Shown here: positions 1 through 45,228 of the stretch, piece by piece
How positions within the stretch are numbered: the stretch's first letter is position 1
Layout of the letters: every line of letters begins with the position of its first letter
Origin: Bdellovibrionales bacterium RIFOXYD12_FULL_39_22
GTDB taxonomy: Bacteria > Bdellovibrionota > Bacteriovoracia > Bacteriovoracales > Bacteriovoracaceae
NCBI GenBank assembly: GCA_001770205.1
Contig: MEQL01000019.1
Coordinates: 1 to 45,228 of the forward strand
DNA: 45,228 bases
Reading direction: 5' to 3'
Made by a program: the position numbers and the translations under genes
The notes under the pieces: generated by a model
Seen by the model: only the letters and a program-made list of their open reading frames with translations
Database searches by the model: none
What the model was told of the DNA's origin: nothing

Positions 1-126
1 TCTTGGTGCACAGTTCGGCGTGCAAAGCCGCTGAACGTTTTACTCATTTCGAGGAAAGGGAAAATATTTTTCAGAAACGGCTTGCTTTCTTTAAGATGTG
101 AATGTTGTTGTAAATATTTATCATAA

Positions 127-579
127 TTATTTACGTATAATTTTCTCTTCCCAAAATCTAGTCAAATGTTCAAATGCTTCCTTAGAATCCAAAGAGAGTC
201 CACACTCGTTGGCCATTGCCTTAAATGGTTTATCCCATTCACTTGGAGGATCGTCCAGTGTCTTTGGTAAATCATGCGTCTTTTTTTTTCAAAAGTTTCC
301 TTAAGTGCTTTGGTCAAGACAGTTTTTTTTATTTTTCCATGTTTGATCAATAGAACAATATCAACAAGGTCTTTTACTCTTGAGTTAAACGCTCCGCTTC
401 TTGGTAAAGTATAGGCATGAATTTTTTCAGCAAAATGTTGTTCAGCGCTTATAATAGGTATTTTCAGAGAAGAGATTCCTGCAAAATCTAACCAGTCATA
501 CAGTTTTATTTCATCATGTGGCTCAATCCAAGCATCTCCAACGCCAACGTCAATATGAAACTTAATAAAAGTCTTGCTA
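127..579 (-). pseudogene. abiEii: C-terminal half of AbiEii-family nucleotidyltransferase toxin, separated from its N-half; also frameshifted at an A9 run (281-289)
   Basis: FHIDVGVGD...AEKIHAYTLPR...NSRVKDLVD motifs. One extra A in the run gives THDLPKTLDDPPSEWDKPFKAMANECGL... with a stop at 127-129. Confidence 0.85.
570..579 (-). repeat. Left 10-bp inverted repeat (TAGCAAGACT on minus strand), inversion breakpoint
   Basis: agtcttgcta at 570-579 is the exact reverse complement of tagcaagact at 2529-2538; both encode S-K-T in the toxin frame. Confidence 0.85.
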
Positions 580-674
580 GAACGGTTTTCTGCAAGACGT
601 CCCCTTCCAAAATCTTTTTCGTAACAAGTCATACACAATCATCATATCAAGCCTCATAACAAGAACAATCTAGT

Positions 675-935
675 TCACTCCAACTGTCTAACTGGAATAC
701 CATGTATCTTTAAATATTTTAAAACTGTGCTATGCGAAGAACATATCTTTTTGGCAATTTGGGTTGTAGAAAGGCCCTTTTCTTCGTACATTTCTCTGAG
801 GAAACTCGCATCACGGAACCTTTCCTCTTGATAAAAGGTAAATAAATCACTAAGATAGTCCTGAGGAAAGTTATTATTGCTTGACGGGTGAACACCACCC
901 CATTTTTTACTCGAACCAGTAACAACCAAGAACAC
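675..935 (-). CDS. Small helix-turn-helix protein, probably truncated; true start uncertain
   Basis: LREMYEEKGLSTTQIAKKICSSHSTVLKYLKIHGIPVR is an HTH pattern; the ORF 5' part runs over the att duplicate. Confidence 0.5.
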   Translation of the reverse strand: MFLVVTGSSKKWGGVHPSSNNNFPQDYLSDLFTFYQEERFRDASFLREMYEEKGLSTTQIAKKICSSHSTVLKYLKIHGIPVRQLE

Positions 936-954
936 AAAATAATCTTAAAATTTA
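895..954 (+). repeat. att-like duplicate of tRNA-His 3' end and downstream flank
   Basis: 58/60 identity to the reverse complement of 4219-4278 (ccaccccattttttactcgaaccag[t/a]aacaaccaagaacacaaaataatct[t/c]aaaattta). Confidence 0.9.
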
Positions 955-966
955 ATCGGGAAGTGT

Positions 967-1394
967 ATGAAAACCATTATCCTACTTTGCTTCGCTTTAA
1001 ATCCATTTTCCCACGCAGAAGAAATTACTAATTTGACCTTAGAGTGTAAAACCGAATGCCGTTTTTATTACAAAAAGGATTGCTCTGATAAAACCGCAAA
1101 AATTATACTTTCAACTGATAAAAAAAATCCGTCCAATCTCTATACCGATATTGATATTACCTGCTCTGTCTCGGGAACCCCTACTCAAATACAAAAATCA
1201 AATATTCGCTTTCAATAACTGAAAAAGATGGCATATTGTCGACTGTTCATTCGAAGGAATTGGACTTGAGCAATAACACCCCTTTCAACTATTCATACTT
1301 TACTTTTTCAAATCCATATAAAGACCAATCGGTTCAGATTAAATTAGGACAACAACAGAAGATCTACTATTTCAATGGCCAGCAAGCTGATTAA
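967..1394 (+). pseudogene. Secreted hypothetical protein, probably frameshifted near 1178-1205
   Basis: Signal peptide MKTIILLCFALNPFSHA; frame stops at 1218, but another frame stays open (YSNTKIKYSLSITEKDG...QQAD*) to 1394. Confidence 0.5.
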
Positions 1395-1449
1395 CGGCTC
1401 TTGAAACTTGATGGAGAACAATATTTCAATTCACCCCAACTGGCCGAAT

Positions 1450-1533
1450 TGTAAATAAGTTAACTCCGGCCTAGTTAACTTATTTACACATTGTACCATA
1501 TAACCCATAATAATTAAGGGATATATGGTACAA
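1450..1533 (+). promoter_or_regulatory. abiE promoter/operator with two inverted repeats
   Basis: IR1 tgtaaataagttaact-N7-agttaacttatttaca (1450-1488); IR2 ttgtaccatata...tatatggtacaa (1491-1533); tttaca-N17-cataat. AbiEi antitoxins are known to autorepress through paired IRs. Confidence 0.75.
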
Positions 1534-1534
1534 A

Positions 1535-2119
1535 ATGAGAAAAACAACAACTGATCACCTAGGCACATTATTTAAAATTGCGGATGCCCAAATGGGGCTT
1601 TTCACTACCAAACAAGCCGAGAAATCTGGAATTGTTAATAATAATCATGCTTACTACGTTAGAAATGGTAACTGGAAAAAAGTTATGCGAGGAATTTATC
1701 GCCTAACCAATTACCCTCTGTCCGAAAATGAAGCGCTGATGATTTGGTTTCTCTGGTCACGTAATAGAAAAGATATCCCTCAGGGAACATTCTCCCATGA
1801 GACAGCACTTATGCTCTATGAATTATCTGATATAAATCCCCATAATATCCACATGATTGTTCCGCGCGGATTTAAACGTCTTAATCCAATACCCAAAGTT
1901 ATTAAATTGCATCGCAATAGTTTATCAAAAAAAGAGACAAAATCATTTTGGGGGATGAGGATTACCACTCCTATTCGAACATTACTTGATGTTGCCAAAA
2001 AAGGTAGCACCTCTCCTGAGTTTATATCTCAGGCCGTAAACGAGGCATTAAAAAAAGGTTTAGTTACCAGAAAAGATATTTTAAAAAATCCACGGCTCGC
2101 TAGATATATGGATAAATAA
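1535..2119 (+). CDS. abiEi: Type IV TA antitoxin, AbiEi family
   Basis: IADAQMGLFTTKQA...WKKVMRGIYRL...FSHETAL...ITTPIRTLLD; stop overlaps the start of the abiEii N-half. Confidence 0.85.
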   Translation: MRKTTTDHLGTLFKIADAQMGLFTTKQAEKSGIVNNNHAYYVRNGNWKKVMRGIYRLTNYPLSENEALMIWFLWSRNRKDIPQGTFSHETALMLYELSDINPHNIHMIVPRGFKRLNPIPKVIKLHRNSLSKKETKSFWGMRITTPIRTLLDVAKKGSTSPEFISQAVNEALKKGLVTRKDILKNPRLARYMDK

Positions 2120-2634
2120 TGAAAAAAGAGTATAAAACTTCGCGTGATTTTAGAAATGCTCTTTTAGATAAATTAAAACAGGTGGCCTTCGCTCAACAAA
2201 AAAGTGTCCAACGCATACAAAGACAAGTTGCCAGTGATCGCTTATTTACAGGAGCCAAGGCACCGTGGATATTAAAAGGAGGCCATGCTCTTGAACTTCG
2301 TATTCAAAATTCGAGAGCCACAAAAGATCTAGATCTTGCCCTGAAAGATGCAAAACTATTTAATTCAAAATCACCAAAAGATCAGAATAAAATCATCCGA
2401 GAACGCTTACAAGAAAAAGCATCAACCGATTTATCCGATTATTTTGAATTTATAATTGGCGAGCAAATCCTTGATCTTACCGCAGCACCATACGGAGGCG
2501 GACGTTTTCCTGTTGAAGCACTTATTGATAGCAAGACTACTTTCACTTGCTGCTTATTTCGACATGATGATGGTGTGTTGCTCGTGATTTTTCAGAAATT
2601 ATATATCGATGTAGATTGTTTTAATATTTTTTAA
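2119..2634 (+). pseudogene. abiEii: N-terminal half (140 aa, to 2538) of AbiEii toxin, fused to 31 unrelated residues
   Basis: PWILKGGHALELR...RATKDLDL nucleotidyltransferase motif; YGGGRFPVEALIDSKT, then homology stops exactly at the 10-bp repeat. Confidence 0.85.
2529..2538 (+). repeat. Right 10-bp inverted repeat (TAGCAAGACT), inversion breakpoint
   Basis: Exact reverse complement of 570-579. Confidence 0.85.
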
Positions 2635-3764
2635 CGAAGGTTGATAAATTGATCATTCTGGTGAGAAGTGTCGTTAATAAGACTATCTAACTTGTTGAGA
2701 AGATTCTGTGGTTCGCTGTGTATCTTACTAATGAGTTTCTTTGCTTCAATAATATCCGCTGCAGATATTGGAAGGTTATTCAATCTACTTCTATCAATTC
2801 TAGCTAGCACCGACAATAATTCATAGATTGATTTTGTGACTTCTTGCATTTTCGGAGAACCGACCCCTGGTTTAAAATATATACTTTCCTCCAATTCTAG
2901 ATTCAATCGTTTTAGCTCAGTACTTAGCTCTCCCTTTTTATGAAAAAGAAGATTGATATGGCCAGAGATTGTCTCTTCTGCAAGCGAATTAAAAAAGCTT
3001 TTGGGTTCAATAATGCCAGGTTTGATATCTAAAATGGCCTTTAGTCTGGCATTAAAGGCTGTAGCCCTTTGTGAGGATTCTCCATATGTTTTAGAAACAG
3101 CGTCAGTTAATGATTTTGACTTAACCAAAAGCTGTTCGCGAAATTTTTGCCCTTCTGGTTGTGTGAAAAAATAAGCTGTTTTCCGAACAAAATCATTACT
3201 GAGTATTTGAGAAGTATTAAACGCAAAACCCTTATCTATGGCAAAAACAAAACCGTCCTCACCAACCAAAATGTGTTCGGCTTTTGAATAATCAGTATCG
3301 CCAATTAGAATATTAAAAATATTAACCTTACTAAAGTTATTTTGGACTGTTGGAAGAAGTCTCAGCTCGTTAGCAGATCTATTAATCTTTACTTCATCCA
3401 AAAATTCAGAATAATTATACTCGTGCTCAACAAATTGCTGGACGGAAAAAGTTTCATCATTTATCACTTTTTTTACGGTCGGAGGAACCGCATGTAGCTC
3501 CAGTATTTCGCTTACTTCATAAGCCAAAATTTCGCTGGTATGGTCCTGACTAAATCCATCTTTTTTCATAACCGCTCTAACGATTGAATTTCCTTTTTCA
3601 TCAACGAGATCCCCAAGTTGAGCTTTATGCGATCCCATTTTGATTTCTGAAAGAGAATCAATGTTCACCTGTAGTACACTTATTAGACAATCACGCACAG
3701 AACTTGCGTAAGTATTTGTACTCAACAAAATCAAATTAACTAACGCAATATATTTCAGAATCAT
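2631..3764 (-). CDS. Secreted protein with atypical (PI3/PI4-kinase/HipA-like) kinase fold
   Basis: Signal peptide; EILAYEVSEILELHAVPPTV...SVQQFV...ILIGDTD...HILV...AIDKGFAF. Confidence 0.6.
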   Translation of the reverse strand: MILKYIALVNLILLSTNTYASSVRDCLISVLQVNIDSLSEIKMGSHKAQLGDLVDEKGNSIVRAVMKKDGFSQDHTSEILAYEVSEILELHAVPPTVKKVINDETFSVQQFVEHEYNYSEFLDEVKINRSANELRLLPTVQNNFSKVNIFNILIGDTDYSKAEHILVGEDGFVFAIDKGFAFNTSQILSNDFVRKTAYFFTQPEGQKFREQLLVKSKSLTDAVSKTYGESSQRATAFNARLKAILDIKPGIIEPKSFFNSLAEETISGHINLLFHKKGELSTELKRLNLELEESIYFKPGVGSPKMQEVTKSIYELLSVLARIDRSRLNNLPISAADIIEAKKLISKIHSEPQNLLNKLDSLINDTSHQNDQFINLR

Positions 3765-4270
3765 TAGGCTTCTCTTATAGATTAATTCGCTACTAGTCTT
3801 CTCGGTATAATTGTCTGAACACTAAATAGAAAACTGCGCTAAGTGCGCTAAGAGTAATTATGGCGTCAATATTTCCCACAAGTCATATTCATAACCTTTT
3901 GATCGGTTATTTTTTTGACATGCTCAGCACTATTCTAACAATTGGTGATTAATATTTTGTAGATCAAAGAGTTGTATTCCTACCCTGGATATTTCGTATC
4001 AAAGGAGGAACCATTCACCGAAAACCACTCTTCTCTGAGTTCTTTCTCTGTTCTCGAATCAGCAAACCTGAGCAAACATCACCTAATAAAAGATGGGACA
4101 TTTCGGGCGATAACTTGCGTTTCGTTCTGTATGGTATGGTGTTGACGGTTCATGTGACGTTTGACTAAAAAACGAACGAAGTCGTAGACATAATTTTTTC
4201 CTCAACGCTAATATACTGTAAATTTTGAGATTATTTTGTGTTCTTGGTTGTTTCTGGTTCGAGTAAAAAA

Positions 4271-4346
4271 TGGGGTGGCCGATGGGGCTCGAACCCACGA
4301 CAACCAGAACCACAATCTGGCGCTCTACCAACTGAACTACGGCCAC
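4271..4346 (-). tRNA. tRNA-His (GTG)
   Basis: GTGGCCGTAGTTCAGTTGGTAGAGCGCCAGATTGTGGTTCTGGTTGTCGTGGGTTCGAGCCCCATCGGCCACCCCA; encoded CCA; G(-1) at 4347. Confidence 0.98.
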
Positions 4347-4546
4347 CATGAATGATAATGTTGGTTAATGGAATGTTTATAGTGTGTTGCAGGTTATTCG
4401 TCAATTCATAAATTAAAGAAAGTTGACTAAAAGGCCATGGAATTGTGGGCCATCAAATTTGTCAAAAGAGAAATTTTGTTAGTTAAATTTAGTGGTATAG
4501 AATATACTTTATCAAGTTGATACGAAATTTTAATGGAGGAGTTTAT

Positions 4547-5158
4547 ATGAGATTAGTTCTGATAGTTACTATTTTAGTGTTGGCCCAGGCAACAAACCTT
4601 TTTGCGTACGGAACAGGACTTACTGCCTATCCCCTGATGAGTGAAAAAAGACTCGTTACCACTGAATTTACGGGGATTGTTTCAGATCATGGGGGCGTGG
4701 GAATTCAGACTCGTTATATGCAAAAAATTAACAATGTTACTTCCGTAGATGCGGGAATTGGCCTTGCGGGAGGAGATCGTTCTGGATGTGCCTTTGCTGG
4801 TATTGATTACGAAATTTTTCCGGATTATAAGAAACAACCAAGAGTGTCTATTAAGTCTTCTTTTGAATATGCTAAGGAGTTTGGCCTTCCATATAACAAT
4901 TTGAAGGTGGCCCCTGTGGTGTCAAAGGGATTTAGTTTTTGGGGACACGAAGGCTTTCCATATGTAACGATGCCGATAGCTATTTCTTTGGAGGCCGAGC
5001 ATAAAACATATGAAACGACCATGAATTTAACGACCGGAATTGCGGGAAAAATTCCATACGAAGGATATACCCATCTTACGGGAAATATTGAGGCCGTATT
5101 TAATTTGAAAGATAGCTATTCGGCCATTTTTATGGGTGTTTCTTATCCGCTAAACTAA
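4547..5158 (+). CDS. Secreted, probable outer-membrane beta-barrel protein
   Basis: GGAGGA RBS before ATG 4547; signal peptide; alternating beta-strand pattern ending GVSYPLN. Confidence 0.6.
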   Translation: MRLVLIVTILVLAQATNLFAYGTGLTAYPLMSEKRLVTTEFTGIVSDHGGVGIQTRYMQKINNVTSVDAGIGLAGGDRSGCAFAGIDYEIFPDYKKQPRVSIKSSFEYAKEFGLPYNNLKVAPVVSKGFSFWGHEGFPYVTMPIAISLEAEHKTYETTMNLTTGIAGKIPYEGYTHLTGNIEAVFNLKDSYSAIFMGVSYPLN

Positions 5159-6215
5159 AGTAGGCGTTTATCTCTTGTATTAATTCTCCCTCTAATATGG
5201 ATGAATCAATCGATAAATTTCTAGCAATCCACTGATGTAGGTCCGAGGGGATTTTTGTAATAAAAATTCTCTCTTCATTTTTATAATTAATTTTTATAGC
5301 GATAGCATGAAGTGCATGACGGGGAATTTCCATTAATGCGTGATCTTCTGGAGAGGCCAGTCGATCTTTGAAGCGTTGAAATAATTCATATCCTCCGCAA
5401 TAGAGCTTGTCACCTAAAAGCGGAAGTTGGTGAATGGCCGCATGTACACGAATTTGATGCTGGCGGCCAGTTTGAGGAAATGCTAGGCCTAAAGCATAAT
5501 TTTTTTCTTGATAAATAATTTTAAAAAAGGTTTGGGCCGTTTTACCGCGATTGGAGTTTTCGGGATATGCTTCGACGATTATGCGCTGATCTTTATCGTA
5601 AGGCGAATCAAGTCGTTCATTCGCGGTAAAATTTGGAGTAATGGTCTGGAGGGGGCCCTTAGCAATGAAAAAATAACATTTTTTTACCAAAGAGCTTTCG
5701 AATTGAGTTGCCAGTGCAGCGGATGTTTGCGGATCTTTTCCCAGTAGTAAAATCCCAGAAGTTTCTCGATCCAATCGATGGATGGAGTGAATAGTTTTTC
5801 CAGGAACGGTTTCAAAAAAAACAGTGGCGCAATAGAAAAGATGGCGGCCGGCAGGATGAGTGGACATAAAAGGCGGTTTAGAAATAATAATAAGCTCATT
5901 ATCTTCAAAAATTACCTCTGGGGCTTCTTCTAAGCTAATAAGTTCATTATTCCAGTATTCATCCTCGTGAATAGTTTTTGTAATTGCCAGAAGGATTTCA
6001 TCATTAGAGTGAACCTTACTGCTGGCCTTGGTGGACGTTGGTCTATTAATAATAATAACTTCTCTGGAGGCAATTTTTCTTTTGATTTCTTCTCTGGAGA
6101 GTGTAGAAAAATGAGAGAGGATAAATTGATCCAGGCGCATTCCATCTTGTTCGACATCCACCTTCCAGTAAATGGAAAACTTATCTCGTTCAAATTTTTT
6201 TGAAAGCAGCGCCAT
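5130..6215 (-). CDS. RluA/C/D-family pseudouridine synthase with S4 domain
   Basis: GMRLDQFI (S4), KPPFMSTHP, HRLDRETSG, TGRQHQIRVH, LLGDKLY, HALHA. Confidence 0.95.
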   Translation of the reverse strand: MALLSKKFERDKFSIYWKVDVEQDGMRLDQFILSHFSTLSREEIKRKIASREVIIINRPTSTKASSKVHSNDEILLAITKTIHEDEYWNNELISLEEAPEVIFEDNELIIISKPPFMSTHPAGRHLFYCATVFFETVPGKTIHSIHRLDRETSGILLLGKDPQTSAALATQFESSLVKKCYFFIAKGPLQTITPNFTANERLDSPYDKDQRIIVEAYPENSNRGKTAQTFFKIIYQEKNYALGLAFPQTGRQHQIRVHAAIHQLPLLGDKLYCGGYELFQRFKDRLASPEDHALMEIPRHALHAIAIKINYKNEERIFITKIPSDLHQWIARNLSIDSSILEGELIQEINAYFSLADKKHP

Positions 6216-6240
6216 CGCAAAATCTACTAGGCCAATACAA

Positions 6241-8451
6241 TTAATATCTATTTTTTATAATGTATTTCAATAAGGAAATTGCCCCATTCTTGCTATATTT
6301 ATGCTTAGTAGTCAAGTTCGTAATAATGGTGTTTATTTGTTCGCGGCCTTCTTTGGAGAGCGGTGTTGTGATATTATCTCTGGCCCCTTCTGCCTTGGTT
6401 ATTTCTGCTTCATAGAAAACAAGGTTATTAGCAATGCCCCTAATTATCTCAGTTTGTTCTTGCTTGAAAGATTCTTGAAGTTTTCGAGCAATTTCTGGAA
6501 AAACATCACTGTAATTAATTGTCGTTCCTGGGTTGTCTAGGGCATAGGCCCCTAGCTTAGAGAGAAGATGAGAGCGAAAGTTGGTGGCGTTTTCTTTAAG
6601 TCCAATTGACTTTTCAAACTCATCGATTAAGTAGGTGTCACTGTTTTCATATTTTCCAGTGATAAAATTTTTCACTTTCTCTTTTTTGATTAGGGCGTTG
6701 ATGTTTTCTATATAGCGACGAATATATTCTTCATATGAACGATTATCAACTAACCCCAGAGAGTCTCGCAATTCTTTATCAAAGATATCCAAAGAGTAGT
6801 CTTTTAAAATAGTAATAAAGCGAGAAGTATTGTGAAAATCACCAACAGGAGTCATGTTAAGAAAGTCAAAATCATTTTTTCTGGTAATAAACTTTTGAAG
6901 ATATTCAATCACTTCTACTGAGGTGATGTTGGAATGAGAGGTAGTTAAGGAGTAAATAATCTTCTTAACATCACGAGGAGAGATTCCAAACTTACCCTCG
7001 TACACAACGTCGCTATCAAATTCTTGCGCAATATCATCATAGCTTTGTAGAAGTATTTGGCGTGATTCTACATCAAGATTTTCTGGCATAATTTTATCTG
7101 CCAAATAGAGGGCCTTATCTAGGGGAGTAAGTTTGCCAGCAATGGGAGCGATTTTTTTGCTTTCTGCGTAGTTGTTGGCCTGACATTTGCGCAGACGGGT
7201 CATTACGGAAAAAAGACAAAGGGTTTTTAGAGCATGGGGTTCAAAGGTAGATTTTGAACTGAGTCCTTGCACCTGCTCGTCATATATTCGCACCTCGTCG
7301 CGATAATCGAGAAGATAGGGAACTTTGATAAAATTAAAACGTCCCATAAAAGATTTAAAGTCGGGATGTTGTTTAAAAGCATCTAGATGAACTTCATTAG
7401 ATGATCCCACAAAGAAAATATCTAATTCTGTTAGTATGCCATTTAAGTTTAGAGTTCCAGTTTCCATGGTCATGAGTAAATATTTAAAGGCATCCAGCGG
7501 ACGTTTTAGAAGATCGGAAAATTCTAAGATTCCGCGGTTTGCCAAAATAACTTCTCCTTGTGCGGAAAAAAGATTTAGTGATTGTAAGCTAGGCGGAAGG
7601 CTGGCCAACCGTTTATCCATGCTAATCTGTTGCAACCTGGCATCAACGTGTAATTGTGGCTCAATAGTTACTGCGCTGTTTGAATAGCGTTTGCTGATAG
7701 TAAAACGCTCTACTCGAATATGTTTCAAAACTTCACCATGATTGCCCTTATAATTTTTCAAAAGAGCATCATAGATCATACGATTCCGTTTTGATAAATC
7801 GCCACGATAGAGATAGGACTTTTGTACTGAAATCAAACGCTCTTTGCTATTAGATAATAATTTATCAATCATTTGCTGTCGGGTGAGGGCCGGCACAAGC
7901 AAAATGGGATGATCTTTAAGCTCTGAAGAAATAATAGCGGAAATGTCTTTGTCATCGAGGTAGGCATAGGTGCTTACCTGTTTACTTTGAGCATTATTGC
8001 TAAGGCCTAGGGTGCCTTTTACAAAATTATCAATGGGGAAAATCCAACTGAAAGTAAAAAGCTCTCCTTCTGGAAGGTTGGAGTATTCTTCTGCTCCCTT
8101 CATAAATTTTCGCACGAGGCTGGATTTGGCAGATCCGTTAGGGCCGACAAGTAAAATAAATTTATTATTTAGGCCTTCTTCTTGAAAGTTTTTTAGGTTG
8201 AGCCAAATTTCTTGCTGTGTCTTGTATTGTCCAAATACCGCCGGAGAGTCGGGATGCGATCTTTGAAAAAGCTTGAAATGTCCATTGGCGTCTTGGCCAA
8301 AGTGTTCCAACATGTCCAAAAAATATTGGTAAGATGGCCGACACTCTTTTTCTACTTCCACTTCAAATTTTTTCATGTAATCTTCGAATGAAAGAACCTC
8401 TGTTTGATTTTCATTGCTACTGTTTTCGGTTTGTATCCACTCCATAGGCAT
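6241..8451 (-). CDS. prkA: PrkA-family AAA serine protein kinase
   Basis: ILLVGPNGSAKSS Walker A; ANRGILEFSDLLKRP; GISPR. Confidence 0.85.
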   Translation of the reverse strand: MPMEWIQTENSSNENQTEVLSFEDYMKKFEVEVEKECRPSYQYFLDMLEHFGQDANGHFKLFQRSHPDSPAVFGQYKTQQEIWLNLKNFQEEGLNNKFILLVGPNGSAKSSLVRKFMKGAEEYSNLPEGELFTFSWIFPIDNFVKGTLGLSNNAQSKQVSTYAYLDDKDISAIISSELKDHPILLVPALTRQQMIDKLLSNSKERLISVQKSYLYRGDLSKRNRMIYDALLKNYKGNHGEVLKHIRVERFTISKRYSNSAVTIEPQLHVDARLQQISMDKRLASLPPSLQSLNLFSAQGEVILANRGILEFSDLLKRPLDAFKYLLMTMETGTLNLNGILTELDIFFVGSSNEVHLDAFKQHPDFKSFMGRFNFIKVPYLLDYRDEVRIYDEQVQGLSSKSTFEPHALKTLCLFSVMTRLRKCQANNYAESKKIAPIAGKLTPLDKALYLADKIMPENLDVESRQILLQSYDDIAQEFDSDVVYEGKFGISPRDVKKIIYSLTTSHSNITSVEVIEYLQKFITRKNDFDFLNMTPVGDFHNTSRFITILKDYSLDIFDKELRDSLGLVDNRSYEEYIRRYIENINALIKKEKVKNFITGKYENSDTYLIDEFEKSIGLKENATNFRSHLLSKLGAYALDNPGTTINYSDVFPEIARKLQESFKQEQTEIIRGIANNLVFYEAEITKAEGARDNITTPLSKEGREQINTIITNLTTKHKYSKNGAISLLKYIIKNRY

Positions 8452-8551
8452 AAGTTTTTTCCTTGCGATGTTAGTAGGCCATAGTCTTTAAGGCAGTAAT
8501 ACTTTATTCTACAACGGAGAGGAATATTAGTCATGATGGGGAAATAATAAC

Positions 8552-9883
8552 TTGAGTACTAGAGTAAGATATTTGCTTTGGATCATCTCGCTATTGACGG
8601 TGGTTGCCATTTTAGTATGGAGATACCTCTGGCAACAGGAAAAAGAGGTCCAGAATGTCATTACACAAAAAAAACAGATAGAAATCCTATTGACCGCCAG
8701 CGAGCAACTAATTCGTTTATGGAAAGACGGTGACATAACTGGACGGTGGGGGCGAGGCCTGGTTGATTGCCAAAAAGAGCTAGGAGATTTTAAAAGCAGT
8801 GATGAAAGTTTTTTAAAATGTAATCCGAATTTTTTACAATGTTATTTTTCCCATTACGAATATTTTTATCCGGCATCACAGGCGCCCATTTCTGTCTTTT
8901 ATAAAAAAGGTCATTCTCCCCATCTTGTTTTTGCAAAAAGAAATAAAAAAAGTGGCCTTTTTTACTCGATAATAACTCGGGATTTGGCGAATGATGTCGA
9001 CACTCCCCATTATGCTGTTGGGGTAACTCTTTTTTTAAAAGAGACAAAAAATAAAATGACATTACTGTTGGAAGATAATTGTCACGAGATTCTTCTTCCT
9101 GAACGGAAATATACTATGGGCCCTGTCGACTTTGAAAATAGTAAAAGCGCTCAATTATTATGGGACAACGTAGGACGAAAAATTTTCGTCGATAAAAATT
9201 TAGTATCTAATCGCGATATTAGCGAATGGATTACAATTGGCCCTTCTTCGTTTGTGGAAGAAACAACTATTTTGCGCTCAAAGCTTACGGATTGGGGTGA
9301 TAATTTGGCCGCGCCGGCCAGCGGCCTTACTCGCAAACAAATGGCGGCATATTGTCAGTTTAGAGGCAAGCAATTATTGGAGGCACATATCTTTGATGCT
9401 GCGACCTTTTTGCCAGGAGAGGTTGCCACAGCAAAGACGGTGTTTCGCTCGCCATCTCCATGGGATAAGCGATGGAGCGATTCTCTTTTTGCCCAAGCAG
9501 ATGAAAATTACACAGAAAATAATTGCCCTAAGGCCTATACTAGAGAATGTCTTACAATCGCCCCATATAAAAATTTTGCGACAACCTCCACTTCTTGGAG
9601 TGGGATTTATTTCCCGGTAGGAGGAGTACTTGAGTCCTTGCGTAATCCCAAGTCATCAACGCAGAATTTAAAAGCATCTAGTTTTTATTTTGATGTAAAA
9701 GCGATTTGGCATCAATTGGGTTATCGCGCTTACTGGGATGGCGAGGGGTTTGACGATAGAAATTTTACGTGGGAGTTTTTGCCGGAAGAATTCTTACCGC
9801 CAGAATCAAGAGTTGAGACGCAGAGAAATGAAGATTTTCAAGTTGGTTTTCGTTGCATGAGAATGGGGATAAATGAAAAATAA
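8552..9883 (+). CDS. Membrane-anchored hypothetical protein with FGE-sulfatase-like C-terminal region
   Basis: N-terminal TM; AAYCQFRGKQLL and terminal VGFRCMR resemble FGE/SUMF1-domain motifs. Confidence 0.5.
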   Translation: MSTRVRYLLWIISLLTVVAILVWRYLWQQEKEVQNVITQKKQIEILLTASEQLIRLWKDGDITGRWGRGLVDCQKELGDFKSSDESFLKCNPNFLQCYFSHYEYFYPASQAPISVFYKKGHSPHLVFAKRNKKSGLFYSIITRDLANDVDTPHYAVGVTLFLKETKNKMTLLLEDNCHEILLPERKYTMGPVDFENSKSAQLLWDNVGRKIFVDKNLVSNRDISEWITIGPSSFVEETTILRSKLTDWGDNLAAPASGLTRKQMAAYCQFRGKQLLEAHIFDAATFLPGEVATAKTVFRSPSPWDKRWSDSLFAQADENYTENNCPKAYTRECLTIAPYKNFATTSTSWSGIYFPVGGVLESLRNPKSSTQNLKASSFYFDVKAIWHQLGYRAYWDGEGFDDRNFTWEFLPEEFLPPESRVETQRNEDFQVGFRCMRMGINEK

Positions 9884-10814
9884 TTGGAAGTTTGGGCCTG
9901 TTTTTTTGAGTTGCCTTTTAATACTCTCGGCCTGTTTGTCTAAAAAAAGATATGAGGGCCTGGCACTTTTTGAGTCGCAAAGCTATTTGGCCCTTTTGTC
10001 AACATATCGCACACAAGAGGTGAGTTCGGGATACATAAATTCGGCGGAAGAGATTAACCGGCCAGTAAACAGTTGGCAGGCCATTATGCGTTTTGATTTG
10101 AGCAATTCTTCAGATAAGTCCATTTGTTTGTTCTATAAAATACCTTACATTAAAGCAGATAAAAAGATGGAGGGCATTATTTTATTTTCAAAACAGAAGA
10201 AATCTACCGCTTGTAAAAAAGGACACGATGATGGAGAAGAAATTGTTAGGTTAGAAGGAATCCATTCATTAAAAATTTTTCTCAATCCAGCTAATGATTT
10301 TATGGCCAAAGAAAAAAAACAAATTAAAAAAAATAATTTATATTTCATGATATATTATAAAAATATTAAGAGCAGGAGAAATCGTGTTTTGACAAAAAGC
10401 TGGATGGAATTCCCATTATTAAATATTAAAAACATTAATCGTATTGGTGTAACTTATTTGCCCAATTTATCGTTAGAAAATTTGGGGGAAAACAAAAAAA
10501 CGCAAAACCTACCTCAAGGAGAAAGGAATGACAGTTACATCAACAGAACAATCTTAAAGTGCAGTTTGAATTCTGATGCTGATGATAGTTGCGATAAATG
10601 TCGCTTCGGCTGGTATGATGCAATCGGGGATGCTGGCCGTATTGGTTTTTGTGGAGAGAGTCATTGTGGCGAAAGAGGATGGCCTGCCTGTCCACGCACG
10701 GGCATAGTACCAGTAGATGGTAAATTGATTTGTGTTGATGGAAGTGACTTGGGGATTTGTCAGGACGATCTTCATGTTTACTGTGATGAAAATCTGATTC
10801 TTTCCTGCCATTAA
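9873..10814 (+). CDS. Lipoprotein with Cys-rich C-terminus
   Basis: LSAC lipobox; CDKCRFGW...CGESHCGERGWPACP...C...C...C...C. Confidence 0.65.
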   Translation: MKNNWKFGPVFLSCLLILSACLSKKRYEGLALFESQSYLALLSTYRTQEVSSGYINSAEEINRPVNSWQAIMRFDLSNSSDKSICLFYKIPYIKADKKMEGIILFSKQKKSTACKKGHDDGEEIVRLEGIHSLKIFLNPANDFMAKEKKQIKKNNLYFMIYYKNIKSRRNRVLTKSWMEFPLLNIKNINRIGVTYLPNLSLENLGENKKTQNLPQGERNDSYINRTILKCSLNSDADDSCDKCRFGWYDAIGDAGRIGFCGESHCGERGWPACPRTGIVPVDGKLICVDGSDLGICQDDLHVYCDENLILSCH

Positions 10815-10941
10815 AATGATTATTTGTTAATAATATTTGAGCAAAAAGGTCGGAGCGTTTTTATCCTTCCTATTGCTGCAAACTTTTTGCTATTATTACC
10901 TCTTGTAGTTTCAGTGAAAAATTCAACAGGTGGAGTAATAA

Positions 10942-11877
10942 ATGATTGATCAAAACAACAGCAAATCGTTGCTAGCAATTCTTGTCATGGTTTTTGTGTT
11001 TTTTATTATTTTGGTTATTTTTGCGGTTTATACCGTAAAGGCCATGAAGGATAGTGATGATATAAAAACAAGTGTTGATTCCGATGATGCGCAGATTGCC
11101 GTTATAGAAATTTCAGAGGTAATTACTTCTTCCAAGGAGATTGTAGAAAAATTGATCAAGGCAGAAGAGGATAAGGAAATTAAGGCCATTATTGTGCGCA
11201 TTGATTCTCCAGGGGGGACAGTTGGCCCGACACAAGAGATATATGAAGAAATTTTGCGAATTGATGAGGAAAAGCCGGTTTATGCCAGTCTAGGTTCAAT
11301 TGCCGCTAGTGGAGGATATTACATTGCAGCGGCCACAAGAAAAATTTATTCTAACGCTGGAACGCTAACCGGTTCTATTGGTGTTATTATGAATTTTATG
11401 GACTCCTCTAAACTACTAGAGTTTGCGAAATTAGTGCCCAATACTGTTAAGGCCGGAAAATTCAAAGATGTTGGCTCCGGAGAACGTAGCATGACAGAAG
11501 AAGAGAGGGCACTTTTAGAGGGGACGGTTAATAGCGTTCATGAGCAGTTTAAAAATGATATTCTGAAACGGCGAAAGGAAAAGATTACAAAAGATTTTAA
11601 TGAAATTGCCCAAGGCCAAATTTTTTCAGGGCAGGAGGCCTTGTCGCTGGGCCTGGTTGATGCTGTGGCCGGCCTTTGGGCCGCCGGGCGTGCGATTCAC
11701 ACAGAATTAAAATTAAAGGGAGAGTTTAAGCTTCGCTTTTTAAAAGATAAAAAGAAAAATTCATTATGGGATTTAGCAGAGTCCTTAGAAGAATCAATTA
11801 CTGATTTGAAGCTGGGAAATATCCTTGGGCAAAAAACTCTAATGTACCTATACGCCCCACAATTTAGTGGAAAGTGA
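10942..11877 (+). CDS. sppA: Signal peptide peptidase SppA (S49, short form)
   Basis: RIDSPGG, AASGGYYIA, TGSIGV, KAGKFKD. Confidence 0.95.
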   Translation: MIDQNNSKSLLAILVMVFVFFIILVIFAVYTVKAMKDSDDIKTSVDSDDAQIAVIEISEVITSSKEIVEKLIKAEEDKEIKAIIVRIDSPGGTVGPTQEIYEEILRIDEEKPVYASLGSIAASGGYYIAAATRKIYSNAGTLTGSIGVIMNFMDSSKLLEFAKLVPNTVKAGKFKDVGSGERSMTEEERALLEGTVNSVHEQFKNDILKRRKEKITKDFNEIAQGQIFSGQEALSLGLVDAVAGLWAAGRAIHTELKLKGEFKLRFLKDKKKNSLWDLAESLEESITDLKLGNILGQKTLMYLYAPQFSGK

Positions 11878-11913
11878 TAAGAGGAGCATAGAAGAAACAG
11901 GTAAGTTTAAAAG

Positions 11914-13143
11914 ATGGAAATATACACTAATTGGTTACAGACAAATTTATTGGCCATCGTGGCAGTACTCCTTACTTTGATATTAAGCTATCACTATCTG
12001 ATGGAACGAGATACGGGTGTTAAGTTATCTAAAAAATATCGCAATTCTATTTTTGAAGCGCAATCAAAGATTTTCTTAAATGCCACGCAGTATCTTATTT
12101 CCGGCAATAGGGATTTGGCCATTCGAGAATTTTTAAATGCGGTAGATCTCAATCGTGAAACCATTGACACCTATTTTGCGTTGGGTGGACTTTTTAGAAG
12201 TAATGGAGAGATCGATAAGGCCATTAGTATCCATCGTTCGTTAATTGCTCGAGATAATATCTCCGAAGCAACCCGCCTAAAGTCTCTCAAGGAATTAGCA
12301 TTTGATTTTGATAAAGGTGGATTTATAGACAAGGCCATTGAGACTTATCGTGATGTTTTAAAAATAAATCGAGATCAGCAGGATGTGTTGTATGCTATTT
12401 GTCGAATTTATGAGGATATAGAAGACTGGGATCAGGCATATAATTATCGAATGATGCTATCTAAAATTAGCAGCAATAATCAATCGGAAACCATTGCGCA
12501 TATTTTAGTGCAAAAGGCCAAGGCCCTTTTTGAAAAAGGGGATATGGTTCGTTGTTGGGAAGAACTCGAAGAAGCATTTAAGTTTGCGCCTTCGGTCTCA
12601 GCCAATATTTTATGGCTGAGATTATCTTTGGCCAATGGAGATATGGAGAAGGCCCAGGAACTTTTAATGGAGCTTATCAATGCTAATCCAATGTATATCT
12701 CATTTGTTTTTGTGGCCCTCTCTGAACCATTTTCTGCAGATGAGAAAGTTAAAAATGATTACAACACTCGACTTACGTTGTTGAAGAGTTTTTTTGTAAA
12801 ACTAAAAGACAAAGAGCTAACTCCTTCTCCTGCAATTACTTTAGCAAAAGTGCGCTTACTCAAAGAGGAGAATAAAATTAACGAGGCCTATCAGACGCTT
12901 AATGGCCTGGTTTCCAAGGGGAAACAGCTTTCGGAAGTTTTGATGGTAGAATATATTCGTTTGTTGGTTCAGCTGAATAAAACTGAGGAGGCACTAAAAC
13001 GAACAGGGGATTTTTTGTTAAATTTAAACAAATCCCTTACACGTCATTTTTGTAGTCAGTGTGGATATAATTCAGATGAGATTTTTTGGCGATGCCCGCA
13101 GTGTCATGAATGGGAAACGATTCAGTTTAGATGGAAAGTATAA
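11914..13143 (+). CDS. lapB: LPS assembly protein B-like (TM, TPR repeats, rubredoxin-type tail)
   Basis: ALGGLFRSNGEIDKAISIHRSL; CSQCGY...WRCPQCHEWET. Confidence 0.85.
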   Translation: MEIYTNWLQTNLLAIVAVLLTLILSYHYLMERDTGVKLSKKYRNSIFEAQSKIFLNATQYLISGNRDLAIREFLNAVDLNRETIDTYFALGGLFRSNGEIDKAISIHRSLIARDNISEATRLKSLKELAFDFDKGGFIDKAIETYRDVLKINRDQQDVLYAICRIYEDIEDWDQAYNYRMMLSKISSNNQSETIAHILVQKAKALFEKGDMVRCWEELEEAFKFAPSVSANILWLRLSLANGDMEKAQELLMELINANPMYISFVFVALSEPFSADEKVKNDYNTRLTLLKSFFVKLKDKELTPSPAITLAKVRLLKEENKINEAYQTLNGLVSKGKQLSEVLMVEYIRLLVQLNKTEEALKRTGDFLLNLNKSLTRHFCSQCGYNSDEIFWRCPQCHEWETIQFRWKV

Positions 13144-13592
13144 GGTACGATGGTATGAGCATGCGAAGTTGTCTAATGGCCGCTTTAATTCTAGAAATAT
13201 TTCTAGGAGGAAAGGCCGTCTTTGCTGTAAATGAGAAAAGTGATTATATTGGGATTATGTTTTATCAGAAATTTTTTGGCAATGTTCATCAAAATTACTC
13301 TCGATACTCTGCTACACTTACCACCGTATCATGTGGACATCCCATAAAAGTATATAAGCAAAAGGTGAGTGGAGATGCGAAAACAGCGGACAATTTTTCC
13401 GATTGGCAATCGGCAAAGGTTGGCCCGTACGATGGATATGTGTTAGGAGCGTTAGTTGGCACAGTAAGGCCGGATTGTTTTCAGGATCAGTTTCCAAAAT
13501 TTTTTGAACAGTTTGACTTAGATTTGGCCGAGCTTTTCTATTGGGGGCGATTGTATGATCAATACATCATTGGTCGCTCAATGGTGAAGTGA
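13131..13592 (+). CDS. Secreted hypothetical protein
   Basis: Hydrophobic N-terminus; overlaps operon neighbours. Confidence 0.6.
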   Translation: MESIRYDGMSMRSCLMAALILEIFLGGKAVFAVNEKSDYIGIMFYQKFFGNVHQNYSRYSATLTTVSCGHPIKVYKQKVSGDAKTADNFSDWQSAKVGPYDGYVLGALVGTVRPDCFQDQFPKFFEQFDLDLAELFYWGRLYDQYIIGRSMVK

Positions 13593-14521
13593 TGTGTAAA
13601 CATTTTTACGTTTTGATTGTCTTCTTATCTCTTATTGGGGGGGCAAAGGGAGAGAATGTTGAAACTATTCTAACAGCACCAAGCGAAACAGCAACAACGC
13701 CACTTTCCGCGGGAGATGTATTAGATTTTAATTCCATAAAGGAAGTTATTAAAAGCGATGGATTAGAGCAGACGGTTATTCAGAAGACCGAGGAGATTAA
13801 AGAAGAAATTAAAAAGAATAAGAAAATAAAAACAGGCCGCTACAATGTTCCGGAAGAAGATCAGGTCTGGACGTTTTTAACAGAGTATTGGCTAATTAAG
13901 AATGCGCCAGCGCTAAATTGGGATTTTACAAAGCCAGACTATGGGCTCGATATCTATTTTAAGGATTTTTTAGAAAAACAAGGTCTCTATGAGAAGAGTT
14001 TTAAAATATTGCTGATTAATTCTCCAAATGTGGCCCACTTTGCGCTTCCGGCCAACAACGGCGAATATATTTTTTTATTATCGGCCCCCTTTATAAGGGC
14101 AATGGATCTAAGCAAGCAAGAGATTGCTATATTGCTGTATGAAGATTATGTTCGAGGAGAGATGGCCTTTTTTAAAAAATTTGTTATGAGCAAGGAGTTG
14201 CAAAACGTATTGGGAACGAATTTCAGTGGCAAAAAGCTTGATATAGAAATTTTTAAAAAGGTCTGGGCACAATATGACAAACTGATTTTTGATGTTGGTT
14301 TCAACTTTCAACAACAGTACGATGTTACTAAACGGGTCGGAGAGACCTTAAAAAGTAATTTACACCTTTGGAACAATTATTTGGGATTACTAAAAAAGAT
14401 AGATGATCTAGTAAAAGCAAACGTGCTGTATAAGGGACATAATAGCATCTATCCTTCACCCGAACTGCAACTTAGTTGGTTGGTACCAACAACTAACAAA
14501 GATAGACCAGTTAATCCATGA
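13589..14521 (+). CDS. Secreted hypothetical protein
   Basis: Signal peptide; 4-nt overlaps with neighbours; weak M48-like segment lacking HExxH. Confidence 0.6.
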   Translation: MMCKHFYVLIVFLSLIGGAKGENVETILTAPSETATTPLSAGDVLDFNSIKEVIKSDGLEQTVIQKTEEIKEEIKKNKKIKTGRYNVPEEDQVWTFLTEYWLIKNAPALNWDFTKPDYGLDIYFKDFLEKQGLYEKSFKILLINSPNVAHFALPANNGEYIFLLSAPFIRAMDLSKQEIAILLYEDYVRGEMAFFKKFVMSKELQNVLGTNFSGKKLDIEIFKKVWAQYDKLIFDVGFNFQQQYDVTKRVGETLKSNLHLWNNYLGLLKKIDDLVKANVLYKGHNSIYPSPELQLSWLVPTTNKDRPVNP

Positions 14522-15435
14522 TGAATAAAAGGCCACTCACACGATCTAATCTGTTTCGACAAATAATAATTTACATAAGCTTTTACCTATTGGTTTGGCT
14601 GATACAACTAATTTTACTTTCTGGTAGTGCCTTCTTTCATTTTTTGCTAGGCCATCGGATGGAGATAATTAAAGAGTGGATCTGGGATCGGGGTTGGTCG
14701 CTGATTACGGTGTCCAAGCTTCTTTCATTTTATATTATGGCCCAATTTATTGGGATTAGAGATAGTGGACGACGAGTGCTGAGAAATATTTGGGAGATAA
14801 AAACAGGTGCAATAAAAAAAGAGGTATTGTTATCTTCTGCCATCTTGCTGGTGTTATCTATCTTTACCGGATGGCCGGCCACCCTTTCTCAGACGTCTAT
14901 TCAAAATGGCCAAGTGGTTATGGGGTACCTCGGCAATGTTCTCTTCTATTTAATAGATATTTTTTTAATTGTAATTTTGCAGCATTATTACCCGGTGGGA
15001 AATAGCAAACGGCCTTATAGATTAATATTTTTTTGTACCGTTTTTTTTGTTTTTTCTAAGGCAATTTATTTTTATGCTACAGATTTGCACTATTTTATAA
15101 TTTTAAATTTTTTATTTTGTCTGTATATTGTTGAATATTTACCGACGAACTTTAGAAATGTTGTGGCCTTGTTATTAATTTTCGTGGCCCCTATGGCCGC
15201 ATTTTTTGGGATTGATCCGATTTGGGGAAATAGTTTTTCCGTTTTTGCTTTGGACAAACATTTCTCTGTTGTCACTGTGTTGATAAGTTATCTGTTAGGA
15301 TTTTTTTATATTTATGTAAAAGAAAACAGCTGGGAGCATGTTAAGAAATTGACAGTTACATTAATTCATCAACTAACAAGGTATCGCAGATACAACAGGC
15401 CTGGGCCAGTGGAGGGAAGAGATGGGAGAAGATAA
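14518..15435 (+). CDS. Multi-pass membrane protein
   Basis: About 8 hydrophobic segments; operonic with tolQ. Confidence 0.65.
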   Translation: MMNKRPLTRSNLFRQIIIYISFYLLVWLIQLILLSGSAFFHFLLGHRMEIIKEWIWDRGWSLITVSKLLSFYIMAQFIGIRDSGRRVLRNIWEIKTGAIKKEVLLSSAILLVLSIFTGWPATLSQTSIQNGQVVMGYLGNVLFYLIDIFLIVILQHYYPVGNSKRPYRLIFFCTVFFVFSKAIYFYATDLHYFIILNFLFCLYIVEYLPTNFRNVVALLLIFVAPMAAFFGIDPIWGNSFSVFALDKHFSVVTVLISYLLGFFYIYVKENSWEHVKKLTVTLIHQLTRYRRYNRPGPVEGRDGRR

Positions 15436-16120
15436 AGCAATAAGTCTTTTAGATATTCTTTTAAATTCAGGATTCGTGGTAATTTTAATTTTACTGATTT
15501 TAATTTTTGCCTCAGTTTTGTCCTGGGCAATTATCTGGCAAAAAATGAAACTAACCAAGGCCATGAGATTAAATAATGATTTGTTTTTAGAGTATTATAA
15601 AAATTCTGAAAACTTTAGAGAGGTTTTAGAGAAGGCCCAGAATTTGCAATTTAGTCCTTTGAAAACAATATTTACCAATGGCCAGATAGAATTAACTAAA
15701 ATAAAAAAAAATACGGACAATGAAGGACTCAAGCGTCATTTTGAGTTGCATGGATTAACTCTAATTGAGCGAGCAATTCAAAAAGGAATCAATGAATCTA
15801 ATGAAGAGCTGGATAATATGTTATCGACCTTGGCCAGTGTTGGATCCGTTTCTCCATTCATTGGACTTTTTGGAACAGTTTGGGGAATTATTAATTCATT
15901 TACTGGCCTGGCCGGAGGAGGAGCAACCTTAGATGTGGTTGCTCCAGGTATTGCGGAGGCGTTAGTTGCAACGGCAGCAGGATTGGCCGCGGCAATTCCC
16001 GCTGTTTGGTTTTATAACTATTTTTTAAATCAGAATGCTAAGGCCAATGTGCAGATGGAAAGTTTTGGCCAAGATTTTTTAAATGTAATTGAGCGCTCTT
16101 TGATTAGTAAGCTAAATTAG
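15422..16120 (+). CDS. tolQ: TolQ (MotA/TolQ/ExbB family)
   Basis: SPFIGLFGTVWGI; VAPGIAEALVATAAGLAAAIPA. Confidence 0.92.
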   Translation: MGEDKAISLLDILLNSGFVVILILLILIFASVLSWAIIWQKMKLTKAMRLNNDLFLEYYKNSENFREVLEKAQNLQFSPLKTIFTNGQIELTKIKKNTDNEGLKRHFELHGLTLIERAIQKGINESNEELDNMLSTLASVGSVSPFIGLFGTVWGIINSFTGLAGGGATLDVVAPGIAEALVATAAGLAAAIPAVWFYNYFLNQNAKANVQMESFGQDFLNVIERSLISKLN

Positions 16121-16132
16121 GGAGACAACGTT

Positions 16133-16552
16133 ATGGGAATGGGAATGACTCCTGGGAAAGGAGGAAAGGGAAGAATGGCAGAGATAAATGTTACTCCTTT
16201 GGTGGATGTAATGCTGGTTTTGTTGGTGATTTTTATGATCACCGCGCCGTTGTTATTAAATGGGATAAAACTTGAGTTGCCGAAAACCAAGGAAGTTAAT
16301 CGAATCAACCTTACTTCGAGTCAGATAATTTTATCTTATACTCGCACGAGTGAGTATTTTATAGGAAAGGATAAATTTTTATTGGGAGAGTTAGTTCCAA
16401 TAATAAAGCAGAAATTTGCGGATAATAAAACGGACGTACTGTATTTGCGGGCAGATTACGCAATTACTTATGGAAAAGTGGCCGCACTTATGTCGCATCT
16501 AAAAAAGAATGGTATTTCTCAAATTGCTTTGGTGACTGAGACCGCAAAATGA
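16133..16552 (+). CDS. tolR: TolR (ExbD/TolR family)
   Basis: [27 protein letters not shown]...YGKV. Confidence 0.92.
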
Positions 16553-17349
16553 GTACAGAGTTTAATAGATTTATTGTCTATTCTTTTTCTTCTCACCTGG
16601 GATTGCTCTTCCTAATTATTTTCATACAATTAATTACCGGATTTCTTTCGCAGACAGATAGGATGAAGCTGCAGATGTCTCAGACGGCCATTCGGGTCGA
16701 CGTTGTGGCAATGCCTACAATGAGTTTAAAAGAATTACGGGCCTTGGAAAGTGAAATAAATCGAGAAGATCTTCAGGAGGCCAAAGAGGATAAAGTTGAA
16801 AAAGTGCTAGAAGAGAAAAGTTTGGAGACCTCACAACTGGAATATTTAAAGGAAAAAGAAGGAAAAGATAAAAAGGCCTTTTTATCTATGTTAAAAGATT
16901 TAGGAAAAACTAAACTGGATAACAAAGAACAAAAGGCCATGCGGCAAAAAGATAAGTTGCCGCTAGATGGTAATTTGAAGAGAGAATTACAAAAACTTAT
17001 TATTGCCGGTAATAAAGTTAGCAAAGGATCTTCATTAACCGGAGAGGTAATTTCGGATAAGGAGGCCTCCGAGTTTAATAATTATATTAACAAACTGCCA
17101 GAGATTATTCGGCCTTTTTGGCAATTACCTAGTTATTTAAAAGAGCAAAATTTGCAATGTAGAATTGTTCTGTATTTATCTTCTGATGGATCAATAATCA
17201 AAACAACTATTTTGGAAACGAGTGGAAATGATGACTATGATTTAAGGGCGCTAAAGTCAATTCAGGCCGCTGCCCCCTTTCCGCTGGTAACACCAGAAAT
17301 TGTAGATCGAGTTAAAAGTGGAGAGATTGTTTTGGGGTTTCCTTTGTAG
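16549..17349 (+). CDS. tolA: TolA/TonB-family protein
   Basis: TM with SHLG motif; charged linker; TonB_C-like [22 protein letters not shown]; lies between tolR and tolB. Confidence 0.8.
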
Positions 17350-17357
17350 TTTTTTCT

Positions 17358-18758
17358 TTGATGGAGTTTTTTATGATTTTAAAATTATTTTTCATTTTTA
17401 TTTTCGGGGCATTGATCGATGCTTCCTTTGCTGCAGATAAAAGCATGACAATTGTGGCCGTGGGAGATGCGGTGTTGGCAAAAGAGAAAATGCTGATTTT
17501 GGAACCATATGTTGCTAAAGGAATATCTGGAGCAGATCGAGAACGAGTTAATGAATTGGTGGAATTATTTCGCAACGATTTTTCTTATTACAAAAGTAGA
17601 TTTGAATTGGATACTGCTAATTATTCTGTTTCTCGCAATGATCGGAATGTCTCCTTTATGGATTTGACAAGTTTGGCCGGCCGAGGAATTGAACATATCG
17701 TAAAGCTCTCTTTTTTATTAGAAGGTGGCAAACTTAAATACGATATAAAACACTATAAATCATCCACCGGTCAGGCCCTCTATGCTCAGGATGGACTGGT
17801 TCCAATATTTGAGCTGCGCACTTGGGGACACCAGGTTGCTAACGCAATTTATAAAGGAATAACTGGAGTAGATTCTATTTTTGAATCAAAAGTAATTTTT
17901 GTTTCAGATCGGCCAACGGTAAATCGCAAGGAACCAATTAAAGAACTCTATATCGCAGATTTTGACGGAAAAAATTTAGAGCGCTTAACTTACTTTAATG
18001 GAAATGTAATATCGCCAGACATGTCTAAGGATCGCAAAAAGATAATTTATAGTCTTATAAAGGATAGTGTTCGCGGTAGAGGTGCCGGAAAAATTAAACG
18101 AGATCGCGCCATTGAACTTTATATGTATGATACCAAAACAAAGCAAAATGAACTTATTTCGAATTTTGAGGGAGTAAACTCGGGTGCCATTTTTATAAGC
18201 AATAACGATAATGAAAATATAGCGTTGACTCTTAGTTTCTCGGGTAACGCAGAAATATATGAGATGAATATTAAGACTAAAAAATTGCGACAAATTACCA
18301 AGCATCTATCGATAGATGTCGATCCGTCTTTTTCAGCAGATGGTAAATTGATGACTTTTCTCTCCGGGCGTTCAGGAGATCCAATGGTCTATATAATGGA
18401 TCCTTCTGTGGTTGAGCAGAGTGTAGTCAGAATTGGTTTCGTCGGCCAATTTAATGCTACTCCTCGCTTTTCTCCTGATGGAAAAGAGATTGCATTTTCT
18501 TCGTGGTTGGAAAATAGTTTTGATATCTTTCGTATGAGTGTTGATGGTTCCAATTTAGTGCGCCTAACTAAAGATTTTGGCTCTAATGAAGAACCGACTT
18601 ATTCACCCGACGGACAGTTTATTCTTTTTTCTTCACAGCGAGTTATTTCGCGAGAGCGGGCCGTACAAAATTTATACATAATGAACAGAGATGGTGATGT
18701 AATAGCTCCGGTAATCGTTAATTTTGGAAACTGTACAACTCCTAGATGGTCCAAATAG
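17358..18758 (+). CDS. tolB: TolB (PD40 beta-propeller)
   Basis: Repeated PSFSADG / PRFSPDG / PTYSPDG; tol operon context. Confidence 0.9.
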   Translation: MMEFFMILKLFFIFIFGALIDASFAADKSMTIVAVGDAVLAKEKMLILEPYVAKGISGADRERVNELVELFRNDFSYYKSRFELDTANYSVSRNDRNVSFMDLTSLAGRGIEHIVKLSFLLEGGKLKYDIKHYKSSTGQALYAQDGLVPIFELRTWGHQVANAIYKGITGVDSIFESKVIFVSDRPTVNRKEPIKELYIADFDGKNLERLTYFNGNVISPDMSKDRKKIIYSLIKDSVRGRGAGKIKRDRAIELYMYDTKTKQNELISNFEGVNSGAIFISNNDNENIALTLSFSGNAEIYEMNIKTKKLRQITKHLSIDVDPSFSADGKLMTFLSGRSGDPMVYIMDPSVVEQSVVRIGFVGQFNATPRFSPDGKEIAFSSWLENSFDIFRMSVDGSNLVRLTKDFGSNEEPTYSPDGQFILFSSQRVISRERAVQNLYIMNRDGDVIAPVIVNFGNCTTPRWSK

Positions 18759-18901
18759 CTGCTTTTGTGATAGCAAAAAAAATTTAAAAACAGTTGACTA
18801 TTTTTCTCTTGTAAATTTTTCAATCAATGTTATCATGTTTGTTATACTGCACAGCGTAAAAAATGCTTTTAAAGACTAATTTTTTGCCTAGGAGTTTAAC
18901 A

Positions 18902-20455
18902 ATGAATAACGAAATGAAGCTTTTTTCGACAGATTTAGAATCACTAAAGTCAATTTTGTCGTCAACTTTAGACGAGTCAATATTTTTTAATGAATTAGGC
19001 TCATATCTGAAATTAGCACTACAATCGGACAATTATTTGATCTATATGGCCGGGACTGACCTTGCCACTGCCCGCGCCATATATACCGATAAGTCAGCAA
19101 ACACCGATTTAGAAGTTGCCACCATTGCTGGACACGTTATTCGGAGCAAGCGAGCTTATTTTTCAAATGATTTTGCGAGAGATCCACTTTTTTCTGGGCG
19201 GGCCAATAAGTTAACTCGCGCAGAGCTTTGTGCCCCCATTATGTACGAAGGATTAGTGATTGCAACAGTTCATTTACAAAACAGGGGAGAAAAGCAGTTT
19301 ACGCGTAATGACGTAACTTCCGTTTTAGAAATATTGAGTGGTATTTCCGATCCAATTAAAAACATGCAAATGTACTTATCAGCAAAAGCACTCAACGAGA
19401 TACTTCTTAAAAAACTAGAGATGCAAGAGAATGCCATCGCCGGAAAATTAGAGGTGGTCGTTGAAAGCAATTATCAAATCAAAGAAGGAAAAATAATAAG
19501 CCTGTCAGAGGTAATGAAAAATGCGATCAAATTAAGCGATAAGTTAGCGGCCGCCGGGGTCAATGCATTAATTAGTGGGCCAACAGGCAGCGGACGAGAG
19601 ATGCTGGCCAGAAGAATTCATTGTAGAAGTAGTCGCGCCAGCAGAGCATTTATTGTGGTAGATTGTTCAGTTTTGGCAGAAGGTGCGTTAGAGGTGGAGC
19701 TATTTGGGCGATTGGAAAACTCTATTGCCGGAACAGCTGGGCAGCGTGGACTTTTTGAAGTTGCCAATAATGGAACAATCGTTTTGCGAAATATTCACGC
19801 TATTCCGATAAACTTACAAAATAAACTCAATCGTTATTTGCAAGATGGAACCATTGTGCGAGCAGAGTCATTTGCACAGTACTCTTCTAATGCAAGAATT
19901 TTGGCAATCTCAGATAAAAATTTATTAGACATGGTGGCGGCCGGAACTTTTTCTAAGGCCCTTTATAATGAATTGGCCACAATGATTGTTAATGTTCCCT
20001 CTTTGGTTGAAAGAAAAGTAGATATTGAATCGCTTGCCTCTTATTTTTTAAATGAGAATAAATCCATTGATCAGATGAAATCCCTCTCTCCGGATGCGGT
20101 TAGGTTGTTGGCAGAATATAATTGGCCAGGAAATTTACGAGAACTAAAGAGTGTTATGCAGAGGGCATATATTTTGTCTGATGGCCGTATCATTGAGGCC
20201 GATCATTTGGCCGACAGTGTTGTAATTCTTCCCGAGGAAGATGAAAATAAAGAAGTTACTGATAGAGCTAACGATGCCTCTTCTGTGTTTGTTGAGATGA
20301 CGCTAGGAGATTTAGAGCGTAGGCATATTTGTCAAACCCTAGAATATTTGGCCGGAAATAAAACGAAGGCGGCAAAAGCATTAGGCATTACAGTAAAAAC
20401 ATTATATAACAAACTTCATACCTATGGTTTAATCGCATCTCAGGAGATTCAATAA
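18902..20455 (+). CDS. GAF + sigma54-interaction AAA+ + Fis-HTH regulator with degenerate ATPase motifs
   Basis: ELCAPI GAF; YNWPGNLRELK; GNKTKAAKALGITVKTLYNKL; AGGAG RBS before ATG 18902. Confidence 0.85.
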   Translation: MNNEMKLFSTDLESLKSILSSTLDESIFFNELGSYLKLALQSDNYLIYMAGTDLATARAIYTDKSANTDLEVATIAGHVIRSKRAYFSNDFARDPLFSGRANKLTRAELCAPIMYEGLVIATVHLQNRGEKQFTRNDVTSVLEILSGISDPIKNMQMYLSAKALNEILLKKLEMQENAIAGKLEVVVESNYQIKEGKIISLSEVMKNAIKLSDKLAAAGVNALISGPTGSGREMLARRIHCRSSRASRAFIVVDCSVLAEGALEVELFGRLENSIAGTAGQRGLFEVANNGTIVLRNIHAIPINLQNKLNRYLQDGTIVRAESFAQYSSNARILAISDKNLLDMVAAGTFSKALYNELATMIVNVPSLVERKVDIESLASYFLNENKSIDQMKSLSPDAVRLLAEYNWPGNLRELKSVMQRAYILSDGRIIEADHLADSVVILPEEDENKEVTDRANDASSVFVEMTLGDLERRHICQTLEYLAGNKTKAAKALGITVKTLYNKLHTYGLIASQEIQ

Positions 20456-20676
20456 TGACAACAGAAATTGAGCTAATCCCAGAAACCCCGGCAATTGTGG
20501 ATGAAAATTCGGTAATAAATGATTTTCGGCAATCTCGTGATGTGGAAAAATTTTATAGATTTGTTCACGAAAACGATTTGCGAAGAGAAGCAAAACTTTT
20601 GATTAATTCAGTGCTGCAAAGAGTTGCCGCTTTAACGAAGAAAAAGAAGGGACGACCACCTAAAAATGTCCACTAA
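20455..20676 (+). CDS. Small hypothetical protein
   Basis: TAATG coupling and RBS; basic tail KKKGRPPK. Confidence 0.65.
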   Translation: MTTEIELIPETPAIVDENSVINDFRQSRDVEKFYRFVHENDLRREAKLLINSVLQRVAALTKKKKGRPPKNVH

Positions 20677-20818
20677 TTATCTGATTATTCGCGCAAACGT
20701 ATAACTATTTAACTATTGTCTGGTATGCCTAGAGTTTTTACTTTACTTGAATGGCAGTCGTGAGATAAAATTTACCCAGTGGGTCAGGATGGCCTATAAA
20801 AAGACTAAGGGATTGGTC

Positions 20819-21550
20819 ATGAATCTTTCGGGGACAGAAAATCAAAATCAGGCGAATCTTAATTTTTCACGAGATGCTCTTCTGCGTCGCAATGATGGTT
20901 CTTTTTTTAAATTAGACAATGTCTCTTATTCTTATGGAAGCGTTAAGGCGTTATCGCAAGTCTCTTTGGCCATCGGCCGCGGTGAAATCGTCTTTGTAAC
21001 AGGATCTTCAGGTGCAGGCAAAAGCACACTGCTTAAAGTTTTAAAAGAAGAGTTACTGCCAAGTAGTGGAAAAGTTTTTCTTCCAAAATTTTTAAATAGT
21101 CAGATTTTTATTTCAGGAGTTGAGCAGGAGTCAGATTTATTGGGAGATTTTTCCTGTCACGATAACATGGCATTGGCCTATGATCCGACTATATACCGTC
21201 GGAAAAAAGATTTTAATAACGACCTGCAAGATTTAGCAAAATATATTGGTATCACAGACAAACTAGATTTAAAGATTAATAGGTGCAATGGGGGCCTTCG
21301 GCAGAAAGTGGCCATTGCCAGAGCATTATTGGCCAGACCGGATGTTTTTATTGCTGATGAACCAACTAGTTCGTTGGACTATGACAGTTCAAAAAAAATA
21401 TTTGATATTTTAAATGTCTATAATATTAAACGCGGAATGACCATTGTTTGGGCCTCTCATAATCGTGAGCTAGTTAAGCGCTTTACGGGAAGAATTATTC
21501 ATTTAGATAACGGTAAAATAATATATTCGGGGCATGCATGCTTTATTTAA
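20819..21550 (+). CDS. ftsE: FtsE-like ABC ATPase
   Basis: GSSGAGKST, GGLRQKVAIARAL, IADEPT; precedes FtsX-like, M23 and S41 genes. Confidence 0.8.
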   Translation: MNLSGTENQNQANLNFSRDALLRRNDGSFFKLDNVSYSYGSVKALSQVSLAIGRGEIVFVTGSSGAGKSTLLKVLKEELLPSSGKVFLPKFLNSQIFISGVEQESDLLGDFSCHDNMALAYDPTIYRRKKDFNNDLQDLAKYIGITDKLDLKINRCNGGLRQKVAIARALLARPDVFIADEPTSSLDYDSSKKIFDILNVYNIKRGMTIVWASHNRELVKRFTGRIIHLDNGKIIYSGHACFI

Positions 21551-22338
21551 ATGGCCTGTTCTATTTAATTTCAAAATATCCAATCCGGACGTTTGCATAT
21601 TTGCTGGCGACCGTTGTGATGGGATTTGTTTTTTTAGCAGAAGGAGTTTTGGATAAAAAAATAAGCGAACAAATCGCCTTTAAGCTAGATGAGGAGTCCT
21701 ATTTTACGGCACTAATATCGACCAAAGAAAATTATAATATGTTGGTTCGTAAAATGATATATTTACCCGGAGTGGAAAAGGTAAAAGTAATTGGGCCAGA
21801 AGAATTAAATAGCAAAGTAACCAAAGCAATTAGTGCTATGAAAATAAATATTCCGCTAACTGCCGGCGGATTATCTTCTAATTTTGTGGGAATGAAGGTC
21901 TTCTTTAAAGATGGTCTGCGGGACGAAACAAAAGAATTGGTGAGAAATTATCTGGCAAAATTGGCGGGGGAGGCAAATCTCTTTCTCGGTAACAACATAT
22001 CAAACATCGAGCTGTTTAATGGCTATAAGGGGATCTACAATAAGATTAAACAACTATTGCCTGAGGGATTTAAGTTAGCGGCCGTTGTTTTCTGGCTCTA
22101 TTGCGTGAGTATTATGCGTTCCCCCTTTTTAGCAATTTTTATGGTGGCCCAGAAATATCAGCGTTCAAAAAATCTGGCCCTTAAGGCCTCCGCCTTGGCC
22201 AATGCGGTTATTTTGGGATTGATATTTTTGGGAATAACTATGGCACAGATATCAATTAACTATATTAATCTAGCGATGTTGGGAGGAGTTATTATTGCTG
22301 GAACCGTATATATGTCAAAGAAAATGTCATGGGTATAA
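21538..22338 (+). CDS. Divergent FtsX-like permease
   Basis: TM-periplasmic-3TM topology; LPGVEKVKVI; position after ftsE. Confidence 0.6.
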   Translation: MLYLNGLFYLISKYPIRTFAYLLATVVMGFVFLAEGVLDKKISEQIAFKLDEESYFTALISTKENYNMLVRKMIYLPGVEKVKVIGPEELNSKVTKAISAMKINIPLTAGGLSSNFVGMKVFFKDGLRDETKELVRNYLAKLAGEANLFLGNNISNIELFNGYKGIYNKIKQLLPEGFKLAAVVFWLYCVSIMRSPFLAIFMVAQKYQRSKNLALKASALANAVILGLIFLGITMAQISINYINLAMLGGVIIAGTVYMSKKMSWV

Positions 22339-23411
22339 TTTATAAGTTAATAACAATCATCTCGCTATTTTCTACACCATTTTTTTATGTTCCCGCCGCT
22401 CTCAATCGTGAGGCCTCAGAGCAATTAATAAAGGCGGAAGGGGAAAAGGAAAAAGTTGGAATTAATCTAAAAGAACAGATAAAAAGAATTGCCGATATTG
22501 CGGAAAAAATTAAAGAATTAGAAGGGGATTTAGACAATAAAAACCGAGAGTATATTGATCTTATCGAAGGTCGGAAAAATTTAGATATAGACTTAGAGAT
22601 TGCGGCAAAAGAGCTAGAAGATTTAGCAATCAAAATAGAACAAACACAAAAGTCGGCCCAGACGGTGTTGAACGGAATTGTTGTCGGCACTTTAAATGAT
22701 TTTCAAGAAGAGAGTGATTTAATTGTTAACCAACTTTTGGAGCAAGAAGTTAAGAAGCTCCTAGAAGAACTTGCGCCGCTGAAAGTAGCTATAGTTGAGA
22801 AGAAAGGCCAGGTCGAACAACTGCAGAGTAAAATAGAAGAAATAAATCGCAATTGTCTAGACATAGAGTCGGCCATTCGTGGAATGGAAGACGAAAAACA
22901 AAATTATGCTAGCGAATATGTTGGACTAGTAAACAGTCGAGATGAAATATGGAGTGATATCAAGAATAATAAAATACAAAAGCAACTGGCCGCCACCCGG
23001 CCAGTGGGCAATTTAGATCAAAAACTTCTTGAGGCGCCAGTTCGAAATTATACACAGCTAGATTACAACAAGAAGGGAATAACCTATAAAACAAAAGGTG
23101 TCGTTCCCCTATATTCTGGGGGGAAAGGAGAGGTCGTTTATCAGGGAGAACTTTCCACCTACGGCAATTTAGTGATTATTGATCATGGTAACGATCTGCG
23201 CTCAGTCGTTTTAGGTGATTTTATTGCTAAAGTAAAAAAGGGAGATGTGATGGACAAGGGGGATATCCTGGGATACACCGCAAGCAAAGCAGCACAATTT
23301 GGGAAAGTATATTTTGAAGTTAGGATAAAAGACAAAGCACAAAATACCATTGAGTTTGTCGAGCGAGAATCACTAACTTCAAATAGTATTACAGAAAAAA
23401 AGAAGATATAA
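22329..23411 (+). CDS. envC: EnvC-like murein hydrolase activator (coiled coil plus degenerate M23)
   Basis: Long coiled coil; GEVVYQGELSTYGNLVIIDHG...VKKGD...VYFEVR. Confidence 0.75.
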   Translation: MGIIYKLITIISLFSTPFFYVPAALNREASEQLIKAEGEKEKVGINLKEQIKRIADIAEKIKELEGDLDNKNREYIDLIEGRKNLDIDLEIAAKELEDLAIKIEQTQKSAQTVLNGIVVGTLNDFQEESDLIVNQLLEQEVKKLLEELAPLKVAIVEKKGQVEQLQSKIEEINRNCLDIESAIRGMEDEKQNYASEYVGLVNSRDEIWSDIKNNKIQKQLAATRPVGNLDQKLLEAPVRNYTQLDYNKKGITYKTKGVVPLYSGGKGEVVYQGELSTYGNLVIIDHGNDLRSVVLGDFIAKVKKGDVMDKGDILGYTASKAAQFGKVYFEVRIKDKAQNTIEFVERESLTSNSITEKKKI

Positions 23412-23441
23412 TCAACTACGTAATTTAAAAACAACTCAATC

Positions 23442-24881
23442 ATGATGAGTATAGGATGGTCACGTATGCTTTTAGTCAGAGGTTTATTGTTTGTTGCTTG
23501 TTTTTCATATTCCATTTCGATGGCCGTCGAGAAGAAAGTTGATGACGCACAAATTAAGTCGCGCTTTGAGACGCTTGAGTTATTTAACAAAGTATTGCAT
23601 ACCATCGAAACACAGTACTATCGAGAAGTGGATACAGATAAATTAATTCAAGGCGCCCTCAAGGGGATGATGGACACGCTAGACCCTCACTCAGCATTTT
23701 TAGATAAGAATGTTTTTGAAAAGATGCAGGAAGATACGAAGGGAGAATTCGGAGGCCTTGGTATTGAAGTTACTCAGAGAGATGGAGTAATTGTCATTAT
23801 CACCCCGATAGAGGACTCTCCGGCCTTTAATGCAGGACTGTTGCCCGGAGACAAAATTATAGAAATTAATCATGAAAACGTGGTGGGTATTTCGCTTGAG
23901 AAAGCAATTGATATGATGAAAGGAGATAAAAAAAGCAAGGTTAATTTAGGTATAGTTCGAGAAGGATCAGATGTTACAAAATATTTTACTATTAAACGGG
24001 AAATTATAAAAACCAAGGCCATAAAAACACAGCTTCTGGGTGATAATATTATCTATTTGCGCTTGTCACAATTCCAACAACGAGCTGGGCAGGAAGTCGA
24101 AGACGCCATAAAAAAACATTATGCAGAATTAGGTAAATCCAAAAAAACACCTCGGGGTGTAGTTTTAGATTTACGCTTTAATCCCGGAGGCCTCTTAGAA
24201 GAGGCCGTAAATGTGGCGTCAATATTTTTGAAAGATGGAATTGTTGTTTCAACAGAAGGGCGCAATAAAAATGAAAAAGAATTTCGTTACGTAAAAAAAG
24301 ATCTCTATAAAGAATTAAAATTGCCCTTGGCCGTTTTGATTAATGGCGCCTCTGCCTCTGCCTCAGAAATTGTTGCGGGTGCCATTCAAGATGCTAAGCG
24401 CGGATTGATTATGGGAACACGTTCTTTTGGAAAGGGCTCTGTTCAGCAAGTATCAAAAATAGATGATGAAAAGGGATTGAAGTTGACTATTGCGCAATAT
24501 ATGACTCCAAACGGAAAAAAAATTCAGGCCATTGGAATTAGGCCAGATGTTGAGTTGGGAGAAATTGATTCGTCGTGGTTAAATAAGCATTATAAGAATA
24601 CTAATTTTTTAAGAGAGAAAGATTTGCGCAATCATTTGACCGCAACAAAAGAAACTGCCGAGGAAAAAGTTGTACGAGAAGAGATGGAAAAGGAAGAGCG
24701 AATTGCTAGAGCAGAGAGCTTGGAAGAAAGTAAGCGCAAAAAGAGCGAACAAGATTCAGAGGAAAAAGATCAGATATTTAAAAAATATGAACCAGCGGAA
24801 GATTATCAAGTGGTGCAGGCCGTAAATTATTTACAAAGCTTTGATCTGTTTTTAGAGATAAAATTACCTGCAAACAAATAA
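23442..24881 (+). CDS. ctpA: C-terminal processing protease (S41A, PDZ)
   Basis: LDPHS, GEFGGLGIEV, LDLRFNPGG, SASASEIVAG, FGKGSVQ. Confidence 0.95.
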   Translation: MMSIGWSRMLLVRGLLFVACFSYSISMAVEKKVDDAQIKSRFETLELFNKVLHTIETQYYREVDTDKLIQGALKGMMDTLDPHSAFLDKNVFEKMQEDTKGEFGGLGIEVTQRDGVIVIITPIEDSPAFNAGLLPGDKIIEINHENVVGISLEKAIDMMKGDKKSKVNLGIVREGSDVTKYFTIKREIIKTKAIKTQLLGDNIIYLRLSQFQQRAGQEVEDAIKKHYAELGKSKKTPRGVVLDLRFNPGGLLEEAVNVASIFLKDGIVVSTEGRNKNEKEFRYVKKDLYKELKLPLAVLINGASASASEIVAGAIQDAKRGLIMGTRSFGKGSVQQVSKIDDEKGLKLTIAQYMTPNGKKIQAIGIRPDVELGEIDSSWLNKHYKNTNFLREKDLRNHLTATKETAEEKVVREEMEKEERIARAESLEESKRKKSEQDSEEKDQIFKKYEPAEDYQVVQAVNYLQSFDLFLEIKLPANK

Positions 24882-24983
24882 ATAATAATTGTCACAACGA
24901 GAAGAACCTTTTTTGCCGCCTTAGATTAGACAGGTAATGATGTATAATTTAACCAAGGCAAGATAAGAATTAGAGGTATTTCT

Positions 24984-26894
24984 ATGATAGAAAGTGACTC
25001 ATCATTTTTGTACACAGTCATATTAATTGGAACAATTGTTAACGCTATAGTTTTTATACTTTTTTCTGGCAAGAGACGCGATTACATTTTAAATGGCGTT
25101 TCTACTAAGGCCAAGATGATGGCCATTGCTGTTTGTGTGCAGGTAGTAGTCGTATTGTTAATCAGTTACGTTATAAGCTCAATGAGTAGCATAAGTGATG
25201 AAGTAGAAAAATTGGCCGAAGAAGATATTTCAATGCAAAAAATGTTAACTAAAATAACCGGAATGGAATTGCAAAAAGCAATGCTAATTGAGCGTGCGAT
25301 GTATAATTGTGAATCCGCTCAAAAAGATGCATTAAAAAAAGACGAAAACGATTATTACTATACTACTTCGCTGATAACTACAGAGGCCCGTTCGGCAGAG
25401 ACTTTAGCAGAAAATATTGTACGTAGCTCTGTAATTTTGAAAGTGCAAAACGAATTTAGTTCCCTGAGTGCCTCCCTAAAAGAAATGGAGTCTAAAGACA
25501 AACAGATCGACAAAGAGGCCGGAAAACTATTTAGCTGTTTGGTAGATGGTAACATCGAAAGTGCTCGCAAGGCCTACGCAGTAATGCAACTAGAGCAAAA
25601 AGGAATCGATGATAGCATGGCGCAGGCCTTAGAAAAAATTGCCAAGTTTACTGATGTTGGCATAAAGACAGTGGAAGAGCACGGTAAGATGACAACAAAA
25701 GTTTTAATTGCGATAGGATTGTCACTGCTGATTCTAATTGCCTTCTCTGCCATCTCCATATCGCAAAATATTTTAAATGTTTTAGGGGGAGAGCCCCAAG
25801 ATATGGCAGAGATTGCCAATAAAATTGCTGGCGGAGATTTAACGGTTGAGGTGGACAAGTCCGTAATTGGTAAGGCCAGTCTGAATGGTGCTCTGGTTAA
25901 GATGGTGGTTGGTTTAAGAGACATGATTAAAAATATTATGCTGGCATCAGACACGATGATTGCCGAGAGCTCAAAATTATCCGCAGTATCTGAGCAGATG
26001 GCCGCGGGCGCAGAAGAATTAAGCAATCAGGCCAATGTGACATCTTCTGCAACAGAGCAAATTTCTGCTAATGTCAACGCAATATCGGGTGCTGCCAGAA
26101 CCATGTCGCAAAACACTACGGATATTGCGGCCGCTTCGGAGGAGATGTCTAGCAGCGTCAGTTCAGTTGCAGGCGCCGTAGAAGAACTATCGGCGTCCAT
26201 ACAGGAGGTAGCGCACAGTTGTTCACAGGCCCTGGCCTTAGCAGAGTCATCAAGTAAAAGCAGTAATGAGGCCATTGCAAAGATGAATATGCTTAATCAG
26301 TCTGCCAAGGATATTGGTAATATTGTTAAAGTCATTAATGCAATTTCGGAACAGACAAATCTGTTGGCCATTAATGCCACGATTGAGGCCGCGCGCGCAG
26401 GCGAGGCCGGAAAAGGATTTGCGGTCGTTGCTAATGAGGTAAAAGATCTTGCCAAACAAACTGGAGATTCGACAAAGAGTATTGCAAAACAAATCGAACA
26501 GATACAATCGCAAACGGCAAAGGTTGTCGATGTAAATAATAAAATTGCCGAGAGTAATAAAAAGGTTAGCGATATTACAAAAAGTATTGCGCTGGCCATG
26601 GATCAACAAACCTCTACCGCGCATGATATTTCTGCTTCCGTCTCTGGCGCGGCCCAAGGCGCAGATAGTGTTTCTAGAACAATTAATAGCTTGGCGGTTA
26701 ATATTGAAGAAGAGGTTATCACAGCACTCAAAGAGGCCAGTACCGGCATTAGTGAAATTGCAGTTAATATAAATGGGGTGCAGTCTGTTGCCCAGGAGTC
26801 AGCGCAAGGAGCTGCTTCAGTAAGTAACGCAACTCAGGAAATTGTACAATTGGCTGAGCAACTATCTGGTTATGTCAGACAGTTTAGATTATAA
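24984..26894 (+). CDS. Methyl-accepting chemotaxis protein
   Basis: [36 protein letters not shown]-sensor-TM layout. Confidence 0.95.
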
Positions 26895-26902
26895 TTTTCA
26901 AC

Positions 26903-28189
26903 ATGTTTCCCCCAAAATTAAGCGTATCAGAACTTGTTTTTAAAATTAAATATTCATTAGAGAATGAATTTCGCTCCATATGTGTGGAAGGAGAAATAAG
27001 CAATCTATCAAAATCGGCCAACGGCCATTGGTATTTTTCAGTAATTGATAAAGACTCCACTCTAAACTGTGCTCTTTTTAAAATGAATGCTCAACGAAAC
27101 CCACAAATTGATAAATTTAAAGACGGTGATTTGGTGTTATGTGTAGGTGACATAAGTGTCTATCCTCCTCGGGGATCATTTCAACTTATTGCTCGCCAAG
27201 TCCTTCCGGCCGGAGTTGGGGATCAACGACAAAAATTTGAAGAACTAAAAAAGAAATTAGGTGCGGAGGGATTATTTGATATAGACCGGAAAAAGAAAAT
27301 TCCTGATTATCCACAAAAAATTGCCATCATAACTTCTCCAACAGGTGCGGCCATTTTTGATTTTTTAAATATTGTTAAAAGGCGTTCTTTATGGATGGAT
27401 GTTTTAATTATTCCCGCTATTATGCAGGGAGGAGAATGCTCTTCATCAGTAATTTTTGCTATAGATTTAGCATTAAAATATAATGCTCTCAATCCAACCG
27501 CCAAAATTGATTTATTGGTGGTGGCCCGCGGAGGTGGATCAGCAGAGGATTTAGGTGGGTTCAATGATGAAAGGTTGGCCAGAAGAGTTGCTAATTGCGA
27601 AATTCCAACAATAAGCGCTATTGGCCATGAAGTGGATTATACCATATTAGATTTTGTGGCAGATGTTCGCGCAGAGACTCCATCTGCTGCCGCCGAAATG
27701 GTAACCGGTCGACAAATGGAAGTTGTGCGCACTCTCTCAAATTTGCACCGAAGAATGTTATCTGGGATAGATGGAAAACTAATGAGGCAAAAGAGTAAAC
27801 TAGAGTCATTGCGGCCAGCAGTCTATAAAGACAATTTATCGGCCAAGCTTAATGGGTATTATAAAAGTTTACAGCGAATAAACTTAGCAGATCGCGCAGA
27901 AAAATTACTTAGCATTGATGAGCGATGGATGGCATTTGATGATCTTCATCGACGGTTAACTAATTCGATGCAAAATAAATTAGAGCGCTTAGAACAAAGA
28001 TTAGAAAAGCGATATAGCGTTTTGGCCGCGATAAATCCAGAAAGTGTTTTGCGGCGTGGCTATGCAATTATTCGCAATGGACAACAAGGGCCACTAATAA
28101 CGTCTAAGGAGCGGTTTGACTTAATGGCCGAAAAGGAGCTAGAGATTATTTTTAGTGATGGGAAAGTAAAGGCCATGAAGAAGGAATAA
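26903..28189 (+). CDS. xseA: Exodeoxyribonuclease VII large subunit
   Basis: VEGEISN, GHWYFS, ARGGGSAEDL, ISAIGHEVD, AETPSAAAE. Confidence 0.97.
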   Translation: MFPPKLSVSELVFKIKYSLENEFRSICVEGEISNLSKSANGHWYFSVIDKDSTLNCALFKMNAQRNPQIDKFKDGDLVLCVGDISVYPPRGSFQLIARQVLPAGVGDQRQKFEELKKKLGAEGLFDIDRKKKIPDYPQKIAIITSPTGAAIFDFLNIVKRRSLWMDVLIIPAIMQGGECSSSVIFAIDLALKYNALNPTAKIDLLVVARGGGSAEDLGGFNDERLARRVANCEIPTISAIGHEVDYTILDFVADVRAETPSAAAEMVTGRQMEVVRTLSNLHRRMLSGIDGKLMRQKSKLESLRPAVYKDNLSAKLNGYYKSLQRINLADRAEKLLSIDERWMAFDDLHRRLTNSMQNKLERLEQRLEKRYSVLAAINPESVLRRGYAIIRNGQQGPLITSKERFDLMAEKELEIIFSDGKVKAMKKE

Positions 28190-29901
28190 TGCAACTTGAT
28201 TGGGGAAAATTAAAAAAACGCATTGGCCGTCGGTTGTTTCCAATTATAATTCAAGATGATTTACCAATTAAAACAGAGATTGTCAGATTGCTGCAAGAGC
28301 GACTTATATTTTCCGATCAGATAATAGAAGAGCGAGGATTAAAAGAGCTTACTAAAATAAAAAGAGGAATTATTTTTCAAAGTTCTACTGGTTGTGTTGT
28401 GATAAAAATGAAAAGAGGCAGAGAGTGTTTGGAAATACCTGTAACGTGTAACTCGGAAGCAGAGCTTAGATCTAGTATTTTAAAAATTGCGACCGTAGAA
28501 AAAAAACTTCTTGATTTAGAAATAAGCAAGTATCTACTCAAAGATTTATTATTAACATTTAATTTTTTTCAAAAAAAGAGAGAAATTGAATCGGCGATTG
28601 TAAATTATGAAAATGGAAAAATAGATAATGATCGTGAAGAATACAATCAATTCATTGATGAAATAACTGAGCTGTTGGCCGGCATCTTGCCACTATCAGA
28701 AAATAGCGTAGAGAGAATTTCCCAGAACCTTCTTACAAGTCGAAGTATTGGGCCAATCGAGGAGATAGCTTTTCTGGACATTCACTTGGCCGTGGATTTC
28801 TTTGATAAAAATGTTAATAACTTTGAAAATTATTCCCTAATTCCCTATAAGCAAACAAATCAGACACTCTATCTTTTAATTCGTTTCAATAATAAATTTT
28901 TAAAAAATAGAAATTTTATAATCTATCTAGTCTCATTAGTGGTGCACAATCTTTTCGCACTTGATGAATATTTACAAAGTGGCAGAGATGGTTTTATCGA
29001 TGCAGAAGTAGAATTTAATTTAATAACAATGCCATTTGCTCTAATATCCGCCGGAGGAGAGTTGTTATTGCATAATTCTTTATTTTTGCGATTAAACCTT
29101 CTACCCAATAGATGCTTAGCGACAGAAGACAATGCGAGCATTGAAGTCAGCGGCGATCTCTACACGATTATCAAGCGGCCAGTTGAGACAAGTGAGGCGG
29201 AAGTAGCATACAGATTTCTTTTTATAAAATCCGATTTCTTTGAAAAAAAAATGATCGGTCAAGTTAGTGCCAAAGAAATGGGAGTAATAACCAGTTCCTT
29301 GGCGCACGAACTTAATAACCCTATAGCTGGCATCCTGGCCACGATTGAGATGTTGTTACTAGAAGGCTTTTGGAAAGAGAGCGAAATAGCACAGTTAAAA
29401 GAAATGAAAAACAGTGCTTATAGATGCAAACAGCTAATCAATGTATTTTTGGGATTTTCTAGAGTGCAAGCTAATTTCCCACAAGAAAACATTCTAGAAG
29501 AGGCCTTTAGGGAAGCGCTAAGTTTGCTCAGATTTCGGATGATAGAATCAAATATTATTTTAGATATAAAATTTGAAGAAGGTTCAAAGTTTTCTTATAA
29601 TTTAAATATATCACTGGTTTCAATGATTGTTTATATGATCTTGTCGGAAGTAGTTACTTCCATTTCTCAATACGATCTTATCGCACCAAATGTTTCACAA
29701 GGGAGTCGAAATAGGAGAGTTGAAGGAGTGTTGCTACAAAGTGAATATGATGCAAAGTTAATGTTTGAAAACAAATTAGGGCCAGCGCCAAAAATTTTAG
29801 AGTCAAAACTTTTATGTTACTTACTAGAAACGGCAAACTTGAAAGTAGATTTTAGAGATAATATCATTGTGTTTGCTGGCCGAAACGCAAGTCTTTTTTA
29901 A
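28189..29901 (+). CDS. Histidine-kinase-like protein (HisKA H-box, degenerate ATPase domain)
   Basis: SSLAHELNNPIAGI; no recognisable N/G1/G2 boxes downstream. Confidence 0.7.
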   Translation: MQLDWGKLKKRIGRRLFPIIIQDDLPIKTEIVRLLQERLIFSDQIIEERGLKELTKIKRGIIFQSSTGCVVIKMKRGRECLEIPVTCNSEAELRSSILKIATVEKKLLDLEISKYLLKDLLLTFNFFQKKREIESAIVNYENGKIDNDREEYNQFIDEITELLAGILPLSENSVERISQNLLTSRSIGPIEEIAFLDIHLAVDFFDKNVNNFENYSLIPYKQTNQTLYLLIRFNNKFLKNRNFIIYLVSLVVHNLFALDEYLQSGRDGFIDAEVEFNLITMPFALISAGGELLLHNSLFLRLNLLPNRCLATEDNASIEVSGDLYTIIKRPVETSEAEVAYRFLFIKSDFFEKKMIGQVSAKEMGVITSSLAHELNNPIAGILATIEMLLLEGFWKESEIAQLKEMKNSAYRCKQLINVFLGFSRVQANFPQENILEEAFREALSLLRFRMIESNIILDIKFEEGSKFSYNLNISLVSMIVYMILSEVVTSISQYDLIAPNVSQGSRNRRVEGVLLQSEYDAKLMFENKLGPAPKILESKLLCYLLETANLKVDFRDNIIVFAGRNASLF

Positions 29902-30451
29902 ATCCCAAAATAATTCCTAGGCAAACTCCCAAAAAGGCAGCGAAGATTATTCTAAACGTATCTGGTAGCATGAAGGTTATAGTGTGTGCAGGAAGCCAAA
30001 ACCAGGCAAGGGAGTATATGGCAACATGCATTCCTCCAAACTCCCAACGCCAGAGAACAATATTATCTAAGAGTCGATGCAAGTACATTAAAGTTGGCCC
30101 AAAAAAAAGATTTGTTTGAAAGCTTATAGCAAAAGCAAAAAAAATACGATTATTTGGATTTATAATTGAGGGAAGCAGGTTATTGCTTGCCTGAATTCCA
30201 ACAAGAGAAGTAAAACTAGAAAATCCCCATTTAATGAAAATTCCTAAAATTGCCCAAATTAAAAATTTAGGAAAAAACATCCAGAGAGGAAATGGCCGCC
30301 AATTCCCCTTGCTCCCAATAACACCACCAAGCCACTCTCCAAGAGTCCCGAGTATCATAAATTTTATGGCCGAAGATAGGTAAGGAAATGCCGGAGTGAA
30401 TTCAAAAAAAAACCATTTCATTTTAATTCCTTGGTAAAAACAATTAAACAA
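29864..30451 (-). CDS. Mpv17/PMP22-like membrane protein
   Basis: KFMILGTLGE...FWLPAHTITFMLPDTFRIIFAA. Confidence 0.6.
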   Translation of the reverse strand: MFNCFYQGIKMKWFFFEFTPAFPYLSSAIKFMILGTLGEWLGGVIGSKGNWRPFPLWMFFPKFLIWAILGIFIKWGFSSFTSLVGIQASNNLLPSIINPNNRIFFAFAISFQTNLFFGPTLMYLHRLLDNIVLWRWEFGGMHVAIYSLAWFWLPAHTITFMLPDTFRIIFAAFLGVCLGIILGFKKDLRFGQQTQ

Positions 30452-30714
30452 TGAAGCCTATTATAGGCATGAGTAGGTCAAATATTGAAGGAAAGAACAC
30501 ATTATTTAATCGCTTCTAAGTATACTAATGTCACCCTGTTTCTACATATATTGCCGGGGGATTGTTAAGATAATGGCTCGATATTGCAGGACTTATTAAG
30601 GGCCGTCCGTATTCTAAAAGAATACGAAAAAAAGGATGGGCGACTAATATTTATAATTAAAATGGCGAGGAGCGGTTATAATGGATTTTAAGTCCAGTCA
30701 ACCAAGGAGATACA

Positions 30715-32634
30715 ATGAAATTAATAAATAGAATATTCGCTACAATTATTTTTTTAATATTTTTGGCAGCATGTGGAGAAAAAGTGCTGGTGATTATTCC
30801 CGATGATTACATAACAATTCCACCACCCAGTTTAGATATTAAGTTAGATCACTATGATAGCTGCCAAGAGTTGGTAGATGAACTTAAGGAACAGGTGCAA
30901 GAAAAAAGAAAAATTGAAAATTCCGCCTATGACGACTGTAAGAGCGAAGCTTGTGCTCAAATTGAAGTAGTGCCGGAGGCAAGTCTATCTGACAGAACTT
31001 TGCATACCAATGTTCAAGTCAGTGGTATCGATGAAGGGGATAGATACAAAGTCGGTGCTGAGCAAATATATATTTTAAATCCAGGATATCTGGAAGTCTT
31101 TGCACGACATTCACTAAAGTACCTCGGAGATATTGAGCTAAACGGTATTAAGTCAGGAGTTATTTTAACATACGAAAAAAAAATCGTAGTCATTGGGCAG
31201 TTGCAAAACAATCGAGTGAGGGCCGTGATAATGCAACATACTGGTAATAATAAAATACCAGAAATAATATCAACCACAGAGTATACAGGCAATTATCGGG
31301 AGAGTCGACTGGTTGATGGACGACTATATTTTCTAGTGCAAGATGAACAATTGCTTTCCGTTATCGAAAATAACAATGTAGATGATAGCGTGATAGACGA
31401 TTATGTGAACACACTGGGAGAGGAAATATCTTGTACTTCCGTTGTGAAAAGAAATTATGCTGACTTTGATTATAGATTTAATAAAATAATAGAAATGGAT
31501 TTGTCTAATGAAAAAAGTAATAACGATGAACTCGTTTTTATTGGAGGAGGAGATCACTTTTATATGACAGATAGCGAGCTTCTATTAATTAAACAAGAAA
31601 TCAAATGGTATCAATTGTTCGGGTCCTTCCTTCCAGGGCAATGGCCTCAGAAAGTTTTTATTTTTCGCATATCTGTTGTCGGAGAAATGCAATACACTGG
31701 AGCGGGTGAGGTGGAGGGTAATATCAAAGATAGATGGGGGGTGAAAACCTACGATGATGGCATTCTCTCTTTAGTAGTTTCGCAAAATGATAATATGGCA
31801 TTATTTAATGAACAAAACTATGTAAAGGTTTTGTCCTTTAATGATGAAAAAAATCGCTACGAAGAGAAATCGATGGTCGGCCCATTTGGAATAAATGAAG
31901 AAATTAAGGCCGTGCGATATATCGGCGAAATGCTTTATGCTGTAACATACAGACTGATAGATCCCGTTTTTGCAATTGATATGTCTGACTTAGATAATCC
32001 CAAGCTTCTTTCTAGTTTAGAAATTCCTGGTTTTTCTTTTTACCTACACCCTATTGATGAAAATATAATGGGTGGTGTTGGATTTTCAGAAAGCGGCAGA
32101 ATAGAGATATCACTATTTGATACAACAGTGCCATCTGCTGTTGAAAGATTTTTTAATTATTCGTTAAGTGAAGAAAATTTAAACACGGAAGTCATGAATA
32201 ATCCGCAAGCATTTTTCTATGGCCAGGATGTGCAATTATTAGCAATTCCCATAAGAAAAAGTGCTGGTTCTCCAGAAATTTTTTCTCCAGAAATGTTTCC
32301 CATAATAAAAAGTGCTGGGTCTCCAGAAATTTCATCACGGCCAACATCCGGGGCCTTATTTTTAAAGAGGGATGGGGAAGTGTTGATTGAGGCCGGCATT
32401 GTCTCTCATGATGAAATTATTCCGCAACGTTGTAAAAAAATTTGGTACAATGAATTTGATATTGATAGAATTTTTGAAGTAGATGGCCGTGTTATTACTA
32501 TTTCTAATTTCGGAATTAAGGAGCACAACCCAACAGAAATAAGCGAGACGTTAATGGTCTCTTCAATTAATGCAAATGCGGCCAAAATTGAGGCCATTTG
32601 TGTTAAAAATGGATATTGGCAAATAGGTGAATAG
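30715..32634 (+). CDS. Lipoprotein with secreted beta-propeller domain (Beta_propel-like)
   Basis: LAAC lipobox; TNVQVSGIDEGD; AVRY...YAVTYRLIDPVFAID...LEIPGFSFYLHP. Confidence 0.85.
   Translation: MKLINRIFATIIFLIFLAACGEKVLVIIPDDYITIPPPSLDIKLDHYDSCQELVDELKEQVQEKRKIENSAYDDCKSEACAQIEVVPEASLSDRTLHTNVQVSGIDEGDRYKVGAEQIYILNPGYLEVFARHSLKYLGDIELNGIKSGVILTYEKKIVVIGQLQNNRVRAVIMQHTGNNKIPEIISTTEYTGNYRESRLVDGRLYFLVQDEQLLSVIENNNVDDSVIDDYVNTLGEEISCTSVVKRNYADFDYRFNKIIEMDLSNEKSNNDELVFIGGGDHFYMTDSELLLIKQEIKWYQLFGSFLPGQWPQKVFIFRISVVGEMQYTGAGEVEGNIKDRWGVKTYDDGILSLVVSQNDNMALFNEQNYVKVLSFNDEKNRYEEKSMVGPFGINEEIKAVRYIGEMLYAVTYRLIDPVFAIDMSDLDNPKLLSSLEIPGFSFYLHPIDENIMGGVGFSESGRIEISLFDTTVPSAVERFFNYSLSEENLNTEVMNNPQAFFYGQDVQLLAIPIRKSAGSPEIFSPEMFPIIKSAGSPEISSRPTSGALFLKRDGEVLIEAGIVSHDEIIPQRCKKIWYNEFDIDRIFEVDGRVITISNFGIKEHNPTEISETLMVSSINANAAKIEAICVKNGYWQIGE
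32246..32332 (+). repeat. In-frame imperfect duplication, 51-bp period
   Basis: ttcccataa[g/t]aaaaagtgctgg[t/g]tctccagaaattt at 32246 and 32297; encodes PIRKSAGSPEI...PIIKSAGSPEI. Confidence 0.85.
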
Positions 32635-32637
32635 ATA

Positions 32638-33526
32638 ATGAAGGCAAATTGTAAGTCTATATTTTTAATTAATATTTTATTTTTATCTTTTTACCAAGTT
32701 GGGTGCTCAACACTTAAAACATCTCAAGTCATTAACTCCTCAGATGACGCGCTAATTAAAACAAGACACCATCATTTGAACTTACAAAACTGCATGCCGC
32801 CATTTAATAACTACAAATTTTTTGAAGATGCCAAATCTTTTCCATTTGAAGACAGGACGCGTGATCTTAGTTTAATTAACGCATGGTGGCTCAGTGAAAT
32901 TTCGATACTATCTTATTCAGAAAAATCTTTTGTCGAAAAAAAATTAAAGCAAAATGGTTTTAGATTGGTCAACCAACGTGCAAGTCGCTCTAGTTAAAAA
33001 TAAATATGGAAATGGAAAGGTTCACAATGGATTTCAAGAGAGCTTAGATAAAATATGGCCACAGATTGATCGCTATGTTCAAACAATTAGAAGTGATCAA
33101 AAAAGTCTATGGATTACTGGCCATAGCTTGGGAGCGGCCTTGGCCACGTTGGCGGGAAGTCGTTACCAGCAAAAAGGGTTTTTGGCACATGGTTTATATA
33201 CGTTTGGTTCCCCCAGAGTTGGAAATGTCGTTTTTAAAAACAGCTTAATAATTCCACACCACCGCTTTGTTAATGATAATGATATTGTCACAATTGTTCC
33301 GCCTAATATCCTTGGTACTCTCGAAAATGAAGACAATGAATTAAAGTTCAGCGGCCTGGAGGAAAATGTATATGTTCATAGCGGAAAGGCCATCTTTTTT
33401 AAAAGTAAGAGGGATGATAATATGCCTCCGGAATCGCTGCAAGATATGATTTTAGATCATACTCCAATTATATATTCCGATAAAATTTGGAATAGTTTAA
33501 TATCACCTATGTTGCCCTTACCATGA
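32638..33526 (+). pseudogene. Class 3 lipase lipoprotein split into two frames near 32955-32965
   Basis: VGC lipobox and NAWWLSEISILSY in the first ORF; DWSTN, VHNGF, TGHSLGA, YTFGSPRVG, NDNDIV in the second; expected xFRGT segment absent. Confidence 0.75.
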
Positions 33527-34006
33527 TTGTTGGGCAGCAAAAATGTCCGGACAGGATGCCTCTGTGGGAGGAAAGATATTAAAAGCAAAGCTTAGATCTA
33601 GTGGCGTCTCGGCATCATATGAATTAACGACCTCAGAAGAGTCACATGTCAAGGCGCGAATTTCCGTTTCACAATTATTGCGAGCAGTAAGATTAATCAA
33701 GGACTCATTTTTGTACATGGCATTGATGGTCTCATTAAAGTTTTGATAGGTATCGGGAGTGAGACCTAGCACGGTATCGATATTTGTAATTTTACCAAGT
33801 TCACTATTACAGCTTAGCTGGGAAATTGCTCCTGGATAGCAGAATATTATTTTGTCACATACTATTTCTCTTAGTGTTTGTTTGATGGGGTCCGCGTTGC
33901 TTTGATGGCGATTAGGATTGCCAGTATCAGTTCCCTTGGTCGTTAAGCAACTTGGCAAGAAAAAAAGTACTGCCAGTAAGATTGTAACAATAGTTAAATT
34001 TTTCAT
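33518..34006 (-). CDS. Lipoprotein with TDTGNP motif
   Basis: MKNLTIVTILLAVLFFLPSC lipobox; directly downstream of the TIGR02147-like gene. Confidence 0.7.
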   Translation of the reverse strand: MKNLTIVTILLAVLFFLPSCLTTKGTDTGNPNRHQSNADPIKQTLREIVCDKIIFCYPGAISQLSCNSELGKITNIDTVLGLTPDTYQNFNETINAMYKNESLINLTARNNCETEIRALTCDSSEVVNSYDAETPLDLSFAFNIFPPTEASCPDIFAAQQSW

Positions 34007-34007
34007 T

Positions 34008-34856
34008 TTATTTCTCACCATCATCGATTATTTCAGTTAAAGGATACAGTTGAAAGTTCAATTGGTAAATTTTTTCTCTGGCACCATCACCTTCGGCAAC
34101 GGCCAGCACTTGCTTGCGAAAGTCCCGAATCATTTGTTGAATCTGTAAAAATTTTTCTGAAGAAAGGGCCACTGTAGTTGATGAAATTTCTCGCTCATTC
34201 CCTCTAAAGCGCTCTATTGATTCAGCGGCCATCTTTATCATTGTTTGGTGATATTGTACTACTGCCGAAGAAGAAACTTGATCGCCGGTGGTGATAGTTG
34301 ACTCAGCTTGTATAAGATTGCCCTTGTTATCAACTTTGGCAATTTCTAATTCTAGTAGGGTATTAATACCTTTTTCTACTTCCGTGGAGGTAATTGGGGG
34401 GATAAGTTTTGAAGCAATCCATTTAGGGTCATTCTTAAAACCTCGTGCCGGGATCATTTCTCTAATCGTAATATTATACCATTTTGAGTAGTAATCATAT
34501 TGGGCGCGCTTTAGCGGATAGAGTTTTATTACTTTTTTAAATTTCAAAATTTCTTCGGAGTAATATTTTTTATCGGCGGCAGTTGTTGCTTGATTAAGAT
34601 TTACAAGGGCGCGGAAAAAAGCAGATTCTTCTTTATTGAGCTTTAGTGCGGCAGAGAATTTATCAATGCTTTCGGAGGAGAGATTGCGTTCGGCATCAAT
34701 TACAAGTTTTAAAAAATTAGGTGACTTAAATCCGGCCTCTCGGGAAAAAAAGCGGTAAGAAAATTGTGGGCGATTTTGCTTATACCAGGCGACTAATTCC
34801 TTAAGATAATCGCGATAATTAATGTATACAAAAACATATGGTTTGTTTTCCTGCAT
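34008..34856 (-). CDS. TIGR02147/DUF4423-family HTH protein
   Basis: YINYRDYL...FSYRFFSREAGFKSPNFLKLVI...YYSKWY...REISSTT...YQLNFQLYPL. Confidence 0.88.
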   Translation of the reverse strand: MQENKPYVFVYINYRDYLKELVAWYKQNRPQFSYRFFSREAGFKSPNFLKLVIDAERNLSSESIDKFSAALKLNKEESAFFRALVNLNQATTAADKKYYSEEILKFKKVIKLYPLKRAQYDYYSKWYNITIREMIPARGFKNDPKWIASKLIPPITSTEVEKGINTLLELEIAKVDNKGNLIQAESTITTGDQVSSSAVVQYHQTMIKMAAESIERFRGNEREISSTTVALSSEKFLQIQQMIRDFRKQVLAVAEGDGAREKIYQLNFQLYPLTEIIDDGEK

Positions 34857-35147
34857 ACTCTGTATTTTATACTATCTACTATAAAGAACAAGGGTGGAAG
34901 TTATTTGCTGTATTCTATATGAATACGAAAATAGTATTTATATCCACTGGAAATTTTCTGGCCATCGGTGGCCGGGGGGGGGCTCGTCAAACATTCAGGC
35001 CCGCCCATAATTTGTGCTATGAATAAGTAACATCTATACCTTAAAAGGCATGGTAAATATTTGATAAAACAGCCTGCGATATTTTTCAAGAAGGAGATTT
35101 ATTATTTGATATACAATCAAGCTAAGTGGTGCTGGACGTAAAATAGG

Positions 35148-35744
35148 ATGCCCTAATTGTCTTCATCTCATTTATCAATCTTGTTTTTTCTTGGCATTAT
35201 TTTTTTGGCGCTCTCTGCTTGCAAAAGAGATGTCCATTTACAATTTGGAAATACTAGTAATAAGTATGCCTCTATACCAGAAGCAATCTTCACTGGCACA
35301 CCGTGGGATGGTTAGCAAGTTGGTGGCCAAGCGGAAGATAGTGCCTTGTCTGTTTCCTGGGCAGCGCCAATTTGTATTCCAGTTCCTGATTTTGGCATCA
35401 ATGAAACTGTCGAAATGTATAGATTACAAAAATATGATTTCGGTGGAACCTTGGCCGATTATCGTGATGCAGGAAATGGCCCATATTCCCACTATGTTGA
35501 TAATAGTGCCTCCAACTGTTTGGACGGCAGCGAAAAGAGTTTCGGTAGTCAGGATTTACCTCGTTGTTCTATTCCTGTCGTTCTTGAGGCCGGTAGTGTG
35601 ACCGTCACCCATTATGACAGTCCGAGTGCGAATGTGGCCAGGCGGGCATGGTTTATTTTTAATGAAATGTACAATGCGGAAGAGGTGGCAAACCGTAACT
35701 CCTACAATACGAGCCGTGGAATTACTTTTTTGAGTAAATCATAA
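35148..35744 (+). pseudogene. Lipoprotein pseudogene with in-frame stops (TAA 35154, TAG 35313)
   Basis: One frame reads MP*LSSSHLSILFFLGIIFLALSACKRD...TPWDG*QVGG... into ORF 35346-35744. Confidence 0.55.
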
Positions 35745-36496
35745 TGATAGGTTGTGTTAAAAAAATACTCCCCCAAACATTATCAATGGCATAATAACTA
35801 AAATTATCCAGCGGCGGCGAAAGAATTCGAGGCCAATTCCCTTCTAATTTTAGCAAAAGCGTGTGGCGTAAACATCTGCGGGTTATTAGAAAAAACTTAA
35901 GCATTTGATCACAAAGGGCATCATCATCTTCGCAGTGTATTTTAAATGGCCTTCGAGCGTGAGCTGAACAACCGGCAAAAAGGATATCAAAGCGCGAGGC
36001 CAGTAAAGCAATTGGCTTATTCCAAGCGGCCAAATCGCCCTGTAAAAATAGTTTTTTATTGGCAGGAGATCTTTGTTCAAGAATTTTTCCGACAAGATTA
36101 CCAGCATGGCCATAGTGAGTTCTGTAAAAATATATTTCGCTTGAGGGATCATCTTCATTGGAACGGCCAGCGATACAGGTAGTGTTTATTTTTTTGCAAC
36201 CCCTTCCCGTCGGCTCTTTCTGAGAATCGACCAAATTCCTCCTCCAGAACATCGATAATTGCATTTCTTTTTTTGCCTTCTTTGCTCTCTTTTACTTTTT
36301 TATCCTTCTTCATTTCAAAATTACCCTTCACCATTTTTATCATTTCAATGACGCGAGGATTGGTATCGTCAAACTGAAGCAGGGCCGACTCAGATAACTC
36401 TATGCCAAGCAGGGATCTGCTGGCCCAATTTGCAAGGGGAGCGGCTTCTGCTTTAACTTTTCTAGATGCGCCCGATAGAGGGCCAAGGAGACCCAA
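35722..36496 (-). mobile_element. IS66-like transposase internal fragment, frameshifted
   Basis: LLQFDDT, HAGNLVGKILEQR, LQGD, AGCSAHARRPF spread over two frames. Confidence 0.7.
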
Positions 36497-36698
36497 AGAG
36501 GAAAAATTGCAAAATATTATTGCTAATTATTAACAACGATAAAACACTATAACACATCGAGACTATGGGATAAATCACCCATCTTTTTTATGACCAACTT
36601 CTCGCCTACTGTATTTAATTTTTGCTGCTTTTTGCCTAGATTGCCCCTAATTTGCCCCTCAAAAAATTTGAAGAAATAAAATCAATATTCACCTATCG

Positions 36699-36727
36699 TT
36701 GACAATATAACGAATATGTTATATCAT
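36699..36727 (+). promoter_or_regulatory. Sigma70-type promoter with operator for TA operon 1
   Basis: TTGACA(36699)-N17-TATCAT(36722); palindrome atataac-N6-gttatat at 36705-36724. Confidence 0.75.
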
Positions 36728-36732
36728 TAGAT

Positions 36733-37053
36733 ATGGAGATTGTTGTACTAAAGCAGGCAAAAAAAGAGTTAAAAGATGGGCCCAAAGAATTGATGGTGGA
36801 CATTTATTCACTTTTCGACGACCTGTCACACGGAAAATCTTTAGGAATGCCAATCTCACGGCCACTAACATCGATAGCAAGTGGATTACATGAGCTACGA
36901 TTATCTGGCAGGGCCGGAGAATTTCGAGTGTTTTATTTTATTAAAATTGGCGACGCGATTTATATAGTCCACGCCTGCTCTAAAAAGAAACAGAGCATTG
37001 ATAAAAGAACGACCGATCTGCTGAGAAGTAGAATTAGGAGTATAAATTTATGA
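36733..37053 (+). CDS. RelE/Gp49-like (HigB-type) toxin
   Basis: LGMPISRPL...GLHELRL...EFRVFY...IVHACSKKKQ. Confidence 0.85.
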   Translation: MEIVVLKQAKKELKDGPKELMVDIYSLFDDLSHGKSLGMPISRPLTSIASGLHELRLSGRAGEFRVFYFIKIGDAIYIVHACSKKKQSIDKRTTDLLRSRIRSINL

Positions 37054-37346
37054 AAGAGACTCAAACAAAATTTAAAAGTTCAAATGAGTTTGGATCATTC
37101 TTGGGTCTATCTGAATTGGAAATGGCCATTATTCAGCAAAAGAAAAAGCTCATCGAGAAATTAAAAAAATCTCGCGTCGAGCATGGACTTTCTCAAGCGG
37201 AACTTGCTCAGATGGTTCAAACGAAGCAACCAGCAATTGCACGAATGGAGTCTGGTCTGGTAAGTGAAGTTAGTTTTGATTTCCTTGCAAAGGTTGCACT
37301 AGTTTTAGATGTATCATTTACTTTTAAAAGATTAAAGGCTGCCTAA
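37050..37346 (+). CDS. XRE-family HTH antitoxin (HigA-type)
   Basis: GLSQAELAQMVQTKQPAIARMESG; 4-nt overlap with the toxin. Confidence 0.85.
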   Translation: MKETQTKFKSSNEFGSFLGLSELEMAIIQQKKKLIEKLKKSRVEHGLSQAELAQMVQTKQPAIARMESGLVSEVSFDFLAKVALVLDVSFTFKRLKAA

Positions 37347-37534
37347 AACTATTTTTCGAATGTAATTCCACCGATTCAAAATTGGTTAAAAGTTAATTAA
37401 AAGTCAGTTAAAACTCAAATTCTCCATGCCCTATTGGAAGTATTGGCGGCATCCAGGTAGAATTTTTTGTAAACGAAAAAATGTCAGCTAACTATTGCCA
37501 ATCACTTGCCAAAGAGGCCCGACCTGTTTTTTTT

Positions 37535-37664
37535 CGGCTAATTTTCCCCAATCATTTACGGCAATTAAAGGATCGCATTTTTTGACCACCCCTCCTAACG
37601 AAAAACGGAGGCGGTGGTCAAAAAGATGCTTACTAATTGCTAGATTGATTGGGGTTTATGGCCG
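37535..37664 (+). other. Long interrupted hairpin, copy 1 (structured RNA or ssDNA element)
   Basis: Nested pairings cggcta/tggccg, ccccaatc/gattgggg, ggcaatta/taattgct, gcattttttgaccacc/ggtggtcaaaaagatgc, cctcc/ggagg; homologous to 40272-40414. Confidence 0.75.
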
Positions 37665-37803
37665 TGATAGAGAACAAAATTCAAAGTGAGGGGACTAATT
37701 ATTCTAGGACAGATTCCAAAAACAAAAAAGTGAGGAAGTTAAATTATTGCGATGAGAATGAAAATATAGTGGGAGTTCTACAAAAAAAATTAATACTAAG
37801 AGG

Positions 37804-37958
37804 ATAGAATAAATTGGTGCAGGCCAAATCATAGTCTTGGTGAGTTGATAAAATTTCAATAGCATAAGTTAACGAAATAGCTCCTCAGCTCGACTGACAA
37901 TGCATCTCATCATTAAGGTACTCACGCCTGCGGGCCTGACAATTGGCCCGGCGTGATC
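37804..37958. repeat. About 155-bp dispersed repeat, copy A, ending in a GC-rich hairpin
   Basis: Aligns with 44165-44321 (tagaataaat...gccaaatcatagtc...agctcctc...aatgcat...gtactcacgcc..gggcc..acaattggcccggcgtgatc). Confidence 0.85.
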
Positions 37959-38119
37959 GTTATAATTATACCTCACCATCGTGTAGTAAAATAATTACAA
38001 TCTACTAATTTATGGAGGTGGCCAGTGAAGTTGCTTCTCAATTTTTGCGATCATGCTCAGACGAGCTCGCTTTTCCGAGCATTGTTCACTTTCCGCCAGC
38101 GATTGTGGCCATCTACCAC

Positions 38120-38614
38120 TTACAATCCTTGAGGTTTTAATTCTTTCTTTTGTGCGCCAGAGGCTCTTTCCAAATCTAAATCACATGCCCTTCCTAACTT
38201 TAAAGATGCAGTATTATTTTGGATGGTAATTTCAAGATTACATCCCCCCTCAACCAAAGATTCTATTTTACCTGAGTCATCAATATTCGCTTCTTTTGCC
38301 AGCAACTCACCTTTATTTTCTTGTGTAACTACACCGGAAAAATCCCTCATATTTCCAGAACCATAAACAACACTAATTATTACTAAGGTTTTATTCTCGG
38401 CATTTTGTTTGATTGAAATTGTATTTTCAGCAGAATGATAACATGCTTGATCTTCTTCGTTAAAGTCGCCATTTTCAGAAACGCAACCTTCTTTAGTATA
38501 ATCGGAGAAACGGATACCAGATGGAGTACTATATTCTCCCAAAGTAGAATTGTTAATAGCGAATACTGTTGACGAGATTAGCACAAGACCTAAAATTGTC
38601 ATTGCTTTTTTCAT
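38120..38614 (-). CDS. Secreted hypothetical protein
   Basis: AGGAG RBS; signal peptide MKKAMTILGLVLISSTVFA. Confidence 0.75.
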   Translation of the reverse strand: MKKAMTILGLVLISSTVFAINNSTLGEYSTPSGIRFSDYTKEGCVSENGDFNEEDQACYHSAENTISIKQNAENKTLVIISVVYGSGNMRDFSGVVTQENKGELLAKEANIDDSGKIESLVEGGCNLEITIQNNTASLKLGRACDLDLERASGAQKKELKPQGL

Positions 38615-39155
38615 AGGAATCTCCTGATTTTAAACATAATAGTTAATATTCAAAACACACTCATAAATCGTCTACGTTATTGAGTGTAGCATGCGAATCG
38701 AAGCCGATTCCTGGAAAAAAAATTTAGTGTCCTTAATTACAGACTCTGTAAAAGAATTGTGCAGGCATAAAGCCCTAAAATCTCATTACCGAGGTAAAAT
38801 AACCTAATAATCTGAACATTAACCAACAGAACATGACTGGCTTGCATCAAGTGACTGCGCCGTTTTGGGCCTTGTAATTGGCCCTGCTGCGATCAATTTA
38901 TAAAACCATTTTTTATTACTTTCTCTTAGAATCATTGGATATTTGCATTTTTTCAAATTTGGGCCGTGAGATTTTCGCCAAAATAGGTACTAAGACTAAT
39001 GAGAGCAACATTTATTCTCAACGCGAAAATATGCGCCGCTAGGCCTTTGGATGGCCCGGCGCTGATGGAAAATAACAATATTTTCACAATGACGAAAAAA
39101 CTGGAATCGATACGTCAAAATCAAGTAGCAACTCCAAAATTATCAGTAAGTTAAA

Positions 39156-39340
39156 TGCAAACCCCCTGGCCATTTTCCCCTTAATGAGAGGAGAAAAAAA
39201 TTTAACACAATTTTCGGAGGTAATTGAACATGAAAAAACAGAGCATAAAAAAGTTGAATTGCTGGAATTTCAGACAATTGCAAAGAAACTGACGCCCGTT
39301 ATCCCATTAATGAGGGGGAGAAAAATTTTAAGCACGATTT
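39156..39340 (+). repeat. Two imperfect ~60-bp direct repeats (39156-39213, 39279-39340)
   Basis: tgcaaa...tccc.ttaatgag.ggagaaaaa.tttaa.cac.attt in both copies. Confidence 0.7.
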
Positions 39341-39515
39341 ACTTTAAAATTTTATCTATCGGTTTTGTTAAAAGGAAATTCTGGTGGCGGCCATATAGTT
39401 GTCTAGCCGCAGCTCAAAAACATTTAAGAGGCCCTCCTCGCCTTTCAGAGGAGATTTTCGTGGATAAGTGTGTCTTGTTAGTTTGGCACATTCTATTCCA
39501 AAGGATTGGTGTTGT

Positions 39516-40220
39516 ATGAGAAAATGCTATTTTGCGCCGGAGGGTGTTTATGTCGACATTCTCGATCACATTGCGCAGTGGCGAATTTTAGATTGTAAAA
39601 CGCTGTTTGAAATGTTGGGGAACGAACTCAGTTACAACAACTTTCTAAAAAAACTTAGAAAGCTGGAGACGGCCAATCTCATCAAGAGCACGTTTGTTGG
39701 CAACCAAACTAAGCACATCTTTCTTACCAACAAGGGAGTCAAGTGGTCGGGATTGGAGGTCGGCCATGAGCTAACCGACGCACACGTTATGCACGATTTA
39801 ACGATGGGAGTGGTGCTTAGAGCGATGATCGCCACCGGAAAATTTACGGACAGCACTATTTTCTATGAGGGATATTCCAAACACTACAACCCCGACGCCA
39901 AGATATTTTGGTTGCCTGATAAGTCGCCTGTTGAGATGGACATTGAGATTGAACTGACGCAAAAAAGTAAGTCGCGCATTAGCTGGAAATTTAGAAGTTG
40001 TGAGGAAAGTCGGTCGTCTAAATACTGCATCTACTTCACCAACAAGCGGGGACTATATGAAACATATTGTGAAGTTTTGCAGGAATCACCAGAGAAGGTG
40101 CAGGAAAAAATTGTGATAGTGTACGATGAAACGTTGTCGACTACAGCATGCGATTTGAACAAGGCCGTAAGTTTTTATAAGCAAAAAGAAAAATCATTCA
40201 GCGATTTATTTAAGATTTAA
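39516..40220 (+). CDS. Replication-relaxation-like protein (winged HTH plus PD-(D/E)xK-type domain)
   Basis: KKLRKLETANLI...IFLTNKG (wHTH); HDL; PDA...IEIELTQKSKSRI..K. Confidence 0.65.
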   Translation: MRKCYFAPEGVYVDILDHIAQWRILDCKTLFEMLGNELSYNNFLKKLRKLETANLIKSTFVGNQTKHIFLTNKGVKWSGLEVGHELTDAHVMHDLTMGVVLRAMIATGKFTDSTIFYEGYSKHYNPDAKIFWLPDKSPVEMDIEIELTQKSKSRISWKFRSCEESRSSKYCIYFTNKRGLYETYCEVLQESPEKVQEKIVIVYDETLSTTACDLNKAVSFYKQKEKSFSDLFKI

Positions 40221-40271
40221 ATAACGTTCCAATGTGTGTCCACTCTTTGGCCACTCTTGGATTCTATTAAT

Positions 40272-40414
40272 TTCCCCCGTCCAATTTTCACCAATTATTT
40301 TCGGCAATTAAGGAATCGCAATTCTTGACCATCCCCCTCCCACCAAGTTGGATGGGTATGGTCAAGAAGTTGCTTACCTATTGCCAGGTTTTGTTGGTGA
40401 TTAGGGCCGGGGAA
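40272..40414 (+). other. Long interrupted hairpin, copy 2, between the Replic_Relax-like gene and the Xis-like gene
   Basis: ttcccc/ggggaa, tcaccaat/gttggtga, ggcaat/attgcc, gcaattcttgaccat/atggtcaagaagttgc. Confidence 0.75.
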
Positions 40415-40447
40415 GAGAGGAAGAAATTCCAAAGGAGAAATTGATTT

Positions 40448-40822
40448 ATGTTAGGTGTGATTAATAATTTAGAAAGTGATGAGTTAGATTTAGATGGGGT
40501 GATGGGAAATATTACTGAGGAGCATCAGAAAAAATATTCATTGGGAGATGAGATGATTTCAAGAGAGGAGATGTTTTATTCAAATTTGTTACGGGAGATT
40601 TTAGATCAAGAGGAGCGAGATAAATTTGTGCCCTCATCGCTTTTAACTTTCGATAAGACGATGAGATTATTGCGACTTGATCCGCATTTTCACAATGACA
40701 GACAAAAATTATATCGCCTCTGCTTCCACCGAAAACTTGAGTACATCAAACGCGGCAAGCAGTCCTTCTTCACTAAGTCAGCGATTGAACAGTATCTAAA
40801 AGATCAAACCGTCAGACGATAA
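40448..40822 (+). CDS. Excisionase-like HTH protein
   Basis: LLTFDKTMRLL...QKLYRLCFHRKLEYIKRGKQSFFTKSAIEQYL resembles HTH_17; AAGGAG RBS; upstream of the integrase. Confidence 0.65.
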   Translation: MLGVINNLESDELDLDGVMGNITEEHQKKYSLGDEMISREEMFYSNLLREILDQEERDKFVPSSLLTFDKTMRLLRLDPHFHNDRQKLYRLCFHRKLEYIKRGKQSFFTKSAIEQYLKDQTVRR

Positions 40823-40948
40823 AAAAGTAACAGTCAGTTGAGGTTAATTGCTTCTTGTGGTAATAGTTTTACTATTGCTCTTTTACATTCAAATATTGGG
40901 AGACAGATAGACGAGAAGCAAAGAACCTCACTACTATTGGAGGATTCT

Positions 40949-42074
40949 ATGCAAAAAATTAAAAGAAGAACTGGAGTTATATTTCGGGAAGAGATTGTTA
41001 TTGATGGTGTCAGGTACACTCGCTGTGCTAATCGCAAAGAGGATTTGAAGCGCTGGAAGCGCAAACTATTAACGGAGAGAGATACCCACAATGTATTGGG
41101 CATAGTTGTTAATCGGCAAATGCTTTTTTCAGATTTTGCTCAGACATATATCGAAAGAAAGATTCGCAAGAATCTGGCAACGTCGACCATCACCAACTAC
41201 CGACTCTACCTCAAAAATCATCTCCTGTGATCAAGGACACCAAGCTCTTTGATGTTACCAAAGCACAGGCGGAGAAGATCATTGATAAGATGCGCGCGAG
41301 TCATTCCAAGAAAGGATCAATGACGTCATTGGTTTTCTGAAGGCGATTTTAAATGAGGCGGTAAAGAGCGATCTGCTAGTCAAGTCCCCTCTGCACGGAT
41401 TAGATTGCCTGAAGGAAGAAAAAAGTAGCGTCAACTATTGGGCCGAATCGGAGATTAATACATTCTTGGAGCGCAATGCACAGGATAGAAATTTTCTGCT
41501 CTATCTTTTGGCCATCAACACGGGGATGCGACGAGGTGAGCTTTGTGGACTAAAATGGGCGCAGGTGAATTTTCACACAGGACTCATTGAAGTAATTGGC
41601 AACCTTACTCGCTTTGGATTGGGTGCCACCAAAACAAACTTAATTCGCTACATTCCGATGAATTTACGGGTGCGACAGTATCTGCTGCTGGCCTTGAAGT
41701 CCCGTAAATCAGAGTTTGTCCTGAGCGGTGAGGATAATCGGCCTTATGACACCAACCACGTTTACAGAAACTTTGCTGATGCCTGTAAGCGAGCTGGCGT
41801 CCGCCAAATCCGCTTTCACGATCTGCGACATACTTTTGCCAGCCAGTTCATGATGAAGGGGGGAAACATCTACGATCTGCAAAATATTCTAGGCCACACG
41901 TCGCTAAATATGACTCAGCGGTATGCGCATTTGAGTCCGGCCTACCTGGCCGGGAAAACGGAGATATTAAACTTCGGAGGAGCGCCTGAAAGTGCAACCG
42001 AAAGTGAGAGTCCCACATATTCCCCACACGGCCAGTTTTCTAAGGTAAATCTTACTTTGGAAAAAGTGATCTAA
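40949..42074 (+). pseudogene. Tyrosine integrase with two frameshifts (near 41226 and 41314)
   Basis: GGAGGA RBS at ATG 40949; frames join as ..KNHLL/PVIKDTKL..SKKG/INDVIGFLKAILNEAV..; catalytic TGMRRGEL, TKT, FHDLRH, LGH, RYAH all present. Confidence 0.88.
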
Positions 42075-42092
42075 GTATTGGATTCCAAAAAC

Positions 42093-42119
42093 AAAAAAGG
42101 GAACCTTTCGGTTCCCTTT
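42093..42119 (-). terminator. Rho-independent terminator downstream of the tRNA-Leu fragment (possibly bidirectional)
   Basis: Minus strand aaagggaacc-gaaa-ggttccc-tttttt. Confidence 0.8.
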
Positions 42120-42127
42120 AATTTATT

Positions 42128-42146
42128 TGGTGCCCAGGAGAGGAGT
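42128..42146 (-). repeat. 3' fragment of a tRNA (probably Leu), att-like
   Basis: Minus strand ACTCCTCTCCTGGGCACCA (T-arm 3' side, acceptor stem, CCA); no tRNA body upstream. Confidence 0.7.
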
Positions 42147-42373
42147 GCCAAGGCCATGATTTCATAGACAAGCATGGTTCAAAATAGTTAGCAATAAAAC
42201 AACGTAGGCAACTAGAATCAAAGAATTTTTTATTAATTATCGAGTAAGCATTTATCGTTTGCAATATTTAATTGTTCACAATTTTCGTCTAAGTTGAACC
42301 ACTAATGAACCACGGCCACTGCAAAAACCAACAAGAGATACGGACTTTTGTGGTCTGGGCACCATTACCATGA

Positions 42374-42402
42374 TTGACAAATTTGTCAAGTTGTGCAATA
42401 AT
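42374..42402 (+). promoter_or_regulatory. Promoter/operator for TA operon 2
   Basis: Perfect palindrome ttgacaaatttgtcaa (42374-42389) containing TTGACA; N17; AATAAT (42397-42402). Confidence 0.7.
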
Positions 42403-42408
42403 AGACAA

Positions 42409-42711
42409 ATGCAGGAGAGAACAGAGTATCCTCTGAAATTAACAATTAACGGAAGATCAGTTTCTCGAGTCATTATCGATCAGCATTACAGGATTGCTCA
42501 TTCAGATATCGATGATGCACTAATTCTCAAGCTGGTGATGGAGCTAAATCTTGGCAACTATCCTATTGAGAACGAGAAAGACGGTTTTGAATATTTTGTC
42601 GTAGAACCCGTTATCCACGACGATAAACCATATCGGCTAGTACTACTACTTTGCGTACATGACGATTTTCTAGGCGTGGTAAACGCTTTTAGAGTTAGGA
42701 GGCGAAAATGA
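42409..42711 (+). CDS. Putative toxin of a toxin-first TA-like pair
   Basis: Small protein IDQHY...PYRLVLLL...GVVNAFRV; 4-nt overlap with an XRE gene; start chosen from promoter position. Confidence 0.55.
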   Translation: MQERTEYPLKLTINGRSVSRVIIDQHYRIAHSDIDDALILKLVMELNLGNYPIENEKDGFEYFVVEPVIHDDKPYRLVLLLCVHDDFLGVVNAFRVRRRK

Positions 42712-43019
42712 AAAATTTTCCTTCAAAAGAAGAATTAGAAGAAGTCCGCAATAACTTGGACAAAGGTATTGCATCTCGGCCGTTACCAAAAAATGCTTCG
42801 CACATCGATCGCATCAAATACCGCCTTTGCGAGAAATTTGTAATTTACAAAAACAGCAAAAAGTTAACACAACGCGAGCTGGCCAAATTAGTTGATGTCG
42901 ACGAGGCCATTATGAGTAAAATTTTGCACTATCACTTCAGTGAATTTACAACCGACCGACTAATAAAATACCTAGCACAAATCTACGACGAAATAGATTT
43001 CAATGTAAATGTCGCTTAA
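42708..43019 (+). CDS. XRE-family HTH protein, putative antitoxin
   Basis: LTQRELAKLVDVDEAIMSKILHYHFSEFTTDRLIKYL. Confidence 0.8.
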   Translation: MKNFPSKEELEEVRNNLDKGIASRPLPKNASHIDRIKYRLCEKFVIYKNSKKLTQRELAKLVDVDEAIMSKILHYHFSEFTTDRLIKYLAQIYDEIDFNVNVA

Positions 43020-43028
43020 ACTGTTTGA

Positions 43029-43625
43029 TTGAACATTAGGAACGGGCCTGTGTATCTATACCACTCATTACCACCAAACCTAACGGGTACAACACTTTAT
43101 CCCTTGAATATGATGAAAGGTATTATAGATGATATTTTCCAAGACCAAGCGAAAAAATATGAAGGAAGAGAGCAGCTTATGCAAACAAAAATTCCAAAGC
43201 TTGGTTGCCTTTGGAATGATGTCCTTCACTTCTCCCCAATAAGTTTTGAACAAATGTATAACGCCTTGTACGACTCACTAACAAAATATGCTCCAGAAAA
43301 TCTTAAAATAAAATACCCAATCCATCGAAAATTTCTAAAAATTGACTCCGAACTACTCAATCAAGACAACCTGTGCATATTTTTAAACCAAGTTGAAATC
43401 CCAACCTATAATTTCACCGGTTTTGAAGACCAATTTATTATTTTCCAAAATGAAAAAGAAATTATCCAAATCGATATTTCGCCAACACAAATTGACAAAT
43501 ACAACGAGGCTTTCCAAAAAGGTAGACGGCTATTAATTTATAGCCACTCACCTCACGTGTTCTACAAGGGGTATATTGAGCTTGAAAAATTTGGGATTTG
43601 TAATTTTAGTTATTACAGCACTTAA
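43029..43625 (+). CDS. Hypothetical protein
   Basis: 198-aa ORF with conserved-looking YLYH..P..L.G..LYPLN, KYEGRE, CLWNDVLHFSP; start uncertain. Confidence 0.6.
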   Translation: MNIRNGPVYLYHSLPPNLTGTTLYPLNMMKGIIDDIFQDQAKKYEGREQLMQTKIPKLGCLWNDVLHFSPISFEQMYNALYDSLTKYAPENLKIKYPIHRKFLKIDSELLNQDNLCIFLNQVEIPTYNFTGFEDQFIIFQNEKEIIQIDISPTQIDKYNEAFQKGRRLLIYSHSPHVFYKGYIELEKFGICNFSYYST

Positions 43626-43809
43626 CGTCTTAGCGAGAATTAAATCCTTGGCCACCAAACACTTTTTTGACTAACAAATTCAGGAATTCATAAACCTTTA
43701 TATACTCCCTCGAGTATAAATATCAAACCGAGTTCGGTTCAATAACTACAACAGGCCATTGAATAGTTTTCAAATCAGACCGATAATAAAATTGTCAGGA
43801 GGTGGCCAC

Positions 43810-44139
43810 ATGAGAACAGATTTGAATGAACTAAAAAATTTTCTCGAATACGATTTTAACAAGAAAATGGAGTTCAATCCACAATACTACAAGAAGGCAT
43901 TTGCTCGCGATCTTGGAATAAGTGCCACGGCACTAAATGAGTTTCTCGCAGGAAAAAGAGAACTGAGCTATAAAAACATCAACACAGTTTTTCGCTATAT
44001 TAATTCTAGAGTTCACTGCTCTTGGTGCGATCGCCATAAAGATAATACAAAGTTTCTTATCCAAGGCCCGAGAAATCAGTACATCTGTAACATCTGCGTC
44101 GACAAGTGTAACGAAATCGTCCGAGACTACTGTCGCTAA
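43810..44139 (+). CDS. HTH fused to a ClpX-type C4 zinc finger
   Basis: GGAGG RBS; NPQYYKKAFARDLGISATALNEFLAGKRELS plus CSWCDR...LIQGP...ICNICVDKCNEI. Confidence 0.8.
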   Translation: MRTDLNELKNFLEYDFNKKMEFNPQYYKKAFARDLGISATALNEFLAGKRELSYKNINTVFRYINSRVHCSWCDRHKDNTKFLIQGPRNQYICNICVDKCNEIVRDYCR

Positions 44140-44164
44140 TGTCATACGCAACCAACATCAGTAT

Positions 44165-44321
44165 ATAGAATAAATGGGAGCAAGCCAAATCATAGTCCCA
44201 ACGCGTTGAGAAAAATTCCAGAAGCACGAGTTACAAAAAACAGCTCCTCGCCTCAAATAATAATGCATTTCATGATCAATGTACTCACGCCCGTGGGCCC
44301 CACAATTGGCCCGGCGTGATC
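44165..44321. repeat. About 155-bp dispersed repeat, copy B
   Basis: Aligns with 37804-37958 in the same orientation. Confidence 0.85.
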
Positions 44322-44542
44322 TTTTTAACAGTAATTGCTAGCATGATCAGAAATGCTCCAAGAACTAAAACTCTAATTATAATCCAGGAAACTTTTTAAC
44401 CCAGCGTACTAATCAATTGTAGCATAATCATCTCTTTACTGTATCTGGTGCTGGTCATAATGTATAAAGAGCTAGATTAAAGAGTCTGTTGACCAAAGTA
44501 GCAGGCATCCACCAATAATTTAATGCTTATGGAGGAAATAAT

Positions 44543-44974
44543 ATGGAGATACGAGATGATTGGGAGAATATTCAATTTGACGATATTATAGAACTCTACC
44601 GCTTAGTCGGATGGGATAATTATACCGACGAACCAAGTTCACTAAAAAGTGCATTTCTGAATTCAACATATGTGGCAGTTGCCATCCAAGAAAATAAGGT
44701 TTGTGGTGTGGCAAGATCTATTTCAGATGATGTCTCCATTCATTATCTTCAAGATATAATTGTAGCTCCAAACTTTCAACGACAGGGGGTTGGCAGAAAA
44801 TTACTTAATGAAGTGTTGAAAAGATTTGCCCATGTTAGGACGCATTTACTTTTAACTGATGATGAAGAAAAGCAGGTTAATTTTTATAAATCACTAGGCT
44901 ACTCTAATACAAGGGAACTAAAAGAAGTGCCTTTAAACGCCTTTGTTAAAATGAACGGTATTGATTTAAAATAA
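44543..44974 (+). CDS. GNAT-family N-acetyltransferase
   Basis: GVARSISD...YLQDIIVAPNFQRQGVGRKL...FYKSLGY; GGAGG RBS. Confidence 0.92.
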   Translation: MEIRDDWENIQFDDIIELYRLVGWDNYTDEPSSLKSAFLNSTYVAVAIQENKVCGVARSISDDVSIHYLQDIIVAPNFQRQGVGRKLLNEVLKRFAHVRTHLLLTDDEEKQVNFYKSLGYSNTRELKEVPLNAFVKMNGIDLK

Positions 44975-45228
44975 CTAGGAATTGAATATATGCTGTTGCA
45001 GTCTATTCGGGATAATATAGTCGGTATATCCGCCACAAAATTAGCAAATGACTCAATATCTGTATTTGGCCCAGAGTTGAACGGTGTTCAAGCAATTCTT
45101 TTAGGCGAACCAGATCATGGATCTGGGGCAGCATTTGCGGCCAAGGTACAATCTTAGCTTAACCCACATCTTTTGCTGATTTTTTTTTGACGCAGGGCCG
45201 TAGACGCGGGGCCCCAATGACAGACTCA

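Follow-up and report, generated by a model that had tools for sequence, protein, structure and literature searches.

Spontaneous inversions between short inverted repeats, produced by illegitimate or short-homology recombination, have been described for E. coli in work from the early 1990s. Our searches of the literature on bacterial short-repeat inversions returned, among the matches listed, plant-plastome, insect, and vertebrate/human cases only and none from bacteria. Reversible DNA inversions that overlap genes have also been described: the available text of Chanin et al. (PMC10028968, citing Milman et al., 2023) reports numerous 'partial intergenic', or gene-overlapping, invertons, for which both orientations were shown by reads, which include many shufflons exchanging homologous domains, and whose recombinases are often unidentified or distant. 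The gene system of interest here is AbiE, a type IV toxin–antitoxin and abortive-infection system in which the antitoxin-repressor gene abiEi immediately precedes the gene for the nucleotidyltransferase toxin, abiEii, and runs into its start. According to the available text of Dy et al. (2014; PMC3985639), AbiEi binds to inverted repeats of its own promoter, and the toxicity of AbiEii requires each of four motifs (I, hGG/S; II, DhD; III, K...R; IV, +DxxD).

The locus that we examined lies near the start of a 45,228-nucleotide stretch of DNA (hereafter, the window), and its upstream part follows the described AbiE arrangement. An intact abiEi antitoxin/repressor gene (1535–2119, + strand; 194 aa) was recognized by Pfam, which placed an AbiEi_4 domain at the N terminus as in the AbiE proteins of Dy et al. 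(2014), and by the PADLOC AbiEi model PDLC02228 (E 2e-63 over residues 8–187), and its stop codon and the abiEii ATG share 1 nucleotide. Ahead of it, at 1450–1534 (+), are two palindromes and a sigma-70-like site (1483–1511); the first palindrome has 16-bp perfect arms (1450–1488), and the fold over the operator region has a z score of −8.8. By analogy with the promoter-region palindromes of the characterized system, these elements likely form the abiE operator/promoter. Looking for the locus of the window in other genomes, we scanned genome contigs for abiEii and kept the 80 highest-scoring of 592 matches, each of them full length and 47–65% identical; this set contains neither the genome of the window nor a close relative, and its ranking by score disfavours split genes. 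In 78 of these 80 best-scoring loci an AbiEi homologue immediately preceded abiEii, and the family profile reached as far as solved DUF1814 toxins such as Rv1045 (E 4e-18).

In contrast to the toxin described by Dy et al. (2014), the toxin gene here has been split by an inversion that separates motif II from motif III. The four motifs can all be recognized, as in the available description of AbiE, but not in one polypeptide. The N-terminal half (2119–2538, +; 140 codons), identified by Pfam, PADLOC, and alignment, carries motifs I (LKGG) and II (DLD), after which its ORF continues past the breakpoint for 31 unrelated codons to a stop at 2634. The C-terminal half (130–578, −), identified by the same means and by its translations, carries motifs III (EKIHAYTLPR) and IV (KDLVD) within 282–578 (−), and the corresponding ORF, 162–638 (−), opens with ~20 unrelated codons from the far side of the breakpoint. 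The DUF1814/AbiEii nucleotidyltransferase domain was recognized in both halves, although divided over two strands: Pfam AbiEii matched the ORF of the first half (2119–2634) over profile positions 12–91 (E 7.6e-08) and that of the second over positions 95–197 (E 1.4e-14), with scores of 33 and 55 bits against a gathering cutoff of 22.5, and the PADLOC model PDLC02291 matched them over positions 5–128 (E 3.4e-30) and 128–223 (E 1.7e-30), so that the two halves meet at the single position 128. The sequence-only reading that preceded this work had placed the start of the C-terminal half at 579, reading downward; the strand and the split stand, whereas the codons begin at 578.

The gene carries further departures from the published AbiE toxin. 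The N-terminal half lacks four amino acids in the conserved RLLCRLF helix, a deletion unique among 14 aligned homologues and falling in a helix of which L43, R45, L46, and F47 were invariant in a homologue alignment, and a Ser occupies a position that is Gly in 13 of 17 homologues. In this record the C-terminal half is also broken into two frames, 282–578 and 130–279 (−), by a 1-nucleotide frameshift, which we traced to a single base missing at or next to an A9 run (281–289, + strand). Correcting it yields a rebuilt protein of about 287 aa, in agreement with the size proposed from the sequence-only reading.

Both breakpoints carry the same 10 bases in inverted orientation. The 10-mer TAGCAAGACT occurs exactly twice in the 45,228 bases, at 2529–2538 (+), where the homology of the N-terminal half to AbiEii stops, and as its reverse complement at 570–579, where the + strand reads AGTCTTGCTA, and both copies coincide exactly with the two breaks in abiEii homology, which bears out the earlier description of a toxin gene split at such a repeat. 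Both reciprocal junctions of the intervening 1,949 bp (580–2528) are present, with no base lost or gained, and when we flipped this segment in silico a single frame remained open across the junction. As had been claimed, the flip thus rebuilds one gene, and the product is colinear with P0002, a homologue of 289 aa that is 79% identical to the N-terminal half and 76% identical to the C-terminal half; together the halves tile P0002, overlapping only in three residues encoded by the repeat. The abiEi gene and its promoter region both fall inside the segment, again as the earlier reading had it.

How unusual is a 10-bp repeat of this kind? In shuffled windows we expected 0.08 copies of the 10-mer, and at least two copies appeared in 1 of 100 shuffles. 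Allowing one mismatch added two more sites, both unpaired, and a total of four sites was reached by 28 of 100 shuffles. In the restored arrangement, we counted 14 inverted pairs of ten-mers linking the gene to the surrounding 5 kb, where shuffles of the same arrangement gave 6.95 ± 3.4 pairs and 99.5% of 200 shuffles had at least one. Because chance supplies such pairs, a suitable microhomology requires no evolved explanation, and a 10-bp repeat at both breakpoints is not in itself evidence for a switch: the repeat alone is not above chance, and what goes beyond chance is its position at both homology breakpoints. Symmetry beyond the 10 bp was sought in the repeat flanks and was no better than chance: anchored over 60 nucleotides, the observed local score was equalled or bettered in 85 of 1000 shuffles, and over 120 nucleotides in 267 of 500. 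By the same counts, the loose resemblance of 580–640 to the end of the N-terminal half, which we had considered as a relic of a second abiEii copy at the breakpoint, is a chance match. The left copy lies inside a palindrome with an 11-bp stem (571–598; DNA fold −8.7 kcal/mol, z −4.4), and the right junction has a weaker one (z −2.1).

The surroundings offer a second indication of the original order. A tRNA-His gene (GTG anticodon; 4271–4346, −) was found by ARAGORN and, at 61.5 bits, by the Rfam tRNA model, which gave the only match above threshold when Rfam was run on positions 1–6000; it was also the only match of positions 1–4400 to plasmid and phage collections (blastn). Overlapping its 3′ end is an att-like 60-nucleotide repeat (4219–4278, −), and a second copy, comprising the last 8 nucleotides of the tRNA and 52 nucleotides of its downstream flank, lies inside the inverted segment at 895–954 (+). 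As sequenced the two copies are inverted (97% complementary) and are interleaved with the 10-bp repeats (570 < 895 < 2529 < 4219), whereas flipping 580–2528 makes them direct, att-like, and bounding a cargo of ~2 kb. Direct 60-nucleotide repeats, as at the att sites of an integrated element, support the intact order as ancestral, and the repeat at tRNA-His, which the sequence-only reading had missed, would place the inversion inside a tRNA-linked island. Like islands bounded by direct att repeats, this putative one has a repeat that takes in the 3′ end of a tRNA gene; unlike them, it includes just 8 nucleotides of the tRNA, has no integrase between 580 and 4218 in our profile searches, and has one repeat copy now inverted because it sits within the flipped segment.

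Two further genes belong to this neighborhood. A small helix-turn-helix (HTH) gene (675–893, −), phage-like and of homeodomain type, was detected weakly through sub-threshold matches to Pfam HTH_3, HTH_31, and HTH_38, and its start is uncertain, the listed ORF (675–935) running into the 60-nucleotide repeat. Separately, Atlas features matched this gene at 0.93 to phage HTH clusters of 60–71 aa, which we regard as a lead only. Adjoining the right breakpoint on the outside is a gene for a 377-aa protein with a hydrophobic N terminus (2631–3764, −), possibly PI3/PI4-kinase-like, as suggested by a match to NCBIfam TIGR03843 that is below cutoff (E 4.7e-10) and by Atlas leads only. Homologues of the HTH gene, of the 377-aa gene, or of two small ORFs in the segment were found in 0 of the 80 best-scoring loci.

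We think it probable that the locus records a fixed, one-off inversion of 1,949 bp at a microhomology in an abiE operon near tRNA-His, within an island that is itself decaying. The ancestral order, read leftwards from tRNA-His, would have been a 60-nucleotide att-like repeat; a remnant island of ~2 kb in which the 377-aa gene and the small HTH gene converged on each other across an intergenic palindrome; the second 60-nucleotide copy; and then the two small ORFs, followed by abiEi and an unbroken abiEii. By chance, 10 bases of abiEii at the D-S-K-T codons would have matched the reverse complement of one arm of that palindrome, and a reciprocal exchange at this microhomology, by illegitimate or short-homology recombination and possibly aided by hairpin formation, would have inverted all the DNA between; the palindrome at one breakpoint may have promoted the event. 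After the flip, abiEi, its operator, and its promoter would drive the first 140 toxin codons, with motifs I and II, followed by 31 junk codons, and the last ~147 codons, with motifs III and IV, would lie on the opposite strand behind ~20 foreign codons. The 4-aa deletion and, in this record, the 1-nucleotide frameshift would represent more decay, following the inversion or alongside it. The anatomy of the locus, its colinearity with homologues, the ready supply of such repeats by chance, and their lack of conservation were observed here, whereas the sequence of events, the way in which the exchange took place, and the death of the toxin are inferred. For the toxin the argument comes from published mutagenesis: since each motif is needed for toxicity in the AbiEii studied in the available text of PMC3985639, the split toxin is most likely dead. 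The antitoxin/repressor gene survives the inversion, as judged from its sequence.

The one-off inactivating inversion, one of the two outcomes that the sequence-only reading had entertained, is consistent with everything that we tested. With the spontaneous short-repeat inversions of E. coli it shares an inverted microhomology in the range of ~10–20 bp, a kilobase-scale segment, a conservative outcome, and an inactivated gene, and no feature in hand separates the abiEii case from that class. Against it, a clean reciprocal exchange at 10 bp is typical of a site-specific recombinase and rare for illegitimate recombination, and a trans-acting invertase could lie beyond the 45 kb, the window starting 126 nucleotides past the abiEii stop codon. 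The locus is best called an abiE remnant, with an orphan antitoxin and a toxin pseudogene. Most likely it is a textbook example of a toxin–antitoxin defence module dying in a decaying tRNA-linked island, a microhomology inversion having removed the toxin and left an orphan antitoxin/regulator. It also carries a caution for automated inverton calling: since chance supplies such repeats, an exact 10-bp inverted pair at the two breaks of a split gene does not by itself indicate a programmed switch. Toxin decay itself is common in the clade, as 4 of the 80 best-scoring loci (of 592 matches) have an in-frame stop in the toxin gene.

The other outcome, a reversible toxin on/off switch, is unlikely. 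It would be a partial intergenic inverton in which a recombinase encoded elsewhere flips 580–2528 and thereby turns the AbiEii toxin, and with it abortive infection, off and on, with AbiEi and its promoter staying together in both states. The geometry agrees with this reading: the inverted repeats are exact, the exchange was conservative, the promoter and antitoxin are intact in both orientations, and the palindromic structure at both junctions could provide protein-binding sites. As in the gene-overlapping invertons reported in the available text of PMC10028968, one repeat is in the gene and the other outside it, and inversion truncates the ORF; the abundance of such invertons and the frequent remoteness of their recombinases in that text also speak for the possibility. 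Unlike them, the abiEii locus is seen in one orientation only and has no alternative cassette, recombinase, or conservation. The repeat itself counts against a switch, being just 10 bp, of a length expected by chance, and flanked by no extended symmetry, and in the restored order the gene-side site has just one half of the palindrome.

Comparison with relatives likewise gave the switch no support. At the homologous site of the 80 intact relatives (47–65% identical) we found no conserved repeat partner, although this comparison has little power if the repeat arose only recently; 17 of the 80 had some 10-mer inverted partner there, with ~0.31 per locus expected by chance, and the heptamer GCAAGAC was at the homologous site in none of them. 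Nor was there a recombinase in or near the inverted segment: as the earlier reading had noted, no invertase lies inside it by Pfam, NCBIfam, or PADLOC searches, and the sole recombinase among 41 further ORFs of at least 90 aa scanned in the window was a phage-type integrase that lies 38 kb away from the right-hand repeat and is broken into 40838–41230 and 41466–42074, which leaves no intact recombinase in the 45 kb. The ORF at 41466–42074 could have been taken for a small FimB-like invertase, a possibility ruled out by the presence of its N-terminal part as the separate ORF 40838–41230.

Database records bear on the switch from both sides. A protein set of 5.8 billion clusters held no intact, near-identical protein, and the best full-length match to the N-terminal half was 76% identical; the lack of an intact form is weak evidence against a switch, because the set seems to hold only two sequences of this gene. 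Both visible records are split, the second, P0215 (source 'src'), having the same split-junction peptide without the frameshift. The frameshift in the window is therefore possibly a sequencing error and not decay, and flipping the segment back might give a continuous reading frame; as it stands here, with the 4-aa deletion and the frameshift, a flipped-back toxin would not obviously work. In P0003, which is 93% identical to P0002, homology is lost three codons before the end of the break in the window, a truncation near the same site that hints at recurrent hits there and that, if the inverton were real, would be a second instance of the switch. We consider it improbable that a distant recombinase flips the segment in this predatory-bacterium-like lineage to give phase-variable altruistic suicide, with the toxin off and the antitoxin/repressor still expressed. 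If both orientations did occur, this would be the first AbiE toxin under inversion control (none of the papers listed by our literature searches dealt with an invertible AbiE toxin), and abortive infection would join the functions that bacteria phase-vary.

There is little chance that the true order is intact and that the inversion arose from chimeric reads or from the assembler. Chimeras formed during amplification typically link DNA in inverted orientation through short microhomologies. Restoring the segment sets right the gene and, independently, the orientation of the 60-nucleotide repeats, and the 1-nucleotide indel relative to P0215 indicates at least one possible sequence error in the window. 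An artefact, however, would need both reciprocal junctions to be wrong without a base lost or gained, and 10 bp is far below the k-mer length of assemblers. The same junction peptide in P0215, which differs by an indel and is possibly not an independent assembly, also argues for a real inversion.

Very improbable is a two-step history, in which a 2,055-bp element (580–954 plus the reverse complement of 2539–4218) inserted in abiEii with a 10-bp target duplication and homologous recombination between the 60-nucleotide inverted repeats then flipped 955–4218: the repeats are interleaved, flipping 955–4218 makes the 10-bp repeats direct, like a target-site duplication around 2,055 bp, and a 60-nucleotide repeat at 97% identity suffices for RecA-dependent exchange, but the putative element has no transposase by Pfam, NCBIfam, or PADLOC searches and no terminal inverted repeats at its ends when read by eye, would have to include a duplicate of the tRNA-His flank without any reason to do so, and demands two events where the one-off inversion demands one.

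We also considered whether the protein is repeatedly split here in nature, since many short database proteins start within a few residues of the break or ~20 residues earlier. We rejected these as evidence: they begin at a conserved Met or Leu (MxGR..., MDLDAAPYGG...) and look like starts assigned by gene callers on truncated genes.

Profile searches assigned both abiEii pieces to the toxin family named in the sequence-only reading: the ORF at 2119–2634 (+) matched Pfam AbiEii over profile positions 12–91 and the ORF at 162–638 (−) over positions 95–197. With the closest PADLOC model, PDLC02291, the N-half (2119–2538, +) covered positions 5–128 and the C-half (130–578, −) positions 128–223, so the pieces join at one profile position. 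The family profile also matched solved DUF1814 toxins such as Rv1045 (E ~4e-18). The N-half ends ...VEALIDSKT and continues into 31 unrelated codons, the C-half begins SKTFIKFHIDVG after ~20 unrelated codons, and the three residues common to both are those encoded by the 10-bp repeat. When we reverse-complemented 580–2528 by script, a single open frame crossed the junction, and the pieces tiled the 289-aa homologue P0002 (79% and 76% identity in alignment A2) with nothing gained or lost there. These results bear out the earlier observation of an AbiEii gene split into abutting halves at exact 10-bp inverted repeats, and the rebuilt protein would have the ~287 aa already estimated. The C-half indeed begins at the breakpoint, with its codons starting at 578 rather than 579, and the frameshift ascribed to an A9 run is present in this record, more precisely as a single base lost from A9 (281–289) or beside it, after which the last 50 C-half codons are in frame at 130–279 (−).

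The sequence, the order of the genes and the apparent promoter layout identify the locus as an AbiE system. The intact abiEi (1535–2119, +; 194 aa) matches Pfam AbiEi_4 and PADLOC AbiEi (E 2e-63, residues 8–187), its stop codon overlaps the abiEii ATG, and an abiEi homologue lies directly upstream of abiEii in 78 of 80 related loci (the best 80 of 592 matches). Upstream of abiEi are two strong palindromes (1450–1534; DNA fold z −8.8) and a predicted promoter-like site (1483–1511). The available text of PMC3985639 describes AbiE as a bicistronic operon that AbiEi autoregulates by binding inverted repeats, an arrangement that the gene order and upstream palindromes here appear to match. Unlike an AbiE system, which has all four toxin motifs on one polypeptide, this locus has motifs I and II (LKGG, DLD) in the N-half and III and IV (EKIHAYTLPR, KDLVD) in the C-half (A2). 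Because single substitutions in any of motifs I–IV abolished toxicity in the AbiEii studied (PMC3985639, available text), neither fragment should be toxic. The locus is best called an abiE remnant, comprising an orphan abiEi and a split abiEii pseudogene.

Across all 45,228 bases there are exactly two copies of the 10-mer TAGCAAGACT, at 2529–2538 (+) and 570–579 (−); shuffles predict 0.08 copies, and one in 100 contained at least two. Allowing one mismatch across the window added just two sites, unpaired and within chance, and the flanks outside the repeat resemble each other at chance level (local score equalled in 85 of 1000 and 267 of 500 shuffles). In the restored order, the gene and the surrounding 5 kb form 14 inverted ten-mer pairs (shuffles, 6.95 ± 3.4), and 99.5% of 200 shuffles had at least one: a 10-bp microhomology was always available. 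In related genomes, to which the sequence-only reading had looked for a comparison, we saw no conservation of the repeat site: the heptamer GCAAGAC was at the homologous site in none of 80 intact relatives (the best 80 of 592 matches, 47–65% identical; mostly MAGs from Bdellovibrionota, Acidobacteriota, Elusimicrobiota and Verrucomicrobiota), and a 10-mer there had an inverted partner in 17 of the 80, with ~0.31 per locus expected by chance.

The copy of the 10-mer outside the gene formed one arm of a palindrome (now at 571–598; 11-bp stem, −8.7 kcal/mol, DNA fold z −4.4) that lay between two convergent genes, one encoding a small protein with a weak, phage-like HTH (675–893, −) and the other a 377-aa protein with a hydrophobic N terminus (2631–3764, −). 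Fold z-scores at the junctions were −4.4 (560–610) and −2.1 (2510–2560), and the palindrome at this ancestral intergenic breakpoint may have favoured breakage or template switching. Around the same breakpoint (571–598, 2531–2552) there are three occurrences of the motif GCAAG/CTTGC, making alternative hairpins possible. Spontaneous short-repeat inversions are known from E. coli genetics, and the inversion in the window behaves like them; the literature matches listed for such inversions concerned plant plastomes, insects and vertebrates including humans, with none bacterial.

It is unlikely that 580–2528 is instead a reversible inverton, the toxin switch that had been proposed. 'Partial intergenic invertons', as which it would be classed, are an established category (PMC10028968, available text), and the part of the literature covered yielded no published report of inversion control of an AbiE toxin. 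The segment does lack an invertase, as the sequence-only reading held, Pfam and PADLOC searches having detected no recombinase in 580–2528. Among 41 further ORFs of at least 90 aa in the window there was one, a broken phage-type integrase (40838–41230 and 41466–42074, +) ~38 kb from the right repeat, in another island with toxin-antitoxin-like genes. This second mobile-looking region (36733–37346 and 40838–42074, +) carries a Gp49 (HigB-like) and HTH_3 pair, HTH_37 genes and the split integrase.

Toxin genes often decay in this clade, with an in-frame stop in abiEii in four of the 80 loci (best 80 of 592 matches: L001, L034, L066 and L068), including the nearest, L001, a Deltaproteobacteria MAG (199–1062) whose stop follows ...GVGDV. 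Four residues of the conserved RLLCRLF helix are missing from the window's N-half, a gap unique among 14 aligned homologues (L43, R45, L46 and F47 are invariant in alignment A1), and the repeat encodes Ser at a position that is Gly in 13 of 17 homologues. The database protein P0215 (135 aa, source 'src'; window ~235–632, −) has a foreign N-terminal extension and a junction identical to those of the window's C-half ORF. This second record, not necessarily an independent assembly, has the inversion without the frameshift, and because P0215 is in frame through that site, the frameshift could reflect either subsequent decay or a sequence error in the window's record. P0215 ends like a contig-edge cut, and another database protein, P0001 (162 aa), likewise ends nine codons short of the window's stop. 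That assembly or amplification created the inversion is quite improbable, since this would require two exact reciprocal false junctions and is contradicted by P0215, albeit not necessarily an independent assembly.

No intact close protein was found among 94–300-aa proteins of a 5.8-billion-cluster set (best full-length match, 76% identical), but the set apparently holds just two sequences of this gene, making the absence weak evidence. In P0003 (147 aa, 93% identical to P0002), AbiEii homology ends after ...EATID, three codons before the end of the break, and the protein stops six residues later; this loss could be a second event at the same place, which would count against our favoured reading, a fixed microhomology inversion that killed abiEii. 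Short proteins as a sign of a recurrent split site (~20 of 150 listed AbiEii-like matches start no more than a few residues from the break and ~10 start ~20 residues before it) were rejected: all start at a conserved Met/Leu and are thus probably gene-caller starts on truncated genes.

Interleaved with the 10-bp pair, which the sequence-only reading described, is a longer inverted repeat that it overlooked (895–954 and 4219–4278; 60 nt, 97% complementary). The right copy comprises the last 8 nt of tRNA-His (4271–4346, −) and 52 nt downstream, and the left copy sits within the inverted segment. Flipping 580–2528 mends abiEii and also makes the 60-nt repeats direct, bounding ~2 kb beside the tRNA, which supports the intact order as ancestral. 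Because the repeat pairs interleave, the present order can also be explained in two steps, in which a 2,055-bp element inserted and duplicated 10 bp of its target and the 60-nt repeats then recombined with each other, but we give this history very little credence, as the putative element has no transposase and no reason to carry a tRNA flank. The event probably took place within a decaying tRNA-His island region: direct repeats around DNA beside a tRNA typically mark an integrated element, and the 60-nt repeat looks like an att site. No integrase lies in the ~2 kb between the repeats in the restored order; the HTH and 377-aa genes do. As sequenced, the 60-nt repeats could support RecA-dependent inversion of 955–4218.

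An ORF at 967–1218 (+; 83 aa, signal-peptide-like start) is overlapped by the frame of a 52-aa ORF (+), which is open back to 1152 and runs to 1394. Neither had family matches, nor homologues in the 80 loci (best 80 of 592), and the two may be frameshifted parts of a single gene for a small secreted protein. The 377-aa protein matches the SCO1664 family (TIGR03843) below threshold, and some of its Atlas neighbours carry PI3_PI4_kinase; it is possibly PI3/PI4-kinase-like and may be a secreted kinase-like protein.

Follow-up and report, generated by a model that had tools for sequence, protein, structure and literature searches.

We analysed a 45,228-nt stretch of DNA, hereafter called the window, which contains two copies of a large inverted repeat together with the remains of a mobile element (Table 1). 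The region between 4.5 and 33 kb of the window is occupied by housekeeping genes, for example those for Tol-Pal, exonuclease VII, and proteases. Copy 2 begins 53 nt past the stop codon of a relaxase-like gene, and the RBS of an excisionase-like (xis-like) ORF directly follows it. No relatives of this ORF were found by a word-based protein search. In the tyrosine integrase, the piece at 40838-41230 encodes the SAM-like N-terminal part (a weak Phage_int_SAM_3 match) and the piece at 41466-42074 encodes the catalytic domain (Phage_integrase, E = 2e-33). No T4SS or coupling-protein gene was detected in the window by Pfam and no ssb lies beside copy 2; the remnant consists of the relaxase-like gene, the xis-like gene, and the broken integrase.

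Copy 1 is an orphan that adjoins no relaxase, xis, or int gene, and the genes upstream of it encode a Gp49/HTH_3 toxin-antitoxin pair according to Pfam. A reading made from the sequence alone, before this analysis (the sequence-only reading), had placed the element upstream of xis-int. This holds for copy 2 but not for copy 1, beyond which, at a distance of approximately 130 nt, lies a separate 165-nt repeat. This repeat spans 37804-37970 and recurs at 44165-44333, and it had no match in any of the loci fetched from other genomes (see below).

Table 1. Positions of the inverted repeats and neighbouring features in the window.
Feature	Position	Strand	Basis or remark
Phased 7-mers CAGCTAA, TTGCCAA, TTGCCAA	37485..37512	+	5′ of copy 1
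Hairpin / large inverted repeat, copy 1	37530..37671	.	Fold, two-copy consensus, R1 model match
Core of copy 1	TGACC 37583-37587, GGTCA 37616-37620		TGACC-to-AC spacing of 10 nt, not 11
MOB_C-like relaxase gene	39516..40220	+	234 aa from ATG; 250 aa from GTG at 39468
Three phased 7-mers CCAATGT, CCACTCT, CCACTCT	40229..40257	+	11-nt spacing; candidate relaxase binding site
Hairpin / large inverted repeat, copy 2, candidate oriT	40273..40416	.	Fold, consensus, R1 and R2 matches
Invariant core of copy 2	TGACC 40326-40330, GGTCA 40360-40364
124-aa ORF with C-terminal HTH_17 (excisionase-like)	40448..40822	+	Pfam HTH_17, E 4e-4, below gathering score
Tyrosine integrase, two ORFs in different frames	40838..42074	+	Pfam

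Copies 1 and 2 are diverged homologues with a mean column identity of 85% over the hairpin and 80% over 200 nt. The homology extends approximately 35 nt beyond the 3′ base of the hairpin and ends at the 5′ base. Each copy folded into a single long imperfect rod of approximately 140 nt. The minimum free energies of the + strand as RNA were −62.4 kcal/mol for copy 1 and −65.8 kcal/mol for copy 2 (z = −9.5 and −7.7, respectively), and the − strand was nearly as stable (z = −8.8 and −6.7, respectively). None of 200 shuffles folded as well as either copy on either strand. The two-copy consensus obtained with RNAalifold comprised 39 pairs, 6 of which had both sides changed. The stability relative to the shuffles and the two-copy covariation indicate that the hairpin is real and well beyond chance. 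Both copies were found where the sequence-only reading had placed them, as diverged homologues with the same rod-like fold. The compensatory changes that it listed were also recovered: the pair cCcc/ggGg versus cAcc/ggTg and two of the three central pairs are among the both-side changes of RNAalifold, and the third central pair (C-G versus T-A by TTGACCA) was seen by direct reading. The bulged G that it described in the 3′ arm is an unpaired G in the consensus of both copies.

We constructed a covariance model (R1) from the two copies of the window only. In the 45-kb window, R1 matched only the two copies, with E values of 2e-38 and 4e-36, and the next best match had an E value of 0.83. Neither copy matched an Rfam family at the gathering score, which agrees with the earlier statement that the element belongs to no recognised family. 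At E values of up to 10, Rfam gave chance-level matches only, the best of which scored 21 bits against a gathering score of 230. Furthermore, a blastn search of plasmid and phage collections with copy 2 gave nothing meaningful.

The 234-aa relaxase-like protein carries a winged helix at its N terminus and a PD-(D/E)xK nuclease-like domain at its C terminus. In the Pfam search, the protein itself gave only a weak winged-helix match and no Replic_Relax match. A word-based search with this protein returned near-identical relatives only, and a tblastn search against plasmids returned no match; an exhaustive HMMER search gave 194 cluster representatives at E ≤ 1e-3. All 61 aligned relatives have D127, E144, and E146, 60 of them have K150, and P126 is nearly invariant. 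Judged by this alignment, D127, E144, and E146, with P126 and K150, are the predicted PD-(D/E)xK motif. Pfam Replic_Relax (PF13814) was reached by 9 of the 61 relatives. Moreover, hhalign aligned the family profile with the "replication-relaxation family protein" (TraX homologue) of pTEF1 (94.8% probability, E = 5e-8, 172 columns), with the catalytic motif in register with EIELTMK of the pTEF1 homologue. These results indicate that the gene upstream of copy 2 was rightly called Replic_Relax-like at the family level. Residue 162 is C in the window protein and Y in 57 of the 61 relatives. The AlphaFold model of the window protein had a pLDDT of 94, and its best fold match in the PDB was FokI (E = 6e-4), followed by YaeQ, other PD-(D/E)xK folds, and wHTH regulators.

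The relevant passages of PMC5357655 assign PF13814 to the MOB_C relaxase superfamily. TraX of pAD1 is described, in the corresponding sections of PMC12857230 and PMC6736028, as a protein with an N-terminal wHTH and a restriction-enzyme-like PD-(D/E)XK domain carrying a DEE motif, which binds 5 direct repeats located 70–120 bp from nic. The same sections characterise TraX and MOB_C as restriction-enzyme-like, with binding far from nic, and report no clear covalent DNA intermediate.

To place the hairpin in its wider context, 46 loci were fetched from species-representative genomes with the 13 closest protein sequences as the query. Almost all of them belong to Bdellovibrionota (Bacteriovoracaceae, Halobacteriovoraceae, Bdellovibrio MAGs, and one Halobacteriovorax isolate). 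The loci were anchored on the relaxase gene, and hairpins away from relaxase genes are represented by copy 1 alone. With an E value cutoff of 0.01, R1 matched the + strand in 24 of the 46 loci, each time just past the relaxase stop codon, and it gave weak or truncated matches in more. Where R1 had missed, the downstream DNA was folded, and in 12 additional loci the fold contained the same core. A second model, R2, was trained on 42 core sequences and matched 42 of the 46 loci (E ≤ 6e-7). Each of these loci had a single site, at which the + strand always scored higher; 40 of these 42 loci were in the training set, and L044 and L045 were outside it. The four loci in which R2 found no core are L018, whose contig ends 40 nt past the gene, L041, L042, and L046. 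In the window, R2 gave 61.6 bits for copy 2 and 43.6 bits for copy 1. The pattern TGACC-N11-AC-N5-35-GGTCA was found on the + strand at the apex in 36 Bdellovibrionota loci. It also matched copy 2, with 0.01 chance matches expected per window, and did not match copy 1. In 41 loci the element comes after the relaxase-like gene, and it does so irrespective of whether xis-int follow.

The usual gene order was T4SS, coupling protein (approximately 500 aa), relaxase, phased repeats, hairpin, orf134, ssb, HTH_17 xis, and tyrosine int. A TrbI-like gene in L007 (Halobacteriovorax sp. CON-3) heads the canonical T4SS gene order. We searched 139 ORFs with Pfam, namely the largest ORF abutting the relaxase start and up to three downstream ORFs of 75–125 aa or ≥300 aa. 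Coupling-protein domains were detected in 30 of the 35 ORFs upstream of the relaxase gene. Downstream, with up to three ORFs per locus and eight loci that end early, SSB was detected in 19 loci, HTH_17 in 24, and Phage_integrase in at least 25. The core of L044 lies beside a serine recombinase gene instead of a tyrosine integrase gene. The 124-aa ORF of the window shares only 17% identity with the conserved orf134 found downstream of the hairpins of the relatives. The fetched loci are integrative conjugative elements, in which the hairpin occupies the exact boundary between the transfer and ssb-xis-int modules. The covariance-model search and the tabulation of flanking genes, both proposed in the sequence-only reading, showed strong linkage of the hairpin to relaxase, coupling protein, SSB, HTH_17, and integrase genes. 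Our literature search on Bdellovibrionota found no paper on transfer origins or conjugative elements.

The position of the hairpin within these elements bears on two explanations. One is a folded or palindromic recombination site (attP-, attC-, or CTX-like) for the neighbouring tyrosine integrase, as suggested by the proximity to xis-int and by the layout of stem, spacer, and stem with an unpaired base. We consider this explanation very improbable. One intact copy lies inside integrated elements on long chromosomal contigs, at least 1 kb from int, whereas a double-strand attP would be split to the element ends; the intact internal copy therefore speaks against attP. In addition, the L044 core accompanies a serine recombinase, and the pTEF1 core has no integrase nearby. 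An attC-like substrate, which had been proposed from the sequence, was rejected: the intact copies are internal to the elements, between the transfer genes and int and not at the ends, and the invariant positions are TGACC/GGTCA and AC, not GTT/AAC. The other explanation is a MITE- or REP-like miniature mobile palindrome that is present by chance. Two copies within 3 kb and terminal stems that resemble inverted ends would agree with such an element, but the 42 loci carry one copy each, with no variation in the adjoining gene or in orientation. No further copies were found in the 45-kb window, and none in the plasmid or phage collections. We regard a chance palindrome as extremely improbable, and both the MITE and the att explanations were rejected on copy number and position.

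Candidate phased direct repeats accompany the hairpin. Between the stop codon and the hairpin, the relatives contain two or three words of 6–8 nt at 10–12-nt spacing, the sequence of which varies by subfamily (AGTTAA-like, GGTAATG, or GCAACAA, and CCACTCT in copy 2 of the window). The phased repeats exceeded 95% of shuffles in 23 of 42 sequences and were not significant in the other 19. Repeat scores of ≥18/21 were obtained for 8 upstream regions, and for none of the downstream regions or the in-gene controls. In the closest cluster, the repeats keep constant positions relative to the hairpin, at −36, −25, and −15. In the window, the repeats between the relaxase stop codon and copy 2 scored 17/21, which none of 100 shuffles reached. 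Those 5′ of copy 1 scored 15/21, which 3 of 100 shuffles reached, and their sequence is unlike that of the copy 2 repeats. Each window copy has two good direct repeats plus one poor repeat.

The hairpins of the family were compared in their anatomy. Both the apical stem and the basal stem, the latter commonly CGCCCCTGCC/GGCAGGGGCG, are conserved, and the middle of the hairpin is wholly different in sequence between subfamilies with its self-complementarity kept. An alignment of 25 full-length hairpins with MAFFT and RNAalifold recovered the basal and apical stems only. The sequence divergence of the middle precluded its alignment, and covariation was therefore counted on the core alone, using a stated 16-pair structure and 42 cores. 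TGACC and GGTCA are invariant except for the compensated variants TAACC/GGTTA (L021) and TGACT/AGTCA (four loci), and AC sits 11 nt after TGACC in the core alignment. The distance between TGACC and GGTCA is 27–31 nt in 38 of 39 distinct hairpins and 36 nt in L043. The invariant TGACC/GGTCA and the fixed apex spacing suggest recognition of DNA by a protein.

In the core alignment, 91.5% of cells could pair, compared with 70.2% in column shuffles (0 of 500 reached the observed value) and 38–52% when the partner was slid. Both-side changes were observed in 13 of the 16 pairs (133 cells), although the sequences are related and the changes are not independent events. Only 2 of 639 cells were G-U. 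Over the whole arms, wobble-type mismatches numbered 63 on the + strand and 98 on the − strand among 555 mismatches, no more than random. The − strand was the more stable in 35 of the 39 distinct hairpins when folded as DNA and in 30 of the 39 when folded as RNA. These counts contradict the earlier claim that G-U mismatches point to folding of the + strand. Strict Watson-Crick covariation with no wobble enrichment and no preference for the + strand is that of a DNA palindrome and is untypical of an RNA helix. Covariation and linkage to rep, xis, and int, which the sequence-only reading had named as its test, are both strong, but they point to a DNA site of a known kind.

The same data weigh on the proposal that the hairpin is a cis-acting structured RNA, either a small ncRNA or a part of the mRNA extending from relaxase to orf134-ssb-xis-int, in which it would serve as a leader, an attenuator, or a processing site. 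The strong fold z-scores and the compensatory changes fit this proposal, as do the short distance to the next start codon in the relatives (approximately 25 nt) and the RBS directly after copy 2. Several observations oppose it: Rfam gave no match, both strands fold about equally and the relatives lean to the − strand, G-U is almost absent from a heavily covarying helix, and the invariant TGACC/GGTCA and the apex spacing favour protein recognition of DNA. Furthermore, the same core occurs in pTEF1 upstream of traX and not before xis-int, and no terminator-like T run follows the hairpin. A cis-acting RNA is thus quite unlikely. The new structured RNA or xis-int leader of the sequence-only reading is likewise disfavoured by the position of the element after the relaxase-like gene, by the G-U count, and by the core in pTEF1. 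Because the gap to the next gene is only approximately 25 nt in the relatives, the hairpin would be transcribed if the flanking genes are co-transcribed; it is probably also transcribed, and an oriT hairpin could have an added secondary role as RNA or as a single strand.

A related explanation is an element that acts on the single strand in the recipient, either an sso/ssi priming site or an Frpo-like promoter that switches on ssb-xis-int. The hairpin lies directly before ssb in 19 loci and before int in 25 loci, and the − strand arm of copy 2 contains TTGCGA-16-AATAAT with the −10-like hexamer in an internal loop. This hexamer pair is at chance level, however, with 2 sites against 1.2 expected. 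Of the three hairpins scanned (those of copy 2, L004, and L002), the latter two have no counterpart. The hexamers of copy 1, by direct reading, are weaker. An Frpo-type promoter was therefore rejected, because the hexamers occur only in copy 2, at chance level, and are absent from L004 and L002. ssoA-type origins are marked by RS_B and CS-6 motifs and by linkage to an RCR Rep gene. No RCR Rep gene appeared in the Pfam results; the linked gene is the relaxase gene, and a single-strand element leaves the phased repeats unexplained. We consider this explanation unlikely.

Taken together, the results indicate that the hairpin is probably the large inverted repeat of the oriT of a Bdellovibrionota ICE family, served by the adjacent MOB_C-type relaxase. 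Homology, linkage, orientation, covariation, conservation of the core, and likeness to a region of a pAD1-type plasmid were observed directly, and from them we infer binding and nicking by the relaxase. In the proposed mechanism, the winged helix would bind the phased direct repeats, two or three in number, that immediately precede the palindrome on its 5′ side, and the palindrome of approximately 140 bp would be extruded or melted. The nuclease domain would nick one strand near the TGACC-N11-AC...GGTCA apex, 70–110 bp from the repeats, and the adjacent coupling protein would pass the nicked strand to the T4SS. Among the alternatives of the sequence-only reading, a nick site tied to the Replic_Relax-like protein fits best, with nicking itself being a prediction. 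The hairpin is most likely a DNA element of a kind already known, found here in a new lineage, and not a new class of RNA.

In regard to the window, the absence of transfer genes, the integrase in two frames, and the Cys in place of the conserved Tyr in the relaxase indicate that its copies lie in decayed elements. As far as can be judged from the sequence, both copies are most likely relics or, at best, mobilisable in trans.

MOB_C is the least understood relaxase family, and the 42 diverged pairs of gene and site constitute a comparative data set for it. In this set, the fixed positions (TGACC, AC, GGTCA, and the apex spacing) can be distinguished from those that only need to pair, which points to the likely site of action of the enzyme. 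The loci also document a family of conjugative elements in the predatory Bdellovibrionota. Moreover, they illustrate that even a hairpin with strong covariation may be a site in DNA, for which the near absence of G-U is the tell-tale.

A broader interpretation is possible but doubtful. The palindrome, the one-sided repeats, and the TGACC-N11-AC...GGTCA apex may form an ancient MOB_C oriT signature that extends from Bacillota plasmids to Bdellovibrionota and is the actual substrate of the relaxase. The wHTH would then sit on the repeats, and the PD-(D/E)xK domain, acting like FokI or a junction resolvase, would cleave the apex of the extruded hairpin or cruciform and form no covalent intermediate. 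Under this interpretation, the nic site of MOB_C relaxases could be predicted from the invariant apex, and orphan oriT sites of the copy 1 kind could be sought with the same pattern.

We compared the hairpin and its relaxase with known systems. CloDF13 MobC, from the second MOB_C system that has been studied, belongs to the MOB_C family according to a table in PMC12857230. The CloDF13 record gave no R2 match and no match to the core pattern, and neither its annotation nor its ORFs contain a recognisable relaxase ORF. The streptococcal IME_Class_8, as presented in the relevant part of PMC5357655, resembles the elements described here in having a coupling protein (VirD4), a PF13814 relaxase, and then the excision and integration genes; it differs in its serine integrases, whereas those found here are mostly tyrosine integrases, and no oriT is given for it there. 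FokI-type enzymes, the best fold match of the predicted relaxase, combine a recognition domain with a PD-(D/E)xK cleavage domain and cut at a distance. This logic of binding in one place and cutting in another fits repeats that are 70–110 bp from the apex. The likeness to FokI is an architectural analogy and not family membership, with a global TM-score of 0.27 and no sequence similarity.

The closest comparison is with the pAD1/pAM373-type oriT of enterococcal pheromone plasmids, as seen in the pAD1-like Enterococcus plasmid pTEF1. Francia and Clewell reportedly described the oriT2 of pAD1 in 2002 as a large inverted repeat with nic inside. In pTEF1, a composite palindrome of approximately 142 bp (19498-19639), with arms of 18 and 25 nt that are both 100% complementary, and five 12-nt direct repeats (19658-19735) lie between the coupling-protein and traX-like genes. 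Read in the orientation of traX, the inner arm of the palindrome contains TGACC with AC 11 nt on, and the full core pattern with GGTCA is matched. R2 gave one match in the 50 kb of pTEF1, with a modest score of 28.1 bits and an E value of 2.9e-4, where the E values of the model are rough.

The two systems differ in several respects. The order in pTEF1 is coupling protein, repeats, palindrome, and traX, whereas that found here is coupling protein, relaxase, repeats, and palindrome; among the fetched loci, only L045 resembles pTEF1 in gene order. The gap between TGACC and GGTCA is 45 nt in pTEF1, longer than that of any Bdellovibrionota hairpin given above. The repeats are five of 12 nt in pTEF1 and two or three of approximately 7 nt, at 10–12-nt spacing, in Bdellovibrionota. 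The hosts belong to different phyla, and the elements found here are integrative, in contrast to the plasmid. Nevertheless, as far as the pAD1/pAM373-type systems are described in the sources, their relaxase is a Replic_Relax/PD-(D/E)xK protein with an N-terminal winged helix, as it is here. Furthermore, pTEF1 and the Bdellovibrionota elements are alike in an adjoining coupling-protein gene, in a palindrome of approximately 140 bp that, read in the direction of the gene, is preceded by short phased repeats, and in a TGACC-N11-AC...GGTCA core that has the same orientation to the relaxase gene.

Besides the two copies of the candidate oriT hairpin (the ~140-nt palindrome), the window holds another pair of direct repeats that have diverged from each other. 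The two repeats share about 80% identity, are separated by 6.36 kb, and are each closed by a GC-rich hairpin (CACGCC..GGGCC / GGCCCGGCGTG). The first begins about 130 nt past hairpin copy 1, and the island with copy 2 terminates at the second. No copy of this repeat was found in any of the 48 fetched loci. Two decayed elements arranged in tandem may have their right ends at these repeats. Small genes were also observed in both islands: a toxin-antitoxin-like pair (Gp49/HigB-like and HTH_3; 36733-37346) in the island of copy 1, and a small toxin-antitoxin-like pair (an unknown 113-aa ORF and HTH_37; 42370-43019) in the other. The ORF at 43759-44139 carries an HTH and a ClpX-type zinc finger.

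Coordinates of the repeats, the conserved ORF, and the displaced hairpin cores
Feature	Location	Remark
Second pair of diverged direct repeats	window 37804-37970 and 44165-44333	about 165 nt each
Conserved ~134-aa ORF	L002 7898-8302; L004 7896-8300; equivalents in other loci	first gene past the hairpin in complete elements
Hairpin core, L045	2313-2376	upstream of the relaxase gene match (2792-3229)
Hairpin core region, pTEF1 (L048)	19498-19735	upstream of the relaxase gene

Two further repeats were observed in the window. The arms of a 60-nt inverted repeat (895-954 and 4219-4278; 97% complementary) enclose a 3.3-kb segment that encodes a 377-aa ORF as well as the toxin-antitoxin genes AbiEi/AbiEii, and one of them runs into tRNA-His (4271-4346, minus strand) at its 3' end; the segment looks like an insertion or an invertible segment at the tRNA-His gene. 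A 36-nt direct repeat (32246-32281 and 32297-32332; 94% identity, 51 nt apart) within the beta-propeller gene (30715-32634), in its 3' part, is probably a short coding duplication.

The ORF directly after the hairpin is conserved at 55-72% identity across 8 loci and matched no Pfam family. It contains a KKRGRKPKN motif, which looks AT-hook-like, and its product is a possible accessory protein of the relaxosome. The window ORF in the same post-hairpin position is unrelated (17% identity). In the Halobacteriovorax sp. CON-3 element (L007), an AAA_21 ATPase and RloB-like gene pair directly past the integrase (10246-12226) is probably defence-type cargo.

Residue 162 of the relaxase-like protein of the window (39516-40220) is Cys, the position being Tyr in 57 of the 61 family members and Gly in an 88% relative. 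Cys162 is possibly an inactivating change, a reading that agrees with the broken integrase nearby. The same position aligned with a Tyr in the TraX homologue of pTEF1, a pAD1-like Enterococcus plasmid. In pTEF1 and L045, a locus encoding another relaxase relative, the hairpin core is located upstream, not downstream, of the relaxase gene, with its orientation relative to the gene unchanged.
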